Below are positions 1 to 64,000 of a stretch of 64,000 bases of DNA, one piece after another. A model generated the notes under the pieces. It was given only the letters and a program-made list of their open reading frames with translations, was not told the DNA's origin and did not search any database. The stretch comes from Desulfosudaceae bacterium. GTDB taxonomy: Bacteria > Desulfobacterota > Desulfobacteria > Desulfobacterales > Desulfosudaceae. The stretch is taken from NCBI GenBank assembly GCA_963674745.2, contig CAXXDV010000003.1, positions 1,024,001 to 1,088,000 of the forward strand, written 5' to 3'. A program made the translations under genes and the position numbers. Every line of letters starts with the position of its first letter. The first letter of the stretch is position 1.

Positions 1-501
1 TACACAATAAATTTCTTATTTAAAACAATTTGTTAGTTGGCTTCCCGGTAACAGGGGAAAAGTGATTGAACAGGCCGCCTGTTAAATTCATTGACATGAT
101 CAACGTCCTTCACAACCGGGTCAACCCGGTCGTGGACCCTCTTTTATTTTTATTTACAACAATCAAACAGTAGCGGAAGGCTTCAACCTTCCAATTTCCA
201 ATAGGGCGCTGCAGCCCACCGCTGCTGCCTCTTACAGAAATGATCAAGCGGCCAGGGGCTCAATCAAATCGTGAAATGTACGGATTAACCGGCATGAGCT
301 GAAAGTCGAAGCATTCCCGCAAATAAGGTTTAAGCGGTGGATACGGATCATCATCTGTTTTTTACAACATGTAAAAATTTTCGACGGAATTTAAGTGTTA
401 AATTCGTTCAAGTACTGAAAAAAAAACCCGCCTCATGAGAATGTCATTTAAAATCAAATTATTATACCTGGACAAAGGACTTCGAAGAAGGAGTGAAAAC
501 T

Positions 502-517
502 TGGCATCATGCTTGCT
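502..517 (+). promoter_or_regulatory. sigma54 (-24/-12) promoter of the left signalling operon
   Basis: TGGCA-TCATGC-TTGCT with GG and GC 12 nt apart, ~35 bp before ATG 553. IHF-like AATCAA-ATTA-TTA at 452-464. Confidence 0.7.
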
Positions 518-552
518 CTATATGAGTTAACGCAAAATAAAAGAGGCGGACG

Positions 553-969
553 ATGACTCGAAAGTACACCATATTAATTGCCGACAGCAATATTCACGTC
601 AGGCGGTTTCTTGTTCGAGAGTTGAGTAGCCCATCCTATGAAATCATTCAGGCGGCCAACCATATGCAGCTTTTTGCCAGAATATTCGGGAAAAAAACAC
701 CGGATCTGATTGTCTTTGATATGAATATTCCCTATATCAATTGCCTTGATGTATTAAAACAGCTTTTGAACATCACCCCGCCCATCCCCATCATTATTTA
801 TTCCTACCTTTCCGAATACAAAGATCATCCCCTGGTAAAAGATACCCATGGCTTTGTTGAGAAAAACGGGAACATCGCCGCGCTGCAGAACAAAATCAGC
901 GAGGTGCTGAATTATTATTATGAAACCCCCTGCCGTCCCGAACAGGGTCGCCAGGATTTCTCCCTTTGA
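553..969 (+). CDS. stand-alone receiver-domain protein (atypical acidic pocket)
   Basis: ILIADSN...PDLIVFDMNIP...IPIIIYS...FVEK receiver pattern; RBS GAGG. Confidence 0.8.
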   Translation: MTRKYTILIADSNIHVRRFLVRELSSPSYEIIQAANHMQLFARIFGKKTPDLIVFDMNIPYINCLDVLKQLLNITPPIPIIIYSYLSEYKDHPLVKDTHGFVEKNGNIAALQNKISEVLNYYYETPCRPEQGRQDFSL

Positions 970-2738
970 TGGAACAACCGATGAATATCGCCAAGAAAAA
1001 CCCGCCCGGAAAAACAAATCTCGAAGCCCAGTCGCGTCATGACACGAATCATGAAGCAGCCCGCTACTATTTTCAGAAGCTGAAAAAACGTATTCTGCTG
1101 ATCATGATGATCGCCTTTCTGTCGCCACTGGTACTGCTGTCGATATATTTCCATTTTCAGTTCAACCTGACCATGAAGCAGAGTGGAAAAATGCAGCTGC
1201 TTTCCCTGGCCGAAAGCCAGCGTAACACCATTGATCTCTTTCTTCAGGAACGTCTGGTGAATATCTTCAACCTGTTTCATGGCGCGGACTTTAAAGTGAA
1301 TCCGGACCAGTCTGATATGGACGCCTATCTCAAGCGGCTTCAGGAAACCAGTGATGCTTTTGTTGATGTCGGTTTTCTCAACGAAAACGGACATAAAATC
1401 GGTTATTCCGGGCCTTTCCCCTTTTTGATCAGAAAAAACTACAAGGATGAATTCTGGTTTGCCTCGCTGATGAGTCGACAATCCAATTATTTTATCAGCG
1501 ATATTTACAGGGGGTTCCGCGATAAACCTCACTTTACCATCGCCGTCAAACAACTGGTGGGAGATAAATATTATATCGTGCGGGCCACTCTTGATCCTGA
1601 CAAGTTTTATCACTTCCTTAAGACTATCGGGCAGGGGAAACATGTTAGTTCCTTTCTGATCAATCTGTCCGGAGAGTATCAGGTCGTGGCCCCCGGTTCA
1701 GGAGAAGTCTTGAAAAAAAGCGAGTTCCAGCCCCGCAACACCCATGGGCCGGATATTGAGGAAATCACCTGGAACGGGCAATCGGAACTGGTGGGCTATG
1801 CATGGCTCAAACAGGTCCCCTGGGCCCTGATTGTGCGGCAGCCGCTTAAACTGGCGTACGCCCGGATGTTCGCCGCCAGGAGATACATCATTATCGGCAG
1901 CGCCTTGACGGCGATTCTTCTTTTTTCCACGGTTGTCATTATTACCGGACGGCTGCTCACAAAAGCCGAAAAAATGGAAAAAGACCGCTATGAACTCAAA
2001 TCACAATTATTTCACGCCGCCAAACTGGTTTCCGTAGGAGAACTGGCGGCCGGGGTGGCCCATGAAATCAACAATCCCCTGGCCATCATCTTTTCCCAGT
2101 GCGGGGTCATACGGGACATATTCGATCCCGAGTTCGGTGGCGGCATCGGACCGGAAACACCGTCCCAGGTCAACGAAGAACTGGATATCATAGATGGTGC
2201 GGTTATGCGGGCCAAGGGCATTACCCAGAAATTGTTGAGTTCATCCAGAAAGTCAACACCCCGGATAACAAAATGCAACCTTAATCATATTCTTAATGAT
2301 GTTGTCGACGGGTTGCTGGAACGTGAGTTTAAGGTATCCAACATCGATCTGGTCAGAGAATACGCGCCTGATCTGCCGGACATCATGACTGACGCCGATC
2401 AACTTCACCAGGTGTTTCAGAACCTGATAAATAACGCCGGTGATGCCATTAAAGGGCCGGGCACAATCACCATCGTGACCAGTGCCGGCGATAATTTTGT
2501 TAAAGCATCCGTGACCGATACCGGTTGCGGTATGACCCAGGATGTTTTGGGAAAAGTATTTCTGCCGTTTTTTACGACTAAAGAGGTTGGCAAAGGAACA
2601 GGGCTGGGGCTTGGTATCAGCTTGAGCATCGTTGAAGCCATGGGCGGGACCATTGATGTCCAGTCCATGCCGGGAGCAGGCAGCACTTTTACCATTACCC
2701 TGCCGATTAATAGCACACAGGAGGTTGAATCGACATGA
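969..2738 (+). CDS. membrane sensor histidine kinase with Cache-like extracytoplasmic domain
   Basis: 2 TM; H-box AHEINNPL, N-box NLINNAGDA, G1 DTGCG, F PFFTTK, G2 GTGLGL; ATG overlaps upstream stop (TGATG). Confidence 0.92.
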   Translation: MEQPMNIAKKNPPGKTNLEAQSRHDTNHEAARYYFQKLKKRILLIMMIAFLSPLVLLSIYFHFQFNLTMKQSGKMQLLSLAESQRNTIDLFLQERLVNIFNLFHGADFKVNPDQSDMDAYLKRLQETSDAFVDVGFLNENGHKIGYSGPFPFLIRKNYKDEFWFASLMSRQSNYFISDIYRGFRDKPHFTIAVKQLVGDKYYIVRATLDPDKFYHFLKTIGQGKHVSSFLINLSGEYQVVAPGSGEVLKKSEFQPRNTHGPDIEEITWNGQSELVGYAWLKQVPWALIVRQPLKLAYARMFAARRYIIIGSALTAILLFSTVVIITGRLLTKAEKMEKDRYELKSQLFHAAKLVSVGELAAGVAHEINNPLAIIFSQCGVIRDIFDPEFGGGIGPETPSQVNEELDIIDGAVMRAKGITQKLLSSSRKSTPRITKCNLNHILNDVVDGLLEREFKVSNIDLVREYAPDLPDIMTDADQLHQVFQNLINNAGDAIKGPGTITIVTSAGDNFVKASVTDTGCGMTQDVLGKVFLPFFTTKEVGKGTGLGLGISLSIVEAMGGTIDVQSMPGAGSTFTITLPINSTQEVEST

Positions 2739-4798
2739 CCCAATTGCAAGAACCCAGAAAGGACAGCAAGCCGACGGTCATTCTGCTTGTTGATGATGAA
2801 GACCATTTTAGAAACGCGATGAACAAGCAGTTATCATCGCGGGGATACAGGGTGTACGACGTGAAAGGCGGTTTTGACGCCATCAAGATCGTTCGTCATA
2901 ACAACCCGGAAGTGATCATCCTTGATCAGAAAATGCCGGACATGGACGGCATCCAGACATTAAAGGAAATTAAAGCCATCCGGCCGGAAGCGCAGGTCAT
3001 TATGTTGACCGGGCACGGCAGTACGGAAGCCGCCACCGAAACCGGCCGTCACGATGTTTTTAAATACATGCTCAAACCATGCGGCATCAACGAACTGGTA
3101 GAGAATATCGAAGCCGCCCGCCAGGAGCGGGTGTATGCCATGATGCGTAATGAAATAGCGGTGGTCAAACGTCACAGCTTAAAACAGTGGCTGGTCGGCG
3201 TCCACAACGCCCGTCCCGGGCTGATGATTCTGGGCGCTCTGCTGTTTCTGGCCATGGTGCTGATGCCGACACCGGATCGTATGAACCAGTTATTCACAAA
3301 AGACAAGGCAGGGGTGGGGGATTCGGCCATAACCGGTTACGCCGGTTATCGCAGCATGAAAACCGGTGAAAATATTGCCGGGTATTATTTGAAAGAAGCG
3401 GGGCTTCTTCCGAAAAACACGGAAGCGGTTATTGATGATGGGAAACTTGCGGATAAGGCTTCGCTTCGGGCCAGGGTTATGGTCGGCGTTTTGATCGTGG
3501 CCGCCCTGTTTTGGGCTACAGGCGCCATCCCCGTCGGTATTACGGCCCTGCTGGTGGGTGTGCTGATGTACTTTTTTGGCGTTCTGCCACCGGACAAGAT
3601 CGCCAAGGCTTTTGCCAAAGATGCGGTTATTTTTATTTTCGGTGTGCTGGCCATGGCCGCCGCGGTCATGAAAACCGGGTTGGACAAGCGCATCGGTTCC
3701 CTGTTGCTGGGGACGAGCAGTTCACTGGCACGGCTGGCCTTTATCTTCTGCCCGCTGTTGGCCGTGACCGCCTCTTTTCTTTCAGAACACGCCCTGGTGG
3801 CTTTTATTATTCCGGTGCTGATGATGGCCTATCTGGGCGTGGTCCGTACTGCTCAGATTCGCAATGACCGCAATCTGGCCGTGATGATGATTCTGATGGT
3901 CTGTTTTGTTGCCAATATCGGCGGCCCGGGATCACCGGCAGCCGGCGGCCGAAACGCCGTCATGCTGGGGATTTTGACCGATTACGGGGCAGCCCCGAGT
4001 TTTGCCCAGTGGGTCATGTACGGTCTGCCTTTTGTGCCGGTCATGGCCATCGTCATCGGCGCTTATTTCTTTTTCATGTTCCGCAAAAAAATAAAAGTAA
4101 AAAATTTGAATCTGCTGGCGGAAATCCAACAGGAAACCCGAAAAATCGGCAAAATGACCCGGGATGAATATGTAACTGCTATTGTTCTGGTTGTTCTGGT
4201 CACGCTCTGGATCACGGTCAGTGACCGGTTCGGCATGGGCGGTCCGGTCGTCCTGGCCCTGGTGGCGCTCAATATTCTGGGCATTCTTCGCTGGAAGGAC
4301 ATTAATGGTATTCACTGGGATGTGGTGGCCCTGTATGCCAGCGCCTGCGCCATGGGCACCGGTCTGGCTTCAACCGGCGCGGCTTTATGGATGGCGGACA
4401 GTTTTATTAATATTCTTCCGGATGTGTTGATGACCGGAACGGGACTGGCTTTTTCCGCCAGCTTGTTTACCGGCGTCATGACAAATTTCATGAGCGACGG
4501 CGCTACCGTGGCGGCTATCGGTCCCATTGTCGTACCCATGGCCACGATGGCCGACACGCACCCCTGGATGGTCGGCCTGGCTACCGCTTTTGCCTCTTCG
4601 TTCGCCCATGCCATGATTATCGGTACACCCAACAATGCCATCGCCTACAGTATGGCCCGTGATCCGGATACCGGGGAGCAGCTGGTGACAATGAAAGATT
4701 TTTTCATTCATGGCGGCGTTGTGCTGTTGCTGTCGTTCCTGGTGCTGTGGTTCTGGGTCTTTTTAGGCTACTGGCGCTGGATCGGTTTTCCGAGCTGA
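2735..4798 (+). CDS. receiver domain fused to SLC13/DASS (divalent anion:Na+ symporter) permease
   Basis: N-term LLVDDE..LDQKMP..LTGHG..LKP; C-term multi-TM with DASS-like NIGGPGSPAAGGRN and IIGTPNNAI. Confidence 0.88.
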   Translation: MTQLQEPRKDSKPTVILLVDDEDHFRNAMNKQLSSRGYRVYDVKGGFDAIKIVRHNNPEVIILDQKMPDMDGIQTLKEIKAIRPEAQVIMLTGHGSTEAATETGRHDVFKYMLKPCGINELVENIEAARQERVYAMMRNEIAVVKRHSLKQWLVGVHNARPGLMILGALLFLAMVLMPTPDRMNQLFTKDKAGVGDSAITGYAGYRSMKTGENIAGYYLKEAGLLPKNTEAVIDDGKLADKASLRARVMVGVLIVAALFWATGAIPVGITALLVGVLMYFFGVLPPDKIAKAFAKDAVIFIFGVLAMAAAVMKTGLDKRIGSLLLGTSSSLARLAFIFCPLLAVTASFLSEHALVAFIIPVLMMAYLGVVRTAQIRNDRNLAVMMILMVCFVANIGGPGSPAAGGRNAVMLGILTDYGAAPSFAQWVMYGLPFVPVMAIVIGAYFFFMFRKKIKVKNLNLLAEIQQETRKIGKMTRDEYVTAIVLVVLVTLWITVSDRFGMGGPVVLALVALNILGILRWKDINGIHWDVVALYASACAMGTGLASTGAALWMADSFINILPDVLMTGTGLAFSASLFTGVMTNFMSDGATVAAIGPIVVPMATMADTHPWMVGLATAFASSFAHAMIIGTPNNAIAYSMARDPDTGEQLVTMKDFFIHGGVVLLLSFLVLWFWVFLGYWRWIGFPS

Positions 4799-4837
4799 AT
4801 TTCAACAGGATTTTAAATAACACGGATAATAACGATT

Positions 4838-6562
4838 ATGCAAAAGTCAGTCGTAAATAATAAACCCAACGGGGATGAAAAATTCAACCGGATTCGGCGT
4901 ACGATTCTGGTCCGGGTTTTGCTGCTGCCGTTTATTATTCTGCTGATTATTTGTGGAACGCTGATCTATTACCTGGCCACAAATATTTATGATCATGTCG
5001 GAACGGAGCTGGTCATTGTCACCGAAGATCATCGGCGCCTGATAGAACAGTTTTTTGTCGAACGGGTCAGTGACCTTCAATTTATTGCTGCCTCTGTCAG
5101 CCTGTCGACGATTACCGATGATCATCGCCTTGACAGTTATTTGAAACGCCTGCGGTTAAAATCAGAGGCGTTTTCAGACCTGGGGGTGTTTGATGTAGAG
5201 GGCAATCACCTGGCCTATGTCGGACCTTATGACCTGGCCGGACGTAATTATTCCGATACCGAATGGTTTCAAGCGACTCAACATCGACAGGTATATATAT
5301 CCGATGTGTTTCTTGGCTTCCGACAGACGCCGCATTTTATTGTGGTGGTTAAAAAACAGGAAGGTGCTGTTCCGTGGTACCTGCGGGCCACCATTGATAT
5401 GCGTTATTTCAACTCCCTGGTTGAAGATATCCGTATCGGTGAAAGTGGTGAAGCTTACCTGGTCAATCAGACCGGTATTTTTCAGACCAAAAGCCGATCC
5501 GGCGCCAGATTGATGGCTGATGATCCGGATTTTCATCTCTATCCCAAAGACAAGACCCGGGTGACTCCGTTCCTGGAAAGAGGGGCTTCGGGCAATCGAT
5601 ATTTTTATACAATCGGCTACTTGGAACCCACCGGCTGGCGACTGGTGATCCGCCAGAAAACCAGCGACGTGTTTTTTCCGCTGATCAAGGCCGTCATTAT
5701 CGCTTCCCTGCTGGTTCTGATCGGCGGTGCCCTGGTGGTTTTAATCGCCTTTTATCTGTCCACCAATGTTGCCAGTCGATTGACCCTGGCGGAAGCGGAA
5801 AAAAGAGAAATGGGCAGTCAGTTGATCATGGCCGGAAAACTGGCGGAAATAGGGGAGATGAGTGCCGGCATGGCCCATGAAATCAATAATCCGCTGCAGA
5901 TTATGGCCATGGAATTTACAATGATCAATGACGTGTTCGCTGATTATTCAGACGGCCGTCCGTTTGATGATACCGACCGGAAAACGATACTGGATTCCAT
6001 TGAGCAGATCGGATTGCAGATCAACCGATGCCGGGACATAACCCACGGCCTGTTAAAATTTTCCCGGAAATCCGAACTGCATTTACAGCCGATTAATATA
6101 CCAAGTCTGATAGAAGATTCCATTCAAATGGTTGTCCATCAGGCCCAGCTTCAGGGCGTTAATATTAATCGTCATATCGACCAGCATCTGCCTGTTGTTC
6201 ATAGTGACACGGAACAGCTTCGACAGGTGCTGGTTAACCTGCTGAATAACGCGATTTACGCCGTACAGGAGAAAAATGACGGAATGATTGATGTTTCCGT
6301 AAAAAATGCTGACGACAGTGTCAGGATTGAAGTCAGGGATAACGGCTGCGGCATCAATAGAGAAAACCTGGAAAAAATATTTATGCCGTTTTTTACCACT
6401 AAACCGGTGGGCAAGGGGACCGGTCTCGGCTTGAGTACCTGTTACGGCATTATCGAACGTCTGGGCGGAACATTGTCCGTCAAAAGCGAACCCGAAGAGG
6501 GATCTGCTTTTACATTGTCACTCCCTCTTTTATCCGGGGCCGATAAACAGGGGCGAAAGTAA
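4838..6562 (+). CDS. Cache-domain sensor histidine kinase
   Basis: [52 protein letters not shown] shared with the 969 and 25789 kinases. Confidence 0.92.
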
Positions 6563-6609
6563 TTAGTATTGAAAATAATTATATAAAATTTCTGATAAGG
6601 AGACGCCTT

Positions 6610-7071
6610 ATGAAAAATCTTCAATTGCTTCTTGTGGATGACGAAGAACGCTTTCTGTCAACCACAAAATTACTGCTGGAAAAGCGGGGTGTTATAACGC
6701 ATACGGCTTCCGGCGGCCGTGAGGCCCTGCGGATACTGGAAGAAAAGCGTGTAGACGTGGTGGTTCTGGACGTCAAAATGCCCGACATGGACGGAATAGA
6801 AACGTTGCGTCTGATTAAACAGCGATATCCCCTGGTGGAAGTGGTCATGCTGACCGGTCATGCTTCCGTTGACTCGGCGGTTGATGGTATGCGGTTGGGC
6901 GCTTTCGACTATCTTATGAAGCCCTGTGATATTGCCGATATGCTCAAAAAAATTCAGGAAGCGTTTATTAAAAAACAGGTCACGGAAGAGAAAATTCAGA
7001 AACTAAAAGTTGAACGAATTATCAGTCATCCCATGGCGGTCTTTGATAAAGAAGGGAAAAATGAGGATTGA
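6610..7071 (+). CDS. single-domain response regulator
   Basis: LLVDDE, LDVKMP, LTGH, YLMKP; RBS AAGGAG. Confidence 0.92.
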   Translation: MKNLQLLLVDDEERFLSTTKLLLEKRGVITHTASGGREALRILEEKRVDVVVLDVKMPDMDGIETLRLIKQRYPLVEVVMLTGHASVDSAVDGMRLGAFDYLMKPCDIADMLKKIQEAFIKKQVTEEKIQKLKVERIISHPMAVFDKEGKNED

Positions 7072-7167
7072 GCCTGTACAACTGAGTGCTCATCGATGTG
7101 GTTTAGTCATCATCCGCGGCGGGATTTTTGAAAATAACTTATTGAATTGAGATGTTGAGGAGGCACG

Positions 7168-9024
7168 ATGGCTGCACGAAAAGAAAAAAAGAAAGCAACT
7201 GGTTATGATAAATATATCGACTGGAAAATATTTATTGTTCCCGTTGTGCTGTGCGCACTGGTACTGATGCTCCCGGCAAGTCGGGGCATGCGGGATGTGG
7301 GGGTGGAGTATCAGGTCGGTACGGATGCGGTAATTGAGTATATCACCCAGCAGTTGTTTCAGGCCGACAGCGAGTCCGCCGAACAATGGCAGCTTTTGAC
7401 GGCCCGTATTATGGAAAAAAACATGCGCATGGGCGCACTGAGCGAGGACCGTTTTTTAAAGCGTAATTTAAAATGGTGCAGCAAGTATGATATCCCGGTT
7501 ACAAAAACCCATCTTGAAATGTCTCAGAAGTTTATTAAGGAACAGATCAGTGCCGAAAATTTTCGAAACATCATGTCGGCGGCCATGGATTTACGGCTGA
7601 ATGGACTTCAATATGACCAGCTTGATGATACCGCCCGAAAGGCGGCTGATATCGGCGCCTGGCAGGTCAAGGTTTCCCTGGCCATGACCGTGTTCGTGGT
7701 GCTGTGCTTTTTGACTGAATGCATTCCGCTGCCCGGCGTAGCATTCTGTATCGGTCTGCTGCTGGTTTTCACGGGCGTTCTCAACCGTGAAGAGGTGACC
7801 ATGATGTACTGGAGTGACGCCTGCTGGTTTATTATGGGCAGCTTGATGTTCGCCGTGGCTTTTGTGAAAACCGGCGTGGACAAACGCGTCTGCTTGATGA
7901 TGTTCAAAAAACTGGCCACGCCAAATGTCAAATGGGTGACGCTGATTATTTTTATTATCATTTCTCCATTGGCGGCTTTTATTTCCGATCATGCCCTGGC
8001 GGCCATATTTTTGCCCATCGGTATCCTGCTTTATCAGAACAGCCTGACCAAGGATACACCCCAGGACACGGAACTGGCCAAAATGCTGATGATCACCATT
8101 GCCATGGCCTGCAATATCGGCGGTCCGGGAGCCCCTTCCGGCGGTGCCCGTAATGTTATCATGATGACCTATCTGAACGATATGTTCGGACTGGACATCG
8201 GATATTTCCAATGGGTATCGTATTGTTTCCCCTATCTCATGATTATGATCCCGCTTACCTGGATAATTGTAAATCTGCGGTTCAAGCCTAAAATCAAAAG
8301 CCTTGGCCCGGCCATGGAGCACCTTAAATCCGAAATTAACCGCATGGGGAAATGGAACAAACAACAGATCGTGGCCTTGATTATTTTTGCCGTTATGGTC
8401 TTCGGCTGGTTTACGGAAAAAACGTTTTACGATATGGGCATCCTGCCTGTCCGGCTGGGTATCGGCGTGCTGGCCGTGGCTGGTGCCGTAGCCTATCTTA
8501 TGGCCGGTATCGTTAACTGGCGGGATTACCAGGAAAAGGTTGATTGGGGTGTCGTCTGGCTCTATGCAGGCGCCATTATTTTTGGCCGGGTCCTGGATCA
8601 GACCGGCGCCGCTTACTGGCTGGCCAGAACGGTTCTGGAACTGGTTGCGCCGCTGGGTCTTGACTCGGGACTGCCGTTGATGGCGGTTTCCAACGGGCTG
8701 ACGTCCGTTTTGACCAATCTTATGGCCGACGGTCCGGCAGCCGCCTCGGTGGGGCCCATCGCGCTGAACATGGCCGGCCTGGCGCATCCGGGCACGACTT
8801 ATCTGCCGTTTATCGCCATGTCCACGGCCATTGCCTCGTCTTTTGCCTACTGCCTGATTATCGGCACGCCGCCCAACGCGATTGTCTATGCCAGTGGTTA
8901 CCTGGAGCCCAAGGATTATCTGCGGGTGGGTATTCCCATGTGGTTTATCGCCAATATCCTCCTGCTGGTATTGTCGGGTGTTTATTGGGCGTTGAGAGGC
9001 TTCGGTGATCTGCCGATGTTTTAA
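7168..9024 (+). CDS. SLC13/DASS family permease
   Basis: multi-TM; NIGGPGAPSGGARN, IIGTPPNAIVY; RBS GAGGAGG. Confidence 0.88.
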   Translation: MAARKEKKKATGYDKYIDWKIFIVPVVLCALVLMLPASRGMRDVGVEYQVGTDAVIEYITQQLFQADSESAEQWQLLTARIMEKNMRMGALSEDRFLKRNLKWCSKYDIPVTKTHLEMSQKFIKEQISAENFRNIMSAAMDLRLNGLQYDQLDDTARKAADIGAWQVKVSLAMTVFVVLCFLTECIPLPGVAFCIGLLLVFTGVLNREEVTMMYWSDACWFIMGSLMFAVAFVKTGVDKRVCLMMFKKLATPNVKWVTLIIFIIISPLAAFISDHALAAIFLPIGILLYQNSLTKDTPQDTELAKMLMITIAMACNIGGPGAPSGGARNVIMMTYLNDMFGLDIGYFQWVSYCFPYLMIMIPLTWIIVNLRFKPKIKSLGPAMEHLKSEINRMGKWNKQQIVALIIFAVMVFGWFTEKTFYDMGILPVRLGIGVLAVAGAVAYLMAGIVNWRDYQEKVDWGVVWLYAGAIIFGRVLDQTGAAYWLARTVLELVAPLGLDSGLPLMAVSNGLTSVLTNLMADGPAAASVGPIALNMAGLAHPGTTYLPFIAMSTAIASSFAYCLIIGTPPNAIVYASGYLEPKDYLRVGIPMWFIANILLLVLSGVYWALRGFGDLPMF

Positions 9025-9078
9025 CCAGACAAGACAATGGCCCTAATGCGTTTCCAGTTCAACACAAAGGAGTCGGTT

Positions 9079-9210
9079 ATGAGAAAATCAAAAGAAAAAA
9101 TTTGTAAATACCAGGACGGCAGACTTTATTTTACGACCGGTGCTGAAAGAAAGGTGATGTTTATCCTGACCGTTGCCATGCTGATTGCCGGCATAATGGT
9201 TAAATTTTAA
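9079..9210 (+). CDS. 43-aa small protein with C-terminal hydrophobic helix (not in ORF track)
   Basis: AAGGAG RBS; MRKSKEKICKYQDGRLYFTTGAERKVMFILTVAMLIAGIMVKF*; fills the gap between operon genes. Confidence 0.7.
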   Translation: MRKSKEKICKYQDGRLYFTTGAERKVMFILTVAMLIAGIMVKF

Positions 9211-9226
9211 CAGGAAGGACCCGGCC

Positions 9227-9754
9227 ATGATGACAGCGACCCGAATTCATTTCCCGTTGGCCGTTTATGTTCGGATCGTTACCCGTATGTTCACCGGACC
9301 CGGTGCGCTTTACGGGGAACTTGAAACAACCGGACCGGAAATCCGTGAGGCGTTTACCTTTTTGATATTCGCTTCGCTGATTTCTGCGGGTGCGGGCATA
9401 TTGGTGCATCGCCCTCCCGAGTTCATGGCCGTGTTCGGTATTCTGTTCGCCAATGCTGTGGGGATGTGCTTTTTCGCGGTCATGGTGGGTTACATCATCA
9501 TGATCATGGGATTCGGCAGGAAGTCGTCTTTTTTGAAGCTGTTCAGGATATATGCTTTAGCCTCGGGCACGACCCTGTTGCTGTCATGGATTCCGTTTTC
9601 CCTCATGTTTACAGAACTCTGGAAGTGGTGGTTGATTTTCGTCGGACTGACCAGGGGGGGCGTGTTTAATAAAAAAGAGGGCGCGCTGGTATTGATCCTG
9701 TCTATTGCCGTCATCGTTCTCTTTTTCCGGTCGCTTCTGGCGGTATTGGCATAA
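9227..9754 (+). CDS. YIP1-like membrane protein
   Basis: about 5 hydrophobic segments; N-term FTGPGALY, mid RIYALAS. Confidence 0.6.
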   Translation: MMTATRIHFPLAVYVRIVTRMFTGPGALYGELETTGPEIREAFTFLIFASLISAGAGILVHRPPEFMAVFGILFANAVGMCFFAVMVGYIIMIMGFGRKSSFLKLFRIYALASGTTLLLSWIPFSLMFTELWKWWLIFVGLTRGGVFNKKEGALVLILSIAVIVLFFRSLLAVLA

Positions 9755-9805
9755 TCAGGTGTCTGATATTGAAAATGACAAACATAAATTGAAGGAATAA
9801 AAGCA

Positions 9806-10723
9806 ATGGAAAGAAAAATCAAGGTGTTGATGGTTGATGATGAGGACCAGTTCCGGGCTACCACGGAAAAACTGCTGACCCGACGCGGATTTGAGATGAT
9901 TATGGCTGATAACGGCAGATCGGCCATTGATAAAATCAGTCAAAATCCGGATGTGGTCATTCTGGATATCAAGATGCCTGACATGGATGGCCACCAGACG
10001 CTGCGGGAGATCAAAAAGATCAAGCCCGATCTGCCGGTGATTATGCTGACCGGCCATGGTGAAATCAATTCCGCGTTACAGGCCCGTCACGAAGGCGCCC
10101 TGGATTATCTTTCCAAGCCCTGTGATATTAATTTGCTGGTTGGGAAAATCAGGGAAGCCTTTCAGCGGGCAATGAGTGGCGCTGAAGGGAAAGAAAAATT
10201 GATCTCGGATATCATGATTCCGATCGACGAGTACACGCTTTTAAGCCAGAACAGTTCGGTGATGGACGCCATCATGAAACTGCAGGAATCATTTAATATG
10301 AAGATGGCTACTTCGCGGCTTATGGAAACCGGTCACCGTTCCATCCTGGTCGTTGATGACCAGAAACGGGCCCAGGGGATCCTGGCGATTACCGACCTGC
10401 TCCAAACGATGCTGCCGGCTTACCTGAGTGCTCCCCGACCGTCTCTGGCCGACAGCATTCAGTATTCGCCTATTTTTTGGAACGGCATGTTCACGACCGA
10501 AGTCCGGGAAAAAGCCTCCACCCTTATCAGCGAGATCATGTCACCGGTGCCTGTTTCCATCGATGGTGAAGCTTCGTTAATGGAAGCCGCTTATATGATG
10601 ATTCATCATCATGCCAGGCGTTTGCTGGTTGTTATAGATGACGCCGTAGTGGGCCTTGTTCGGGAGCAGGACTTGTTTTTTGAAATGGCCAGGATCCTGG
10701 ACCAGGAAGAGGTAAATCCATGA
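9806..10723 (+). CDS. receiver + CBS-pair protein
   Basis: LMVDDE/LDIKMP/LTGHG/YLSKP, then ISDIMIP...ISEIMSP...RRLLVV..VVGLV CBS repeats. Confidence 0.85.
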   Translation: MERKIKVLMVDDEDQFRATTEKLLTRRGFEMIMADNGRSAIDKISQNPDVVILDIKMPDMDGHQTLREIKKIKPDLPVIMLTGHGEINSALQARHEGALDYLSKPCDINLLVGKIREAFQRAMSGAEGKEKLISDIMIPIDEYTLLSQNSSVMDAIMKLQESFNMKMATSRLMETGHRSILVVDDQKRAQGILAITDLLQTMLPAYLSAPRPSLADSIQYSPIFWNGMFTTEVREKASTLISEIMSPVPVSIDGEASLMEAAYMMIHHHARRLLVVIDDAVVGLVREQDLFFEMARILDQEEVNP

Positions 10724-11679
10724 ACTTGTCCTTGTTTGAGCTGCCAAAAACCTACAAATTTCTTGTTATGGCCGTTTTGATCTTTATGTCCGCCTATCTG
10801 GCCTATTATTACCACCGGGTGCTGGGTACCGGGACGGTGTTTACACACTTTTATTACCTGCCGATTGTACTGGCCTGTATCTGGTGGAAGAAAAGAGGAC
10901 TGATGGTGATTGCGTTGCTTTCCCTGGTCCTTCTGGGAAGTGACCACATTTTTCGGGGTAGTGAAGGCTATGCCAACAATTTCATGCGCATTCTGATATT
11001 TTTCCTGGTTGCCTTTGTAAGCATACTGCTCAGCGAGGGTATTGAAAAAGCACAGGAAAGAGCCAATGAAAACAAACTCTGGTATCAGACCATTTTTTAT
11101 AATGCCGGCACCGCTATAGCGATTCTGGAAAAAGACGCTGAAATTGATTTGGTCAACGTGGAGTTTGAAAAATTGACCGAATATTCAATGGAAGAACTGG
11201 GGACGAACAGAAGCCTGTTCACCATGTTGGCGGATAAACACATGCATAAAGCAAGAAATTATTACTACTATGTCCGTAAAGAGAAATTTTACGGGGCCGG
11301 ATACCTGATGGTCAAATTGAATAACAAGACCGGCGGTGTCAAAGATATCCGGCTGACATTTACACTGATCCCGGGCACGAATAAAATCGTAGCCACCATG
11401 GTTGATGTCACCCAGTTAAAGAAAGCCATAGAAGAACAACGGCGCTTGAAGTCCGAACTTTCAGAAACACTGACCAAGGTGCTCAGCGGATATCTGCCGA
11501 TATGTTCCAGATGTAAGAAAATTCGTGAGGATTCCGGTAAATGGCGCCCTGTGGAATCTTATATCCAGGATCGTACGGATGCGGACTTTACCCATACCGT
11601 TTGTCCTGAATGTGCCAAAATCCTTTATCCGGAACTGATTAATGATCTGGATGATGAGGGGCGGGATTTAATCGTTTAA
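10720..11679 (+). CDS. membrane sensor-PAS protein with C-terminal CxxC...HxxCxxC tail
   Basis: about 4 TM; PAS-like YQTIFYNAG..VNVEFEKLTEY; LPICSRCKKIR...FTHTVCPEC. Confidence 0.75.
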   Translation: MNLSLFELPKTYKFLVMAVLIFMSAYLAYYYHRVLGTGTVFTHFYYLPIVLACIWWKKRGLMVIALLSLVLLGSDHIFRGSEGYANNFMRILIFFLVAFVSILLSEGIEKAQERANENKLWYQTIFYNAGTAIAILEKDAEIDLVNVEFEKLTEYSMEELGTNRSLFTMLADKHMHKARNYYYYVRKEKFYGAGYLMVKLNNKTGGVKDIRLTFTLIPGTNKIVATMVDVTQLKKAIEEQRRLKSELSETLTKVLSGYLPICSRCKKIREDSGKWRPVESYIQDRTDADFTHTVCPECAKILYPELINDLDDEGRDLIV

Positions 11680-11725
11680 ACCAATTCCCCGGTGATGCTG
11701 TGAACTTTTACAGTTTGAGTGGTCA

Positions 11726-12118
11726 ATGGATATTGTTATTGATACGTCAGCGTTGATCGCGGTGATTGTGGGCAAGCCCGAACGTAAAAAAATAATCAAT
11801 GTGACAAAAGGGCGCACTTTGATCGGGCCTGGTTCGCTTCCCTGGGAGATTGGTAATGCTTTTTCGGCCATGTTCAAACAGGACCGACTATCCCTTGAGG
11901 AAGCCAAAAAAGGGCTGTCGATTTTTAACAGTATCCCCCTGAGGTTGATTGAGCCGGATTTTGCCATGGTGCTGGAGTTATTAAAACAGTCTGATATTTG
12001 TGCCTATGACGCCTACTTTTTTGATTGCGCTTTAAGATACAAATCACCATTGTTGACGCTTGATCAGCGTTTAAATGCAATCGCCGGGCATTTAAATATT
12101 GAAACCGTGGAGGTTTAA
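11726..12118 (+). CDS. PIN-domain (VapC-like) toxin
   Basis: VIDTSALIA...WEIGNA...AYDAYF...LLTLD PIN acidic residues. Confidence 0.85.
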   Translation: MDIVIDTSALIAVIVGKPERKKIINVTKGRTLIGPGSLPWEIGNAFSAMFKQDRLSLEEAKKGLSIFNSIPLRLIEPDFAMVLELLKQSDICAYDAYFFDCALRYKSPLLTLDQRLNAIAGHLNIETVEV

Positions 12119-12120
12119 AA

Positions 12121-12339
12121 ATGCAGGTTTACACATACTCTAAAGCCCGACAGAAACTGGCGCATCTTCTTGATCTGGCCGAAAAAAACGGGAAAGTCAT
12201 CATCCGACGAAAAGATGGTAGAACGTTTTCCATGGTTCCTGAAAGAATTTCATTTTCACCTTTAGATGTTCCAATGGTTAAAGCCGTAATAACCACGCAG
12301 GAGATCGTTGAGATTGTCAGGGAAGGGCGGCAGCGATAG
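12121..12339 (+). CDS. Phd/YefM-like antitoxin
   Basis: YTYSKARQKLAHLLDLA..GKVIIRRKDG; 2 bp after the toxin. Confidence 0.75.
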   Translation: MQVYTYSKARQKLAHLLDLAEKNGKVIIRRKDGRTFSMVPERISFSPLDVPMVKAVITTQEIVEIVREGRQR

Positions 12340-12342
12340 CGC

Positions 12343-12378
12343 AGGGGCCAAGGATTCCAGGGGTCGAGGGTTCAAGGG
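12343..12378 (+). repeat. imperfect octamer array (AGGATTCA/AGGGGTCG type)
   Basis: same family at 14190-14222, 14310-14342 (inverted) and 46014-46048 (inverted). Confidence 0.65.
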
Positions 12379-12409
12379 CCTTTAGAACTTATTTATAGAC
12401 CCCGTTCTT

Positions 12410-13267
12410 TCATGCAATTACCTGATGAATAATGTTGTTTTTGCCGTTTTCCTTGGCCTGGTACATCAGGTTGTCGGCCGCTTTCAGCATGTCCTCAATG
12501 GAATCCGGTGCCGTTTTGTAGGTGACCACTCCCGAGCTGAAAGTCACCGGCCAGTTGTTTGCCTGCATGGTCGACGTCAGCTTATCACCCAGTTTCCGAA
12601 CAATCCTATGGGCATTTATCTCGTCTGCACCGGAGAACAGTATGCAGAATTCATCACCACCAAATCTGGAAGCCATGTCAATTGCCCGGATATTTCCAAG
12701 AAGCGTTTGGGCCAGTTCCGTAAGCAGCCGATCACCGGCTTGATGGCCGTAACGGTCGTTGACAGATTTAAAATTGTCCACATCCATGCAAAGTATTGTC
12801 AGCGGCAGGCTGAATCTTCCCGCTCGTTTTAACTCCACTTCGGCAAATTCCATAAACGCCCGCCGATTGGCCAGACCGGTAAGGGCATCCGTTCTGGCCA
12901 GTTTCTGCTGCATGTTCAGGGTCTGTCTCAATTCCCATATCAGGAAAACAAAAGCCAGAAAAACGACCAGTCGGAACGTTTCATTGATAAAGGGAACCCG
13001 GGGAGACGAAAAGGTGTGAAGAAATTCGAGATCGGCCATCAGCCAGGCCAGAGCGCTGATCGTTGCGCATATGCACCCTGCTATCAGTCCCCAGACCCAG
13101 GTCATGACCAGGATAGGGAAGAAATAAAAAATGGAAAACGCATACTCCGGTCCGGTCCAGTAACGGATGTAACTGATCGCGCTGATCAGCAACAAGCTTA
13201 GGATAAGCACGCCCGCTTTAACGGAACCTGCCACATATCCCGCCAGGCGTCGGCTCATTGTATGCAT
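12410..13267 (-). CDS. membrane-anchored diguanylate cyclase
   Basis: TM N-term, TDALTGLANRR, DVDNFKSVND, RAID, RFGGDEF; start moved to ATG 13267 (GGAG RBS). Confidence 0.88.
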   Translation of the reverse strand: MHTMSRRLAGYVAGSVKAGVLILSLLLISAISYIRYWTGPEYAFSIFYFFPILVMTWVWGLIAGCICATISALAWLMADLEFLHTFSSPRVPFINETFRLVVFLAFVFLIWELRQTLNMQQKLARTDALTGLANRRAFMEFAEVELKRAGRFSLPLTILCMDVDNFKSVNDRYGHQAGDRLLTELAQTLLGNIRAIDMASRFGGDEFCILFSGADEINAHRIVRKLGDKLTSTMQANNWPVTFSSGVVTYKTAPDSIEDMLKAADNLMYQAKENGKNNIIHQVIA

Positions 13268-13364
13268 TTTGCCATCTCCGGGATAAAAGCCGCGATCGGT
13301 ATTGGCCGGAAAGATATCCGTCCCGGATTTATTGTTTTTTCCCGGGACGGATGAACGACTTGTG

Positions 13365-14120
13365 CTATTTTTTGGCCGGCAATTCACCGAACTTCATTAC
13401 AAATGCCTGCCGGACCAGTTCGGCGGCGTCTTTGGCATCAGTGATATAATCCCGATTAATGACCATATCGAATTCACAGGGATGAGCGTCTTTTTTATTA
13501 AAGTTCTTTTTAAAAAAGACCTTCTGCATCTTGTCCTGCTCGTCCAGTTGCCGTGCCGCTTCTTTTTCGGCGACATTCAGAATTTTGGCTACCCGTTTGA
13601 TGCGGTGATCACGGGAGCTGATAAAACGAACTGCCAGGAGATCCTCACGTGGAAGGATCAGGTGCGTTGCCCGGCCCACAAATATTGTCGGGCCTGTTTC
13701 CGCGATTTTCAGGACAGAATCAACCAGGTAGCGCATGTAATCCCCCATGGTGAATGATTTGTCTCCGAACAGCATGGACGCCAGTTCACTCATATGACCC
13801 GGATAGCGCTCATCGAAACCATCGAGCGTCTCCGTCTGCAATAATTTTTCTCCGGCAATGTGCTCCATGATTTCCCGGTCAACGACTTTGTGCCCGGTTT
13901 TTTTTCCGAGTATATCGGCGATTTCAAGGGCACCCACACCAATTTTGCGGGAAAAACAGATATGATGCAGGCGATCCTTTTTGCCGGCCTTTTTTTTGGC
14001 CGCTAACTGTTTTTTCATTTCCCATTCCCGGAGGCATTGATCCACCATGGTAGCCGTGCTAGTCCGCTTTTTGGCGTACATGCCGGGAACGTATCGATTT
14101 TTTTGACGTGAATCAGCCAT
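13365..14120 (-). CDS. cytidylate kinase-like family protein
   Basis: ICFSRKIGVGA, VVDREI, IFVGRAT, FDMVIN. Confidence 0.8.
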   Translation of the reverse strand: MADSRQKNRYVPGMYAKKRTSTATMVDQCLREWEMKKQLAAKKKAGKKDRLHHICFSRKIGVGALEIADILGKKTGHKVVDREIMEHIAGEKLLQTETLDGFDERYPGHMSELASMLFGDKSFTMGDYMRYLVDSVLKIAETGPTIFVGRATHLILPREDLLAVRFISSRDHRIKRVAKILNVAEKEAARQLDEQDKMQKVFFKKNFNKKDAHPCEFDMVINRDYITDAKDAAELVRQAFVMKFGELPAKK

Positions 14121-14189
14121 TTTTCTTTCTCCTTGTTGTTAGTTTCTGGTTATTGATAATCACAAATAATAAGTCCGTATCTGCAAATA

Positions 14190-14342
14190 GGTTCAAGGAT
14201 TCAAGGGGTCAAGGGGCCAGGTGTTTATTATTAAGTATTTTTTTAATATCTTTTGGCCTGTTTCAGTTACGGTTGCCGGCGATTAATTCTCCTTTATTTT
14301 TTGTGTTGTCTTGACCCCTCGACCCTTTGAATCCTTGAACCC
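14190..14342. repeat. inverted pair of octamer arrays flanking an AT-rich core
   Basis: GGTTCAAGGATTCAAGGGGTCAAGG ... CTTGACCCCTCGACCCTTTGAATCCTTGAACC. Confidence 0.65.
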
Positions 14343-14345
14343 TTT

Positions 14346-17048
14346 TTATGATGCCTCTGGCAAACAGTCCGCTTTATCATCACATTCCAATACCAATTCA
14401 TATGTATCCGATCCCGGTACCCGCTGGACGACAAACCCCAACTTCCTACCCAGGGCCATCATTTTGGTGTTGTCCGCCAGCACGAGACCTTTTATCCTTT
14501 CAAAACGGTAAGGCCGGGATACTTCCAGGCAACGCTTCATCAATGCTGCGCCGATTCCTTTGCCGTGGTGCTCATCAGCTACCAGTACTGCAAACTCAGC
14601 CTGTTTCCGGTTGTGTTCCGGGATAACCCTGGCGACACCAAGCAATCGATCCCGGTTGTCCTGTTGCACCACTGCGACCAGAGCGATTTCCCGGTCATAA
14701 TCGATCTGGGTGAATCTGGCCAGCATGTGGTGCGGCAATGTTTTTAGCGGTGAAAAGAACCGGAAATAAATACTCTGTGGTGAAAGTGTGTTAAAAAGTT
14801 CCACCACCAGTGGGGCGTCTTCCGGACGAATGGGCCGAATCAGCAGGTCGCCGATATCAATAAGATTGAGCCGCTGCTCATATCGATTCGGGTAGGGACT
14901 GATCACCAGGTGAAATGGTGCTTTTTCTGTTGAAGAAGAGACCATGATCCGGGCATCCAGGGCAACAGGTGCCTGGTTGACGATAAACAGGGGGTTGATA
15001 TCTATGGCTTCAATTTCCGGAAAATCAATAACCAGCTGAGAAAGACGAATCATCAGTTCTTCCAGCAGGGTGAGATCAGCCGGTGGCCGCCCGCGGTATC
15101 CTTTGAGGATTCCATAAACTTTTGTTTCTTCCATCATGCGCCGGGCCAGTAAACGGTTCAGCGGGGGCAGGGCCAGGGCCTTGTCCTTGTAAATTTCGGT
15201 AAAAATACCGCCCATGCCGAACAATAGCACCGGACCGAAATCTTTGTCTTTCTTGGCCCCGGCAATCAGTTCATAGTCCGGTGAGGGGATATTCTTCTGA
15301 ATCGTAACACCGGTTATCGTCGCCTCAGGATTATACACCCGGCAATTTTCCATGATCTGTTTGTATGCCGACCGCACTTTTTGGGGTGAATCAATATTCA
15401 GAATGACGCCGCCGGCATCGGTTTTATGGGTAATGTCAGGGGAAAAAATTTTCATAACCACCGGAAAGCCGATCTCTTCGGCACGGGAAACGGCATCTGC
15501 TTCATCCACGGCTGCAACCGTCCGGTTGATGCTAATACCATAAGCCGAGAGCATGTCCTTGGCATCAATTTCATTCAGTATACCCGTCGGCTGGCGTAAC
15601 CCTTTTTGAATCAGCGATTCGACCCTTTCTCTGTCAAACTTCAATCGTTTGGGCAGGGCCGGGGGGATCTGCTGGAGCATTTCGATGTTTTTGGAATAAT
15701 GGTATAAATCCATAAAAGCACGGACCGCCCGCTCCGGTGTGTCAAAAGTGCTGATACCGGCCCGATTGAAAAGGTCTCGTCCAGCCTCTACTTCCGCCCC
15801 GCCCATCCAGGCGGTGAAAACCGGCAAATTTCGACCCTGCAAGGTGTCGATCAGCTTTTTTGCAACTTCCGTGGGTTGCGACATGGCCTGGGGCGAGAAC
15901 ATGATCAGCAGCCCGTTGACTTCTCTGGCTTTTACCAGAATATCGACAACCTGCCGGAATTTTTCAGGCGAGGCGTCACCCAGGATGTCAACCGGGTTGG
16001 ACCGGCTCCAGTGAGGCGGCAGAAGTGCGTCCAGTTGCTGCAGGGTATCCGGCTGCAATTTTACCGGCTCAACACCGTAGTCGGTCATGGAATCTGCCGC
16101 CATGACACCCGGTCCGCCGGCGTTGGTCACAATGGCCAGCCCGGGCCCCTGAATCTGCGGCTGTTTGGCCAGCAATTCAGCACAATCAAATAGTTCCTGA
16201 AACGTTTTGACCCGGATGATACCGGCCCGTTTGAGTGCGACGTCGTAAACCGCGTCCTCGCTGGCCAGGGCGCCTGTGTGTGAGGCCGCGGCCATGGCCC
16301 CGGCTTTTGTTCGACCGGACTTTAAGGCAATGATCGGTTTGACCCGGGAGACCCCCCGGGCGGCACTCATAAAATTTCTGACATGGGTCAGGTTTTCAAT
16401 ATACATGACGATGCTGCTGACCTCGGGGTCTGCGCCTAAATAGTCGATCACATCCCCGAAGTCCACGTCCAGCATTGATCCGAGGCTGACAAAATAACTG
16501 AAACCGATGTGTTCTTTAAGGGAGAAATCCAGGATGGAAGTGCAGATGGCGCCGCTTTGAGAGATAAAGGCCATTTTGCCCTGTTTGGGCATCTGGTTCG
16601 CAAAACTGGCGTTTAAACCGTTTTTTACCGACATGATGCCAAGGCAATTCGGTCCGATAACCCGAAATTGATCAGAAGTGCCGGCGGATTCAATTATGGC
16701 CGCTTCAATCTCCGCCCCGGCCGTCCCGACTTCCTTGCCACCGGCTGAAATTACGACGGCACCACCGCAACCCGATTCCCGGCACTGTTTGACAATTGCC
16801 GGAACCGTTCTGATGGGCGTGGCAATAACAACAAGATCCGCGGGCTGCGGCAGTTGCTCGATCGACTTGTAGCTTTTCCGGTCCCACAGCTTTCGATGGC
16901 CGGGGTTGATCGGGTAAATGGTTCCGGGAAAACCGCCCATAACCAGGTTTCTCATCACGGCCGTTCCGATACTGTCCTGCTTTTCACTGGCGCCCACGAC
17001 AGCTACGGAACCCGGGTTGAAAATTTTTTCCAGATGATAAATGCTCAT
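14346..17048 (-). CDS. ADP-forming acyl-CoA synthetase alpha/beta - GNAT acetyltransferase fusion (Pat-like)
   Basis: SVAVVGAS, IGPNCLG, SQSGA, SHTGALA, NAGGPG, HKTDAGGV; GNAT IRPIRPED..HGKGIG. Confidence 0.9.
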   Translation of the reverse strand: MSIYHLEKIFNPGSVAVVGASEKQDSIGTAVMRNLVMGGFPGTIYPINPGHRKLWDRKSYKSIEQLPQPADLVVIATPIRTVPAIVKQCRESGCGGAVVISAGGKEVGTAGAEIEAAIIESAGTSDQFRVIGPNCLGIMSVKNGLNASFANQMPKQGKMAFISQSGAICTSILDFSLKEHIGFSYFVSLGSMLDVDFGDVIDYLGADPEVSSIVMYIENLTHVRNFMSAARGVSRVKPIIALKSGRTKAGAMAAASHTGALASEDAVYDVALKRAGIIRVKTFQELFDCAELLAKQPQIQGPGLAIVTNAGGPGVMAADSMTDYGVEPVKLQPDTLQQLDALLPPHWSRSNPVDILGDASPEKFRQVVDILVKAREVNGLLIMFSPQAMSQPTEVAKKLIDTLQGRNLPVFTAWMGGAEVEAGRDLFNRAGISTFDTPERAVRAFMDLYHYSKNIEMLQQIPPALPKRLKFDRERVESLIQKGLRQPTGILNEIDAKDMLSAYGISINRTVAAVDEADAVSRAEEIGFPVVMKIFSPDITHKTDAGGVILNIDSPQKVRSAYKQIMENCRVYNPEATITGVTIQKNIPSPDYELIAGAKKDKDFGPVLLFGMGGIFTEIYKDKALALPPLNRLLARRMMEETKVYGILKGYRGRPPADLTLLEELMIRLSQLVIDFPEIEAIDINPLFIVNQAPVALDARIMVSSSTEKAPFHLVISPYPNRYEQRLNLIDIGDLLIRPIRPEDAPLVVELFNTLSPQSIYFRFFSPLKTLPHHMLARFTQIDYDREIALVAVVQQDNRDRLLGVARVIPEHNRKQAEFAVLVADEHHGKGIGAALMKRCLEVSRPYRFERIKGLVLADNTKMMALGRKLGFVVQRVPGSDTYELVLECDDKADCLPEAS

Positions 17049-17082
17049 GTCTTATCCTGATGTTTTATGAAATATTTTCGGG

Positions 17083-18006
17083 CTAAACGACCCATACGGT
17101 AAAATCCCTGCCGCTGTGAATCACCTTGTAACTGACCCGACCCATGAAGAAGTCCTGTACACGGGAAATACCTTTGCGACCGATAACGATGGTGCCAAAC
17201 TCTCCGGATTCAGCTTCCCGGACGATCTCTTCGGCCCGGCTTTCCACACCGTTTAAAACCTTGCCTGATACCTTCTCTTCATCAAAGCCGGCTTTGATGA
17301 GTTTTTTCTTCAGCTCTTCAATCTTACGCATGACTTCTTCCTGAATCAGCGTCATGACTTCGGCCGGCATATAGTCCGGACTTACCGGGTTCAGTGCGCC
17401 TCCGCAGCGAATAGCGTGAAACAGTTCAGCGGAATAATCATACTGGCCGAAATATTTGCCGATAAAATTAACGGCCTGGGCAGATGAGGGTGACCCGTCA
17501 ACCGCGATCAGGACTTTGTTGTTATGTGGTCGCCTGCCGGCAAGAAGAATAGGGACGTCCGGAAATTTGGATAATAATTTGCTTGAAACACTTCCCAGGG
17601 TGATGCTTTTGATTGTGCCCATACCCCGTCGTCTCAGAATGACAGCATCATACCCCCCGGCTGCTTCGTCCAGTATATCCCGGGCGATACCTTTTTCCCG
17701 TTTGTGAATTTTAATCTTAATGTCTTTTTCAGAAAAACCGGCTTCAACCAGTCTGGATTTGGCTTCCTGCATGAAGGCCTCAATGGCTTCCAGTTTTTCT
17801 TTTTTCCAGGCCTCGAATCCTTTTAAGGCGTTCGGACGTGTCGGATCATTGTCCATATCCCAGTAGCATTCGGGTATTTCGCTGTATACGTGGTAAAGTA
17901 CGATTTTGTTTCTTTTGAATGTTTCCACGTCAGTGATATACCCGATCGTAAGTTTGGATCGATCGGAACCATCGATTAACACCAGAATTTTTTTGTTTTT
18001 ACCCAT
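17083..18006 (-). CDS. tandem universal stress protein
   Basis: two USP units (IDGS...RRGM..LGSVS; VDGS...GRKG..MGRVS). Confidence 0.9.
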   Translation of the reverse strand: MGKNKKILVLIDGSDRSKLTIGYITDVETFKRNKIVLYHVYSEIPECYWDMDNDPTRPNALKGFEAWKKEKLEAIEAFMQEAKSRLVEAGFSEKDIKIKIHKREKGIARDILDEAAGGYDAVILRRRGMGTIKSITLGSVSSKLLSKFPDVPILLAGRRPHNNKVLIAVDGSPSSAQAVNFIGKYFGQYDYSAELFHAIRCGGALNPVSPDYMPAEVMTLIQEEVMRKIEELKKKLIKAGFDEEKVSGKVLNGVESRAEEIVREAESGEFGTIVIGRKGISRVQDFFMGRVSYKVIHSGRDFTVWVV

Positions 18007-18110
18007 GACTTTTCTCCTTGCCGGTTTGTTTTTGGCCTATTTTGCTGTTGCCGGTTTGACCTGAATCAACCGGATAAACGCTATTGCCGGATCAGTCGTA
18101 ATGCTCGGCA

Positions 18111-18440
18111 TCAATACGCATGAGGTTGACCGAACCCGCATTCACTATCCGGCATAACGTTAACCACCTCCTGATGCATTTTGTCCATAAAGCTTCCTGT
18201 GATTTTCAACTGGTGCGGACGCAGTCGGGATATTCTGATGTTTTTAGTAAACACCATACTTCCGAAAGCCGATATTGACGTCAGGCCACAGGTATGGACA
18301 AAAATACGTTTAAACCATCTTGCATTTTCCTGGATCATGTTGACCAGTTCCATGGCCGCACCACCGTCAAATTTACCAATCAGCTTCAGATGAAGGTTAT
18401 CGCTGTTTTGATGCCTGATGATTTTAAATTTTGAGGTCAT
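18111..18440 (-). CDS. hypothetical protein (STAS-like)
   Basis: LHLKLIGKFDG...IFVHTCGLTSISAFG; GGAGG RBS; sigma54 site upstream. Confidence 0.6.
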   Translation of the reverse strand: MTSKFKIIRHQNSDNLHLKLIGKFDGGAAMELVNMIQENARWFKRIFVHTCGLTSISAFGSMVFTKNIRISRLRPHQLKITGSFMDKMHQEVVNVMPDSECGFGQPHAY

Positions 18441-18505
18441 AAGATCCTCCCGGTAATGATTATATTCTCTTTTTTATCATTCAGTTTGTCGTTACATTAC
18501 TTAAT

Positions 18506-18521
18506 AGCAAATACAGTGCCA
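18506..18521 (-). promoter_or_regulatory. sigma54 promoter
   Basis: minus strand TGGCACTGTATTTGCT. Confidence 0.75.
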
Positions 18522-18818
18522 GTGTTACGTTTACGGGTTTCATTCTAAACAAAATCGGGGTGGTTATAAGAATATTGTGTGATTAAGTGAGGTTACGTTA
18601 AAATTAAAAGTATATTCCGTTAATCTGATTTCCCTACGCCCCTCCTTCCGGTTATAAATCGTGTATGATGCTCTGAATAATCCGGGTTTGTGCTGAAAAT
18701 CTTTACAAGGTGGAAAGGATTTAAACCGTTTGATTCACAGGTTTTAGCGGCAGAAGAAAGGCTCGATCGAGCAGGGAAAGCAATCAAATTTTCAGAACAG
18801 GCATGACCGAAAATTATT

Positions 18819-18863
18819 AAAAAAAATGCCGCAGACCGTGCCGGATGAGGCGTGGCCTGCGGC
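18819..18863 (-). terminator. probable rho-independent terminator after USP
   Basis: minus strand GCCGCAGGCCACGCC...GGCACGGTCTGCGGC followed by a T-run. Confidence 0.6.
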
Positions 18864-18875
18864 GATCGGGCGTAT

Positions 18876-19808
18876 TTAAATGATCCACACGGCCATTTCT
18901 TTTCCCATGTGCAGTACTTTTCGACTGACCCGGCCCATGATAAATTCCTGAACCCGGGAAAGTCCGCGGCGACCCATGACAATGGTTCCATAACCGCCTT
19001 CACGTGCGGCCTGGATAATACCGCCAGCCCGACTGGCCTTGTCTTCCAGGATCTGTTTGTAAGTCCGACCGGGATGAAATCCGGCATCAATTAATTTCTG
19101 TTCGGCTTTCAGCATGGGGGGGTCAATCCCCTGGCGGGTTTCATCCAGCCACATTTTTTCTTCTTCTGTTCTGAAGACCGTCTGTTCATGAAGAAAGATG
19201 TTCAAAGACCGCACGACATGGCACAGCATGACGTCACGATTGTTTGAGGCCATTAAATCACAGACGGTATCAATGGCTTTAACGGCGCTTTCGGAGCTGT
19301 CAAAACCAATAAGAATTTTTTCGGTTTCCGGACATCCACCGACGACGGCTATGGGCGGGTGGTCGGCGTCGGACAGCAGTTTACTGGTGATGCTCCCCAG
19401 CACGACTTCCTGGATACGGCTGATACCGCACCGTCCGACGATCATGGCGTCATAACCGTTGCGGGATTCGGCCAGGATATCCCGTGCCACCCCCGTTTTT
19501 CGATGATGATAAGTGGATTTGACGGCTTCGGAGGCAAAACCTTCCCCTACAAGGATGGACTCGGCTGTTGCGAAAGTTTCATTGATATGCTTCTTAATGC
19601 TTGCGGCCCAGGCGCTGACAGAGGAAATTTTACTGCTGTAAGCGGCCTCTTTCCCCAGATCCAGAAAAGCTTCGGGAATATCGGTGGCCACGTGAAAAAG
19701 GTTGACCCGCGTGTTTTTTGCCGGAAAAAAGCGGCTGATGTACCGCACCGCGTCCATGGCCTGATCCGACCCGTCAAAGGCCATTAATATGTTCATTTTT
19801 TTACTCAT
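18876..19808 (-). CDS. tandem universal stress protein
   Basis: AFDGS...GRCG..LGSIT; GFDSS...GRRG..MGRVS. Confidence 0.9.
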   Translation of the reverse strand: MSKKMNILMAFDGSDQAMDAVRYISRFFPAKNTRVNLFHVATDIPEAFLDLGKEAAYSSKISSVSAWAASIKKHINETFATAESILVGEGFASEAVKSTYHHRKTGVARDILAESRNGYDAMIVGRCGISRIQEVVLGSITSKLLSDADHPPIAVVGGCPETEKILIGFDSSESAVKAIDTVCDLMASNNRDVMLCHVVRSLNIFLHEQTVFRTEEEKMWLDETRQGIDPPMLKAEQKLIDAGFHPGRTYKQILEDKASRAGGIIQAAREGGYGTIVMGRRGLSRVQEFIMGRVSRKVLHMGKEMAVWII

Positions 19809-19859
19809 GAGAACGCCTCCTTATTTGTTGATACCGGTTTGTCGTTCAATACCTGCGGC

Positions 19860-20639
19860 CTATCTTTCAAGCCATGGCTGATAGTCGTTTTTACGGATAA
19901 TCTGTAACAGGACGTCGTTTTCATGTTCCATATAATCCTGAAGATCCTTGAAATCGAAATTGATCAGTTTTTTAACGCCTGACAGTACCTGCGGAGGGGA
20001 TGTTGCGTATTGCCCCGCCCGTTGCAAGGACACCTCCTCAAGTTGATCAGAGGGGACCACTTCATCAACCAGACCCAGCGTCAATGCCTCTTGAGCGGTT
20101 ATGTCATTGGCGTTCAGCATGATCTGATACGCTTTTTGCCTTCCCAGCATCCGGGGCAGAAAATAACCGCCCCCGCCCTTGGGGGCCATACCCAGTTCAA
20201 TGCAGGGGTTCTGGATAACCGCATTATCGGCCAGGATCCGGTAATCGCAGGCCAGCCCCATATTCAGGTAAGGCATGATCACATAGCCGCTGTTAACATA
20301 GATAACGAACTTATCCAGTTTAACGAGTTTCAACACAAGCTGATTAATAACGTTGTACATGCGGTGCGTGCGAATCATATCCGCCCCGCTGGCCCGCGCC
20401 CGTTTAAAAAAGTCAACAAACTCCTCGCGCCCTTTTGAATCAGGCGCCCCGGAAACGATCAGGACATGAATGTTCCGGCTTCTGCCAATCCGGTCCAGAT
20501 AGTCCAGAACCCGGTCCCGGTTTTCAAGATCGGTGGTACGCAGCAGAAAATCACGGTGAAATCGAAGCGTGGCGATATTATCCTTTAAAGTCGCCTGGAA
20601 CGATTCGTATGAAATATCAAACTCGGATTGATTCTTCAT
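19860..20639 (-). CDS. crotonase (enoyl-CoA hydratase) superfamily protein, catalytic motifs degenerate
   Basis: LACDYRI, LGMAPKGGG, LPRMLG, AQEALTLGLVDEVV; start at MKNQ after AAGGAG. Confidence 0.82.
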   Translation of the reverse strand: MKNQSEFDISYESFQATLKDNIATLRFHRDFLLRTTDLENRDRVLDYLDRIGRSRNIHVLIVSGAPDSKGREEFVDFFKRARASGADMIRTHRMYNVINQLVLKLVKLDKFVIYVNSGYVIMPYLNMGLACDYRILADNAVIQNPCIELGMAPKGGGGYFLPRMLGRQKAYQIMLNANDITAQEALTLGLVDEVVPSDQLEEVSLQRAGQYATSPPQVLSGVKKLINFDFKDLQDYMEHENDVLLQIIRKNDYQPWLER

Positions 20640-20686
20640 GTCGACTCCTTGGCTCAATGATGGTTGCATCGGCTGATTATTGTCTG

Positions 20687-20702
20687 AGCAAGTGCCATGC
20701 CA
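20687..20702 (-). promoter_or_regulatory. sigma54 promoter
   Basis: minus strand TGGCATGGCACTTGCT. Confidence 0.75.
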
Positions 20703-21008
20703 AAGGAAGTCGGTTGTGCCTGATTTATAATAGATTGAAAATATTGGAAATTATGATTTTTAAAAAAGTATGCCCCTGTCAGGCATGTTTGTAATTATGA
20801 CGAAGTGTAAAGAAATATGACGGGTGTGAATTTAATTAATTGGGTGCCACGGGCTAACCGGAGGTTGCCCGTGTTTCCCGTAGAAGTTTGATTGCTAATG
20901 AGGGGTATCCCCGCATTAGCGCTAGGTTGTTCTTCAGAATAAACGCTGAACATCGAACATCCAAACCTGTCCCCTTCATCCCTTTCATGTTAAAACAACT
21001 TAGCGGTT

Positions 21009-21151
21009 GTAGGGGCGGCCCCCTGTGGGTGCCCTTTAAGTGGGCGACCACAGGGGGCCTGCCCCTACATTGTTTATGCACGGTTACCACGGTCCGTAGG
21101 GGCCCCTCCTGTGGGTGCCCTTTAAGTGGGCGACCAGCCGGTCGCCCCTAC
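21009..21151. repeat. two GTAG-type REP doublets
   Basis: GTAGGGGC...GCCCCTAC at 21009-21068 and 21096-21151. Confidence 0.8.
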
Positions 21152-21180
21152 GCCTGTGCCCCCAAAGGCAATTCTTAAAG

Positions 21181-21621
21181 TCAGATGTTGCCCCCCCTGC
21201 GCAACAGACTCCTCTGCTCGGCTTTTCGGATCCGCTCGTCCTGCTCATCTTTTCGTTTACGCGCGCCTTCGAGTTTTTCCGTCATCTCCTTTGCATCGGC
21301 AGGCTTGAGCAGATAATCATAGGCGCCCAGCTTCATGCCTTCGACCGCGGTTTCAATGGCACCATGGCCGGTCAGCAGAATGACTTCCACGATGGGGCAG
21401 CGTTTTTTGATCTCTTTAAGGGTCTCAATCCCATCCATACCCGGCATTTTGATGTCCAGTACAACGACATCGACACTTTCCTTTTCCAGCGCCTGGAGGC
21501 ATTCCTGGCCGCTGTGGGCGGTCAACACATTATCGCCGCTTTCTTTCAATCGCAGCGAAAACATCTCCACAAAGTCTTTCTCATCATCCACAATCAGGAC
21601 CTTGGTCGGAATTTTAATCAT
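21181..21621 (-). CDS. single-domain response regulator
   Basis: LIVDDE, LDIKMP, LTGHG, YLLKP. Confidence 0.92.
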   Translation of the reverse strand: MIKIPTKVLIVDDEKDFVEMFSLRLKESGDNVLTAHSGQECLQALEKESVDVVVLDIKMPGMDGIETLKEIKKRCPIVEVILLTGHGAIETAVEGMKLGAYDYLLKPADAKEMTEKLEGARKRKDEQDERIRKAEQRSLLRRGGNI

Positions 21622-22831
21622 TTGGACGGTCTCCTTTAATCCTGTTTAATATATCAGAACAAATATCTTTATTATCCGCCATGGATTCACAGGCCTCCCG
21701 GGTGCGGGGCAGGGTTACCCGGAAATCGGTCTCGCGGCCGATTTGACTGGATACCTCGATTTTCCCACCCAGACGACCGATAATACCGGATGTTACATAC
21801 AACCCCAATCCGGTACCCTTGCCCGGGGGTTTGGTCGTGAAAAACGGTTCAAAAATTTTTTCCAGATTTTCCCTGGGGATACCCGGCCCGGTATCTTTGA
21901 TCGACAGGGTGACCGTGGCATCCGTATGACTCAGGGAAATGGTTATGGTGCCCTCGGTTTCAATGGCCGCCATGGCGTTGGTGATCAGGTTGATCAGTAC
22001 CTGGCGAATGGCGTAGGGGTCACTCCAGATAATACCGTCGGCCCAGTCTGTTTCCTGTACAATTTCGATTTTCCGGTTGGCGGCTTCTTTACGCGCAAAG
22101 TTAACCGTATCCGACACCAGCGCTTTTAAATCGGTTTGCGTAAACATGGTCTCGGGCTGTCGAACAAAGCTCAGGAGTTGATGGGTAATGCGGCTGGCCC
22201 GGTCGATGGCGGATTCGATTTTTCCGATGGCGTTTTCTAAATCCGCTTTACGGGGCAGGGTGGTTTCTTCCATTTTGGAAAGTAACAACCGCACATATTC
22301 CGCGCTCTCCCTGATGATGGCCAGGGGATTGTCGATTTCATGGGCAATGCCTGTTGACAGAGTGCCCAGTGAGACCAGACGTTCGGTGGCCACCATTTGC
22401 TGCTCCATTCTGGCTTTGAATTCGGCTTCCTGTTTTTTCTCTTCTTCACGTCTTCTTTTTTCAACCGCCTGACCGATCTTTTTAACCAGGTGCTCAAATT
22501 CAACCGGTTTGGAAAGATAATCAAAAGCGCCATTTTTGATCCCGTCCACGCCGTCGGCCGTGCAGGCGTGGCCGGTGAGTAAGATAACCTCCGTGTCGGC
22601 ATGGTTTTGCCTGATCCATTCCAGTACTTCATGGCCGCTCATGCCCGGCATTTTTACATCCAGAATCACCACATCCATTGGCTCTGTTGCCATCTGTGCC
22701 CGGCATTCTTCACCGTTTTCGGCCTCGAGGACGGAAAACCCCCTTTTCATGAGCCGTTTTTTCAATGGTGCCCGGAAATCGGCTTCATCGTCCACCAGCA
22801 GCAGGCGTATCTTTTCCACGTATTCAGTCAT
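21614..22831 (-). CDS. cytoplasmic REC-histidine kinase hybrid
   Basis: N-term receiver; [31 protein letters not shown]; start moved to MTEYV. Confidence 0.9.
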
Positions 22832-22865
22832 AGTTTCAAACCCAAACCTTCGAACCCTGACAAAA

Positions 22866-23050
22866 GGGCACGGCACGCCGTGCCCCTACAACATTTGCGA
22901 ACGACCGGTGAACCTCAAACCTCGAACCTCGCCATTTCCCCCGCGAAGCGGGCCACACCAGGTCTCACATTCCGTTCCCTTAACCACTTAATCACATAAT
23001 CACCTAACCACTTACCCTAAAACCCTAAAATTTTAAAACTTAAAACCTAT
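22866..23050. repeat. single REP plus composite arm (CCCGC-GAA-GCGGG hairpin, TAANCAC and TAAAAC arrays)
   Basis: GGGCACGGCACGCCGTGCCCCTAC, then an arm resembling 41005-41175 and 43274-43455. Confidence 0.75.
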
Positions 23051-23051
23051 C

Positions 23052-24632
23052 CTACACCAATCCCAGTATTTTCCACCATACGGCGGCCACCACTACCAGA
23101 ATACCCAGCAGCAGGGGCGTAGCCACCAGGCCGGCCTTGGTCAGGTCCGATGCCTTGAAATACCGGTAGCTGTAAGAAATCGCGTTGGGCGGGCAACCGA
23201 TTACCAGAAGCAGGGCAAAGGAAGTGGCCATTCCCAGTCCCAGGGCCAGGATGGTCGGGTCGATGCCTTCCATTTGCGCCATGGGGATGACAATGGGCAG
23301 GATCAGGGCGGCCGCGGCCACATTGGCCATGGCATTGGTCACCAGGGCGCCGAAAACACCCATGCCGACGAACAGCACCAGCCAGCCCTTCCCCTGGATT
23401 AGCGGGAAGAAGAGATTGGCGAAATAATCCGCGGCCCCGGAATATCCCATGGCCAGCCCGAGGGAGATACCGCCGCCGAAAATGAACAGGGCGGTTCCCC
23501 ATTCCAGGTTGTCGTTGATATGCTCCCATTTTAAAACACCGAACAGCACCAGCGCAGCCACGCCCAGCATACCCGTGATGGAATAATCAATACCGTGGAT
23601 TCCCTTGGTCAACCACAGGCAGAAGGTCAACCCGATGATGGCCAGGGTTTTGAGTTCGATTGGTGTCCAGGGGCCGACGGCCTCGTCAAAGGTCGGCAGT
23701 TTATATTTGGGATTAGGCCTGAATACCAGGTAAACAATACCGACCGCTGCCGGCACGGTGAGCAGTGCCGCAGGCATGGCATAAAGAATCCACTTGAAAA
23801 AGGTGATTTCCAGGCCGGTGTATTCTTTTAAAAATGCCGCAGAAACCATGCATCGTCCCCCGCCGATCAGCGTACCCATACCGCCGCAGGAACAGGCAAA
23901 CGGCAGTGACAGCATCATGAACTTGGCAGTATCGCTGTGGGGTTCGATCCCGGCCGCCCGCATCATGGGCAGCATGGTCACAATACCGATGGCGCAGGCT
24001 GCTGCGTCATGCATGACGCCCGACGCCCACCCCAATCCTATGGCTATAATAAATGTAAACCGCGTCACGTTATTCCCGGCTTTTTTGATGATAAAATAAC
24101 CCAGTCGTTTGGTCAAACCCGCCTCGTCAAGGGCAATGGCGAAAATCAGGCAACACATGATAAAGATGACCACCGGGTGCATATACGGTGCCCAGGCGTC
24201 TTTTGGGTCAGCGATGCCCATAACCACCAGAAACACGCCGATACAGATGGCCGTTATTTCCAGGGGGATCGGCTCTACCACAAACAGAAAAATCAGCACC
24301 ACCAGCACGGCCAGAAAACGTTTGGCGGTGGGGGACAAGCCATTGACATAATCGATGTTCACGTTCGCGCCGCTGATTTTTTTTGCCTGTTCCTTTAGAA
24401 AAAATCCCGTGGCTTCCGCAGCGCCCGGTGTTTTGGCCGTTAAAACATAGGACCCGTCTTTTGTTGACGGTTCTCCGGTCAATTGAAAGTGGGTATTAAC
24501 CGCCGCGTACAGGGTTTGCTGTGCGTCCCCTGAAATCTTAAACGTCGTCCCTTCCGGTCTGGGCAACATCAGCACAATAGCGCCCAGTAGAATCCCGATA
24601 CAGAGTTTGAATCCATTAGATTTGAAAAACAT
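23052..24632 (-). CDS. SLC13/DASS family permease
   Basis: multi-TM; GGMGTLIGGGR, VIGCPPNAISY. Confidence 0.88.
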   Translation of the reverse strand: MFFKSNGFKLCIGILLGAIVLMLPRPEGTTFKISGDAQQTLYAAVNTHFQLTGEPSTKDGSYVLTAKTPGAAEATGFFLKEQAKKISGANVNIDYVNGLSPTAKRFLAVLVVLIFLFVVEPIPLEITAICIGVFLVVMGIADPKDAWAPYMHPVVIFIMCCLIFAIALDEAGLTKRLGYFIIKKAGNNVTRFTFIIAIGLGWASGVMHDAAACAIGIVTMLPMMRAAGIEPHSDTAKFMMLSLPFACSCGGMGTLIGGGRCMVSAAFLKEYTGLEITFFKWILYAMPAALLTVPAAVGIVYLVFRPNPKYKLPTFDEAVGPWTPIELKTLAIIGLTFCLWLTKGIHGIDYSITGMLGVAALVLFGVLKWEHINDNLEWGTALFIFGGGISLGLAMGYSGAADYFANLFFPLIQGKGWLVLFVGMGVFGALVTNAMANVAAAALILPIVIPMAQMEGIDPTILALGLGMATSFALLLVIGCPPNAISYSYRYFKASDLTKAGLVATPLLLGILVVVAAVWWKILGLV

Positions 24633-24673
24633 GTCTGCTCCTTAATAATTATTAAAAGCCGAAAGAGGCTTTT

Positions 24674-24707
24674 GATGGCTTCGTAAAGATATTTTTACTT
24701 TGCCATC
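24674..24707. repeat. collapsed MITE-like element (TIRs only)
   Basis: GATGGCTTCGTAAA...TTTTTACTTTGCCATC; matches the ends of 38623-38746. Confidence 0.7.
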
Positions 24708-24736
24708 CATATTTTGTAAGAGGCCATCTTTTTGGT

Positions 24737-25189
24737 TCAGCTGGTTTTTTCCCCGGGAGGCTGCGCCTGGCAGGCCTCGTAAATTTTTTTAATCAAATCC
24801 GTCAGTTCACAGGGTTTGGTCAGATAATCATAAGCACCCAGCTTCAGCCCTTCCCGGGCCGCTTCCTGAGAACCGTGTCCGGTCAGCATGATAATTTTCA
24901 TGGAAAGTCCCATTTGGTTGAATATTTTCAATACTTCGATCCCGTCCATGTCCTCCATCTTCAGGTCCAGGATGGCCACGTCAAAATCCTCCCCCCGGAC
25001 CGCCCGGATGGCATCTTTCCCGCTGAAAGCCTTGGTGACCTGGAAATTACGTTTTCCCAGGCGGTTGGCCAGTACATTGACATATCCTTCTTCATCATCC
25101 ACCAGGAGAAGCCGAATGGGGGCCGCCCCAGAAAGATGGGTGTGTGTTTCTACATCCATGCTTTTTCCCTTTGCATGCTGATCTGACAT
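24737..25189 (-). CDS. single-domain response regulator
   Basis: LLVDDE, LDLKME, LTGHG, YLTKP; start codon uncertain. Confidence 0.9.
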   Translation of the reverse strand: MSDQHAKGKSMDVETHTHLSGAAPIRLLLVDDEEGYVNVLANRLGKRNFQVTKAFSGKDAIRAVRGEDFDVAILDLKMEDMDGIEVLKIFNQMGLSMKIIMLTGHGSQEAAREGLKLGAYDYLTKPCELTDLIKKIYEACQAQPPGEKTS

Positions 25190-25243
25190 GGAACCCCGGC
25201 GTTTTTCCGGATTTCGGTTGATATGTCGTTTTTAAATGTCGTA

Positions 25244-25681
25244 TCAGTCATAACCGCGGCTTAAGACCAGTTTGTCGATACGCGCTTTTTCGATTTTGGC
25301 GTCGTGTGACTGTTTTTTTCTGGCCGCCTCATTAACTTTGGAAACCAGCGTGTCGATGTCGCAGGGCTTCATCAGGTAATCAAAAGCGCCCAGCCTCATC
25401 CCCTCGATGGCGGTCTCCACGGTGGCGTGGCCGGTGAGCATGATGACTTCTTTGAGGGGATGCCGTATTTTTATCTCCTTTAACGTTTCAATGCCGTCCA
25501 TGCCGGGCATTTTTACATCCAGGATAATAACGTCGATTGCCCTTTCTTCGTCCAGAAGGTCCAGGGCCTCTTGTCCACTGTGGGCGGAAACAATCCTCAG
25601 CCCCCGCTTGTCCAGACGCTTGGTCATGGTTTCGACAAAGGGCACTTCGTCATCCACCAGCATGATGTAATCCGTTGTCAT
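25244..25681 (-). CDS. single-domain response regulator
   Basis: LVDDE, LDVKMP, LTGH, YLMKP. Confidence 0.92.
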   Translation of the reverse strand: MTTDYIMLVDDEVPFVETMTKRLDKRGLRIVSAHSGQEALDLLDEERAIDVIILDVKMPGMDGIETLKEIKIRHPLKEVIMLTGHATVETAIEGMRLGAFDYLMKPCDIDTLVSKVNEAARKKQSHDAKIEKARIDKLVLSRGYD

Positions 25682-25702
25682 GGTCCTTCTCCTTTCTTTT
25701 CT

Positions 25703-25738
25703 GATGGCTTCGTAAAAACTTTTTTACTTTTTGCCATC
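25703..25738. repeat. collapsed MITE-like element (TIRs only)
   Basis: GATGGCTTCGTAAAAA...TTTTTACTTTTTGCCATC. Confidence 0.7.
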
Positions 25739-25788
25739 CCAATTTTGATTTTTTTGTAGGTTTATCGATTTTAATAATGTTTTCAGCA

Positions 25789-27483
25789 TCATGACTCCTG
25801 AAAAGGGACCCAGATGCGAAAGCGGGCCCCTTTACCGACCGCACTTTGCACATCGATTTTGCCGCCCATTTTGTTGATGATCCCGTAGCAGATGGAGAGT
25901 CCCAGGCCGGTGCCTTTGCCTACCGGTTTGCTGGTAAAAAAAGGATCAAAGATTCGGGGCAGGTTGGCCTCGGGAATACCGGGGCCGTTGTCTTCCACAA
26001 CGATAACGATGTGATCGGGTTCTATTTCACTGACTTTGGTCGATATTTTTATGGTGCCGCCGGTTTTTTCCATGGCGTCCAGGGCATTGTTGATCAGGTT
26101 GAGTAAAACCTGCTGCATCTCAGACGGTGAAATCGTAATATAGGGTAAATTCTGCTGCAGATCGGTTTCGATAATGACCTTGTTGTATTTGGCCATCTGG
26201 CTGGAAAGATTAACAATTTCCGTTATGGTGTCATTGACCTGGACATCTTTGGCAATGGTGTCGGTTTTTCTGGCAAAACTCAGCAGTTTGTGTGTAATCT
26301 CCTTGCACCGCCGACCCTGGGTGTTGATCTGAATCAAGGCCCGCTTAAATTCTTCCAGGTTTTCGCTTTTACCAAACTCTTCTTCTTCGAGCAGGTCGCC
26401 GATCCACCCGGCTTCTTCAACCATGATGGCCACCGGGTTGTTGATTTCATGGGCGATGCCGGCCGCCAATTCCCCGATGGACGCCATCTTACCGGTTTCG
26501 ATGATCTGCTGATTCATGCCTTCTTTTTCTTTGTCTGTCTTGCGGATTCGTTTGACCATGCGCCGGGCCATGTAGATGGACATGAACACAATGGCCGCTC
26601 CACCGACAAGGAAAATGGCAAATGAAATCAATTTCATACGTTTTAGGTCAGCGTAGGCGTCAGCGCTTTTCTGGGTGACAATGAGGAGCCAGTCGCCGTT
26701 TTTAAGGCTGCCCACGGCATATAAGCTGTCTTTTCCGGCAACATCCTTCCGGTGGGTTACCAGGATTTTGTTCCGCGTTTTTTTCACGGCTTCCCAGAAA
26801 TATTCATATTCACTGGTATCCCGGGGTACATCCATGGTCGGCTGGGTCTGAAATTTTCCGGCCCGGTTCAGGATAAAAGCATGACCGGTTTCCCCTACGC
26901 GCAGGTTTTGAACCAGTGAATTAAAAGACATGAAATCAATGGTGGCCCGGACCAGAAACCACCGGTCGGCCTCTTTCTGTTTGACGGTGACGATAAAATG
27001 GGGTGTACCCCGGATGCCCAGAAAGACATCACTGATGTATGAATTGTTTTGCCAGGCTTTTTTAAACCAGTCCGCGTCGGCATAATTGACGTTGGCCAGT
27101 CCATGGGGACCGGCATAGGCAACCTGATCCCCGTTTTCGTCAACGATGCCCAGGTCAACGAAGACGTTACCGTAATCATTGCTGAGGTAGATCAGTTTTT
27201 TCTGGAGGAAATCATTATCGTTAAGTGTTTCAAATGTTTTGGTTATGGCCAGAAAACGAATGTTGGCCAGTTTTTCATTTAAAAAGGTGTCGATCTGCTG
27301 TTTGTGCTTTAATACCAGCTCCGTCAAATGCGCATATGTTTTTTCATGATAGGCCACCGTAAACTGGTGCAGCAGAATGAAAATAACCAGCAGCATGGGG
27401 GCAAAGGAAACCGAAATAACACCTAAAATCATGTTCCGGGAGAGCGACTGGTAATAGTTCTTCTGTTTGCCGTTGGTTGTCAT
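25789..27483 (-). CDS. Cache-domain sensor histidine kinase
   Basis: [34 protein letters not shown]; likely start MTTNGK. Confidence 0.92.
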
Positions 27484-27614
27484 AACATCTTTCCGCAAGA
27501 ATTTATCTGTTGCACAAAAAAAGCCGGATTCCATTGACGCTGTCGGAACCTGACTTTTCCGGATCCTGAATATCGGATCTTGCTTCCGTCGCAATGTTTC
27601 ATGACCTCGTCTAT

Positions 27615-27630
27615 TTCATGAAGCATGCCA
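27615..27630 (-). promoter_or_regulatory. candidate sigma54 promoter (-12 GA variant)
   Basis: minus strand TGGCATGCTTCATGAA. Confidence 0.45.
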
Positions 27631-27852
27631 AAATGTACAATTGTCCGGTTTGCTTTTTCGGGGAAATATGTCGTTCCTTAAGCATTTTTAAAGAAATTAT
27701 ATTAATTTTTAATATAAGTATGTTATTAGTTTAAACATAATATTAAACTTTAACTTTCAGGTTTTCTGCCGGGTAATGAAATCTGTTTGCGGGAAGCCGG
27801 AGGTGTTTTTGTCGATAGGATTGTTTTACAAACTGTAAAAAAAATCGGCACT

Positions 27853-27922
27853 GGTTCGGGGTTCGGGGTTCAAGGTTTGGGGTTTGGGGTTTGGGGTTCA
27901 GGGTTCAGGGTTGGGGGTTGGG
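27853..27922 (+). repeat. G-rich heptamer tandem array, ~10 units of GGTTnnn
   Basis: ggttcgg ggttcgg ggttcaa ggtttgg x3 ggttcag x2 ggttggg x2. Confidence 0.8.
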
Positions 27923-27930
27923 GCGAAGCT

Positions 27931-28110
27931 GTAGGGGCGACCGGCGGGTCGCCCTTACGCATTAACACGGATATTACATTGAGGGGCAACCCCTTGTGGT
28001 TGCCTTTCACCGGGCAGGCACGGGGGCCTGCCCCTACATTGTTCATTGACGCCCGCCACGGTCCGTAGGGGCACCCCCCTGTGGGTGCCCTTTTATCGGG
28101 GCAGGTCTTA
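27931..28110. repeat. REP cluster
   Basis: GTAGGGGCGACC.., GGGCAGGCACGGGGGCCTGCCCCTAC, GTAGGGGCACCC.. Confidence 0.8.
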
Positions 28111-28160
28111 CAGGCTCGTGATGGCGGGTAAAAATCTGTTGAGCCCTGTGATCTGGCGTC

Positions 28161-28189
28161 TTGACATTCAAATGTTATCTCATTATAAA
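28161..28189 (+). promoter_or_regulatory. sigma70 promoter of the pgpA-thpR-recA operon
   Basis: TTGACA-17 bp-TATAAA. Confidence 0.65.
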
Positions 28190-28197
28190 TGCGGGGC

Positions 28198-28650
28198 ATG
28201 AAGATAAAACAACGGTTTATTATGATGTCCGCCACCGGCGGTTATGTGGGAAATCTGCCGGTTGTGCCGGGAACTTTCGGGACAATGGTCGGATTGTTGC
28301 CCGCCTTTGCCCTGTCGCTGTTGGAGAATGCTTATATCGGTCTGGTTTTAATCGTTCTTTTTATTCTGGTGTCGATCTGGATATCCGAACGGGCAGAGCA
28401 GGCGTTGGGGACCGTTGATCCAGGGTGCATTGTAATTGATGAGATTGCCGGCATCATGGTCACGCTCTGGGCGCTGCCGTTTGAATGGCCGGTCGTGTTG
28501 ACCGGTTTTCTGGTTTTTCGCTGCCTGGATATGATCAAGCCCTTTCCCATTCGGCAAATTGAAAAAAATCTGTCCGGTGGTCTGGGGATTGTGGTTGATG
28601 ATGTGGCGGCCGGTGTGGCGGCCCATATTATATTGCGCATCATTTTCTGA
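28198..28650 (+). CDS. pgpA: phosphatidylglycerophosphatase A
   Basis: PGTFGT, DPGCIVIDEIAG, FRCLDMIKPFPI, GGLGIVVDD. Confidence 0.92.
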   Translation: MKIKQRFIMMSATGGYVGNLPVVPGTFGTMVGLLPAFALSLLENAYIGLVLIVLFILVSIWISERAEQALGTVDPGCIVIDEIAGIMVTLWALPFEWPVVLTGFLVFRCLDMIKPFPIRQIEKNLSGGLGIVVDDVAAGVAAHIILRIIF

Positions 28651-29231
28651 TGGCTTTAGAAAAAGATAAAATTCGGACATTTCTGGCTTTTCCTTTGCCG
28701 GCCGATATCCTGGAGGTAATCAGGGATGTCCAGCAGTGCCTGATCGGTCGGGATATCCGGATTTCCTGGGTAAAACCAGAAAACATTCATCTGACGGTCA
28801 AGTTTCTGGGTGAAATCTCCCCGGCTTCAGTTCAGCTGGCGATTCAGGCGGCCGAAACAACCGCTGTCGGTGCTTCGCCCATGGAACTGTCTGTCAAAGG
28901 CCTGGGTGTTTTTCCGGATGCCAGGCGGCCCCGGGTGATCTGGGCGGGTTTGAGCGGCCGGACGCAGTCTCTTATTGACTTTCAGGCCGACCTGGAGGAA
29001 AATCTCGCAAATGTTGGTTTTGAAAAAGAGCGACGCCGCTTTAAGGCCCATTTGACTCTGGGAAGGGTGAAAAAAAAGCTGTCTCCGGTAAAGCTGGTTT
29101 CCGCTTTTGACGCCTGCGGCGGATTTGCTTCCCGATCTTTTGCGGCTGACCGACTGGTTTTATACAGAAGTCAGTTGAGGCCGGAAGGAGCGGTTTACAC
29201 GGCTCTGCAGGCATTTGACCTGGCAGGCTGA
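28650..29231 (+). CDS. thpR: RNA 2',3'-cyclic phosphodiesterase (2H family)
   Basis: two HxT motifs (HLTVKFLG, HLTLGR), PRVIWAG. Confidence 0.9.
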   Translation: MALEKDKIRTFLAFPLPADILEVIRDVQQCLIGRDIRISWVKPENIHLTVKFLGEISPASVQLAIQAAETTAVGASPMELSVKGLGVFPDARRPRVIWAGLSGRTQSLIDFQADLEENLANVGFEKERRRFKAHLTLGRVKKKLSPVKLVSAFDACGGFASRSFAADRLVLYRSQLRPEGAVYTALQAFDLAG

Positions 29232-29281
29232 TGTCTTAAGTTCTGATTTTAACCATATAATTAACACACATGGAGGAGAAG

Positions 29282-30331
29282 ATGAGTAATTCATCCGACA
29301 AGTCAAAGGCAGTGGAAGCCGCAATGACGCAGATCGAGCGCCAGTTCGGCAAGGGGTCGATCATGAAACTCGGTGCCGGAACAATTATTAGAATACCGTC
29401 CATATCGACCGGTTCGCTGGCCCTGGACAAGGCCCTTGGTATCGGCGGTATTCCCCGGGGAAGGGTTACCGAGATATTCGGGCAGGAATCATCAGGAAAA
29501 ACGACCCTGGCCCTGCACACAGTGGCAGAGGCCCAGCAGCTCGGCGGAATCGCCGCTTTTGTAGATGCCGAGCATGCCCTTGATGTGGCTTATGCCAGAA
29601 GGCTGGGGGTAAACTGCGATGAGCTGCTGGTCTCTCAGCCGGATACCGGCGAACAGGCCCTGGAGATTGCCGATATGCTGGTCAGAAGCGGTGCGGTTGA
29701 TATCCTGGTAATCGACTCCGTGGCCGCCCTGGTTCCCAAGGCGGAGATTGAAGGTGAAATGGGTGATTCTCACATGGGGCTCCAGGCGAGGCTCATGTCC
29801 CAGGCACTTCGTAAGCTGACAGGTGTAATAGGAAAAACAAATACTTGTATTATATTTATTAACCAGATACGTGAGAAAATAGGCGTCTTCTTTGGCAATC
29901 CTGAAACCACTACCGGAGGTAACGCACTGAAGTTTTATTCTTCGGTCAGGTTGGATATTCGGCGCAGCGCGGCCATCAAGGACGGTCAGGAGGTGATCGG
30001 CAACAGGGTCAAGGTCAAGGTCGTCAAGAACAAGGTGGCCCCGCCGTTCAAAAATATTGAATTTGATATCATGTACGGCGAAGGCATCTCCAAAACCGGC
30101 GAGTTGCTCGATATCGGGGTTGAGCAGAATATTATTGAGAAAAGCGGGTCCTGGTATTCCTATAATAATGAACGCATCGGTCAGGGCCGGGAGAATGTCA
30201 AGCAGTACTTTGCCGAGAACCCTGATGTTTTTAAAGAATTGTATTCAAAAGTAAGGGACAGCCTCGGTCTCGGCAGTCCCGTGGAGAAAACCGCGGAACC
30301 GGAGACGGAATCGGAACCGGAAAAGAAATAA
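29282..30331 (+). CDS. recA: recombinase A
   Basis: [49 protein letters not shown]. Confidence 0.99.
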
Positions 30332-30343
30332 TGAGGCGTGTTG

Positions 30344-32983
30344 ATGACAGGAAACGACATCCGCAGTAAATTTCTGGAATATTTTAAAACCAAAGATCAT
30401 CGTATTGTCCGCAGTGCGTCCCTGGTTCCCCAGTCGGACCCGACCTTGCTGTTTGTCAATGCCGGTATGGTCCAGTTCAAGCGGCTCTTCATCGGTGAGG
30501 AAACGCGTGATTATAAAACCGCCGCCACTTCGCAGAAATGTGTTCGCGCCGGAGGCAAGCACAACGATCTGGATAACGTGGGGTATACGGCCCGGCATCA
30601 TACTTTTTTTGAGATGCTGGGCAACTTTTCCTTTGGGGATTATTTCAAGGAAAGGGCCATTGAGCTGGCCTGGGACCTGCTGTTGAACGGGTACGGTCTG
30701 TCGCCGGATGATCTCTGGGTCTCGGTTTATAAGGATGATGACGAGGCCTATAATATCTGGAAAAATACCATGGGCGTTCCTGAAGACCGGATTGCCCGTC
30801 TGGGTGAAAAGGATAATTTCTGGGCCATGGGGGATACCGGCCCTTGCGGGCCTTGCAGTGAAATTCATATTGACCGTGGTGAGCGATTCGGCTGCGGGCG
30901 ACCGGATTGCGCGGTAGGCTGTGAATGCGACCGCTATCTGGAAATCTGGAACATGGTTTTCATGCAGTATAACCGGGACAAGACCGGCGAAATGACCCCG
31001 CTGCCCAAACCGAGCATCGATACCGGCATGGGCCTGGAGCGGATTGCTTCGGTGGTTCAGAACACCGACACCAATTATGAAACCGACCTGATTTTTCCGA
31101 TTATCAAGACCATTGAAGAGATGGCCGAACGGTCATACGGAAAAGACGCGGATGCCGACGTGTGCATGAAAGTCATTGCCGACCACAGCCGGGCGTCCGC
31201 TTTTCTGATCGGAGACGGCGTGCTTCCTTCCAACGAAGGCCGGGGGTACGTCCTGCGCCGGATCATGCGGCGGGCCATTCGCTATGGACGGAATATCGGT
31301 TTAAACCAGCCCTTTCTGCATAAAACCGCGCTGACGGTTCTGGACACGATGTCCGATACTTATCCCGAGCTCAAGGATGCCGGTTCGTTTATTACCAATG
31401 TCATCGAAAACGAAGAAATCCGGTTTTCCGAAACCCTGGATAACGGCCTGCGCGTTCTGCAGGACACACTGGCGGATATCAAGGCCGGGGGAGAAACGGT
31501 CATTCCCGGAGACGTTATTTTCAAGCTCTATGATACCTTCGGTTTTCCGGTGGATATTGTTCAGGATGTGGTCCGGGGTGAGAACATCTCCCTGGACATG
31601 GACGGGTTTAACCGGCATATGACCGGTCAGCGGGAAAAATCCCGGTCCGTGGCTGAATTTTCGAAAACCTGTCCGGCTTACGGCCGGCTGGCCGCCGACG
31701 GCACCAGGACGGCGTTTGTGGGTTATGAAACCCTGGAGAAAAAAGCAAAGGTGCTGACGCTGGTCAGGGACGGAAATGAGCTTGAAACAGCCGGCCAGGG
31801 GGAAACCGTCGAGCTGGTGGTGGATGAAACACCTTTCTACGGCGAATCCGGGGGCCAGGTCGGTGATACCGGGCTGATTACGGCCGGGGATTTTTCAATG
31901 AAGGTGACCGATACGGTCAAGGAACCGTCCGGCCTCACCATTCATAAAGGCGATGTTATATCCGGCGCCGTGCGCCCGGGTGATCAGGTCAGCCTTACGG
32001 TTGATGCGCAGAAACGGCGCGCCACCGCCTGCAATCATTCGGCCACGCATTTACTGCACGCGGCCTTGCGCCAGGTGGTGGGAGACCATGTCAAGCAGGC
32101 CGGGTCAATGGTTTCACCCGATCGGCTGCGGTTTGACTTTACCCATTTTGCCATGGTTGATGCCGAAGCCCTGGAAAAAATCGAGGCTTTTGTCAACGCC
32201 CGGATATGCGAAAACTACCCCATTTCCATAACCGAAATGGCCATTGAAAAAGCGCTGGAAGAGGGCGCAACAGCCCTGTTTGAAGAAAAATACGGTGATA
32301 CGGTGCGGGTCATTGCCATGGGCGATGTCAGCCGGGAGCTGTGCGGCGGAACCCATACGCGCCGGACAGGGGATATCGGTTTATTCAAGATACTGTCCGA
32401 AGCCAGTGTTGCCTCCGGTGTCAGGCGGATCGAGGCCTTAACCGGAGCAGCCGCCCTGGCATACGTTCAGGAGAATATGCGGGTTTTAAATGATATCAGC
32501 GGGCTGATGAAAGAGACACCGCTTGCCCTGGTGCCGCGTATTCAGAAAATCATGAAGGATATCAAGTCCCTGGAGAAAGAAAAGGAAGCCCTCAAAAACA
32601 AACTGGCGGCCGCTTCGGTGTCCGGCGGAGGCGGCGGGGGGGGGACGGATCATACCGAGATCAACGGGGTCAAGGTGATTTCCCGGGTGGTGGAGGCGGA
32701 TAACCCGGGCGCTTTGAGAACGCTGGCGGATCAGCTCAAAGACAAGCTTAAATCAGGTATTATTGTTCTGGGAGCCGCAGTGGATGCCAAGGCTTTTTTG
32801 ATCGTTGTTGTCACAAAAGATCTGACCGGTCGTTTCAAAGCCGGGGATATTATCAAAGCAGCGGCAGCCGAAGTCGGAGGGGGCGGCGGTGGCCGGCCGG
32901 ACATGGCCCAGGCCGGCGGGTCCAACCCCGAAAAGCTGTCTGAAGCCATTGCCAAAGCAATTGAAATCATAGAAAACAATTAA
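30344..32983 (+). CDS. alaS: alanine--tRNA ligase
   Basis: NAGMVQFK, RHHTFFEMLGNFS, DTGMGLER, HSATHLLH, ELCGGTH, GGGRPDMAQAGG. Confidence 0.99.
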   Translation: MTGNDIRSKFLEYFKTKDHRIVRSASLVPQSDPTLLFVNAGMVQFKRLFIGEETRDYKTAATSQKCVRAGGKHNDLDNVGYTARHHTFFEMLGNFSFGDYFKERAIELAWDLLLNGYGLSPDDLWVSVYKDDDEAYNIWKNTMGVPEDRIARLGEKDNFWAMGDTGPCGPCSEIHIDRGERFGCGRPDCAVGCECDRYLEIWNMVFMQYNRDKTGEMTPLPKPSIDTGMGLERIASVVQNTDTNYETDLIFPIIKTIEEMAERSYGKDADADVCMKVIADHSRASAFLIGDGVLPSNEGRGYVLRRIMRRAIRYGRNIGLNQPFLHKTALTVLDTMSDTYPELKDAGSFITNVIENEEIRFSETLDNGLRVLQDTLADIKAGGETVIPGDVIFKLYDTFGFPVDIVQDVVRGENISLDMDGFNRHMTGQREKSRSVAEFSKTCPAYGRLAADGTRTAFVGYETLEKKAKVLTLVRDGNELETAGQGETVELVVDETPFYGESGGQVGDTGLITAGDFSMKVTDTVKEPSGLTIHKGDVISGAVRPGDQVSLTVDAQKRRATACNHSATHLLHAALRQVVGDHVKQAGSMVSPDRLRFDFTHFAMVDAEALEKIEAFVNARICENYPISITEMAIEKALEEGATALFEEKYGDTVRVIAMGDVSRELCGGTHTRRTGDIGLFKILSEASVASGVRRIEALTGAAALAYVQENMRVLNDISGLMKETPLALVPRIQKIMKDIKSLEKEKEALKNKLAAASVSGGGGGGGTDHTEINGVKVISRVVEADNPGALRTLADQLKDKLKSGIIVLGAAVDAKAFLIVVVTKDLTGRFKAGDIIKAAAAEVGGGGGGRPDMAQAGGSNPEKLSEAIAKAIEIIENN

Positions 32984-33043
32984 TTCTGAACGACATATCC
33001 CGTTTCTTTTTTGCTTGACAGAAAAGCGATTTTAATGGTTTAG

Positions 33044-33061
33044 TGAATGAGCACTCATTCA
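33044..33061. promoter_or_regulatory. TetR (FadR/YsiA-type) operator
   Basis: perfect inverted repeat TGAATGAG-CA-CTCATTCA downstream of TTGACA (33015). Confidence 0.75.
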
Positions 33062-33084
33062 TTTTTATTTGTCATGGAAGGACA

Positions 33085-33693
33085 ATGAGCGAACAGAATA
33101 AAAACACACTAAATCCGGACAAATATTCCCTGATCCTGGAAGCGGCCATCAGTGTTATTGCCGAGGAGGGCTTTTTTAACTCCACGGTTTCCAAAATCGC
33201 CAAAGCCGCCGGCGTGGCCGATGGTACCATTTATCTCTATTTTAAAAATAAAAACGATATCCTGCTTCATTTTTTCAATTACAAGACCCGCCAGGTATTT
33301 GACGAGTTCCGCAAGGCAGTTGATAAGGGGCAGGATGCCAGAAGCAAATTAAACAATCTTATCCGGGCCCATATACGGGAATTTAAAAAAGACAAAAACA
33401 TGGCCGTCGTTTTTCAGGCCGAGGCCCGTCAGATAAGATATTTTGAGTTGTATATCAAGGATATTACCCATATGTATTTCGACCTGGTCGGGGAAATCGT
33501 TTTACAGGGACAGGAAGAGGGTATATTCAGAAAAGATATGGAGTTGAGCCTGGTCAAGCGGTTTATCCTCGGGGCAGTGGACGAGGTGATCAATACCTGG
33601 CTGCATGCCGGGGATACGTTTGACATTGAAGCCCAGGCGGAAGGACTGGTGGAATTATTCCTTCACGGCATCGGCGGCCGGAAGGAAAGCTGA
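33085..33693 (+). CDS. TetR-family regulator, FadR(YsiA)-like
   Basis: HTH IAKAAGVADGTIYLYFKNKNDIL; GQEEGIFR..ILGAVDEV; start MSEQ. Confidence 0.88.
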   Translation: MSEQNKNTLNPDKYSLILEAAISVIAEEGFFNSTVSKIAKAAGVADGTIYLYFKNKNDILLHFFNYKTRQVFDEFRKAVDKGQDARSKLNNLIRAHIREFKKDKNMAVVFQAEARQIRYFELYIKDITHMYFDLVGEIVLQGQEEGIFRKDMELSLVKRFILGAVDEVINTWLHAGDTFDIEAQAEGLVELFLHGIGGRKES

Positions 33694-33802
33694 TAGACAT
33701 GTAATCAACAAGCGAGGAAAACTTACAACAAGTTATAATTTGGATGGCAAAGTAAAAAGTTCATTGAATTTTTTACAAAACCAGCAATCAAGGAGAAGGA
33801 CT

Positions 33803-35608
33803 ATGGCACAAAATGTAGCGGATAGAAGAGATGTCGATTTTGTTCTGCATGAACAGTTTCATGCGGAAGAATTGAGCAAAAACGAGCTGTTTGCCGATTT
33901 CAACCGGAAGACGATCGACATGATCGTCAACGAGGCGCGCGGTCTGGCCCTGAAGGAACTGTGGCCCATCAACAAGGAAGGTGATGAAATCGGCGTTACG
34001 TTTGACGGCGGCAAGGTCAGCGTTCCCGAATCGTTTCATCGGGCCTACAAACTGCTGATGGAAGGTGAGTGGATCGCCATGGCCGAAGACCTGGAAGTCG
34101 GCGGGCAGGGCATGCCGAATCTGGTCGAACGGGCGGCCAGCGACTATCTGCTGGGTGCCAACTTTGCATTCATGCTGTATGCAGGCCTTACCCACGGCGC
34201 CGGCAAACTGGTTGAAGCTTTTGGCTCGCCGGAACAGAAGGCCATGTATTTGAAAAAGCTTTTTTCCGGTGAGTGGTCCGGCACCATGCTGCTGACCGAG
34301 CCGGAAGCCGGTTCGGATGTAGGCGCCCTGACCACCTCGGCGGTCAAGAATGATGACGGCACTTACTCTATCACCGGTTCCAAGATATTTATTTCCGGCG
34401 GCGAACACGATATGACCGAAAACATTATCCATCCCGTTCTGGCCCGTATCGAAGGTGCACCTGCCGGAACCAGGGGTATTTCCCTGTTTCTGGTACCCAA
34501 GTACCGTGTCAATCCCGACGGCAGCCTGGGCAAGTTCAACGATGTGGTCTGCACCGGCATTGAAGAGAAGATGGGGATTCACGGCAGCGCCACCTGCTCA
34601 TTGACACTGGGCAGTAAGGGAGAATGTATCGGTGAGCTCATCGGCGAAGAAAACAAGGGCATGATGGAGATGTTCCTGATGATGAATGATGCCCGCCTGC
34701 TGGTGGGATTCCAGGGTTTTGCGTGTGCCACGGCCTCTTACCTGGAAGCGCTGAATTACGCCCGCACCCGGGTTCAGGGCAGACCCCTAACGGCGGGTAA
34801 GGACGCTTCCATCGGCGGTGTTCCCATTATTCAGCATCCGGATGTGCGGCGCCAGTTGATGAACATGAAGGTGTTCGTGGAAGGGCTGCGCAGCCTGATT
34901 TATTATGTCGGTTACTGTATGGACATGGCCAAGATTGCTGATTCCGATGAGGAAAAAGAGAAATACGCCGGCCTGGTTGAAATTCTGACCCCTATTGTCA
35001 AAGGTTACGGCACGGATCGGGCCTTTGACGTCTGCAGCCACGGTGTCCAGGTTTTCGGCGGGTACGGATATACCAAGGAATACCCGGCCGAGCAATACAT
35101 GCGCGACTGCCGTATTACCATGATTTACGAGGGCACCAACGGTATTCAGGCCATGGACCTGTTGGGCCGGAAAATGACCATGAAAAAAGGTAAACTGGTG
35201 ACGGACCTGTTCGGTGAAATCCAGAAAACCATTGCCGAAGCCGGTCAGATTGATACCCTGAAAACCCCGGCCGATAAAGTCACCGAGGCTATGACCAAAC
35301 TGGGTGAAGCCGGCAGCCACCTGGGCAAAACGGCGATGCAGAATGTCGAACAGGCGTTTTTGTACGCCCACCCCCTCCAGGATGTGTGCGGTGACGTTAT
35401 CATGGCCTGGATGCTGCTCTGGCGTGCCTGTGTTGCGGCCAAAGCCCTGGAGAAAAACCCCAAGGACGCCGCTTTCTACGAAGGCCAGATCAAGTCGTTG
35501 ACCTTTTTTGTGAACACGGTTCTGCCGGCGACCCTGGGTAAAGTAAATGCCATTATGGCGACGGATACGTCTGCCATTGACATCGCCGATGCCTCTTTCG
35601 GCGGATAA
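33803..35608 (+). CDS. acyl-CoA dehydrogenase
   Basis: LTEPEAGSD, GSKIFIS, EEKMGIHGSAT, QVFGGYGY, IYEGTNGIQ; start MAQN after AGGAG. Confidence 0.93.
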   Translation: MAQNVADRRDVDFVLHEQFHAEELSKNELFADFNRKTIDMIVNEARGLALKELWPINKEGDEIGVTFDGGKVSVPESFHRAYKLLMEGEWIAMAEDLEVGGQGMPNLVERAASDYLLGANFAFMLYAGLTHGAGKLVEAFGSPEQKAMYLKKLFSGEWSGTMLLTEPEAGSDVGALTTSAVKNDDGTYSITGSKIFISGGEHDMTENIIHPVLARIEGAPAGTRGISLFLVPKYRVNPDGSLGKFNDVVCTGIEEKMGIHGSATCSLTLGSKGECIGELIGEENKGMMEMFLMMNDARLLVGFQGFACATASYLEALNYARTRVQGRPLTAGKDASIGGVPIIQHPDVRRQLMNMKVFVEGLRSLIYYVGYCMDMAKIADSDEEKEKYAGLVEILTPIVKGYGTDRAFDVCSHGVQVFGGYGYTKEYPAEQYMRDCRITMIYEGTNGIQAMDLLGRKMTMKKGKLVTDLFGEIQKTIAEAGQIDTLKTPADKVTEAMTKLGEAGSHLGKTAMQNVEQAFLYAHPLQDVCGDVIMAWMLLWRACVAAKALEKNPKDAAFYEGQIKSLTFFVNTVLPATLGKVNAIMATDTSAIDIADASFGG

Positions 35609-35623
35609 ATCAAAGCAAAGCAA

Positions 35624-35666
35624 AACAACAAAAGCCCGGCCCTGATACGGCCGGGCTTTTGTTGTT
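35624..35666. terminator. bidirectional intrinsic terminator
   Basis: AACAACAAAAGCCCGGCC / GGCCGGGCTTTTGTTGTT between convergent genes. Confidence 0.85.
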
Positions 35667-35679
35667 ATCCGGTACCGGT

Positions 35680-37422
35680 TTATTTTATTGTTTGCCCGCT
35701 CTGCCGGCCTTGTGAGCTTCCCGATTGTGGATTATCAGTATTTTCGGCCGCTTTATGCCGGATCATTTCTATATCGTATTTTAAGTCGGTGTTTTCCGGT
35801 TTCAGCTTTTCCGCCTTGTTGAGGAAAGTGAGTGAACGGTTATACTGCCCCTTTTGGGCGAAATGCAGGCCAAGCTTATAATAGGGGAGCGCCCGGTCCG
35901 GGATTTTCTGGGTCAGTTCATACCAGATAGCGGCCGCCTGCTCTGCGTTTCTCATCAGTTGAAGCGAATCGGCCAGATTCATGGAGACGATGTAACGCAC
36001 GTCCGGATCGGTCTTTTCATCCATGGCGGAATAAATGCGTTTAAAATCGGCTGCGGCCGGGCCATACTGGCCATTGATTTTATAATGAATGCCCCGGTTG
36101 TAAGTCGCTATCGGCATGAATTTCTTTTGGTAAGACATCCGTATGGATTTTGCGTTGAACCCGATAACCAGACAAATAAAGACAGCGGCCAGAGCGGTTC
36201 TGCCCGTCCAGTTCAATTTGTAAAATGTTCCGGGCAGCCGCCACAGGGTAAATGCGCTGATAACGCAGAACAGGGGTATCAAGGGCAGCCGGAAACGTGA
36301 CAGCACGTAAAAGGCAATGACGGAAAATACGCCGGTGATAAAATAAAGTGCCAGCAACAGGCGGCCCTTTTCCCGCCGTTTTAAAAAAAGCAAGACCAGT
36401 CCAAGGATCGCCAGAGGTGAAAGGATACCCAGGGAAACGTAAGGTAGCCGCAGCAACGGAACGACTTCACGGTATGCATAGAAATCGACAAACTGGGAGA
36501 ATTCATAGTTGAAAAAGAAGGCATACAGTTTGGAAAACTGCAAATGGATCCAGTTCATGCCATGACTGCTGATGTCCTCGAGCAGAAACAGCATAAAACG
36601 CCATGAACTGCCGCCATATGTCTTCAACAGGGGGTACCAGCTGTCCTGTTCCCACCAGCCGACGCCACAGGCTTGATGAAAATGGCTGTTTAACAGAACC
36701 AGGCGTCCCTGGGTAGTGATGCTCAACAGCCCGGTGCCGGCAAGTAAATTGCGTAAGACGATCAATCCGTATACCGAAACAAAAGGCAGCACAAAACGAA
36801 GCATTCGCCGCCGATCCGTTCTGTTTAATGCCAGAAACACCAGGCCGGCCATGAACAGGAAGATATTGTTGGGGCGGCATATAAAAGCCCAGCCGTAAAA
36901 TATTCCGGACAGTATCAGGCACGGTGATGACCTGTCATAAACGGCCCGGATCAGGCAGTAAAACGCGGCCGTCAGCAGGAATGTTACCAGGGAGGCCATC
37001 AGCAACGCGCCTTCATAACAAAGCGCCGGAAGATAAAGCGCGTAGAGGAGGCTGGCCGTGAGGGCTTCTTTGTCTGTGAATAAGCGCCGGGTCAGTAAAA
37101 AAATCAGCAGCCCGGTAATGATCCCCAGTCCCCACTGAATCACTCGTGCCGCCAGGGGGGTCTTGCCGAACAGTTGATAAACAGCTCCCAGGAAATACAG
37201 ATAGCCGGGGCCCCGGGTAATGGGGCCTTTTTGACCGATGATATAACCGTCGGCGATGGCGACAGCTGTTTTGTGATAATAATCCTGGTCATCTGGAAAG
37301 ATAAACCGGTTGAATCCGGGGTAATCGGCAATTTGAAGGGAATAACCGGCTCTCAGCACCGTCATCAGCAGCAGGATCAGGAGCAGGGCGATGGGGACGA
37401 ATTTTTTATAATCAATCTGCAT
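35680..37422 (-). CDS. GT-C fold (ArnT/PMT-like) membrane glycosyltransferase with C-terminal TPRs
   Basis: DDQDYY..A, RGPGYLYFL, ICRPN, SRFRLP; C-term YNRG/YYKLG TPR-like helices. Confidence 0.7.
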   Translation of the reverse strand: MQIDYKKFVPIALLLILLLMTVLRAGYSLQIADYPGFNRFIFPDDQDYYHKTAVAIADGYIIGQKGPITRGPGYLYFLGAVYQLFGKTPLAARVIQWGLGIITGLLIFLLTRRLFTDKEALTASLLYALYLPALCYEGALLMASLVTFLLTAAFYCLIRAVYDRSSPCLILSGIFYGWAFICRPNNIFLFMAGLVFLALNRTDRRRMLRFVLPFVSVYGLIVLRNLLAGTGLLSITTQGRLVLLNSHFHQACGVGWWEQDSWYPLLKTYGGSSWRFMLFLLEDISSHGMNWIHLQFSKLYAFFFNYEFSQFVDFYAYREVVPLLRLPYVSLGILSPLAILGLVLLFLKRREKGRLLLALYFITGVFSVIAFYVLSRFRLPLIPLFCVISAFTLWRLPGTFYKLNWTGRTALAAVFICLVIGFNAKSIRMSYQKKFMPIATYNRGIHYKINGQYGPAAADFKRIYSAMDEKTDPDVRYIVSMNLADSLQLMRNAEQAAAIWYELTQKIPDRALPYYKLGLHFAQKGQYNRSLTFLNKAEKLKPENTDLKYDIEMIRHKAAENTDNPQSGSSQGRQSGQTIK

Positions 37423-37684
37423 TATCACCGGACGAGGGCTTAATGTTATTACCTATAAAAATACAACCATACCATAAAACATGACAGCAGGTAAAGCCGG
37501 CCGGCCCGGGTTGAGGGCGTTGGTTTTATTTGTTCTTTTCTTCAGGTTGGCGTTGACGGCTAACGGTTTACGCTCTTTTGAGCCGACGACTTATGCATTG
37601 ACATCAGCCGCCTTCGTGGCATAGGGTTTATATATCCTTTTACCCAAATATTACCATAAACCACATAACGATTGGATCGGTCGA

Positions 37685-38617
37685 ATGAGCGGAATCGGTG
37701 TAATATTTAATCCCTATGCCGGCAAGAACCGGAGAAATCCCTGTCTGGAAGAGGACCTGAAAAGGATTGTCGGTGACAACGGCCTTTTTGTCCGGACAGA
37801 CGATAAAGCGGCCCTGGTTTCAGCGGCGCAGGACTTTTTAAAAGCGGATATCGAAGTGATGGCCGTCAGCGGCGGCGACGGCACCCTTCATCAGGCCCTT
37901 TCCACCATGGCTGAAATCTATGGCGATCACCCATTGCCCATGCTGGCTTCCCTGCGATGCGGCACCATGAATACGGTTTCCAATTCCGTTAAAATCAAGG
38001 GGCAATCAACCGAGATCCTGGCCCATGTCGTCAAAAACCTTGCGGCCGGGAAAAGCTTTGAAACCTTTGACCAGCATACCATGAACATCAATGACCGGTT
38101 CGGATTCCTGACCGGTGCCGGCGTGGTGGCCGGTTTTCTCCAGATCTATTATTCAGCGCCCAAGCCCGGGCCGGTTCACGCCGCGGGCATGGTGGCGCAG
38201 ATGATTTTCAGCGCCGTTTTCCGGACCGGTTATAACGGCCGCATATTTCATCCCATGAAATGCCGGATGACGGTCGACGGCCGGGAAATTCCGCACAACG
38301 AATACCTGTTTGTCCTGGCCTGTACGGTCAGGGAACTGGGCCTGGGCTTTACGCCTACCCCCCGGGCTTATGAAAAACCCGGGCACTTTCATCTGTTTGC
38401 CGGTTCCATGACACCGGCCAGCATCGTGCCCAAAGTACCGGCCCTGTGGCTGGGCCGGGATATCGTCCATCCTGACCTGTATTTCAACGGCATTGCGGCC
38501 GAGATGGTGCTGGAGCCCGAAGAGGAGGTTCCCTGGATGATTGACGGTGACGTCTATACCACCGATCAGCCGCTGCGGTTTACCGTGGGGCCGACCATCA
38601 AGCTGATCGTTTCCTGA
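37685..38617 (+). CDS. diacylglycerol kinase family lipid kinase
   Basis: NPYAG, GGDGT, GTMN, IDGD. Confidence 0.85.
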   Translation: MSGIGVIFNPYAGKNRRNPCLEEDLKRIVGDNGLFVRTDDKAALVSAAQDFLKADIEVMAVSGGDGTLHQALSTMAEIYGDHPLPMLASLRCGTMNTVSNSVKIKGQSTEILAHVVKNLAAGKSFETFDQHTMNINDRFGFLTGAGVVAGFLQIYYSAPKPGPVHAAGMVAQMIFSAVFRTGYNGRIFHPMKCRMTVDGREIPHNEYLFVLACTVRELGLGFTPTPRAYEKPGHFHLFAGSMTPASIVPKVPALWLGRDIVHPDLYFNGIAAEMVLEPEEEVPWMIDGDVYTTDQPLRFTVGPTIKLIVS

Positions 38618-38622
38618 CCACG

Positions 38623-38746
38623 GATGGCTTCGTAAAAAGTCCAATATCTTTGTTGCGCTGCATCCTTCGGAATTTCACGTACTTCTATGTACGCTGCATT
38701 CCTCAGGATTTGCGCGCCTTGATCTTGAACTTTTTACTTTGCCATC
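38623..38746. mobile_element. MITE-like element, ~124 bp with imperfect TIRs
   Basis: GATGGCTTCGTAAAAAGT ... ACTTTTTACTTTGCCATC; further left ends at 38781 and 48716. Confidence 0.65.
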
Positions 38747-39012
38747 CCAACTTCGACTTTTTTACGCGTGCATCATTATTGATGGCTTCGTAAAAAATCC
38801 AATTGCGGCTGAGCGGCCGAGGGCCATGCGGATATTCCTTTAACGGGTGCCACGGGCCAACCGAAGGTTGCCCGTGTGTTAGGGCGACCCGCCGGCCCCC
38901 CCTACGCCCGTGCTATCCGCGCAGGGCGGAACTCCCTTTTTTCGTCATCCCGGCCAGTGGAGCGAAGCGGAACGTGAGCCGGGATCTAGTATAAAATTGA
39001 GCTGATTCCTTT

Positions 39013-39906
39013 TTAAGGGTTGTTGCAGGTCAGACTCCTGCTCGTCGAATTGTTGTTATCGTTTACTTCTGCCACAGCACTGTTGGCGTCGACCCATACC
39101 CGGATGGGGTGAACAATATTGTATCCCAGAACCGTTCCCGGAAACCCGGCGCCGATCGGGCACCAGGTGCAGCTCACCGTTGTTCCCGGGGCCTTCAGTG
39201 TTCCGCCCGGATCAAACGCGCTCAGTGCCATGCTGCTGTGAAGGTTATTACCATAATACATATTCAGGATTGACGCATTTGTCCCATAGGCCGCGTCCGG
39301 GACACCGCCGGTGCCGATGTTGCTGACCGTGACTTCTATCGGGCAGCCGGCAACCTGGGTCCCCTCGATGACCTTGATGTCGCTGACGATCAGGTCCGGC
39401 ATCGCTCCCTGGCAGGTCAGGTTTCTGGTCATGGAATTGTTGCTTTCGTTGGCCTCTGCCACGGCATTGCCGGTATCGACCTCAACCCGGATGACATGCG
39501 TTCCCGGATTCAGGTTCAGGCCCGGTGACCCCTGAAACCAGACTTTGCTGACCGACGTTCCGGGGGCCTTTAACTGGCCGCCCGGATCAAACACGCTCAA
39601 TACCATGCCGCCATGGGGCTGGTTCCCCTGATACATCTGGATTGCGCAAAGGTTCCCGGTATAAACCGGGTTGGGAACACCGGCCGTACCGACGTTTTGA
39701 ATGGTAACCCTGATCCAGCAGTCCTGAATCAAATCGATATTACTGACGACCAGATCCGGCTTGAGCGATTTTCTGAGCGGTTTTTTTATCGGCGGCTTCC
39801 TGATGGAGCTATCCGGGTGAAACCGCGTTTGAGCGAACAGCAGACCCGTTGACAATATACTGATAAAAATAAAAAGTGCTCCCGTCATGATGGCTGTTTT
39901 TTTCAT
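39013..39906 (-). CDS. secreted protein with two CARDB-like Ig domains
   Basis: signal peptide; two units PDLxVS...V.NxG...VDxxxAVAExNxxNN. Confidence 0.75.
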   Translation of the reverse strand: MKKTAIMTGALFIFISILSTGLLFAQTRFHPDSSIRKPPIKKPLRKSLKPDLVVSNIDLIQDCWIRVTIQNVGTAGVPNPVYTGNLCAIQMYQGNQPHGGMVLSVFDPGGQLKAPGTSVSKVWFQGSPGLNLNPGTHVIRVEVDTGNAVAEANESNNSMTRNLTCQGAMPDLIVSDIKVIEGTQVAGCPIEVTVSNIGTGGVPDAAYGTNASILNMYYGNNLHSSMALSAFDPGGTLKAPGTTVSCTWCPIGAGFPGTVLGYNIVHPIRVWVDANSAVAEVNDNNNSTSRSLTCNNP

Positions 39907-40131
39907 CTTTTCCCCCCTTTGTTTTTGATGAGACTATATCACAGCATAGAAATTTTTTTTGAAATCTTAATTGCTTTAATTCAATCCAGATAGGTTTTAG
40001 GTTTTAAAGTTTTAGGGTTTTCTTGCAGGTGGTTCCCGGATAATTGTCCTCTCTGCAAAAAAGCGAACGGGTCGTTTGATCATATTCATGAACACCATCC
40101 CCGGCCCGGGTTACCCGTTTTGCCCCGACCC

Positions 40132-40300
40132 GTAGGGGCAACCCCCCGTGGTTGCCCTTCATCAGGGCAGGCACGGGGGCCTGCCCCTACATTATTCATG
40201 AACGCCATCCACGGCCCAGGTTACCCTTTTGACCTCGGTCCGTAGGGGCAACCCCCCGTGGTTGCCCTTCATCAGGGCAGGCACGGGGGCCTGCCCCTAC
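40132..40300. repeat. two identical 59-bp REP doublets, 110-bp period (BIME/REPIN-like)
   Basis: GTAGGGGCAACCCCCCGTGGTTGCCC-TTCATCA-GGGCAGGCACGGGGGCCTGCCCCTAC x2. Confidence 0.9.
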
Positions 40301-40301
40301 A

Positions 40302-40871
40302 TTAAAAGCCTCTGTCCCTGCAATAATAATTGTCCGGGTTTTCCCGATCCAGATCCCATTTTCGGGCATTATTGATGATGTATTCCCTGGCCAGATTCAA
40401 TTCAGTCTCATCACGGATAATATGTTCATAATAATTACGTTGCCACAATCTGCCGGAAAACCTTGTCCAACCCCTTTGTTTAACTCCATCAACATATTGT
40501 TTCGTGGTTATGGTTTTAAAACGATGAACAACATCCGGTAACGATAATGTAGGGGCAACCCCCCGTGGTTGCCCTTCACCAGGGCAGGCACGGGGGCCTG
40601 CCCCTACAATAATTATAATGCCGTGAATATGATTTGGCATGATGGCAAATTTATCGATTTTTATACCGCTATAATATTCGGGTATTGCGCCCCAGACCAT
40701 TTGAATCATCAGGCCGATACCATTCAAAAACATGTTGCCGTCAACAATTTTTCCAAACAGGCATTTCCGGTTTTTCGTACATACCGTTACAAAATATGCA
40801 CCGGATTGTGAATAATCATATTTTTTTAAACGAATCGACCGCCGACGATGAGTAACGGGATTAAACACCAT
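40302..40871 (-). mobile_element. REP-associated tyrosine (Y1/HUH) transposase, RAYT
   Basis: RRSIRL..YDYS..GAYFVTVCT, MPNHIH (HUH), WQRNYYEHIIR, EYIINN; flanked by GTAG REPs. Confidence 0.92.
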
Positions 40872-40946
40872 ATTTCGTCCTCCCTGACGTGTGTGTGTTT
40901 GTTGCGCAGGAGCCTCTCGAGTGGCTCTCCGTTTATATTTTGACCC

Positions 40947-41175
40947 GTAGGGGCAACCCCCCGTGGTTGCCCTTCATCAGGGCAGGCACGGGGGCCTGCC
41001 CCTACAACATTTGCAAACGGCCTGCAACACATCGAATCTGAAACCCCGATATTCCCCCCCGCAAAGCGGGCCGAATCCAGTCTCACCCCCCGTCCCCTTA
41101 AACACATAATCACCTAAACACATAACCACATCCCTAAATCCCTAAAACCCTAACACTCTAAAACTTTAAAACCGT
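40947..41175. repeat. REP doublet plus composite arm
   Basis: 59-bp doublet 40947-41005, CCCGCAAAGCGGG hairpin, TAANCAC and TAAAAC arrays. Confidence 0.85.
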
Positions 41176-42783
41176 TTAAGTCGTAATGTCCAGCAACCCG
41201 CCTGAAACGGCAGTTTCATTGAGCAGGGTATCGGTGATCTCTTCTTCGGCATCCCTTATTTTTCGTGCCGGCACGCCAAGGCTTTTGGCCAGCACGGTAA
41301 AGTCGACCTCTTCTTCCGGCCGCTGTTCAAGCGACTGGAAAAGAAGCGAGGTTATCCCCAGTTGATATCGGCTTTGGGTCTGGAATTCCCTGTGGTGCCG
41401 TTTTAACATCCCGGTTTCACTGATCAGAAAGACCCTGGCCTCAGGCCTGGCCAGTTTGGCGCCCAGGGCCAGTGGATACCCCGCGCCGGCAACATCAACA
41501 TCATCCAGCAGAAAACAATTATGCAATCCCGGAGGCATTAAATAAACCATGGCTACCCTGGCAACGGCAGGGCCTTCACAGATAACGATATCTTCGGGTG
41601 TAATAACGGCATTGATCCGTTCAATCGCGTGGATCATGCTATACAGGCGGTCTTCGTGAATGGTCAGGCACTCTCGCAGCCTGGACTTATGGGAAGCGAT
41701 GGTGACGAAAAGCGCCTTTTTCCAGTCACTGTTGATCGAAAGCAGTGATGTCATGTCGGACAAAATTCGGGAGAACTGTTCCATTATGGCCTGGGGCGAG
41801 CCCGACAAGCCGGTGGTAATGGGCATGATTGAGCCAAGAGAAGCCGTCAGTTCAGCGGTCTGGATGATTTTTATGTCGGGATTAAGAGCCGCCAGGGCGG
41901 TTGCCAGGCGGGCGGTTTCCTCATCCGCTTCAAACAGTATAATCAGGTCTGTTTCCGATAACAACCCTCTGTTCTGAGCGTTATCCCAAAGCCAGCATCC
42001 TCCCAGATTCAGTGTATAACCGGCGGCCAGCGTGCCAAAGGCCGGGGTCGAGGTGATGACCGGAGCGCCGGTAATCTGCAGAAAATCGGACAGGGCCTGG
42101 CCGGCCCTGGCCCGTTCCACGTTTCGACCGGCCAGCACCAGGGGTTTGCTGGATTTTTTGATCAACTCAACCGCTTCGGCAAGGCCGCGTTCATCCGGGT
42201 AAATCAGGCCTTTAAACCTGAAATCCGCGTCTGGAAAGAGGTCTCCCATTTTTTTGGCGGACACCCGCTTAAAACCGAATATGACATCTACCGGCGCGTC
42301 CAGGTGAACCGGTCCGGGTTCAGGCGCCAGTGCGGTTTTAAACGCCCGCTGAATGAGGTTGGGAATACGATCCCGGTGGTAGAGAATGGACGTGAACTTG
42401 GTGATGGGTTTGAATATTTCGTCCTGGTCACAGGCCTGCAGGTTTTCCTGGATCGGTTTCATCTTGTATGACTGGACCTGGGGCGAGATGGAAATCAGGG
42501 GCAGTCGTTCTTTCCATGCAAAATAAAGGGCGCCGATTTCATAGGCAATACCGGCACCGACGGTTGACATGACGCAGGCCGGTTTACCTGAAGCCAGGGA
42601 AAAACCGGCCGCCATCAGGGCACCCGCGCCTTCGTGCCGGGGAATGATCAGGGTCATGCCCGGTTCTTCGTCGATGGCAAAATGAATCGGGTTCATCTGG
42701 CCGCCGGGCAGGGTAAACACATGGGATATATTTTCCCTGGCCAGCGATTTAACGATCAGGTCGGCACCTAGCAAAGTCGGCAT
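41176..42783 (-). CDS. ThDP-enzyme family protein A: intact PYR domain, degenerate PP domain
   Basis: LPGG, RHE (E51), LQACDQ, GPVHL; no GDG..NN (ISETGML instead). Confidence 0.85.
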   Translation of the reverse strand: MPTLLGADLIVKSLARENISHVFTLPGGQMNPIHFAIDEEPGMTLIIPRHEGAGALMAAGFSLASGKPACVMSTVGAGIAYEIGALYFAWKERLPLISISPQVQSYKMKPIQENLQACDQDEIFKPITKFTSILYHRDRIPNLIQRAFKTALAPEPGPVHLDAPVDVIFGFKRVSAKKMGDLFPDADFRFKGLIYPDERGLAEAVELIKKSSKPLVLAGRNVERARAGQALSDFLQITGAPVITSTPAFGTLAAGYTLNLGGCWLWDNAQNRGLLSETDLIILFEADEETARLATALAALNPDIKIIQTAELTASLGSIMPITTGLSGSPQAIMEQFSRILSDMTSLLSINSDWKKALFVTIASHKSRLRECLTIHEDRLYSMIHAIERINAVITPEDIVICEGPAVARVAMVYLMPPGLHNCFLLDDVDVAGAGYPLALGAKLARPEARVFLISETGMLKRHHREFQTQSRYQLGITSLLFQSLEQRPEEEVDFTVLAKSLGVPARKIRDAEEEITDTLLNETAVSGGLLDITT

Positions 42784-42845
42784 GAGGATTGTCTTTCTTT
42801 AAAGATATCGTTTTTGAAAGCGTAATTTTTTTATTCAATCGAAAA

Positions 42846-43455
42846 AGGTTTTAGGTTTATGTGGTTAAGTGGTTAAGTGATTAAGTGATTAAGTGATTAA
42901 GTGATTAAGTGTTTAAGTGATTAAGTGTTTAAGTGTTTAAGTGGTTAAGTGTTTAAGCGGGCGCGGTGTGAGACTTGTTGCAGCCCGCTTTGCGGGGTTT
43001 TAAGTTTTAGAGTGTAATCGTTTTAATTTTTTTAGGTCTTGGTAATGTATGGTCTCGTAGGGGCAACCCCCTGTGGTTGCCCTTCATCAGGGCAGGCACA
43101 GGGGCCTGCCCCTACAATATGCATGAACACCATCCCCGGCCCGGGTTACCCGTTTTGCCCCGGCATTATTCATGAACACCATCCCCGGCCCGGGTTATCC
43201 GTTTTGCCCCGGCCCGTAGGGGCAACCCCCTGTGGTTGCCCTTCATCAGGGCAGGCACGGGGGCCTGCCCCTACAGCATTTGCGGACGGCCTGTAATAAA
43301 GCTGAACCTTAAATCTCGGTCCTTCCCCCGCAAAGCGGGCCGATTCCCGACCTCGAACCCCGTCCCCATAACCACTTAACCACTTAAACACATAATCACT
43401 TAACCACCTAAACACATAACCACCTAAAACCCTAAAACCCTAAAACTCTAAAACC
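42846..43455. repeat. symmetric repeat island: arm - REP doublets - arm
   Basis: 13 TTAAGTGn-type octamers 42857-42960, hairpin, doublets 43057-43115 and 43216-43274, hairpin, TAANCAC/TAAAACC arrays. Confidence 0.85.
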
Positions 43456-43501
43456 ATCTTCTAAAAGGCCACAGCCTTCCGCTATCTAACCCCTGCCCGT
43501 T

Positions 43502-45352
43502 TTACATGGTCTTAAACAGAAACTTGACCATATTCCATGAATTCCGGCTGAACAGGTTCAACCGGTTTTGATACAAGCGAAGGGCTTTTTTCAGGGGCAG
43601 CGGAAACAAAGACCCCATGAACTCAACCCGTATAAAACTGGCCAGGGCATCAGGATAGACATTTTTATCCGTCGGAATGTCGATCAGTACCGGATGGTCG
43701 GCCTGGATCGCATCCCGGATCATGGCCGGCACGTCTTCCAGCCGGGTAACGCGTTTAACCGTAATGCCGAACGCTTCGGCCACATCGGCGTAATTCTGTT
43801 CCGGCAGTTCCGTGCTGACCGGCCGGTTGACCATCACCTCGCCGGCCCGGATCATGTTCCAGGCGGAATCATTGTTGACCACAATGGTAATCGGCAGGTT
43901 GTAACGTTTCATCAGTTCCAGTTCCTGGATATTGTACATCAGGGAACCATCGCCGGTCAGGAGCATGACCGGTTTTTCCGGGGCGGCCGCTTTAAGCCCC
44001 AGGGCCATGGGAATGCCCACGCCCAGGGTGGCCATGCCGGTGGGGAAAAAAACACGCTTAGGGCCTTTGACGCGCATGGTCATGCCCGCCCACAGGGGGG
44101 TATTGCCACCGTCGACGACAGCAATGGCATCCGATTTTTCGATATATTCCCTGGCGGCCAGCAGTCCGGCCGCGGGATGAAATTTTCCGTCTTTGCCCCG
44201 GTGGTCGCGGGCTTCTTTTTGCAGTCGTTTTTCGTGATCCCGGTTTTTCTGTTTTAAGTGGTTGACCCACCCGGACCAGTCGGGCAGGGGGGGATCATGT
44301 TCGACCAGATCGAGCATCTGGGAGAGAAACAGACCGGCGTCAGCGATGATGGCCGTCCGTGCTCCCGGGTTCAAGGCAATGTACTGGTGATCGATGTTGA
44401 CCTGGATGAACTTGATGCTGCCTGACCAGAGCGGTGGCAGGCCGAAACCGTCCAGGCCGCTGAAACAGGCCCCGACAGCCAGGACCACGTCCGCCTGTTT
44501 GATCGCCGTGTGAAAAGCTTCACCGGCCAGGTAACTTGACGGCCCGATATACATGGGATTGCCCGGGTCAACCACGTCCAGCGCGCCCATACTGGAAAGC
44601 AGCGGAATGCCGGTTTTTTCGGCCAGCCGGTTGAGCAGATCGGCGGCATTGGCTTTGACGACGCCCCCGCCGGCAAAGATGAACGGCCGCCTGGCGGTCC
44701 TGATCAGATCAAGGGCCTGACGGATTTTTTCCGGTTCTCCCATTGGCGGCACAACATGGGGAACCCAGCCGGCAAACGGGTTTTCTCCCCCGGGCACTTT
44801 AATCTCAGATACTTTTCGGGATTCGAGCAGGGGCAGCGGGATACGAATGTGGGCCGTTCCGCCCCGGCCGCTGACGGTTTCCCGGGCGGCGCGCTGGACG
44901 GCGGGCGCCAGATCACGGATCTTGTGGATGGTCGTATGATACACGCAAACCGGCGCGAACACGTCTTCAAGGTTGGTGGCTTCGCGATCAAATACCGGCG
45001 AGCGGGGAAAATCTGTCTCCTGGCACACGGCGATGGTGATTACCGGTGATTTGTCGCCCCAGGCGGTGGTTACGCCCATGACCTGGTTCAGGCAGTGACC
45101 GCCGCCCGTGGTCAGTGAAACCACCGGTTTTCCGGTATAACGGGCACAGGCGTCTGCCATGGGAACACATGCGATATCACTGACCGGTTGAACGAGGTGC
45201 AGACCGTTGATGTTTTTTATCGCCCGGGCAATAAAATCGGTTGTGGGATGATCTTCCATGAAAACGTATTCAATACCGCACGCTTTTAAGGTTTGAACCA
45301 GGATTATGGCGCCGGTTGCATTGTCCCTGTTATTGATATCGGGTGCGCCCAT
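43502..45352 (-). CDS. ThDP-enzyme family protein B: degenerate PYR domain, intact PP domain
   Basis: QPVSD in place of RHE; intact GDGS-x-NND motif; start MGAPD after GGAG. Confidence 0.88.
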   Translation of the reverse strand: MGAPDINNRDNATGAIILVQTLKACGIEYVFMEDHPTTDFIARAIKNINGLHLVQPVSDIACVPMADACARYTGKPVVSLTTGGGHCLNQVMGVTTAWGDKSPVITIAVCQETDFPRSPVFDREATNLEDVFAPVCVYHTTIHKIRDLAPAVQRAARETVSGRGGTAHIRIPLPLLESRKVSEIKVPGGENPFAGWVPHVVPPMGEPEKIRQALDLIRTARRPFIFAGGGVVKANAADLLNRLAEKTGIPLLSSMGALDVVDPGNPMYIGPSSYLAGEAFHTAIKQADVVLAVGACFSGLDGFGLPPLWSGSIKFIQVNIDHQYIALNPGARTAIIADAGLFLSQMLDLVEHDPPLPDWSGWVNHLKQKNRDHEKRLQKEARDHRGKDGKFHPAAGLLAAREYIEKSDAIAVVDGGNTPLWAGMTMRVKGPKRVFFPTGMATLGVGIPMALGLKAAAPEKPVMLLTGDGSLMYNIQELELMKRYNLPITIVVNNDSAWNMIRAGEVMVNRPVSTELPEQNYADVAEAFGITVKRVTRLEDVPAMIRDAIQADHPVLIDIPTDKNVYPDALASFIRVEFMGSLFPLPLKKALRLYQNRLNLFSRNSWNMVKFLFKTM

Positions 45353-45365
45353 GGCATCTCCATTT

Positions 45366-45971
45366 TTACGGGGTGATAAGCTCAATCATTTTTTTCGATG
45401 CATACTCACCGACATCTGCCAGGGCGTCGATCGGCAGAAAATCGGCGGCATTGGATGAATAAAGACAGGTCACGGATGCCGGAAAATCTTCATCGGCGGC
45501 ATAAAAGATATAGCAGAGGCATATTTTCGGTAAGGGGTTGACGGTAAAGGCCAGATCCCCCCCGATACCATCCGGCGCGCTGCCGCCATTGAAATGTTCC
45601 CGGACGAGGTCGGCCGATTCCATGATTTTGTCCGCATGCGGTACGAGGATCTGTTCGGTGTGGGTGTGAAAAGCGCCGGCATAGGGCATGGTGTCCGGGA
45701 ACTCTTTGTAGGCCCTATACGGTTCCTTGCGGCAGGGCGCTGCTGTCGTATGAAGGGCATAAAGGGAAATGATGATGCCTCTGGGGTCGGTTACCTGAAC
45801 GTTTCCCAGGCTGATCCCCTCGGGTGAAATGATGCAGGTATCGCCGAAAGCGTCAAAAACAAACCGGTCCCCGTCTATTGTCGCCGGCAGGCGGTTGACG
45901 GCCGAACCAGACGCATTTTCATAAAACCTCAACAGGTTGTCGCGGATGATGGCTTCGTAGTTGCTGCCCAT
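45366..45971 (-). CDS. DUF3786-like protein
   Basis: IIISLY..YKEFP..YAGAF..LPKI..ADEDFPASVTCLY..LPIDAL. Confidence 0.7.
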   Translation of the reverse strand: MGSNYEAIIRDNLLRFYENASGSAVNRLPATIDGDRFVFDAFGDTCIISPEGISLGNVQVTDPRGIIISLYALHTTAAPCRKEPYRAYKEFPDTMPYAGAFHTHTEQILVPHADKIMESADLVREHFNGGSAPDGIGGDLAFTVNPLPKICLCYIFYAADEDFPASVTCLYSSNAADFLPIDALADVGEYASKKMIELITP

Positions 45972-46234
45972 TTTTTTGGTTCATCTCCCGACATAAAACA
46001 TCTCAATAGCAAACACTTGAATCCTCGACCCCTTGAATCCTTGAACCCTGTGTGCCCACTAAATTTGGAGAAGAGCCTGTCTTTTAAAAAAGAGTTCCTG
46101 GATACTCAATATGGTCTTGATGTTAACACCGGATTACGGTATAAAATAAACATATCATCAAGTAGGTAATCATACACGGATTTGATTTCACGGCAAACGT
46201 TTTTTAAGATTTACCATTTTTGTTCGGGGGGCAT

Positions 46235-46795
46235 ATGGGGTTAAAAGTCAAGGGAACCGTATTGATAGACCTCGTCAAACAGGTCCGGTCGGCAAAAGAC
46301 CGGAATTGGGAAAAGTATCTGACAGCCGAAGATATGGAGTTGATTAACGGTGAGATAATGACGTCTTCCTGGTATCCGGATGATTTTTTTTACCGCCTGT
46401 CTCTGGCGGTGTTCAAGGTTACCGGCGAATCCAATCTCGACAATTCTTTTGCTTATGGCCAGTTGACTGCTCATAATATGGCCGATGTGTATAAAAATGT
46501 GATCGTTCAAAACGACCCGGCCACCACCATCGAGCGTTTTGTTTCGCGCCGGAAGTCGTTTTTCAGTACCGACTACCAGGACTCTGAAAGAAATCAGGTC
46601 ATCAAGGACGACAAAAAGGTTACCATCTACACCATCAGTGATAAAAAGATTAGGGGAACGGAAGTATCTGAAGTAATAATGTACTCCGTTATGGGTGTGG
46701 CTCATGAGCTGGCCACCATCGTCGGCGGACACAACGTGCAGTCCCATCTGGTTAAGCATAACGAGGGCTTTAAAATAACCATCAGCTGGTTATAG
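46235..46795 (+). CDS. hypothetical protein, paralog 1 (DUF2378/H-NOX-like N-terminus)
   Basis: VKGTVLIDLV..SSWYPDD; sigma70-like TTGATG-17-TATAAA at 46117-46145. Confidence 0.7.
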   Translation: MGLKVKGTVLIDLVKQVRSAKDRNWEKYLTAEDMELINGEIMTSSWYPDDFFYRLSLAVFKVTGESNLDNSFAYGQLTAHNMADVYKNVIVQNDPATTIERFVSRRKSFFSTDYQDSERNQVIKDDKKVTIYTISDKKIRGTEVSEVIMYSVMGVAHELATIVGGHNVQSHLVKHNEGFKITISWL

Positions 46796-46808
46796 GAGAT
46801 AATGGTTT

Positions 46809-47369
46809 ATGACAGTTCAGGTCAAGGGCACCCTTCTGGTTGATCTTGTTAAACAGGTTCGGGTGGCCCGGGATAAAGATTGGGAGACGTATTTGACGCC
46901 GGAAGACATGGTGCTGATCAACGGTGAAATCCTGACATCCGCCTGGTACCCGGATGATTTTTTTTATCGCCTGTCTTTAGCGGTATACAAGGTCATCGGC
47001 GAATCCAGTCTGGATGCCTGTTTCGCCTACGGGCAGCTTGCGGCCCACAATATGGTCGAAGTTTATAAAAACATTTTGGTTCCGGACGATCCGGCCACGA
47101 CCATCGAGCGCTTTGTGGTCCGTCGTCAGACTTTTTTCGAAACGGATTATCCGGATGACGAACAGAATCGCGCGGAAAAGGGTGACGGCCGGATAACGGT
47201 ATATACCATCGCCGACACAAAGATTCGAGGCACAGAAACAGCCGACGTCGTCATCAATTCGCTGCTGGGCATATTTTACGAACTGGCGGTTATCGCCGGC
47301 GGAAAAAATGTCCAAACCGACATTCAACACATAGGCGAACAGCACGCACTGACCGTGACCTGGAATTGA
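46809..47369 (+). CDS. hypothetical protein, paralog 2
   Basis: collinear and highly similar to paralog 1; AGGAG RBS. Confidence 0.7.
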   Translation: MTVQVKGTLLVDLVKQVRVARDKDWETYLTPEDMVLINGEILTSAWYPDDFFYRLSLAVYKVIGESSLDACFAYGQLAAHNMVEVYKNILVPDDPATTIERFVVRRQTFFETDYPDDEQNRAEKGDGRITVYTIADTKIRGTETADVVINSLLGIFYELAVIAGGKNVQTDIQHIGEQHALTVTWN

Positions 47370-47380
47370 CGCCGGCCATG

Positions 47381-48691
47381 TCAGGCGTCACGGTCAAATT
47401 CCGTCGACATATAAAGTTCCACGGGATGACAGACCTGAATGTCTGTTCCGCCATGTTTTGACAACAATCCCGCCAGTTGAATCATGCAGGCCGGGCAGGC
47501 GGTGGCCACCATCCGGCAGCCGCTGGCAATGATATTCTCCCGCTTGCGTCCGCCAATTTTTTCGGACAGGTCGTTGTGGGCCAGCCCGAACCCGCCGCCC
47601 ATGCCGCAGCAGACATCCGCTTCCGCCATTTCAATCAGCCGGTAGGCCGGGTTGGCGGCAATCAGTAGCCGTGGGGCCTGGTGTACGCCCAGGGATTTTT
47701 TCAGATGACATGGGTCGTGATAGGTCACAGCAATGCCCTTATCGTTCGGGCGGGGCGGGTCCGTATCCAGGCCGGCAGCGATCAGTTCCGTTATATCCAT
47801 TGTCTTTTCGGATAATTGTTGGACAAAGGCGTATTCCTGGTCTTGCGGGTCGACCATCATGGGCCAGATTTTTTTGATGGTAAAGGTACAGGTGGCGCAG
47901 GCCGTGACCAGTCGATCAAAAGAAAGCGATTTAAACCGGTTTAGGTTATATGACAGTAACTGCCGGAAGGATTCGCCGTCTCCCGCTGACAGGGCGGGAA
48001 TACCACAGCATCCTTCGCTGTCCGGTAAAATGACGTTAAAACCCTGATGCGCCAGCGCCTTGACGGAAGCCCTGGCTACCTGCGGAAACACCTTGTCGAG
48101 CAGGCAGCCGGTGAAAAAAAGAACCGTTTCTTTTCCGGTCGTCTGTGCCTGATGCTTTTCGACTATTTTTTGACGATGAAAGGGAACCGGTGCCAGCGGC
48201 ACCACATGTCGACCGGCCAGAAGGGGGGAGGCTGTAATCCGGGCGCAACTGGTTCCCAGCCCGGGATTGACTTGTTTTAAAAACAGCCCCTGTGATTTTG
48301 CCGCCAGATCGGCGGCCCGGTTGAATCTTTCCGGTTTTGCCAGCAGCTGCCGGAAAACGATTTTTTTCAAGGGGGACAGGCCCAGGTATCCGGCCAGCAA
48401 CACCCGGGCTTTTAAGAAAATTTCCAGTGTATTGACACCGTTGGGGCAGACACCGGCGCAGCCGCCGCAAAGAAGGCAGCGGTCCAGCCGGTCTTTGACG
48501 CTGTCGGCGTTTTTGACCACCTCGGACATGACGCCTTCCAGGATGGCGATTTTACCCCGGGCCACATCCCTTTCCAGTCTTGTTTGCGGGTAAATCGGGC
48601 AGGCGGACAGGCAAACCCCGCACTGTTTGCAGACGGCGGTCTGTTGTTCGAGCGATCCGGCCAGGCGCGCCAGTTCTTTGATGTGCTTCAT
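47381..48691 (-). CDS. Fe-S oxidoreductase subunit, GlcF-like (2 ferredoxin motifs + 2 CCG domains)
   Basis: CKQCGVCLSACP, CLLCGGCAGVCP, CCG x2, YHDPCH; start MKHIKE. Confidence 0.85.
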   Translation of the reverse strand: MKHIKELARLAGSLEQQTAVCKQCGVCLSACPIYPQTRLERDVARGKIAILEGVMSEVVKNADSVKDRLDRCLLCGGCAGVCPNGVNTLEIFLKARVLLAGYLGLSPLKKIVFRQLLAKPERFNRAADLAAKSQGLFLKQVNPGLGTSCARITASPLLAGRHVVPLAPVPFHRQKIVEKHQAQTTGKETVLFFTGCLLDKVFPQVARASVKALAHQGFNVILPDSEGCCGIPALSAGDGESFRQLLSYNLNRFKSLSFDRLVTACATCTFTIKKIWPMMVDPQDQEYAFVQQLSEKTMDITELIAAGLDTDPPRPNDKGIAVTYHDPCHLKKSLGVHQAPRLLIAANPAYRLIEMAEADVCCGMGGGFGLAHNDLSEKIGGRKRENIIASGCRMVATACPACMIQLAGLLSKHGGTDIQVCHPVELYMSTEFDRDA

Positions 48692-48794
48692 GCCTATGTC
48701 CGTATTCTTATTGTTGATGGCCTCGTAAAAAGCCCTTATACGCCATTCCGGGCTTGGAGACGGTGCCGTAATGTGTAATTCCAACCTTATTTAA

Positions 48795-48860
48795 GGGCGA
48801 CCAGCCGGTCGCCCCTACGCTCGTGGCCATCCGTATGTAGGGGCGACCGGCTGGTCGCCC
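48795..48860. repeat. divergent REP pair
   Basis: GGGCGACCAGCCGGTCGCCCCTAC ... GTAGGGGCGACCGGCTGGTCGCCC. Confidence 0.8.
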
Positions 48861-49020
48861 TTTCGTTTTTAATATTGTTACTCTACACAACAAAACATTA
48901 TCCGGCAACACGGAAAACCGTATTGGTGTCAACTGCTTAATTTCTTGACAAATATTGGCCAGGTTGGTGTACAATGTAAAAGGTTCATGACAAAAAACCC
49001 TTCATGAAAAGAGCATTCCA

Positions 49021-51618
49021 ATGCAGGTTGAAAACGACAATGCAGGTCAGAACAGTTCCCCCGGCACAGATGTCTGTCCGGTCAGCAGTCTGAAAATAAC
49101 TGAAAAACCCGGGTGGACGGATATCCCTCTGGCCGAGGGGTATACCGTTACTTTCAAGTTTATCGGTGACCGGATTCTCCTGACGGTTCCCCGGGGATAC
49201 AGCGGCAGCCAGGGGATGGCGGCCCTTTTCCGGGAAAGAGAAAAAGCGCTCAACGAGATGCTCCCGGCAGGCGAAACGTATGTAGAATTGAGGGATTATA
49301 GCCGGATTTCGGGCAAACCCAACTGGAACGCCCGTAAACAGATGGTGGAGGGGTTGCGCTCCTGCCAGGATCGCATGCAGGGACTGGTTCTTTTTAATGC
49401 CCCGCCGGCCATAAGAATCGTGGCCGGTGTCGGTATGCGTCTTTATCATTACCCGTTCTGGGCCTGCATGGCTTCAGATTACCGGGATGCCGTAAACCGG
49501 GCATTGGAAATGTTGAAAAACGAAAAAACCGGTCAGCCTGAGGGCGACAGGCAGGCCGTTGTTCATCAGCCCCAAGACAACAAAAATTTTGAAGCATATG
49601 TTGATGAACTGGTGCGTTATATCGGCCAGATCAACTGGGAGACCGGGGAGGCAAACCACGTATCCGTAAAGCCGGATGACCACCCTTTTAAACCGGTATT
49701 CGAAGCCATTGATCTGTTAAAAGTGGATCTGGAAGATTTGATCCGGGAACGGGAACAGTCTTTACGGGATTTGATCGAAAAAGAAACCGAACAACGCAGA
49801 ATTATCGAAAGCATCGATGATGGATATTATGAATGCGATCTGACCGGAACCATTCTGGTTGCCAACGAGGCGTTTTGCAGGGCTTCCGGTTTTTCCCGGG
49901 AGTCGGTGATCGGCACCAATTACAGGGACAAGCTGGATCAGAAAAATGCGGACAAGGTGTTTGAAGCGTTCAACAAGGTTTTCAGGACAGGTAAGCCGGC
50001 CTACAACATTATCTATGAGATTGTAAATCCGGACGGAAAACTGTGCTATGTCGAGGCGACCACTTCACTGATCAGAGACAAGGAAGGAAAACCGGTCGGT
50101 TTCAGGGGAATTCTCCGGGATATATCAGAGCGGAAGAAAAACGAAGAATTTCTGATGATGTTCCGGCGCTTTGCCGAAGCCTCGGGTGAAGGTGTGGGAT
50201 GGTCCGACCTTGACGGTCGTATCGTGTATATCAATGAAACCATGTGCCGTATTCTGGGGGAAACCGACCTGGCATCTGCCAGAGGAAAGCGGGTCACCGA
50301 TTATTATGACAAAGAGACCAGCAAAAAGCTGATCAAGGAAACAAATCCGGTGGTCATGAATGAGGGGGAGTGGAAAGGAGAGCTTTTACTGAAAAGACCG
50401 GACGGCCGACAGATGCCGACACTGAACGATATTTTCTTGATCCGGGATGAAGACGGCCGACCGCTTTACCATGCCATTATTTCAAGGGATATTTCAGACC
50501 TGAAAGAGGCTGAGCAGGCCTTGCGGAAAAGCGAAGAAAAATACCGGATTCTGTATCAGCATGCCGGGGATGTTATTTTTATCGCCCAGGACGGTCTGGT
50601 CAAGTTCCCCAATCTTAGAGGGGAGGCCCTGTTCGGTTATACAAAAGAAGAGCTGGTCAACACCTCTTTTCTTTCCGTCATTCATCCGGATGACCGCGAA
50701 TTGGTGATGGAACGGCATATGAAGCGCCTGCGGGGAGAGCAGTTTGAGCAGACCTACTCTTTCCGCATATATAATAAAGCGGGAAAAATGTTGTGGGTGC
50801 AGATTACCAGTGTCTATATCGAATGGGAGGGCCGGCCGGCCGCCCTGGTTTTTTTAAGAGACATCACCCGCCAGCAGATAATGGAAGAACAACTCCGGCA
50901 GAAATATAAAATGGAGGCGGTCGGAACTCTGGCCGGCGGTATTGCACATGATTTTAATAATATTCTGGCCGGCATCATGGGGTATACGGATGTTATTGCC
51001 GGTGAAACACCGGAGGGCACAACCACCCATAAAAATCTGACCCAGATCCGCAAGTCGGTTTTACGGGCCAGGGGGCTTGTCAAGCAGTTGCTTTCGTTCA
51101 GCAAGTCAGCGGAACAGGATTACAGCCCGGTGAGCATGAATATGATGGTCACCGAAGTTTTGGAGATGATTCGTGCCTTATGCCCGCCAACGGTTGAAAT
51201 TATTAAAGAAGTATCCGAAAAAGATTGCCTGGTTTATGCCAACCCGGTCCAGATCCATGCTATTATACTCAATATTTGCAAGAACGCCCTTCAGGCAATG
51301 CCGGATGGCGGTCTTCTTGAGGTAACCTTGCAGCAGAATGATGATTCAGGTGCCGAAGCCGCAGACGAGTCGCATACCGGCAGCCGATATTGCCGCCTGA
51401 ACGTAAAGGACACGGGGGTGGGCATGTCGCCTGAGGACAAGGATCGCATATTTGAGCCCTACTTCACCACCCGTCCGCAGGGGCAGGGAACCGGACTCGG
51501 GCTTTCGGTCGTTCATGGCGTGGTAACCGGTCTGGAAGGCTTCATTTCGGTTGACAGCACACTCGGAAAAGGCACAACTTTAAAGATATCTTTGCCCATC
51601 ATGAGCCGTAGCGATTAG
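49021..51618 (+). CDS. soluble histidine kinase with three PAS domains
   Basis: 3 PAS/PAC units ending RDIS/RDIT; GGIAHDFNNIL, DTGVG, EPYFTT, GTGLGL. Confidence 0.92.
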   Translation: MQVENDNAGQNSSPGTDVCPVSSLKITEKPGWTDIPLAEGYTVTFKFIGDRILLTVPRGYSGSQGMAALFREREKALNEMLPAGETYVELRDYSRISGKPNWNARKQMVEGLRSCQDRMQGLVLFNAPPAIRIVAGVGMRLYHYPFWACMASDYRDAVNRALEMLKNEKTGQPEGDRQAVVHQPQDNKNFEAYVDELVRYIGQINWETGEANHVSVKPDDHPFKPVFEAIDLLKVDLEDLIREREQSLRDLIEKETEQRRIIESIDDGYYECDLTGTILVANEAFCRASGFSRESVIGTNYRDKLDQKNADKVFEAFNKVFRTGKPAYNIIYEIVNPDGKLCYVEATTSLIRDKEGKPVGFRGILRDISERKKNEEFLMMFRRFAEASGEGVGWSDLDGRIVYINETMCRILGETDLASARGKRVTDYYDKETSKKLIKETNPVVMNEGEWKGELLLKRPDGRQMPTLNDIFLIRDEDGRPLYHAIISRDISDLKEAEQALRKSEEKYRILYQHAGDVIFIAQDGLVKFPNLRGEALFGYTKEELVNTSFLSVIHPDDRELVMERHMKRLRGEQFEQTYSFRIYNKAGKMLWVQITSVYIEWEGRPAALVFLRDITRQQIMEEQLRQKYKMEAVGTLAGGIAHDFNNILAGIMGYTDVIAGETPEGTTTHKNLTQIRKSVLRARGLVKQLLSFSKSAEQDYSPVSMNMMVTEVLEMIRALCPPTVEIIKEVSEKDCLVYANPVQIHAIILNICKNALQAMPDGGLLEVTLQQNDDSGAEAADESHTGSRYCRLNVKDTGVGMSPEDKDRIFEPYFTTRPQGQGTGLGLSVVHGVVTGLEGFISVDSTLGKGTTLKISLPIMSRSD

Positions 51619-51947
51619 ATCCCTTCAGGCTATTAAATTTCTTTAAGGTGCTATAAAAATAATTAATGGTTTAATGCCGAAACTACATTTTTCGAAAAGG
51701 TTTCTTTATCCCCATGTGATCGTCAGGTTTAAAATTTATATTATTATTCAGTGTGTTATTATTAAACTGGGTTTGTGATCATTAATTTCCCAAATGCGGC
51801 ATGTTTTTTGTATGTTAAAGCATATCAAATAGTAGTTTAGTGTTTTCCCAGGGGAAGGTATCCTAAATGGAAACTGGCAGAACAAAGCCGCTGTTAAATC
51901 TTATGGCCCGTAAGTGGCCGCATCAAGGATAATAAAGGGAGTATGCC

Positions 51948-54900
51948 ATGAACAAATCACATCAAACCGACCGGTCGTTTTCTAAAATAACCGTTGGTAA
52001 AAGATTGCCGGGCGCGCCGGCTTTGCACGAGCGCCTGGTAAAATCAGCGCTGTGTCTCCTGGTTCTGATGGCAATGGGCCTGATGCTGACCACTGTTGCC
52101 ATGGCGGCCCCCGCCACATATTGGTGTAAAGATGGTGACGGCGATGGCTGGGGTGATCCCACTAATTGGGAGTATTGCAAAAAGAAGAATCTTCCGTCAG
52201 GGATATGGTACAAGTGGAGTACCGGCCTGTGCGAGGATTGCAACGACAGTGAAGCCGGTATCAACCCGGATGCGGACGAAATTTGCGGGGACGGCATCAA
52301 CAACAACTGTACTGGTGGGGTGGATGAAAGCTGTTACGACTGGTATCGGGACAGTGACATTGATAATTACGGCGATTCCAGTGACATTAAATCGGCCCAG
52401 ACCCAGCCGACGGGATATGTATTGGATTCTACCGATTGTGACGACACCCGGGGCGATGTCTACCCCAATGCCACTGAATTGTGCGACGGCGTGGACAATG
52501 ACTGCGACACCGACGTGGACGAAGGCTGCCAGACCTGGTACCGCGACGCCGACAACGACGGCTATGGCACGGCCGGTGACACCACTTCGGCCGCTTCAAA
52601 GCCGGCGGGTTATGTGGCCGACAATACGGACTGTGACGATACCCGCTCCAATGTCAACCCCGGCCAAAGCGAGATCTGCGACGGCCTGGACAACAATTGC
52701 GACGGCGATACGGATGAAGGCTGTGAGACCTGGTATGAGGACGCCGACGGTGACGGTTACGGCAATCCCGCTGTTTTCTTTAGCGGCCACAACCCGACCG
52801 GGTATGTTTCTAACAGCCTCGATTGTAATGACTTAAACGCCGCGATAAGTCCAGACGCAACCGAAGTCTGCGACGGTGTGGACAACAACTGTAACGGCGT
52901 TACGGATGAAGGCTGCCAGACCTGGTATCAGGACGCTGACGGCGACGGGTTTGGAAACCCGGCCGTAACCGCGTTCCTTTTTAACCCGCCGCCCGGCTAT
53001 GTGAGCGACAATACCGACTGTGACGATACCGACGCCGACATCTATCCGGGCGCGAATGAAATTGACGGCGACGGCATCGACAACAACTGCGACGGTCTGA
53101 CCGATGAAAGCAGTCTCTGGTATGAGGACAGCGACAACGACGGTTTTGGTAAGCCGGACGTGAGCACTACCGGCTTTTCCCAGCCGCCAGGATATGTTGC
53201 CGACAACACGGATTGTGATGACAGCGATAATTTTACTTACCCGGGCGCACCGGAGATATGCGATGACGGAATCGATAACAATTGCAACGGCGCCGTGGAT
53301 GAAGGGTGCAATACCTGGTATCGGGATGCCGACAACGACGGTTACGGAGACCCGGCTGTGTGGGTTATCGCCGATGCCAAACCCGCCGGTTATGATTATG
53401 TTTCCGACAACACGGACTGTGACGACAGCAATCCCCTTGTCAATCCCGCCGCTGACGAGCTCTGTTTAGACTCGATTGACAATAACTGCGACGGGCAAGT
53501 TAATGAAAATTGTTACGTCTGGTATGAGGACGGCGATGGTGACGGGTACGGTAATCCCGGAGTGACCACCTGGGCCACTTCACAACCGGGCGGTTTTGTA
53601 AACAACCTGCGGGATTGTGATGATACCGACGCGGCCGTCAATCCAGATGCCGCTGAAATCTGCGATGGTTATGACAACAACTGTAACGGTGTTATTGATG
53701 AAGGCTGCGAGGGGAAATGGTACCGGGACAGTGACGGTGACACTTACGGCGATTCGAGTGATTCTTCAGACACCCAGCAGCCGGGTTATGTACCCGTGCC
53801 GGGCGACTGTGACGACAGCAATCCCCTGGTTTATCCCGGCAGGGATGAAATCTGCAACGACGGAATCGACAACAATTGCGTAGGCGGCATTGACGAGGGC
53901 TGTCTTTACTGGTATCCGGATGATGACTTTGACGGCTTCGGCGATATCGATTCAGCCAGTGCCGTCAGGGCGTATGCGGCGCCGGCCGGATATACCGCCG
54001 ACCACTCGGACTGTAATGACGGCAACTCCGACATTAATCCCGACGCGACTGAAATCTGCAACGGTGCCGATGACGATTGCGACGGTTTTACGGACGAGGG
54101 CTGCGCTGACTGGTATCAGGATTATGATGGGGACGGATACGGCAATCCCGCGGTACCCGCCACTTCGGTCGTTCAGCCGGCGGGGTATGTGGACAACAGC
54201 CTCGATTGTGATGATGAAGACTCCAATGTCAATCCCGGTATGCACGAGGACTGCGCCAACAATGTTGATGATGATTGTGACGGTGAAATAGACGAAGGCT
54301 GTATTATCTGGTACCAGGACTTTGACGGTGACGGCTGGGGTAATTCCTCCGTCATTAAGGCCCTTGATACCCAACCGGACGGCTATGTGGAAAGGGGGGG
54401 GGATTGCAACGACCATAGCACCAGTATCAATCCCGGCGCTCTAGAAGTCTGTGATGATACCTTTGACAACAACTGTGACGGCAACATAAATGAAGGCTGC
54501 CAGGCCTGGTATTATGATAATGATGGTGATGGCTGGGGATCGGCTCTAGAGGATGATATCGGATACGCAACCACCCAGCCTGACGATTACGTAGACCGGG
54601 CCGGCGATTGCGATGACGAAGATGCTGCCGTCAATCCCGATGCGTCGGAAGTCTGTGACACCTATGATAATGACTGTGACGGTTTCACGGATGAAGGCTG
54701 CACGATCTGGTATGAGGACGGTGACCACGACGGATGGGGGTCGGCAACTTCCCAGGTGGCGATTACCGCCCCACCCAATTTCGTGGACATTACCGGTGAC
54801 TGTGACGATGCCGTTGCCGCCATTAATCCCGGCGCCGTCGAAATCTGTGACGGTATTGATAATAATTGCGATTTGAGTGTCGACGAGGGCTGCACCGACT

Positions 54901-57900
54901 GGTACCAGGACGCCGACGGCGACAACTACGGAGATGCGTCCGTTTCCGTTATTGATAATGTTCAGCCGGGTGGTTACGTGTCGGATAACACGGACTGTGA
55001 TGATGCCGTTTTCGCCGTCAACCCCGGTGTTGCCGAGGTATGCGACGACGGTATCGACAACAACTGTGACGGCGAAGCCGATGAAGGCTGTCAGGTCTGG
55101 TACCGGGACGCCGACAATGATACCTGGGGGGATATTGCCAATACGATGACCGGCAAGTCCCAGCCCCTCGGTTATGTTTACAGATCCGGTGACTGCGATG
55201 ATTCGGATGCCGCCATCAATCCCGACGCGGCCGAAGTATGCGACGGCGATGACAACAACTGCAATACCTATATTGATGAAGGTTGTCTGGACTGGTTTTT
55301 AGATGCTGATGGTGACGGATTCGGCGATCCCGCCACCCTGCAGACAGCCATCAACTTGCCGTCGCCGGATCATGTACTGAACGGCCTGGACTGCGTTGAT
55401 ACCGACGAGGACGTGAATCCGGACGCGGTTGAAATCTGCGACGGAATCGACAACAACTGTGACGGCAACACGGATGAAGGCTGCCTGACCTGGTATCGGG
55501 ACAGCGACGGCGACACCTACGGTGATCCGGGTGACACCACCGTTTCCCAGGTCCAGCCGCCCGGCTATATCCTTGACGGCACGGATTGCGATGACACCCG
55601 TTTGGAAGTCCATCCCGGGGCTGCGGAAATCTGCGACACCCTGGATAACAACTGTGACGGCGATACGGATGAAGGCTGCCTGACCTGGTATCGGGACAGC
55701 GACAGCGACACCTACGGTGATCCGGGTGTATCCACCGTTTCCCTGGTCCAGCCGGCCGGCTATGTGGCCGATAATACGGACTGCAATGATGCTGTTTTCG
55801 CCATCAACCCCGGTGTCGCCGAGGTATGTGCGGACGGCATTGACAACAACTGTGATGGTAACACGGACGAAGACTGCCTGACCTGGTATCGGGACAGTGA
55901 CGGCGACACCTACGGTGATCCGGGTGTATCCACCGTTTCCCAGGCCCAGCCGGCCGGCTATGTGGCCGATAATACGGACTGTGACGATACCGACGCGGCC
56001 ATCCATCCCGGCGGTGTGGAAGTGTGCGACGGCGATGACAACAATTGTAACGGCGACACGGACGAGGGCTGCCTGACCTGGTACCGGGACGCCGATGGTG
56101 ATAATTACGGTGATCCGGCATTGCCTAGCGTGTCCCAGACCAAACCGGTCGGGTTCGTGCTTGACAACACCGATTGCGATGATAGTGATCCGCTCATCAA
56201 CCCCGGTGCCCTGGAATTGTGTGACGCGGGACTGGATGATGAAGACTGTGACGGCGATGTAAACGAAGGCTGTCTGACCTGGTACTGGGACGGTGACGCC
56301 GATAATTACGGCGATCCGGCAACATCTGTTTATTCCCAGGTCCAGCCGGGCGGGTATCTGCTTAACGGCACGGATTGCGACGATACCAACGCGGCCATCC
56401 ATCCCGGGGCGGCGGAAATCTGCGACACCCTGGATAACAACTGTGACGGTAACACGGATGAGGGCTGTTTGACCTGGTATCGGGACAACGACAGCGATAC
56501 CTACGGTGATCCGGGTGTATCCACCGTTTCCCTGGTCCAGCCGGCCGGCTATGTGGCCGATAATACGGACTGTGACGATACCGACGCGGCCATTAACCCG
56601 GGCGCGCCTGAAGTGTGCGACGGCGTTAATGACGAGAACTGCGACGGCAGCGTGGATGAAGGCTGCCTGACCTGGTACGAGGACAGTGATGGCGACAATT
56701 ACGGCAACCCGGGCGTGTCCGTCGATGCTGTCATTCCGCCGCCCGGCTATGTGTCCGACAACACCGATTGTGACGATACCAACGCGACGATCCATCCCGG
56801 TGGTGTGGAAGTGTGCGACGGCGTTAATGACGAGAACTGCGACGGGTCGGTGGACGAAGGCTGCCTGACCTGGTACGAGGACAGTGACGGCGACAAATAC
56901 GGCAACCCGGGCGTGTCCGTCGATGCTGTCATTCCCCCGCCCGGCTATGTGTCCGACAACACCGATTGTGACGATACCAACGCGACGATCCATCCCGGTG
57001 GTGTGGAAGTGTGCGACGGCGTTAATGACGAGAACTGCGACGGGTCGGTGGACGAAGGCTGCCTGACCTGGTACGAGGACAGTGATGGCGACAATTACGG
57101 CAACCCGGGCGTGTCCGTCGATGCTGTCATTCCGCCGCCCGGCTATGTGTCCGACAACACCGATTGTGACGATACCAACGCGACGATCCATCCCGGTGGT
57201 GTGGAAGTGTGCGACGGCGTTAATGACGAGAACTGCGACGGGTCGGTGGACGAAGGCTGCCTGACCTGGTATCGGGACAGTGACGGCGACAAATACGGCA
57301 ACCCGGGCGTGTCCGTCGATGCTGTCATTCCGCCGCCCGGCTATGTGTCCGACAACACCGATTGTGACGATACCAACGCGACGATCCATCCCGGTGGTGT
57401 GGAAGTGTGCGACGGCGTTAATGACGAGAACTGCGACGGGTCGGTGGACGAAGGCTGCCAGACCTGGTACCTGGACAACGACGGCGACAATTACGGCGAT
57501 GCCGGCGTTTCCATGACGTCCAACTTCCAGCCGCCCAATTATGTGCTGGACAACACCGACTGTGACGATGGCGATGCCGCCATCAACCCGGCCGGCACGG
57601 AAATCTGTGATGGCCTCAATGACGAGAACTGCGACGGGTCGGTGGACGAAGGCTGCCGGACCTGGTTCCGGGACAGCGACGGCGACAATTACGGCGATGC
57701 CGGTGTGTCTACCATTGGCGTGGTTCAGCCGGGCGGATATGTGCTGGACAACACCGACTGTGATGATACTGAACCATTGAGGAACCCGGGTATGGCCGAA
57801 GTCTGCGGGGATACCCTGGACAATGATTGCAACGGGCTGGTGGATGACAGTTGCGCCAACTGGTACAAGGATACTGATGGTGACGGTTATGGCGATCCGG

Positions 57901-60900
57901 CTGTGCCAAGTATGGCCGTAGGTCAACCGGCTGGATACGTGGGCAAGGCTGGTGATTGCGACGACACCGAGTTCAACATCAACCCCGGTGTAGTAGAGGT
58001 GTGCGACGGCGCGGTAGATGAAAACTGCAACGGCCAGGTGGATGAAGGCTGTCTGACCTGGTATATTGACTCTGATGGCGATGGTTATGGCACTAACTGG
58101 TCTGTCGTGCAATCCATCACCCAGCCGGCCGGATACGTGTTAAAAGACGGCGACTGCGTTTTCGATAACCCGGCGATACATCCGGGTGCTTTGGAGGTCT
58201 GCGACGGTGATGACAATAATTGTGACGGCAACGTGGATGAAGGCTGTCTGACCTGGTACGAGGACAGCGACGGCGACTCTTACGGGAATGCGGCCGTTTC
58301 CTCGACAGCCATCGTGCCGCCGGCCGGATATGTGCTTGACGACACGGATTGTGACGACACGAATTTTAATGTCAACCCGGGCGCGATTGAAGTGTGCGAC
58401 GGCGTCAATGACGAGAACTGCGACGGGTCGGTGGACGAAGGCTGTAATACCTGGTACCAGGACAGTGACGGCGACGGGTACGGTAACGCCGGCGTTACGG
58501 CCGTGCATATCGTGCCGCCGGCCGGCTGGGTGCTTGACGGTACGGATTGTGACGACACGAATTTTAATGTCAACCCGGGCGCGATTGAAGTGTGCGACGG
58601 CGTCAATGACGAGAACTGCGACGGGTCGGTGGACGAAGGCTGTAATACCTGGTTCCAGGACAGTGACGGCGACGGGTACGGTAACGCCGGCGTTACGGCC
58701 GTGCATATCGTGCCGCCGGCCGGCTGGGTGCTTGACGATACGGACTGTGACGACACGAATTTTAATGTCAACCCGGGCGCGATTGAAGTGTGCGACGGCG
58801 TCAATGACGAGAACTGCGACGGGTCGGTGGACGAAGGCTGTAATACCTGGTTCCAGGACAGTGACGGCGACGGGTACGGTAACGCCGGCGTTACGGCCGT
58901 GCATATCGTGCCGCCGGCCGGCTGGGTGCTTGACGGTACGGACTGTGACGACACGAATTTTAATGTCAACCCGGGCGCGATTGAAGTGTGCGACGGCGTC
59001 AATGACGAGAACTGCGACGGGTCGGTGGACGAAGGTTGTAATACCTGGTACGAGGACAGTGATGGCGACAATTACGGCAACTCGGGCGTGTCCGTCGATG
59101 CTGTCATTCCGCCGCCCGGATATGTTCTTGACGACACGGATTGTGACGACGGTGATTTCAACATTCATCCCGGGGCAGTGGAGGTGTGCGACGGCACCAA
59201 TGACGAGAACTGTGACGGCAGTGTGGACGAAGGCTGCCAGACCTGGTACCGGGACGCCGACAGTGACGGTTACGGGGATCCGTCTGACAACATGGTTACC
59301 ATTATCCAGCCGCCGGGTTATATTTCCGACAACACCGACTGCGACGACACCAAGGCCGCGGTCAATCCCGGTGCGACCGAAGTGTGCGACGGCATCGACA
59401 ACAACTGTGCCGGTGGCATAGATGAAGGCTGTGACTTCTGGTACCGGGACAACGACCATGACAACTTTGGTAATCCCGGGGTGTCTGTCTGGGCCGTGAT
59501 CCAGCCGGCCGGCTATGTAAACGATTTTACGGATTGTGATGACAGCGATGCCGCCATTAATCCGGCTGCTGTGGATATATGCGGCGACGGTGTTGACAAC
59601 AACTGCGACGGCTCGACTGATGAAGATTGCCTTGATTGGTATCGTGACCTTGACGGGGACAACTTCGGGTATATTGGCGATAAACATGTTTCACGCGTCC
59701 CGCCTGCCGCGAATTATATCTCCGACAACACGGACTGCAACGACAACAATCCCGCAGTGTATCCCGGTGCGGCAGAAGTGTGCGACTCCATCGATAATGA
59801 TTGTGACGGCGACACCGATGAAGGCTGCCAGACCTGGTACGAGGACAATGACGGCGACGGTTACGGCAACTCCGCTGCGCCTCAGACAAGCCCGAGCCGG
59901 CCGGCCGGTTATGTCTTTAACGACACGGACTGCGACGACACCGACCCGGCCATCCATCCCGGCGGTGTGGAAGTGTGCGACAGCGTTGACAACAACTGTG
60001 ACGGCGACACCGATGAGGGCTGCCAGACCTGGTATGCGGACGACGATAGTGACGGTTACGGGGATTCGTCTGACAGCATGGATACCATTATCCAGCCGCC
60101 GGGCTATGTGTCCGACAACCAGGATTGTGACGACACCAATCCGGCCATCCATCCCGGAGTGCCTGAAGACTGTGACGGCGTTGACAACAACTGTGACAGC
60201 CAGACAGATGAAGGCTGCATGATGTGGTATCAGGATCTGGACGGGGATAATTACGGAAACCCGGGTGTAGTCCTTAATGAAGTCATCCAGCCGGCGGGTT
60301 ATGTGTCTGACAACACGGATTGCAAGGATGACAACCCGGCCATTCATCCCGGAGTTCCTGAAGACTGCAATGATAGTTTTGACAATGATTGTAACGGGTT
60401 GGTTAATGACGGTTGCATGACGTGGTTCCAGGACGTTGACAGTGACGGATACGGTAACGCTTCTGTTTCCGTAGATGAAGTCGTCAAGCCGTTCGGTTAT
60501 GTGGCCGACAACACCGATTGCGACGACACCAAGGCCTTTGTTAACCCCGGCATTCTGGAAGTTTGCGACGGCTTCGACAATGATTGCGACGGCGGCGTGG
60601 ACGAGGGCTGCCGGACCTGGTATCAGGACAATGACCACGACGGTTTCGGAACCGGCACTACCGCTACGGCGGTTTTACAGCCGGGCGGTTACACGGCCCT
60701 GACCGGTGATTGTGACGACACCAATCCGGCGATTCACCCCGGCGCCCTGGAAATCTGCGACACCATCGACAATGATTGCGAAGGCGGCATAGACGAGGGC
60801 TGCCGGACCTGGTATCAGGACAATGACGGTGACGGTTTCGGTTCGACGAATACTGGCGAGGCTGTTGGCTCCTTACCCGGTTACGTGGCCGAACCCGGCG

Positions 60901-63900
60901 ACTGTAATGACGGTGATAACACCATCTATCCCGGCGCCGGTGAAATCTGTGACACCATTGATAATGATTGCGACGGCGACACTGATGAAGGCTGCACCAC
61001 CTGGTATGAGGATGCTGATGGCGACGGTTACGGTAACCCGTCAGTTTTCACGGAGTCCATTCCTCAGCCGATCGGCTATGTTGACGTGGCCGGTGACTGT
61101 GACGATGACCCGGTCACCGGTCCTGCGGTGAACCCCGGTGTCGCTGAGGTCTGTGAAGACGGTATCGACAACGATTGTGACGGTGAAATCGACGAAGGAT
61201 GTATTAACTGGTATCAAGATGGTGACGGTGACGGCTACGGGGATAATACTGTTACGGTTGTCGATAATCATATCCCGCCCGGCTTTGTTTCTGATAATAC
61301 GGATTGTGACGATACCAACCATGACATCAACCCCGGACAACTTGAACTTTGCGAAGACGGTATTGATAACGACTGTGACGGCGACGTGGATGAAGGCTGT
61401 CAGACCTGGTATGAGGATGCTGACGGCGATACCTACGGCAACAGCGTCACCACCTCGGTTTCGGTCTCCAATCCGGGCGGCTATGTGACCCGGGACGGTG
61501 ACTGTAATGATTCCGATGCCGCCATAAACCCCGCCGCTGTTGAAGTCTGTGACGGTAAGGACAATGACTGTGATACGGTTGTGGACGAGCGCTGCCAGAA
61601 CTGGTTCGAGGACCTTGACGGCGACGGGTTCGGATCATCCACAACAATTGTGTCCGATACCCGTCCTGACGACTATATCGATATCAGCGGTGACTGCGAT
61701 GACAGTGATCCTGACATTAATCCCAATGCGATTGAAATCTGCGACGGCAAAGACAACGATTGCGATGGCGACAGGGATGAAGGTTGTCTCGTCTGGCACC
61801 TGGATAATGACGTGGACAATTATGGAGACAACAATTTCGTCCAATGGACCGTTTTCCGGCCGCCGGGACACGTAATTGCCGGCGGTGATTGTAACGACGC
61901 TAACAACCAGATTCATCCTTATCGTCTGGATCTTTGTGACGATTTGGACAATGACTGTGACGGCGCCGTTGATGAAGATGTGCCGGATTCCGAAAAGACC
62001 AATTACTACCTGGATTCGGACGGCGACGGATACGGCAACCCGGCCAGTTATATGTTTGAATGTAATTCACCGGGTTTCAATTATGTTCTGAACAATCTGG
62101 ACTGCAATGACTCTGCGGCCGCCATCCATCCCGGCGCCTTCGATATCTGTGACAATGGTACCGACGAGGACTGCTCCGGTGCTGACCGCGCTTGCGGGTC
62201 ATCCACCACCAAAGGCTGTGCCGACCTGGCCGACCAGCCCCTGGAAACCCAGGTCGAGTCCTCGACGCCGGTTGTCATGTTTGTCGTGGACAACTCCGGC
62301 AGTATGGCCTGGGATGTCATGTGCGCCGGCGAGGACAACGGGCTTTACAAGGGAAACAGCAGTGCCGCCGCCGGCAGTAGTGAATACTGGCAGACCCAGT
62401 ATTCGGGTATCAACAGTATCTATTACGACCCGACCATTGAATATGAACCCTGGCCGGGATATCCCGTGGCAAATTCGGATGACCCCCGGTCGCTCCCGTA
62501 TCAATCAGGCACCATCGATCTGGATTGGGAATTCGAAGACATCGACGGTGCTTTAAGTGTCAAGTACGCCCATTATTATGCCTGGTCGTCTACGGAGCAG
62601 CGGCCTTACCTGGTGATTATCAACAACACCAGTGTGACCTATTACCGGATCGATCCGCCGGGAGATAATGAGATTGATCCCCAGCACGTGAGCGGACCGA
62701 TAGCGGCGGACTCTGTTCCGGACGACGCCATCATCCCCCAGGCCTGGGCGGACGGTAACAAGGAGTGTTCGGCCGCTGAAGCCGCTGTGGCCCGGCAGAA
62801 TTTTGCCAACTGGTACCAGTACTACCGGACACGCATGCTGACCGCTACCTATACCATGGCCAAAGTGGTAGCCGAGGTCGGAGACATCGAGGTCGGCTTT
62901 CAAATGCTTCATGACAACTCCTCCTCGGTCAGCGATTTTCTGTTCCCGCTGGCCGTGAACAATACAGCCCAGGGCCAGATCAACCGGCAGGCGGTTCTGG
63001 ATTTTATTTATGCTGCCAGCCGGCCCAATGGCGGTACGCCGTTACGGACCACATTTAAAAGGATCGGCAACTTTTATGACCAGTCCGTCAATGACGGCCG
63101 GTCCTCGCCATGGGCCGCTGCGACAGACGGCGGTGAATGCCAGCTGGCGTTTACGATTCTGATGACCGACGGCTACTATAATGGCTCAAGCCCCAACATG
63201 CCGGATACGGACGGTGACAACAACACGGATTATGACGGCTCGCCTTACGGGGACAACTATGGTCAGGGCAACACCCTGGCGGATATCGCCATGCATTATT
63301 ATGAAAGGGATCTGCATACAGGCCTGAACAATTATGTGCCGGTCACTTCTACTGATCCGGCCAACCATCAGCATATGGTGACCTACAGTATTTCTTTCGG
63401 CGTGATCGGCAGCCTGGATCCAAAAGGGTATATATTCAACTCGGGATCATCCACCTGCGCTGCGGGATCGGCATCTACCTGCACGGATGAGTCACCGTGT
63501 GAATGCGCACCTTACTGGCCGTTTGTCACCACCAGCAATACCGACACCACAATCGACGACCTTTATCATGCCGCTGTCAACGGAAGGGGTAAATATTATG
63601 CCACTACCAATGTCCAGCAGCTTGCCTATGCCCTGTCGACCATCCTTGGGGAAATCGCCGACCGCAGGGGGTCCGGTGCATCAGTGGCCGTCAATACCCA
63701 GGCCCTGGAAGAGGATACCCTGTTGTACCAGGGCTTTTACGAGTCCGCCAACTGGAGCGGTGACCTGACCGCCTGGGCGATTTATGATAAAGATGATGAT
63801 GCTGATCCGCCTCAATATTTCAAAGGTGATGTCGCTGATTCCTGGACCTGGTCCGCTGCGAACATACTGGATAATCGGAATCTTGCTTCCGACCCCCGAA

Positions 63901-64000
63901 ATATTTTTACCTATAATCCGATTTCCAAAAACGGTGTGGCATTTGCCTTGGATAATCTGACGGATGAACAAAAAGAGTGGCTGGGCAGCACGACTGCCGG
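51948..64000 (+). CDS. giant secreted PilY1-like adhesin with ~51 Cys/Asp-rich MopE-like repeats (3' partial, >4000 aa)
   Basis: RBS AAAGGGAG; same frame at both ends and no stop-terminated ORF in this frame in the track; repeats WYxDxDxDxYG..DCDD..PGAxExCDGxDNNCDGxxDEGC; then DNSGSM, QNFANWYQYYRTRM, TPLR, ILMTDG, QHMVTY, IDDLYHAAVNGRG, WSGDL. Confidence 0.88.
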   Translation, partial: MNKSHQTDRSFSKITVGKRLPGAPALHERLVKSALCLLVLMAMGLMLTTVAMAAPATYWCKDGDGDGWGDPTNWEYCKKKNLPSGIWYKWSTGLCEDCNDSEAGINPDADEICGDGINNNCTGGVDESCYDWYRDSDIDNYGDSSDIKSAQTQPTGYVLDSTDCDDTRGDVYPNATELCDGVDNDCDTDVDEGCQTWYRDADNDGYGTAGDTTSAASKPAGYVADNTDCDDTRSNVNPGQSEICDGLDNNCDGDTDEGCETWYEDADGDGYGNPAVFFSGHNPTGYVSNSLDCNDLNAAISPDATEVCDGVDNNCNGVTDEGCQTWYQDADGDGFGNPAVTAFLFNPPPGYVSDNTDCDDTDADIYPGANEIDGDGIDNNCDGLTDESSLWYEDSDNDGFGKPDVSTTGFSQPPGYVADNTDCDDSDNFTYPGAPEICDDGIDNNCNGAVDEGCNTWYRDADNDGYGDPAVWVIADAKPAGYDYVSDNTDCDDSNPLVNPAADELCLDSIDNNCDGQVNENCYVWYEDGDGDGYGNPGVTTWATSQPGGFVNNLRDCDDTDAAVNPDAAEICDGYDNNCNGVIDEGCEGKWYRDSDGDTYGDSSDSSDTQQPGYVPVPGDCDDSNPLVYPGRDEICNDGIDNNCVGGIDEGCLYWYPDDDFDGFGDIDSASAVRAYAAPAGYTADHSDCNDGNSDINPDATEICNGADDDCDGFTDEGCADWYQDYDGDGYGNPAVPATSVVQPAGYVDNSLDCDDEDSNVNPGMHEDCANNVDDDCDGEIDEGCIIWYQDFDGDGWGNSSVIKALDTQPDGYVERGGDCNDHSTSINPGALEVCDDTFDNNCDGNINEGCQAWYYDNDGDGWGSALEDDIGYATTQPDDYVDRAGDCDDEDAAVNPDASEVCDTYDNDCDGFTDEGCTIWYEDGDHDGWGSATSQVAITAPPNFVDITGDCDDAVAAINPGAVEICDGIDNNCDLSVDEGCTDWYQDADGDNYGDASVSVIDNVQPGGYVSDNTDCDDAVFAVNPGVAEVCDDGIDNNCDGEADEGCQVWYRDADNDTWGDIANTMTGKSQPLGYVYRSGDCDDSDAAINPDAAEVCDGDDNNCNTYIDEGCLDWFLDADGDGFGDPATLQTAINLPSPDHVLNGLDCVDTDEDVNPDAVEICDGIDNNCDGNTDEGCLTWYRDSDGDTYGDPGDTTVSQVQPPGYILDGTDCDDTRLEVHPGAAEICDTLDNNCDGDTDEGCLTWYRDSDSDTYGDPGVSTVSLVQPAGYVADNTDCNDAVFAINPGVAEVCADGIDNNCDGNTDEDCLTWYRDSDGDTYGDPGVSTVSQAQPAGYVADNTDCDDTDAAIHPGGVEVCDGDDNNCNGDTDEGCLTWYRDADGDNYGDPALPSVSQTKPVGFVLDNTDCDDSDPLINPGALELCDAGLDDEDCDGDVNEGCLTWYWDGDADNYGDPATSVYSQVQPGGYLLNGTDCDDTNAAIHPGAAEICDTLDNNCDGNTDEGCLTWYRDNDSDTYGDPGVSTVSLVQPAGYVADNTDCDDTDAAINPGAPEVCDGVNDENCDGSVDEGCLTWYEDSDGDNYGNPGVSVDAVIPPPGYVSDNTDCDDTNATIHPGGVEVCDGVNDENCDGSVDEGCLTWYEDSDGDKYGNPGVSVDAVIPPPGYVSDNTDCDDTNATIHPGGVEVCDGVNDENCDGSVDEGCLTWYEDSDGDNYGNPGVSVDAVIPPPGYVSDNTDCDDTNATIHPGGVEVCDGVNDENCDGSVDEGCLTWYRDSDGDKYGNPGVSVDAVIPPPGYVSDNTDCDDTNATIHPGGVEVCDGVNDENCDGSVDEGCQTWYLDNDGDNYGDAGVSMTSNFQPPNYVLDNTDCDDGDAAINPAGTEICDGLNDENCDGSVDEGCRTWFRDSDGDNYGDAGVSTIGVVQPGGYVLDNTDCDDTEPLRNPGMAEVCGDTLDNDCNGLVDDSCANWYKDTDGDGYGDPAVPSMAVGQPAGYVGKAGDCDDTEFNINPGVVEVCDGAVDENCNGQVDEGCLTWYIDSDGDGYGTNWSVVQSITQPAGYVLKDGDCVFDNPAIHPGALEVCDGDDNNCDGNVDEGCLTWYEDSDGDSYGNAAVSSTAIVPPAGYVLDDTDCDDTNFNVNPGAIEVCDGVNDENCDGSVDEGCNTWYQDSDGDGYGNAGVTAVHIVPPAGWVLDGTDCDDTNFNVNPGAIEVCDGVNDENCDGSVDEGCNTWFQDSDGDGYGNAGVTAVHIVPPAGWVLDDTDCDDTNFNVNPGAIEVCDGVNDENCDGSVDEGCNTWFQDSDGDGYGNAGVTAVHIVPPAGWVLDGTDCDDTNFNVNPGAIEVCDGVNDENCDGSVDEGCNTWYEDSDGDNYGNSGVSVDAVIPPPGYVLDDTDCDDGDFNIHPGAVEVCDGTNDENCDGSVDEGCQTWYRDADSDGYGDPSDNMVTIIQPPGYISDNTDCDDTKAAVNPGATEVCDGIDNNCAGGIDEGCDFWYRDNDHDNFGNPGVSVWAVIQPAGYVNDFTDCDDSDAAINPAAVDICGDGVDNNCDGSTDEDCLDWYRDLDGDNFGYIGDKHVSRVPPAANYISDNTDCNDNNPAVYPGAAEVCDSIDNDCDGDTDEGCQTWYEDNDGDGYGNSAAPQTSPSRPAGYVFNDTDCDDTDPAIHPGGVEVCDSVDNNCDGDTDEGCQTWYADDDSDGYGDSSDSMDTIIQPPGYVSDNQDCDDTNPAIHPGVPEDCDGVDNNCDSQTDEGCMMWYQDLDGDNYGNPGVVLNEVIQPAGYVSDNTDCKDDNPAIHPGVPEDCNDSFDNDCNGLVNDGCMTWFQDVDSDGYGNASVSVDEVVKPFGYVADNTDCDDTKAFVNPGILEVCDGFDNDCDGGVDEGCRTWYQDNDHDGFGTGTTATAVLQPGGYTALTGDCDDTNPAIHPGALEICDTIDNDCEGGIDEGCRTWYQDNDGDGFGSTNTGEAVGSLPGYVAEPGDCNDGDNTIYPGAGEICDTIDNDCDGDTDEGCTTWYEDADGDGYGNPSVFTESIPQPIGYVDVAGDCDDDPVTGPAVNPGVAEVCEDGIDNDCDGEIDEGCINWYQDGDGDGYGDNTVTVVDNHIPPGFVSDNTDCDDTNHDINPGQLELCEDGIDNDCDGDVDEGCQTWYEDADGDTYGNSVTTSVSVSNPGGYVTRDGDCNDSDAAINPAAVEVCDGKDNDCDTVVDERCQNWFEDLDGDGFGSSTTIVSDTRPDDYIDISGDCDDSDPDINPNAIEICDGKDNDCDGDRDEGCLVWHLDNDVDNYGDNNFVQWTVFRPPGHVIAGGDCNDANNQIHPYRLDLCDDLDNDCDGAVDEDVPDSEKTNYYLDSDGDGYGNPASYMFECNSPGFNYVLNNLDCNDSAAAIHPGAFDICDNGTDEDCSGADRACGSSTTKGCADLADQPLETQVESSTPVVMFVVDNSGSMAWDVMCAGEDNGLYKGNSSAAAGSSEYWQTQYSGINSIYYDPTIEYEPWPGYPVANSDDPRSLPYQSGTIDLDWEFEDIDGALSVKYAHYYAWSSTEQRPYLVIINNTSVTYYRIDPPGDNEIDPQHVSGPIAADSVPDDAIIPQAWADGNKECSAAEAAVARQNFANWYQYYRTRMLTATYTMAKVVAEVGDIEVGFQMLHDNSSSVSDFLFPLAVNNTAQGQINRQAVLDFIYAASRPNGGTPLRTTFKRIGNFYDQSVNDGRSSPWAAATDGGECQLAFTILMTDGYYNGSSPNMPDTDGDNNTDYDGSPYGDNYGQGNTLADIAMHYYERDLHTGLNNYVPVTSTDPANHQHMVTYSISFGVIGSLDPKGYIFNSGSSTCAAGSASTCTDESPCECAPYWPFVTTSNTDTTIDDLYHAAVNGRGKYYATTNVQQLAYALSTILGEIADRRGSGASVAVNTQALEEDTLLYQGFYESANWSGDLTAWAIYDKDDDADPPQYFKGDVADSWTWSAANILDNRNLASDPRNIFTYNPISKNGVAFALDNLTDEQKEWLGSTTA
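56610..57460 (+). repeat. near-identical 198-bp coding tandem repeats (~4 copies)
   Basis: WY codons at 56673, 56871, 57069, 57267 and 57465, exactly 198 bp apart. Confidence 0.9.
58340..59050 (+). repeat. second block of near-identical 198-bp coding repeats (~3.5 copies)
   Basis: W codons at 58452, 58650, 58848 and 59046. Confidence 0.9.

Follow-up and report, generated by a model that had tools for sequence, protein, structure and literature searches.

Introduction

In homomeric ThDP enzymes of the decarboxylase/AHAS/POX/OXC type, an active site takes its pyrimidine-binding (PYR) domain from one subunit and its diphosphate-binding (PP) domain from the other. Members of the superfamily are regarded as symmetric homomers with paired sites, while the known heteromers are split single-domain chains. 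In ComDE (sulfopyruvate decarboxylase) and RhiEF (phosphonopyruvate decarboxylase), PYR and PP are described as lying on separate chains with the cofactor at the hetero-interface, and these single-domain chains are called ancestral or split (PMC12141560). Among enzyme/pseudoenzyme heteromers of other families, the PRMT1 enzyme-prozyme and DHDDS-NgBR pairs are reported to keep a motif-less duplicated paralog as an obligate partner.

Here we describe a locus in a 64,000-nucleotide stretch of DNA from a Desulfosudaceae bacterium (the window) that carries two ThDP-enzyme paralogs, A and B. The three-domain fold and motif positions are common to A, B and the homomeric enzymes; however, a homomeric dimer has two sites, whereas an A:B dimer would have one, neither chain having the full motifs. 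As in ComDE and RhiEF, PYR function would lie on one chain and PP function on the other. Unlike those single-domain chains, A (535 aa) and B (616 aa) have three domains each, including a degenerate copy of the partner's working domain; as judged from the sequences, the pair arose by duplication and complementary loss, not by a split as in ComDE/RhiEF. A motif-less paralog as obligate partner would be shared with PRMT1 enzyme-prozyme and DHDDS-NgBR, but there one chain is reportedly dead and one complete, whereas A and B are each half-dead in opposite domains, so that neither chain is 'the enzyme'. The preliminary description of this DNA knew of no example with such a layout, and likewise our literature search found no description of a full-length ThDP pair of the A/B kind.

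The features of the locus are as follows (window coordinates):

41176..42783, minus strand: gene A, ThDP paralog, 535 aa; three domains, PYR conserved, middle (MID) and PP degenerate
41386..41421, minus strand: A residues 455-466, SETGMLKRHHRE, at the GDG(S) position (alignment)
42259..42783, minus strand: A PYR domain, residues 1-175, with 38 of the 48 A-family invariant columns
42631..42633, minus strand: A Glu51 codon, catalytic-Glu position (PDB alignment and A-type family)
42784..43501: repeat island between A and B, 718 nt
43502..45352, minus strand: gene B, ThDP paralog, 616 aa; middle domain, PP and C-terminal extension conserved, PYR degenerate
43505..43657, minus strand: B C-terminal extension, residues 566-616, PD..SF..VEF.G (alignments)
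43868..43954, minus strand: B residues 467-495, GDGS...NND diphosphate/Mg motif (GDGS 467-470, NND 493-495)
45176..45178, minus strand: B Asp59 codon, catalytic-Glu column (alignments)
45366..45971, minus strand: DUF3786 gene; its 3' end lies 13 nt upstream of B
46220-46795 and 46809-47369, plus strand: two tandem paralogs, function not assigned, common to closest relatives only
47381-48784, minus strand: CCG/4Fe-4S HdrD-like protein, common to closest relatives only

Motif degeneration in opposite domains of A and B

Both genes were confirmed to be long, co-oriented reading frames, open over their full length, with repeats between them. The ATG start of B gives 616 aa, the length of its closest homologs (P0122-P0125), while starting from a TTG (45385) would extend it to 627 aa. 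Each protein scores above the gathering score for all three domains of the decarboxylase/AHAS/POX architecture (PF02776-PF00205-PF02775), and the scores are skewed in opposite directions, in agreement with the asymmetry first read from the motifs: A reaches 90.6 bits for PF02776, 57.8 for PF00205 and 26.2 for PF02775 (gathering score 21.9), the last being a fragment that covers profile positions 31-80 of 151, and B reaches 58.5, 105.1 and 125.1 bits, respectively, with PF02775 matched over positions 1-151 of 151. Taken as single chains, B contains the motif GDG-X(24-27)-N(N) and A does not.

In A, the PYR signature is intact (LPGG 25-28, PRHE 48-51, LQACDQ 115-120), and the invariant columns of its family include PGG, TVGAG and QVQS..K.P.QE.LQ..D. 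Glu51 aligns with a solved structure ('prhe' over 'tkhe'), and the catalytic-Glu column holds Glu in 117/117 A-type sequences with a residue there. At the expected GDG site stands SETG (residues 455-458; 'isetg' over 'lvgda' in the PDB alignment) and NN has left no trace downstream, as had been noted for the window; none of the 118 A-type sequences carries GDG, and A has lost both the NN segment and the C-terminal part. A-type sequences instead retain [DE]455, H463, R465 and E466, the conserved acid sitting one position ahead of the canonical Asp.

B had been called the mirror image of A. This holds for its degenerate PYR motifs (FMEDH 31-35, PVSD 56-59, TGGGH 82-86) and its intact GDGS..NND, the B-type family having GDG in 160 and ND in 162 of 163 sequences, but the catalytic-Glu column is still acidic: it is Asp59 in the window ('pvsd' over 'mrhe'), and the 148 non-identical B-type sequences that cover the column divide into 132 with Glu and 16 with Asp. 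The B PYR domain is thus degenerate, yet its acid is not lost. The C-terminal extension is confined to B-type proteins and the single-gene form S described below; A is without it.

Among the best 25 NCBIfam models none reached its cut-off (best for A 164 vs 509 bits, best for B 218 vs 538). Against the AHAS large subunit (TIGR00118 and NF models, cut-off 538.35), A scored 163.5 and B 217.8, and S, at 369.3, was under it too. The oxalyl-CoA decarboxylase/2-hydroxyacyl-CoA lyase models gave B scores under cut-off (NF006721, 187.9 vs 557; TIGR03254, 178.7 vs 739.4; NF058623, 190.9 vs 600) and were not among the best 25 matches of A. The nearest solved structures are BbmA (8x3x) for A and an oxalyl-CoA decarboxylase-like protein (8vzk) for B; another PDB match of B, 8rph, is JanthE, a homomer, and was set aside as unrelated. 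An ESM Atlas search with A matched generic ThDP clusters only. Both genes at present go by the name 'thiamine pyrophosphate-binding protein' or 'acetolactate synthase large subunit', which calls for caution from annotators: A or B expressed singly would probably be inactive.

A and B as a conserved two-gene module

The expectation that A-type and B-type genes co-occur was borne out in three samplings. A B-type gene lies immediately upstream on the same strand in 33 of 34 A-seeded genome loci, the loci with B coming from at least seven named phyla. Among 56 B-seeded metagenome loci 48 were B-type, and A was present in all 45 with downstream DNA. A profile search of 401 genomes of the phylum placed A-type (>600 bits) and B-type (>860 bits) genes in the same four genomes, adjacent to each other. 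A further 37 genomes match the B model at 338-428 bits; all six of the places read in them are ordinary complete ThDP enzymes with Glu and GDG/GDS. The exception among A-seeded loci, L019 (G401, genome completeness not given), keeps an intact A beside a B reduced to 79 residues, and no B-type gene is found elsewhere in it; in L004 the B gene is broken into two ORFs.

In 70 loci, the stop of B and the start of A lie a median of 3 nt apart (range -8 to 175), the spacing of translationally coupled genes. Pairwise identities of A and of B are correlated (r = 0.97, 2346 locus pairs), and in the tree the A and B clades each have an SH-aLRT of 100, with mirrored subclades. A search among longer proteins found no fused B-A protein, which is weak evidence. 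The motif states of the window pair are found again across 118 A-type and 163 B-type sequences, a pattern far beyond chance. A and B are a conserved two-gene module rather than a product of decay.

For the window genome itself, decay can be argued separately: A, or the A/B pair, would be a disintegrating duplicate, with the repeat island uncoupling A from the B promoter. The 718-nt gap is a dispersed-repeat insertion, made of 8-nt tandem arrays, inverted 76-nt arms (42897-42972 and 43352-43427) and copies of a 102-nt repeat present in ~190-240 copies genome-wide. Among 71 loci compared the insertion is seen in the window only, and it contains no promoter-like match for A. Against this, both frames are open at full length, the gap has no minus-strand terminator-like site, and A, compared between the window and L001, has a dN/dS of 0.13 overall and 0.02 in PYR (B, 0.13). 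This leaves such decay, which in the case of A would have undone the pairing idea, very improbable. Two DNA runs from one sample gave both genes without differences; their short contigs end at the repeat island and speak neither for nor against its layout.

Complementary conservation by domain

Over 2122 of 2485 pairs from 71 loci, mean identity in A is 0.57 for PYR, 0.29 for MID and 0.30 for PP, while in B it is 0.37, 0.52 and 0.50. Invariant columns follow the same division, 38/48 of those in A lying in PYR and only 4/45 of those in B. Conservation of A and B is complementary by domain. Purifying selection acts on every domain (dN/dS 0.02-0.25; domain values from 40 close pairs that are non-independent), including those described as dead: dN/dS is 0.07 for PYR, 0.24 for MID and 0.16 for PP in A, and 0.12 for PYR and 0.10-0.11 for MID, PP and C-terminal extension in B.

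The opposite half-site losses, together with constant co-travel, point most likely to a mixed dimer with a single working site. The preliminary description had gone further, holding that neither homomer should work. That is well founded for A and not proven for B, where an acid at the Glu column in 148/148 sequences is unexpected for a fully dead pocket and compatible with some B:B activity. The enzyme might then be a B:B homodimer using its own Asp/Glu59 and intact PP, with A as a non-catalytic regulator, scaffold or substrate-delivery subunit that does not need ThDP. The full GDG..ND of B fits this reading, as do its scores above those of A against complete enzymes. However, the PYR domain of A is the most constrained part of the system, including the catalytic Glu and the cofactor-ring loop, which a pure regulator would not need, and pocket segments of the B PYR domain, among them the counterpart of the TVGAG loop, vary between B subfamilies, with indels in the loop. 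We consider a B:B enzyme unlikely.

Two separate homomeric enzymes of one pathway, merely co-transcribed, would also travel together, A then having a non-canonical, metal-free site formed by [DE]455, H463 and R465. The conservation of these A-specific residues at the former diphosphate site is in keeping with it, as is a pathway-like neighborhood, with an SDR in 11 of the 34 A-seeded loci and crotonase-like genes in 7. Yet the MID and PP domains of A evolve fastest (29-30% identity), its NN segment and C-terminal part are gone, GDG is absent from every A-type sequence, and overlaps or spacings of 1-15 nt are typical of subunits. Such an arrangement appears quite improbable, the more so given the mosaic chain described next.

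A single-gene relative combines the retained halves

A rare single-gene form, S (L070, 5989-7809; L074; L080; L084; P0241), accounts for a single 50%-identity cluster of the representative library. In PYR it shares 47-52% identity with A and 31-35% with B. The corresponding values are 47-56% with B and 22-24% with A in MID, and 38-44% with B and 20-26% with A in PP. S has the Glu, GDG, ND and the B-type C-terminal extension, and its PYR signature is A-like (TVGAG, QVQSWKM.P..ESLQGCDQ). It has no A gene downstream and is under purifying selection (dN/dS 0.12-0.13).

S is thus a mosaic of an A-like PYR with B-like MID, PP and C-terminal extension, in which the halves retained by A and B form a complete chain. 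It is a one-chain counterpart of the proposed A:B site, differing in being a single complete chain without a partner gene. That S uses an A-like and not a B-like PYR speaks against a B:B enzyme, and its composition implies that the retained halves belong together, contrary to two independent homomers. In the tree S, A and B form a polytomy, and AU tests left standing both a B clade that excludes S (p 0.55) and a grouping of S with A3 (p 0.31); S may be ancestral-like or a secondary A/B recombinant.

A proposed heteromeric ThDP enzyme

Taken together, A and B are probably two subunits of one ThDP enzyme whose site is a hybrid of A(PYR) and B(PP). The pair would go back to one ancient duplication followed by complementary domain-level loss. 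The PYR half would come from A, with catalytic Glu51, TVGAG loop and QVQSYKMKPIQENLQACDQ segment; B would contribute the diphosphate/Mg anchor GDGS..NND along with the segments DGGNT and NDSAWNMIR, its conserved middle domain and a lid-like C-terminal extension. In a head-to-tail dimer, the arrangement common to enzymes of this superfamily, A(PYR) and B(PP) would make one complete site, while the B(PYR)/A(PP) pocket, predicted to have no canonical ThDP-Mg anchoring, would be retained as a scaffold, possibly with a secondary role. The enzyme may make or break a C-C bond in a carbonyl or 2-hydroxy-carbonyl compound, probably in connection with the short-chain dehydrogenase whose gene often lies alongside. 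That A and B associate physically, with one site in each heterodimer, and that this is their chemistry, is what we infer from the sequences.

If correct, A and B are a clean case of domain-level duplication and complementary degeneration fixing a heteromer. As a natural ThDP enzyme that is asymmetric and single-site, the pair would bear on whether site-site communication is needed for catalysis. The coupling of sites in ThDP enzymes has long been debated, with ideas such as alternating sites and a 'proton wire'. The A(PP) pocket may bind something, given its conserved acid, H463 and R465. That the dormant B(PYR)/A(PP) pocket is more than a scaffold, and relays or takes up protons for the single active center or binds an allosteric ligand for it, is a tentative suggestion that we regard as rather doubtful; were it true, the A:B pair would be a natural test case for site-site coupling. 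The residues concerned would be the always-acidic Glu/Asp59 of B and the A-specific [DE]455, H463 and R465.

Gene neighborhood

The A/B pair hints at an uncharacterized pathway of anaerobes, in Desulfobacterales, Smithella/Syntrophia, anammox bacteria, Spirochaetota and Actinomycetota. The pair of L015 belongs to a cultured organism, Desulfatibacillum alkenivorans DSM 16219, and in L007, L028 and L033 an SDR gene is adjacent. Assigning a substrate by gene context was dropped, the neighborhoods being too heterogeneous. Nor was a link found between the pair and the acetone-induced TDP enzyme of Desulfococcus biacutus, which is described as a single gene near an SDR and is absent from the A-seeded loci. 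NCBIfam models gave no match for the DUF3786 or the 191-aa protein, and the other names among the neighbors were generic SDR and crotonase ones, all under cut-off. The DUF3786 gene adjoins B only in the closest relatives, L002 among them.

Domain architecture and active-site motifs of A and B

The genes for the two ThDP proteins are co-oriented on the minus strand, exactly as the preliminary description stated.

41176-42783, minus strand: gene A, an ORF of 535 aa
43502-45352, minus strand: gene B, an ORF of 616 aa counted from ATG

For B the ATG was preferred over an upstream TTG because its closest homologues are likewise 616 aa long. Each gene encodes a three-domain ThDP protein with uneven Pfam domain scores. 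The pyrimidine-binding (PYR) domain of A is strong (90.6 bits) and its diphosphate-binding (PP) domain barely registers (26.2 bits, matched over positions 31-80 of the 151-position profile). B shows the opposite pattern, with a full PP match (125.1 bits, positions 1-151) and a weak PYR domain (58.5 bits). Among the 25 best NCBIfam models for each protein none attains its curated cut-off (best score 164 bits versus a cut-off of 509 for A, 218 versus 538 for B), and therefore neither is AHAS, OXC, HACL or another named enzyme.

Motifs were placed using alignments to solved structures together with a MAFFT alignment including the genome's own complete paralogues. A contains PGG and PRHE (Glu51), and at the GDG position it carries SETG and then KRHHRE, with NN absent and a deletion following. 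This bears out the earlier account of A as having kept the PYR signature and lost the diphosphate motif. B has GDGS at 467-470 and NND at 493-495; FMEDHP replaces ..PGG.., and TTGGGH occupies the position of the T-x-G-P-G loop. The proposed mirror image thus holds for the PP and PYR motifs of B, but the acid has not been lost: Asp59 occupies the catalytic-Glu column, where the non-identical B-type homologues with a residue there have Glu (132/148) or Asp (16/148). Judged by these alignments, the B PYR domain is degenerate, yet retains the acid. Where the diphosphate site used to be, A keeps [DE]455, H463 and R465. The TVGAG loop and QVQS.K.P.QE.LQ..D segment of A are fully or almost fully invariant; the B counterparts of both vary between B subfamilies, with indels.

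A-type and B-type genes form a conserved pair

Word-indexed searches recovered ∼50 A-type and ∼100 B-type proteins with identities as low as 30-35%, many of them on contigs of identical size. A genome scan seeded with the A-type alignment (A1), using one genome per species, yielded 34 loci from Thermodesulfobacteriota, Spirochaetota, Myxococcota, Planctomycetota (anammox), Bacillota, Actinomycetota and Pseudomonadota. At 33 of these a B-type gene, scoring >600 bits with a B model, sits immediately upstream of A on the same strand; at locus L004 it is broken into two ORFs. The sole exception, L019 (contig C162 of genome G401), has an intact A-type gene beside a remnant of the last ∼79 residues of the B C-terminus. 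A search of this MAG (completeness not given) revealed no further B-type gene, and the locus reflects either recent breakage of the module or an artefact of assembly.

The reciprocal metagenome scan, seeded with the B-type alignment (A2), gave 56 loci: 48 B-type, four of a single-gene form (S) and four unrelated ThDP enzymes. An A-type gene is found downstream at all 45 B-type loci with downstream DNA, the other three stopping at a contig edge. The preliminary description, which took complementary broken sites to mark a candidate obligate heterodimer, had raised whether the two types always co-occur; in both scans they do wherever the flanking DNA is present, L019 excepted. Moreover, among 401 genomes sampled evenly across the window's phylum, B-type (>860 bits) and A-type (>600 bits) genes occur in the same four genomes, adjacent to each other. 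A further 37 genomes match the B model at 338-428 bits, without the C-terminal extension; in a spot check of eight places among them, all six that were readable proved to be ordinary complete enzymes. From B stop to A start the median distance is 3 nt (70 loci, range -8 to 175), the spacing of translationally coupled subunits. A and B are a conserved family pair and no accident of the window genome.

Constraint and co-diversification

Mean identity by domain across 71 paired loci (usable locus pairs, 2122 of 2485; MID, middle domain)
Protein: PYR, MID, PP, C-extension
A: 0.57, 0.29, 0.30, absent
B: 0.37, 0.52, 0.50, 0.41

Of the 48 invariant columns in the A-type alignment 38 fall within the PYR domain, against 4 of the 45 in the B-type alignment. 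Nei-Gojobori dN/dS, computed from 40 close and non-independent pairs, was 0.07 for A PYR, 0.24 for A MID, 0.16 for A PP and 0.10-0.11 for B MID, PP and C-extension, values that are overestimates if anything because pS is ∼0.5 and dS near saturation. The degenerate domains (A MID and PP in these pairs, B PYR in the comparison with L001 below), which the preliminary description wanted tested for selection, are nevertheless under purifying selection. Neutral decay of A, which that description named as grounds for refutation, is excluded by the comparison of the window with L001 (A overall 0.13, PYR 0.02; B 0.13, PYR 0.12).

A-A and B-B pairwise identities are correlated (r = 0.97, 2346 pairs), and the nearest neighbours of A and of B belong to the same locus in 47 of 69 cases. 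A quick ML tree recovered an A clade and a B clade, each at 100 SH-aLRT, with three mirrored subfamilies. This points to one old A/B duplication and inheritance as a unit; the pair has probably been transferred as a unit as well.

A single-chain form joins the conserved halves

S is a lone protein of ∼606 aa, represented by metagenome loci L070, L074, L080 and L084 and library cluster P0241, with no A gene downstream at the S loci. It scores on both models (A ∼425, B ∼650) and bears the B-type C-terminal extension.

Identity of S to A-types and B-types by domain
PYR: 47-52% to A-types, 31-35% to B-types
MID: 22-24% to A-types, 47-56% to B-types
PP: 20-26% to A-types, 38-44% to B-types

Its PYR signatures are A-type (SGG, PRTE, TVGAG, QVQSWKM.P..ESLQGCDQ) and the remainder B-type (DGGNT, GMGTLG, GDGA, NDGCYNMIR). 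S is under purifying selection (dN/dS 0.12-0.13) and closer to complete enzymes than A or B (369 bits on the AHAS model, below cut-off). It may be an unduplicated form that has survived, or a recombinant of A and B that arose later. Whatever its origin, S shows, by these identities and signatures, that A PYR and B MID, PP and C-extension, precisely the well-conserved halves, form a complete chain.

Downstream of S lie three SRPBCC (polyketide-cyclase/START-like) genes and a ferredoxin-domain protein (L070, 7989-11362), or one called SRPBCC gene, a ferredoxin-domain protein and an AMP-binding acyl-CoA synthetase (L080, 7989-11932). Upstream is a PMT_2/TPR glycosyltransferase, and a gene of that type lies near the window pair (35680-37428).

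Proposed assembly and chemistry

In this ThDP superfamily each cofactor site combines the PYR domain of one subunit with the PP domain of its partner, and A:B would therefore hold one complete site per pair, as a heterodimer or an A2B2 tetramer. A would contribute Glu51 plus the pyrimidine and substrate loops, and B the Mg-diphosphate anchor, adjacent loops and C-terminal extension. Canonical ThDP-Mg holding would be impossible in the reciprocal B(PYR)/A(PP) pocket, whose residues (the B acid; A [DE]455, H463 and R465) may serve as structural filler, as a relay or as a ligand site. As for the chemistry, a C-C lyase/ligase acting on a carbonyl or 2-hydroxy-carbonyl compound is a reasonable guess, no more.

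The split enzyme RhiEF is described as likewise combining PYR of one chain with PP of another (PMC12141560). Unlike full-length A and B, known ThDP heteromers such as ComDE and RhiEF consist of one-domain chains. Enzyme-prozyme pairs of other families comprise one dead and one complete chain. In the full-text literature searched, whose coverage excludes most subscription journals, no pair of full-length ThDP paralogues whose degenerate domains complement each other was found.

Gene neighbourhood and repeats

The commonest neighbour is an SDR gene (11/34 loci), often straight after A. Crotonase-like (7 loci), VOC and CMD-family proteins come next in frequency, accompanied by regulators of the AraC and GntR types. 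The window's closest relatives share other neighbours, given here at their window coordinates.

45366-45971, minus strand: DUF3786 gene, ending 13 nt before the B start codon (same layout in L002)
46220-46795 and 46809-47369, plus strand: tandem paralogous genes, 191 and 186 aa
47381-48784, minus strand: CCG and 4Fe-4S HdrD/GlpC-like protein

A single paper in the literature searched mentions DUF3786. The tandem paralogues match no Pfam family above gathering cut-off and no NCBIfam family; their homologues adjoin the pair in L001, L002 and L004 (53-65% identity) and, more weakly, L052. The HdrD-like protein resembles the C-terminal part of LdhH, a quinone L-lactate dehydrogenase subunit (268 bits, cut-off 800), and is retained close to the pair in both L001 (71% identity) and L002 (56%). 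A DUF2064/TIGR04282 gene ('arsenosugar biosynthesis glycosyltransferase') comes after the crotonase-like gene on the downstream side of the pair in two Desulfobacterales loci, L011 (11294-11974) and L012 (4701-5381). At 39013-39906 (minus strand) the window encodes a predicted secreted protein carrying two CARDB domains.

The window's B-A gap of 718 nt is an outlier among the loci. It is the repeat island described previously (42784-43501), taken up by 8-nt tandem arrays and inverted arms together with copies of a 102-nt repeat that is present ∼190-240 times in the genome. This high-copy dispersed system, with long inverted arms and 8-nt arrays of (TTAAGTGA)n and its complement, also occupies 40200-41180, where its repeats flank a transposase gene a short way downstream of A.

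40302-40871, minus strand: IS200-like/RAYT-type Y1 transposase gene

A second copy of the transposase (89% identity) is present elsewhere on contig C3. Short ORFs within the repeats (40826-41113, 43039-43296, 43170-43415) encode a peptide that recurs among them, '..GAGPRACP..GQP.GVAPT'; they probably represent read-through of the repeats and not genes.
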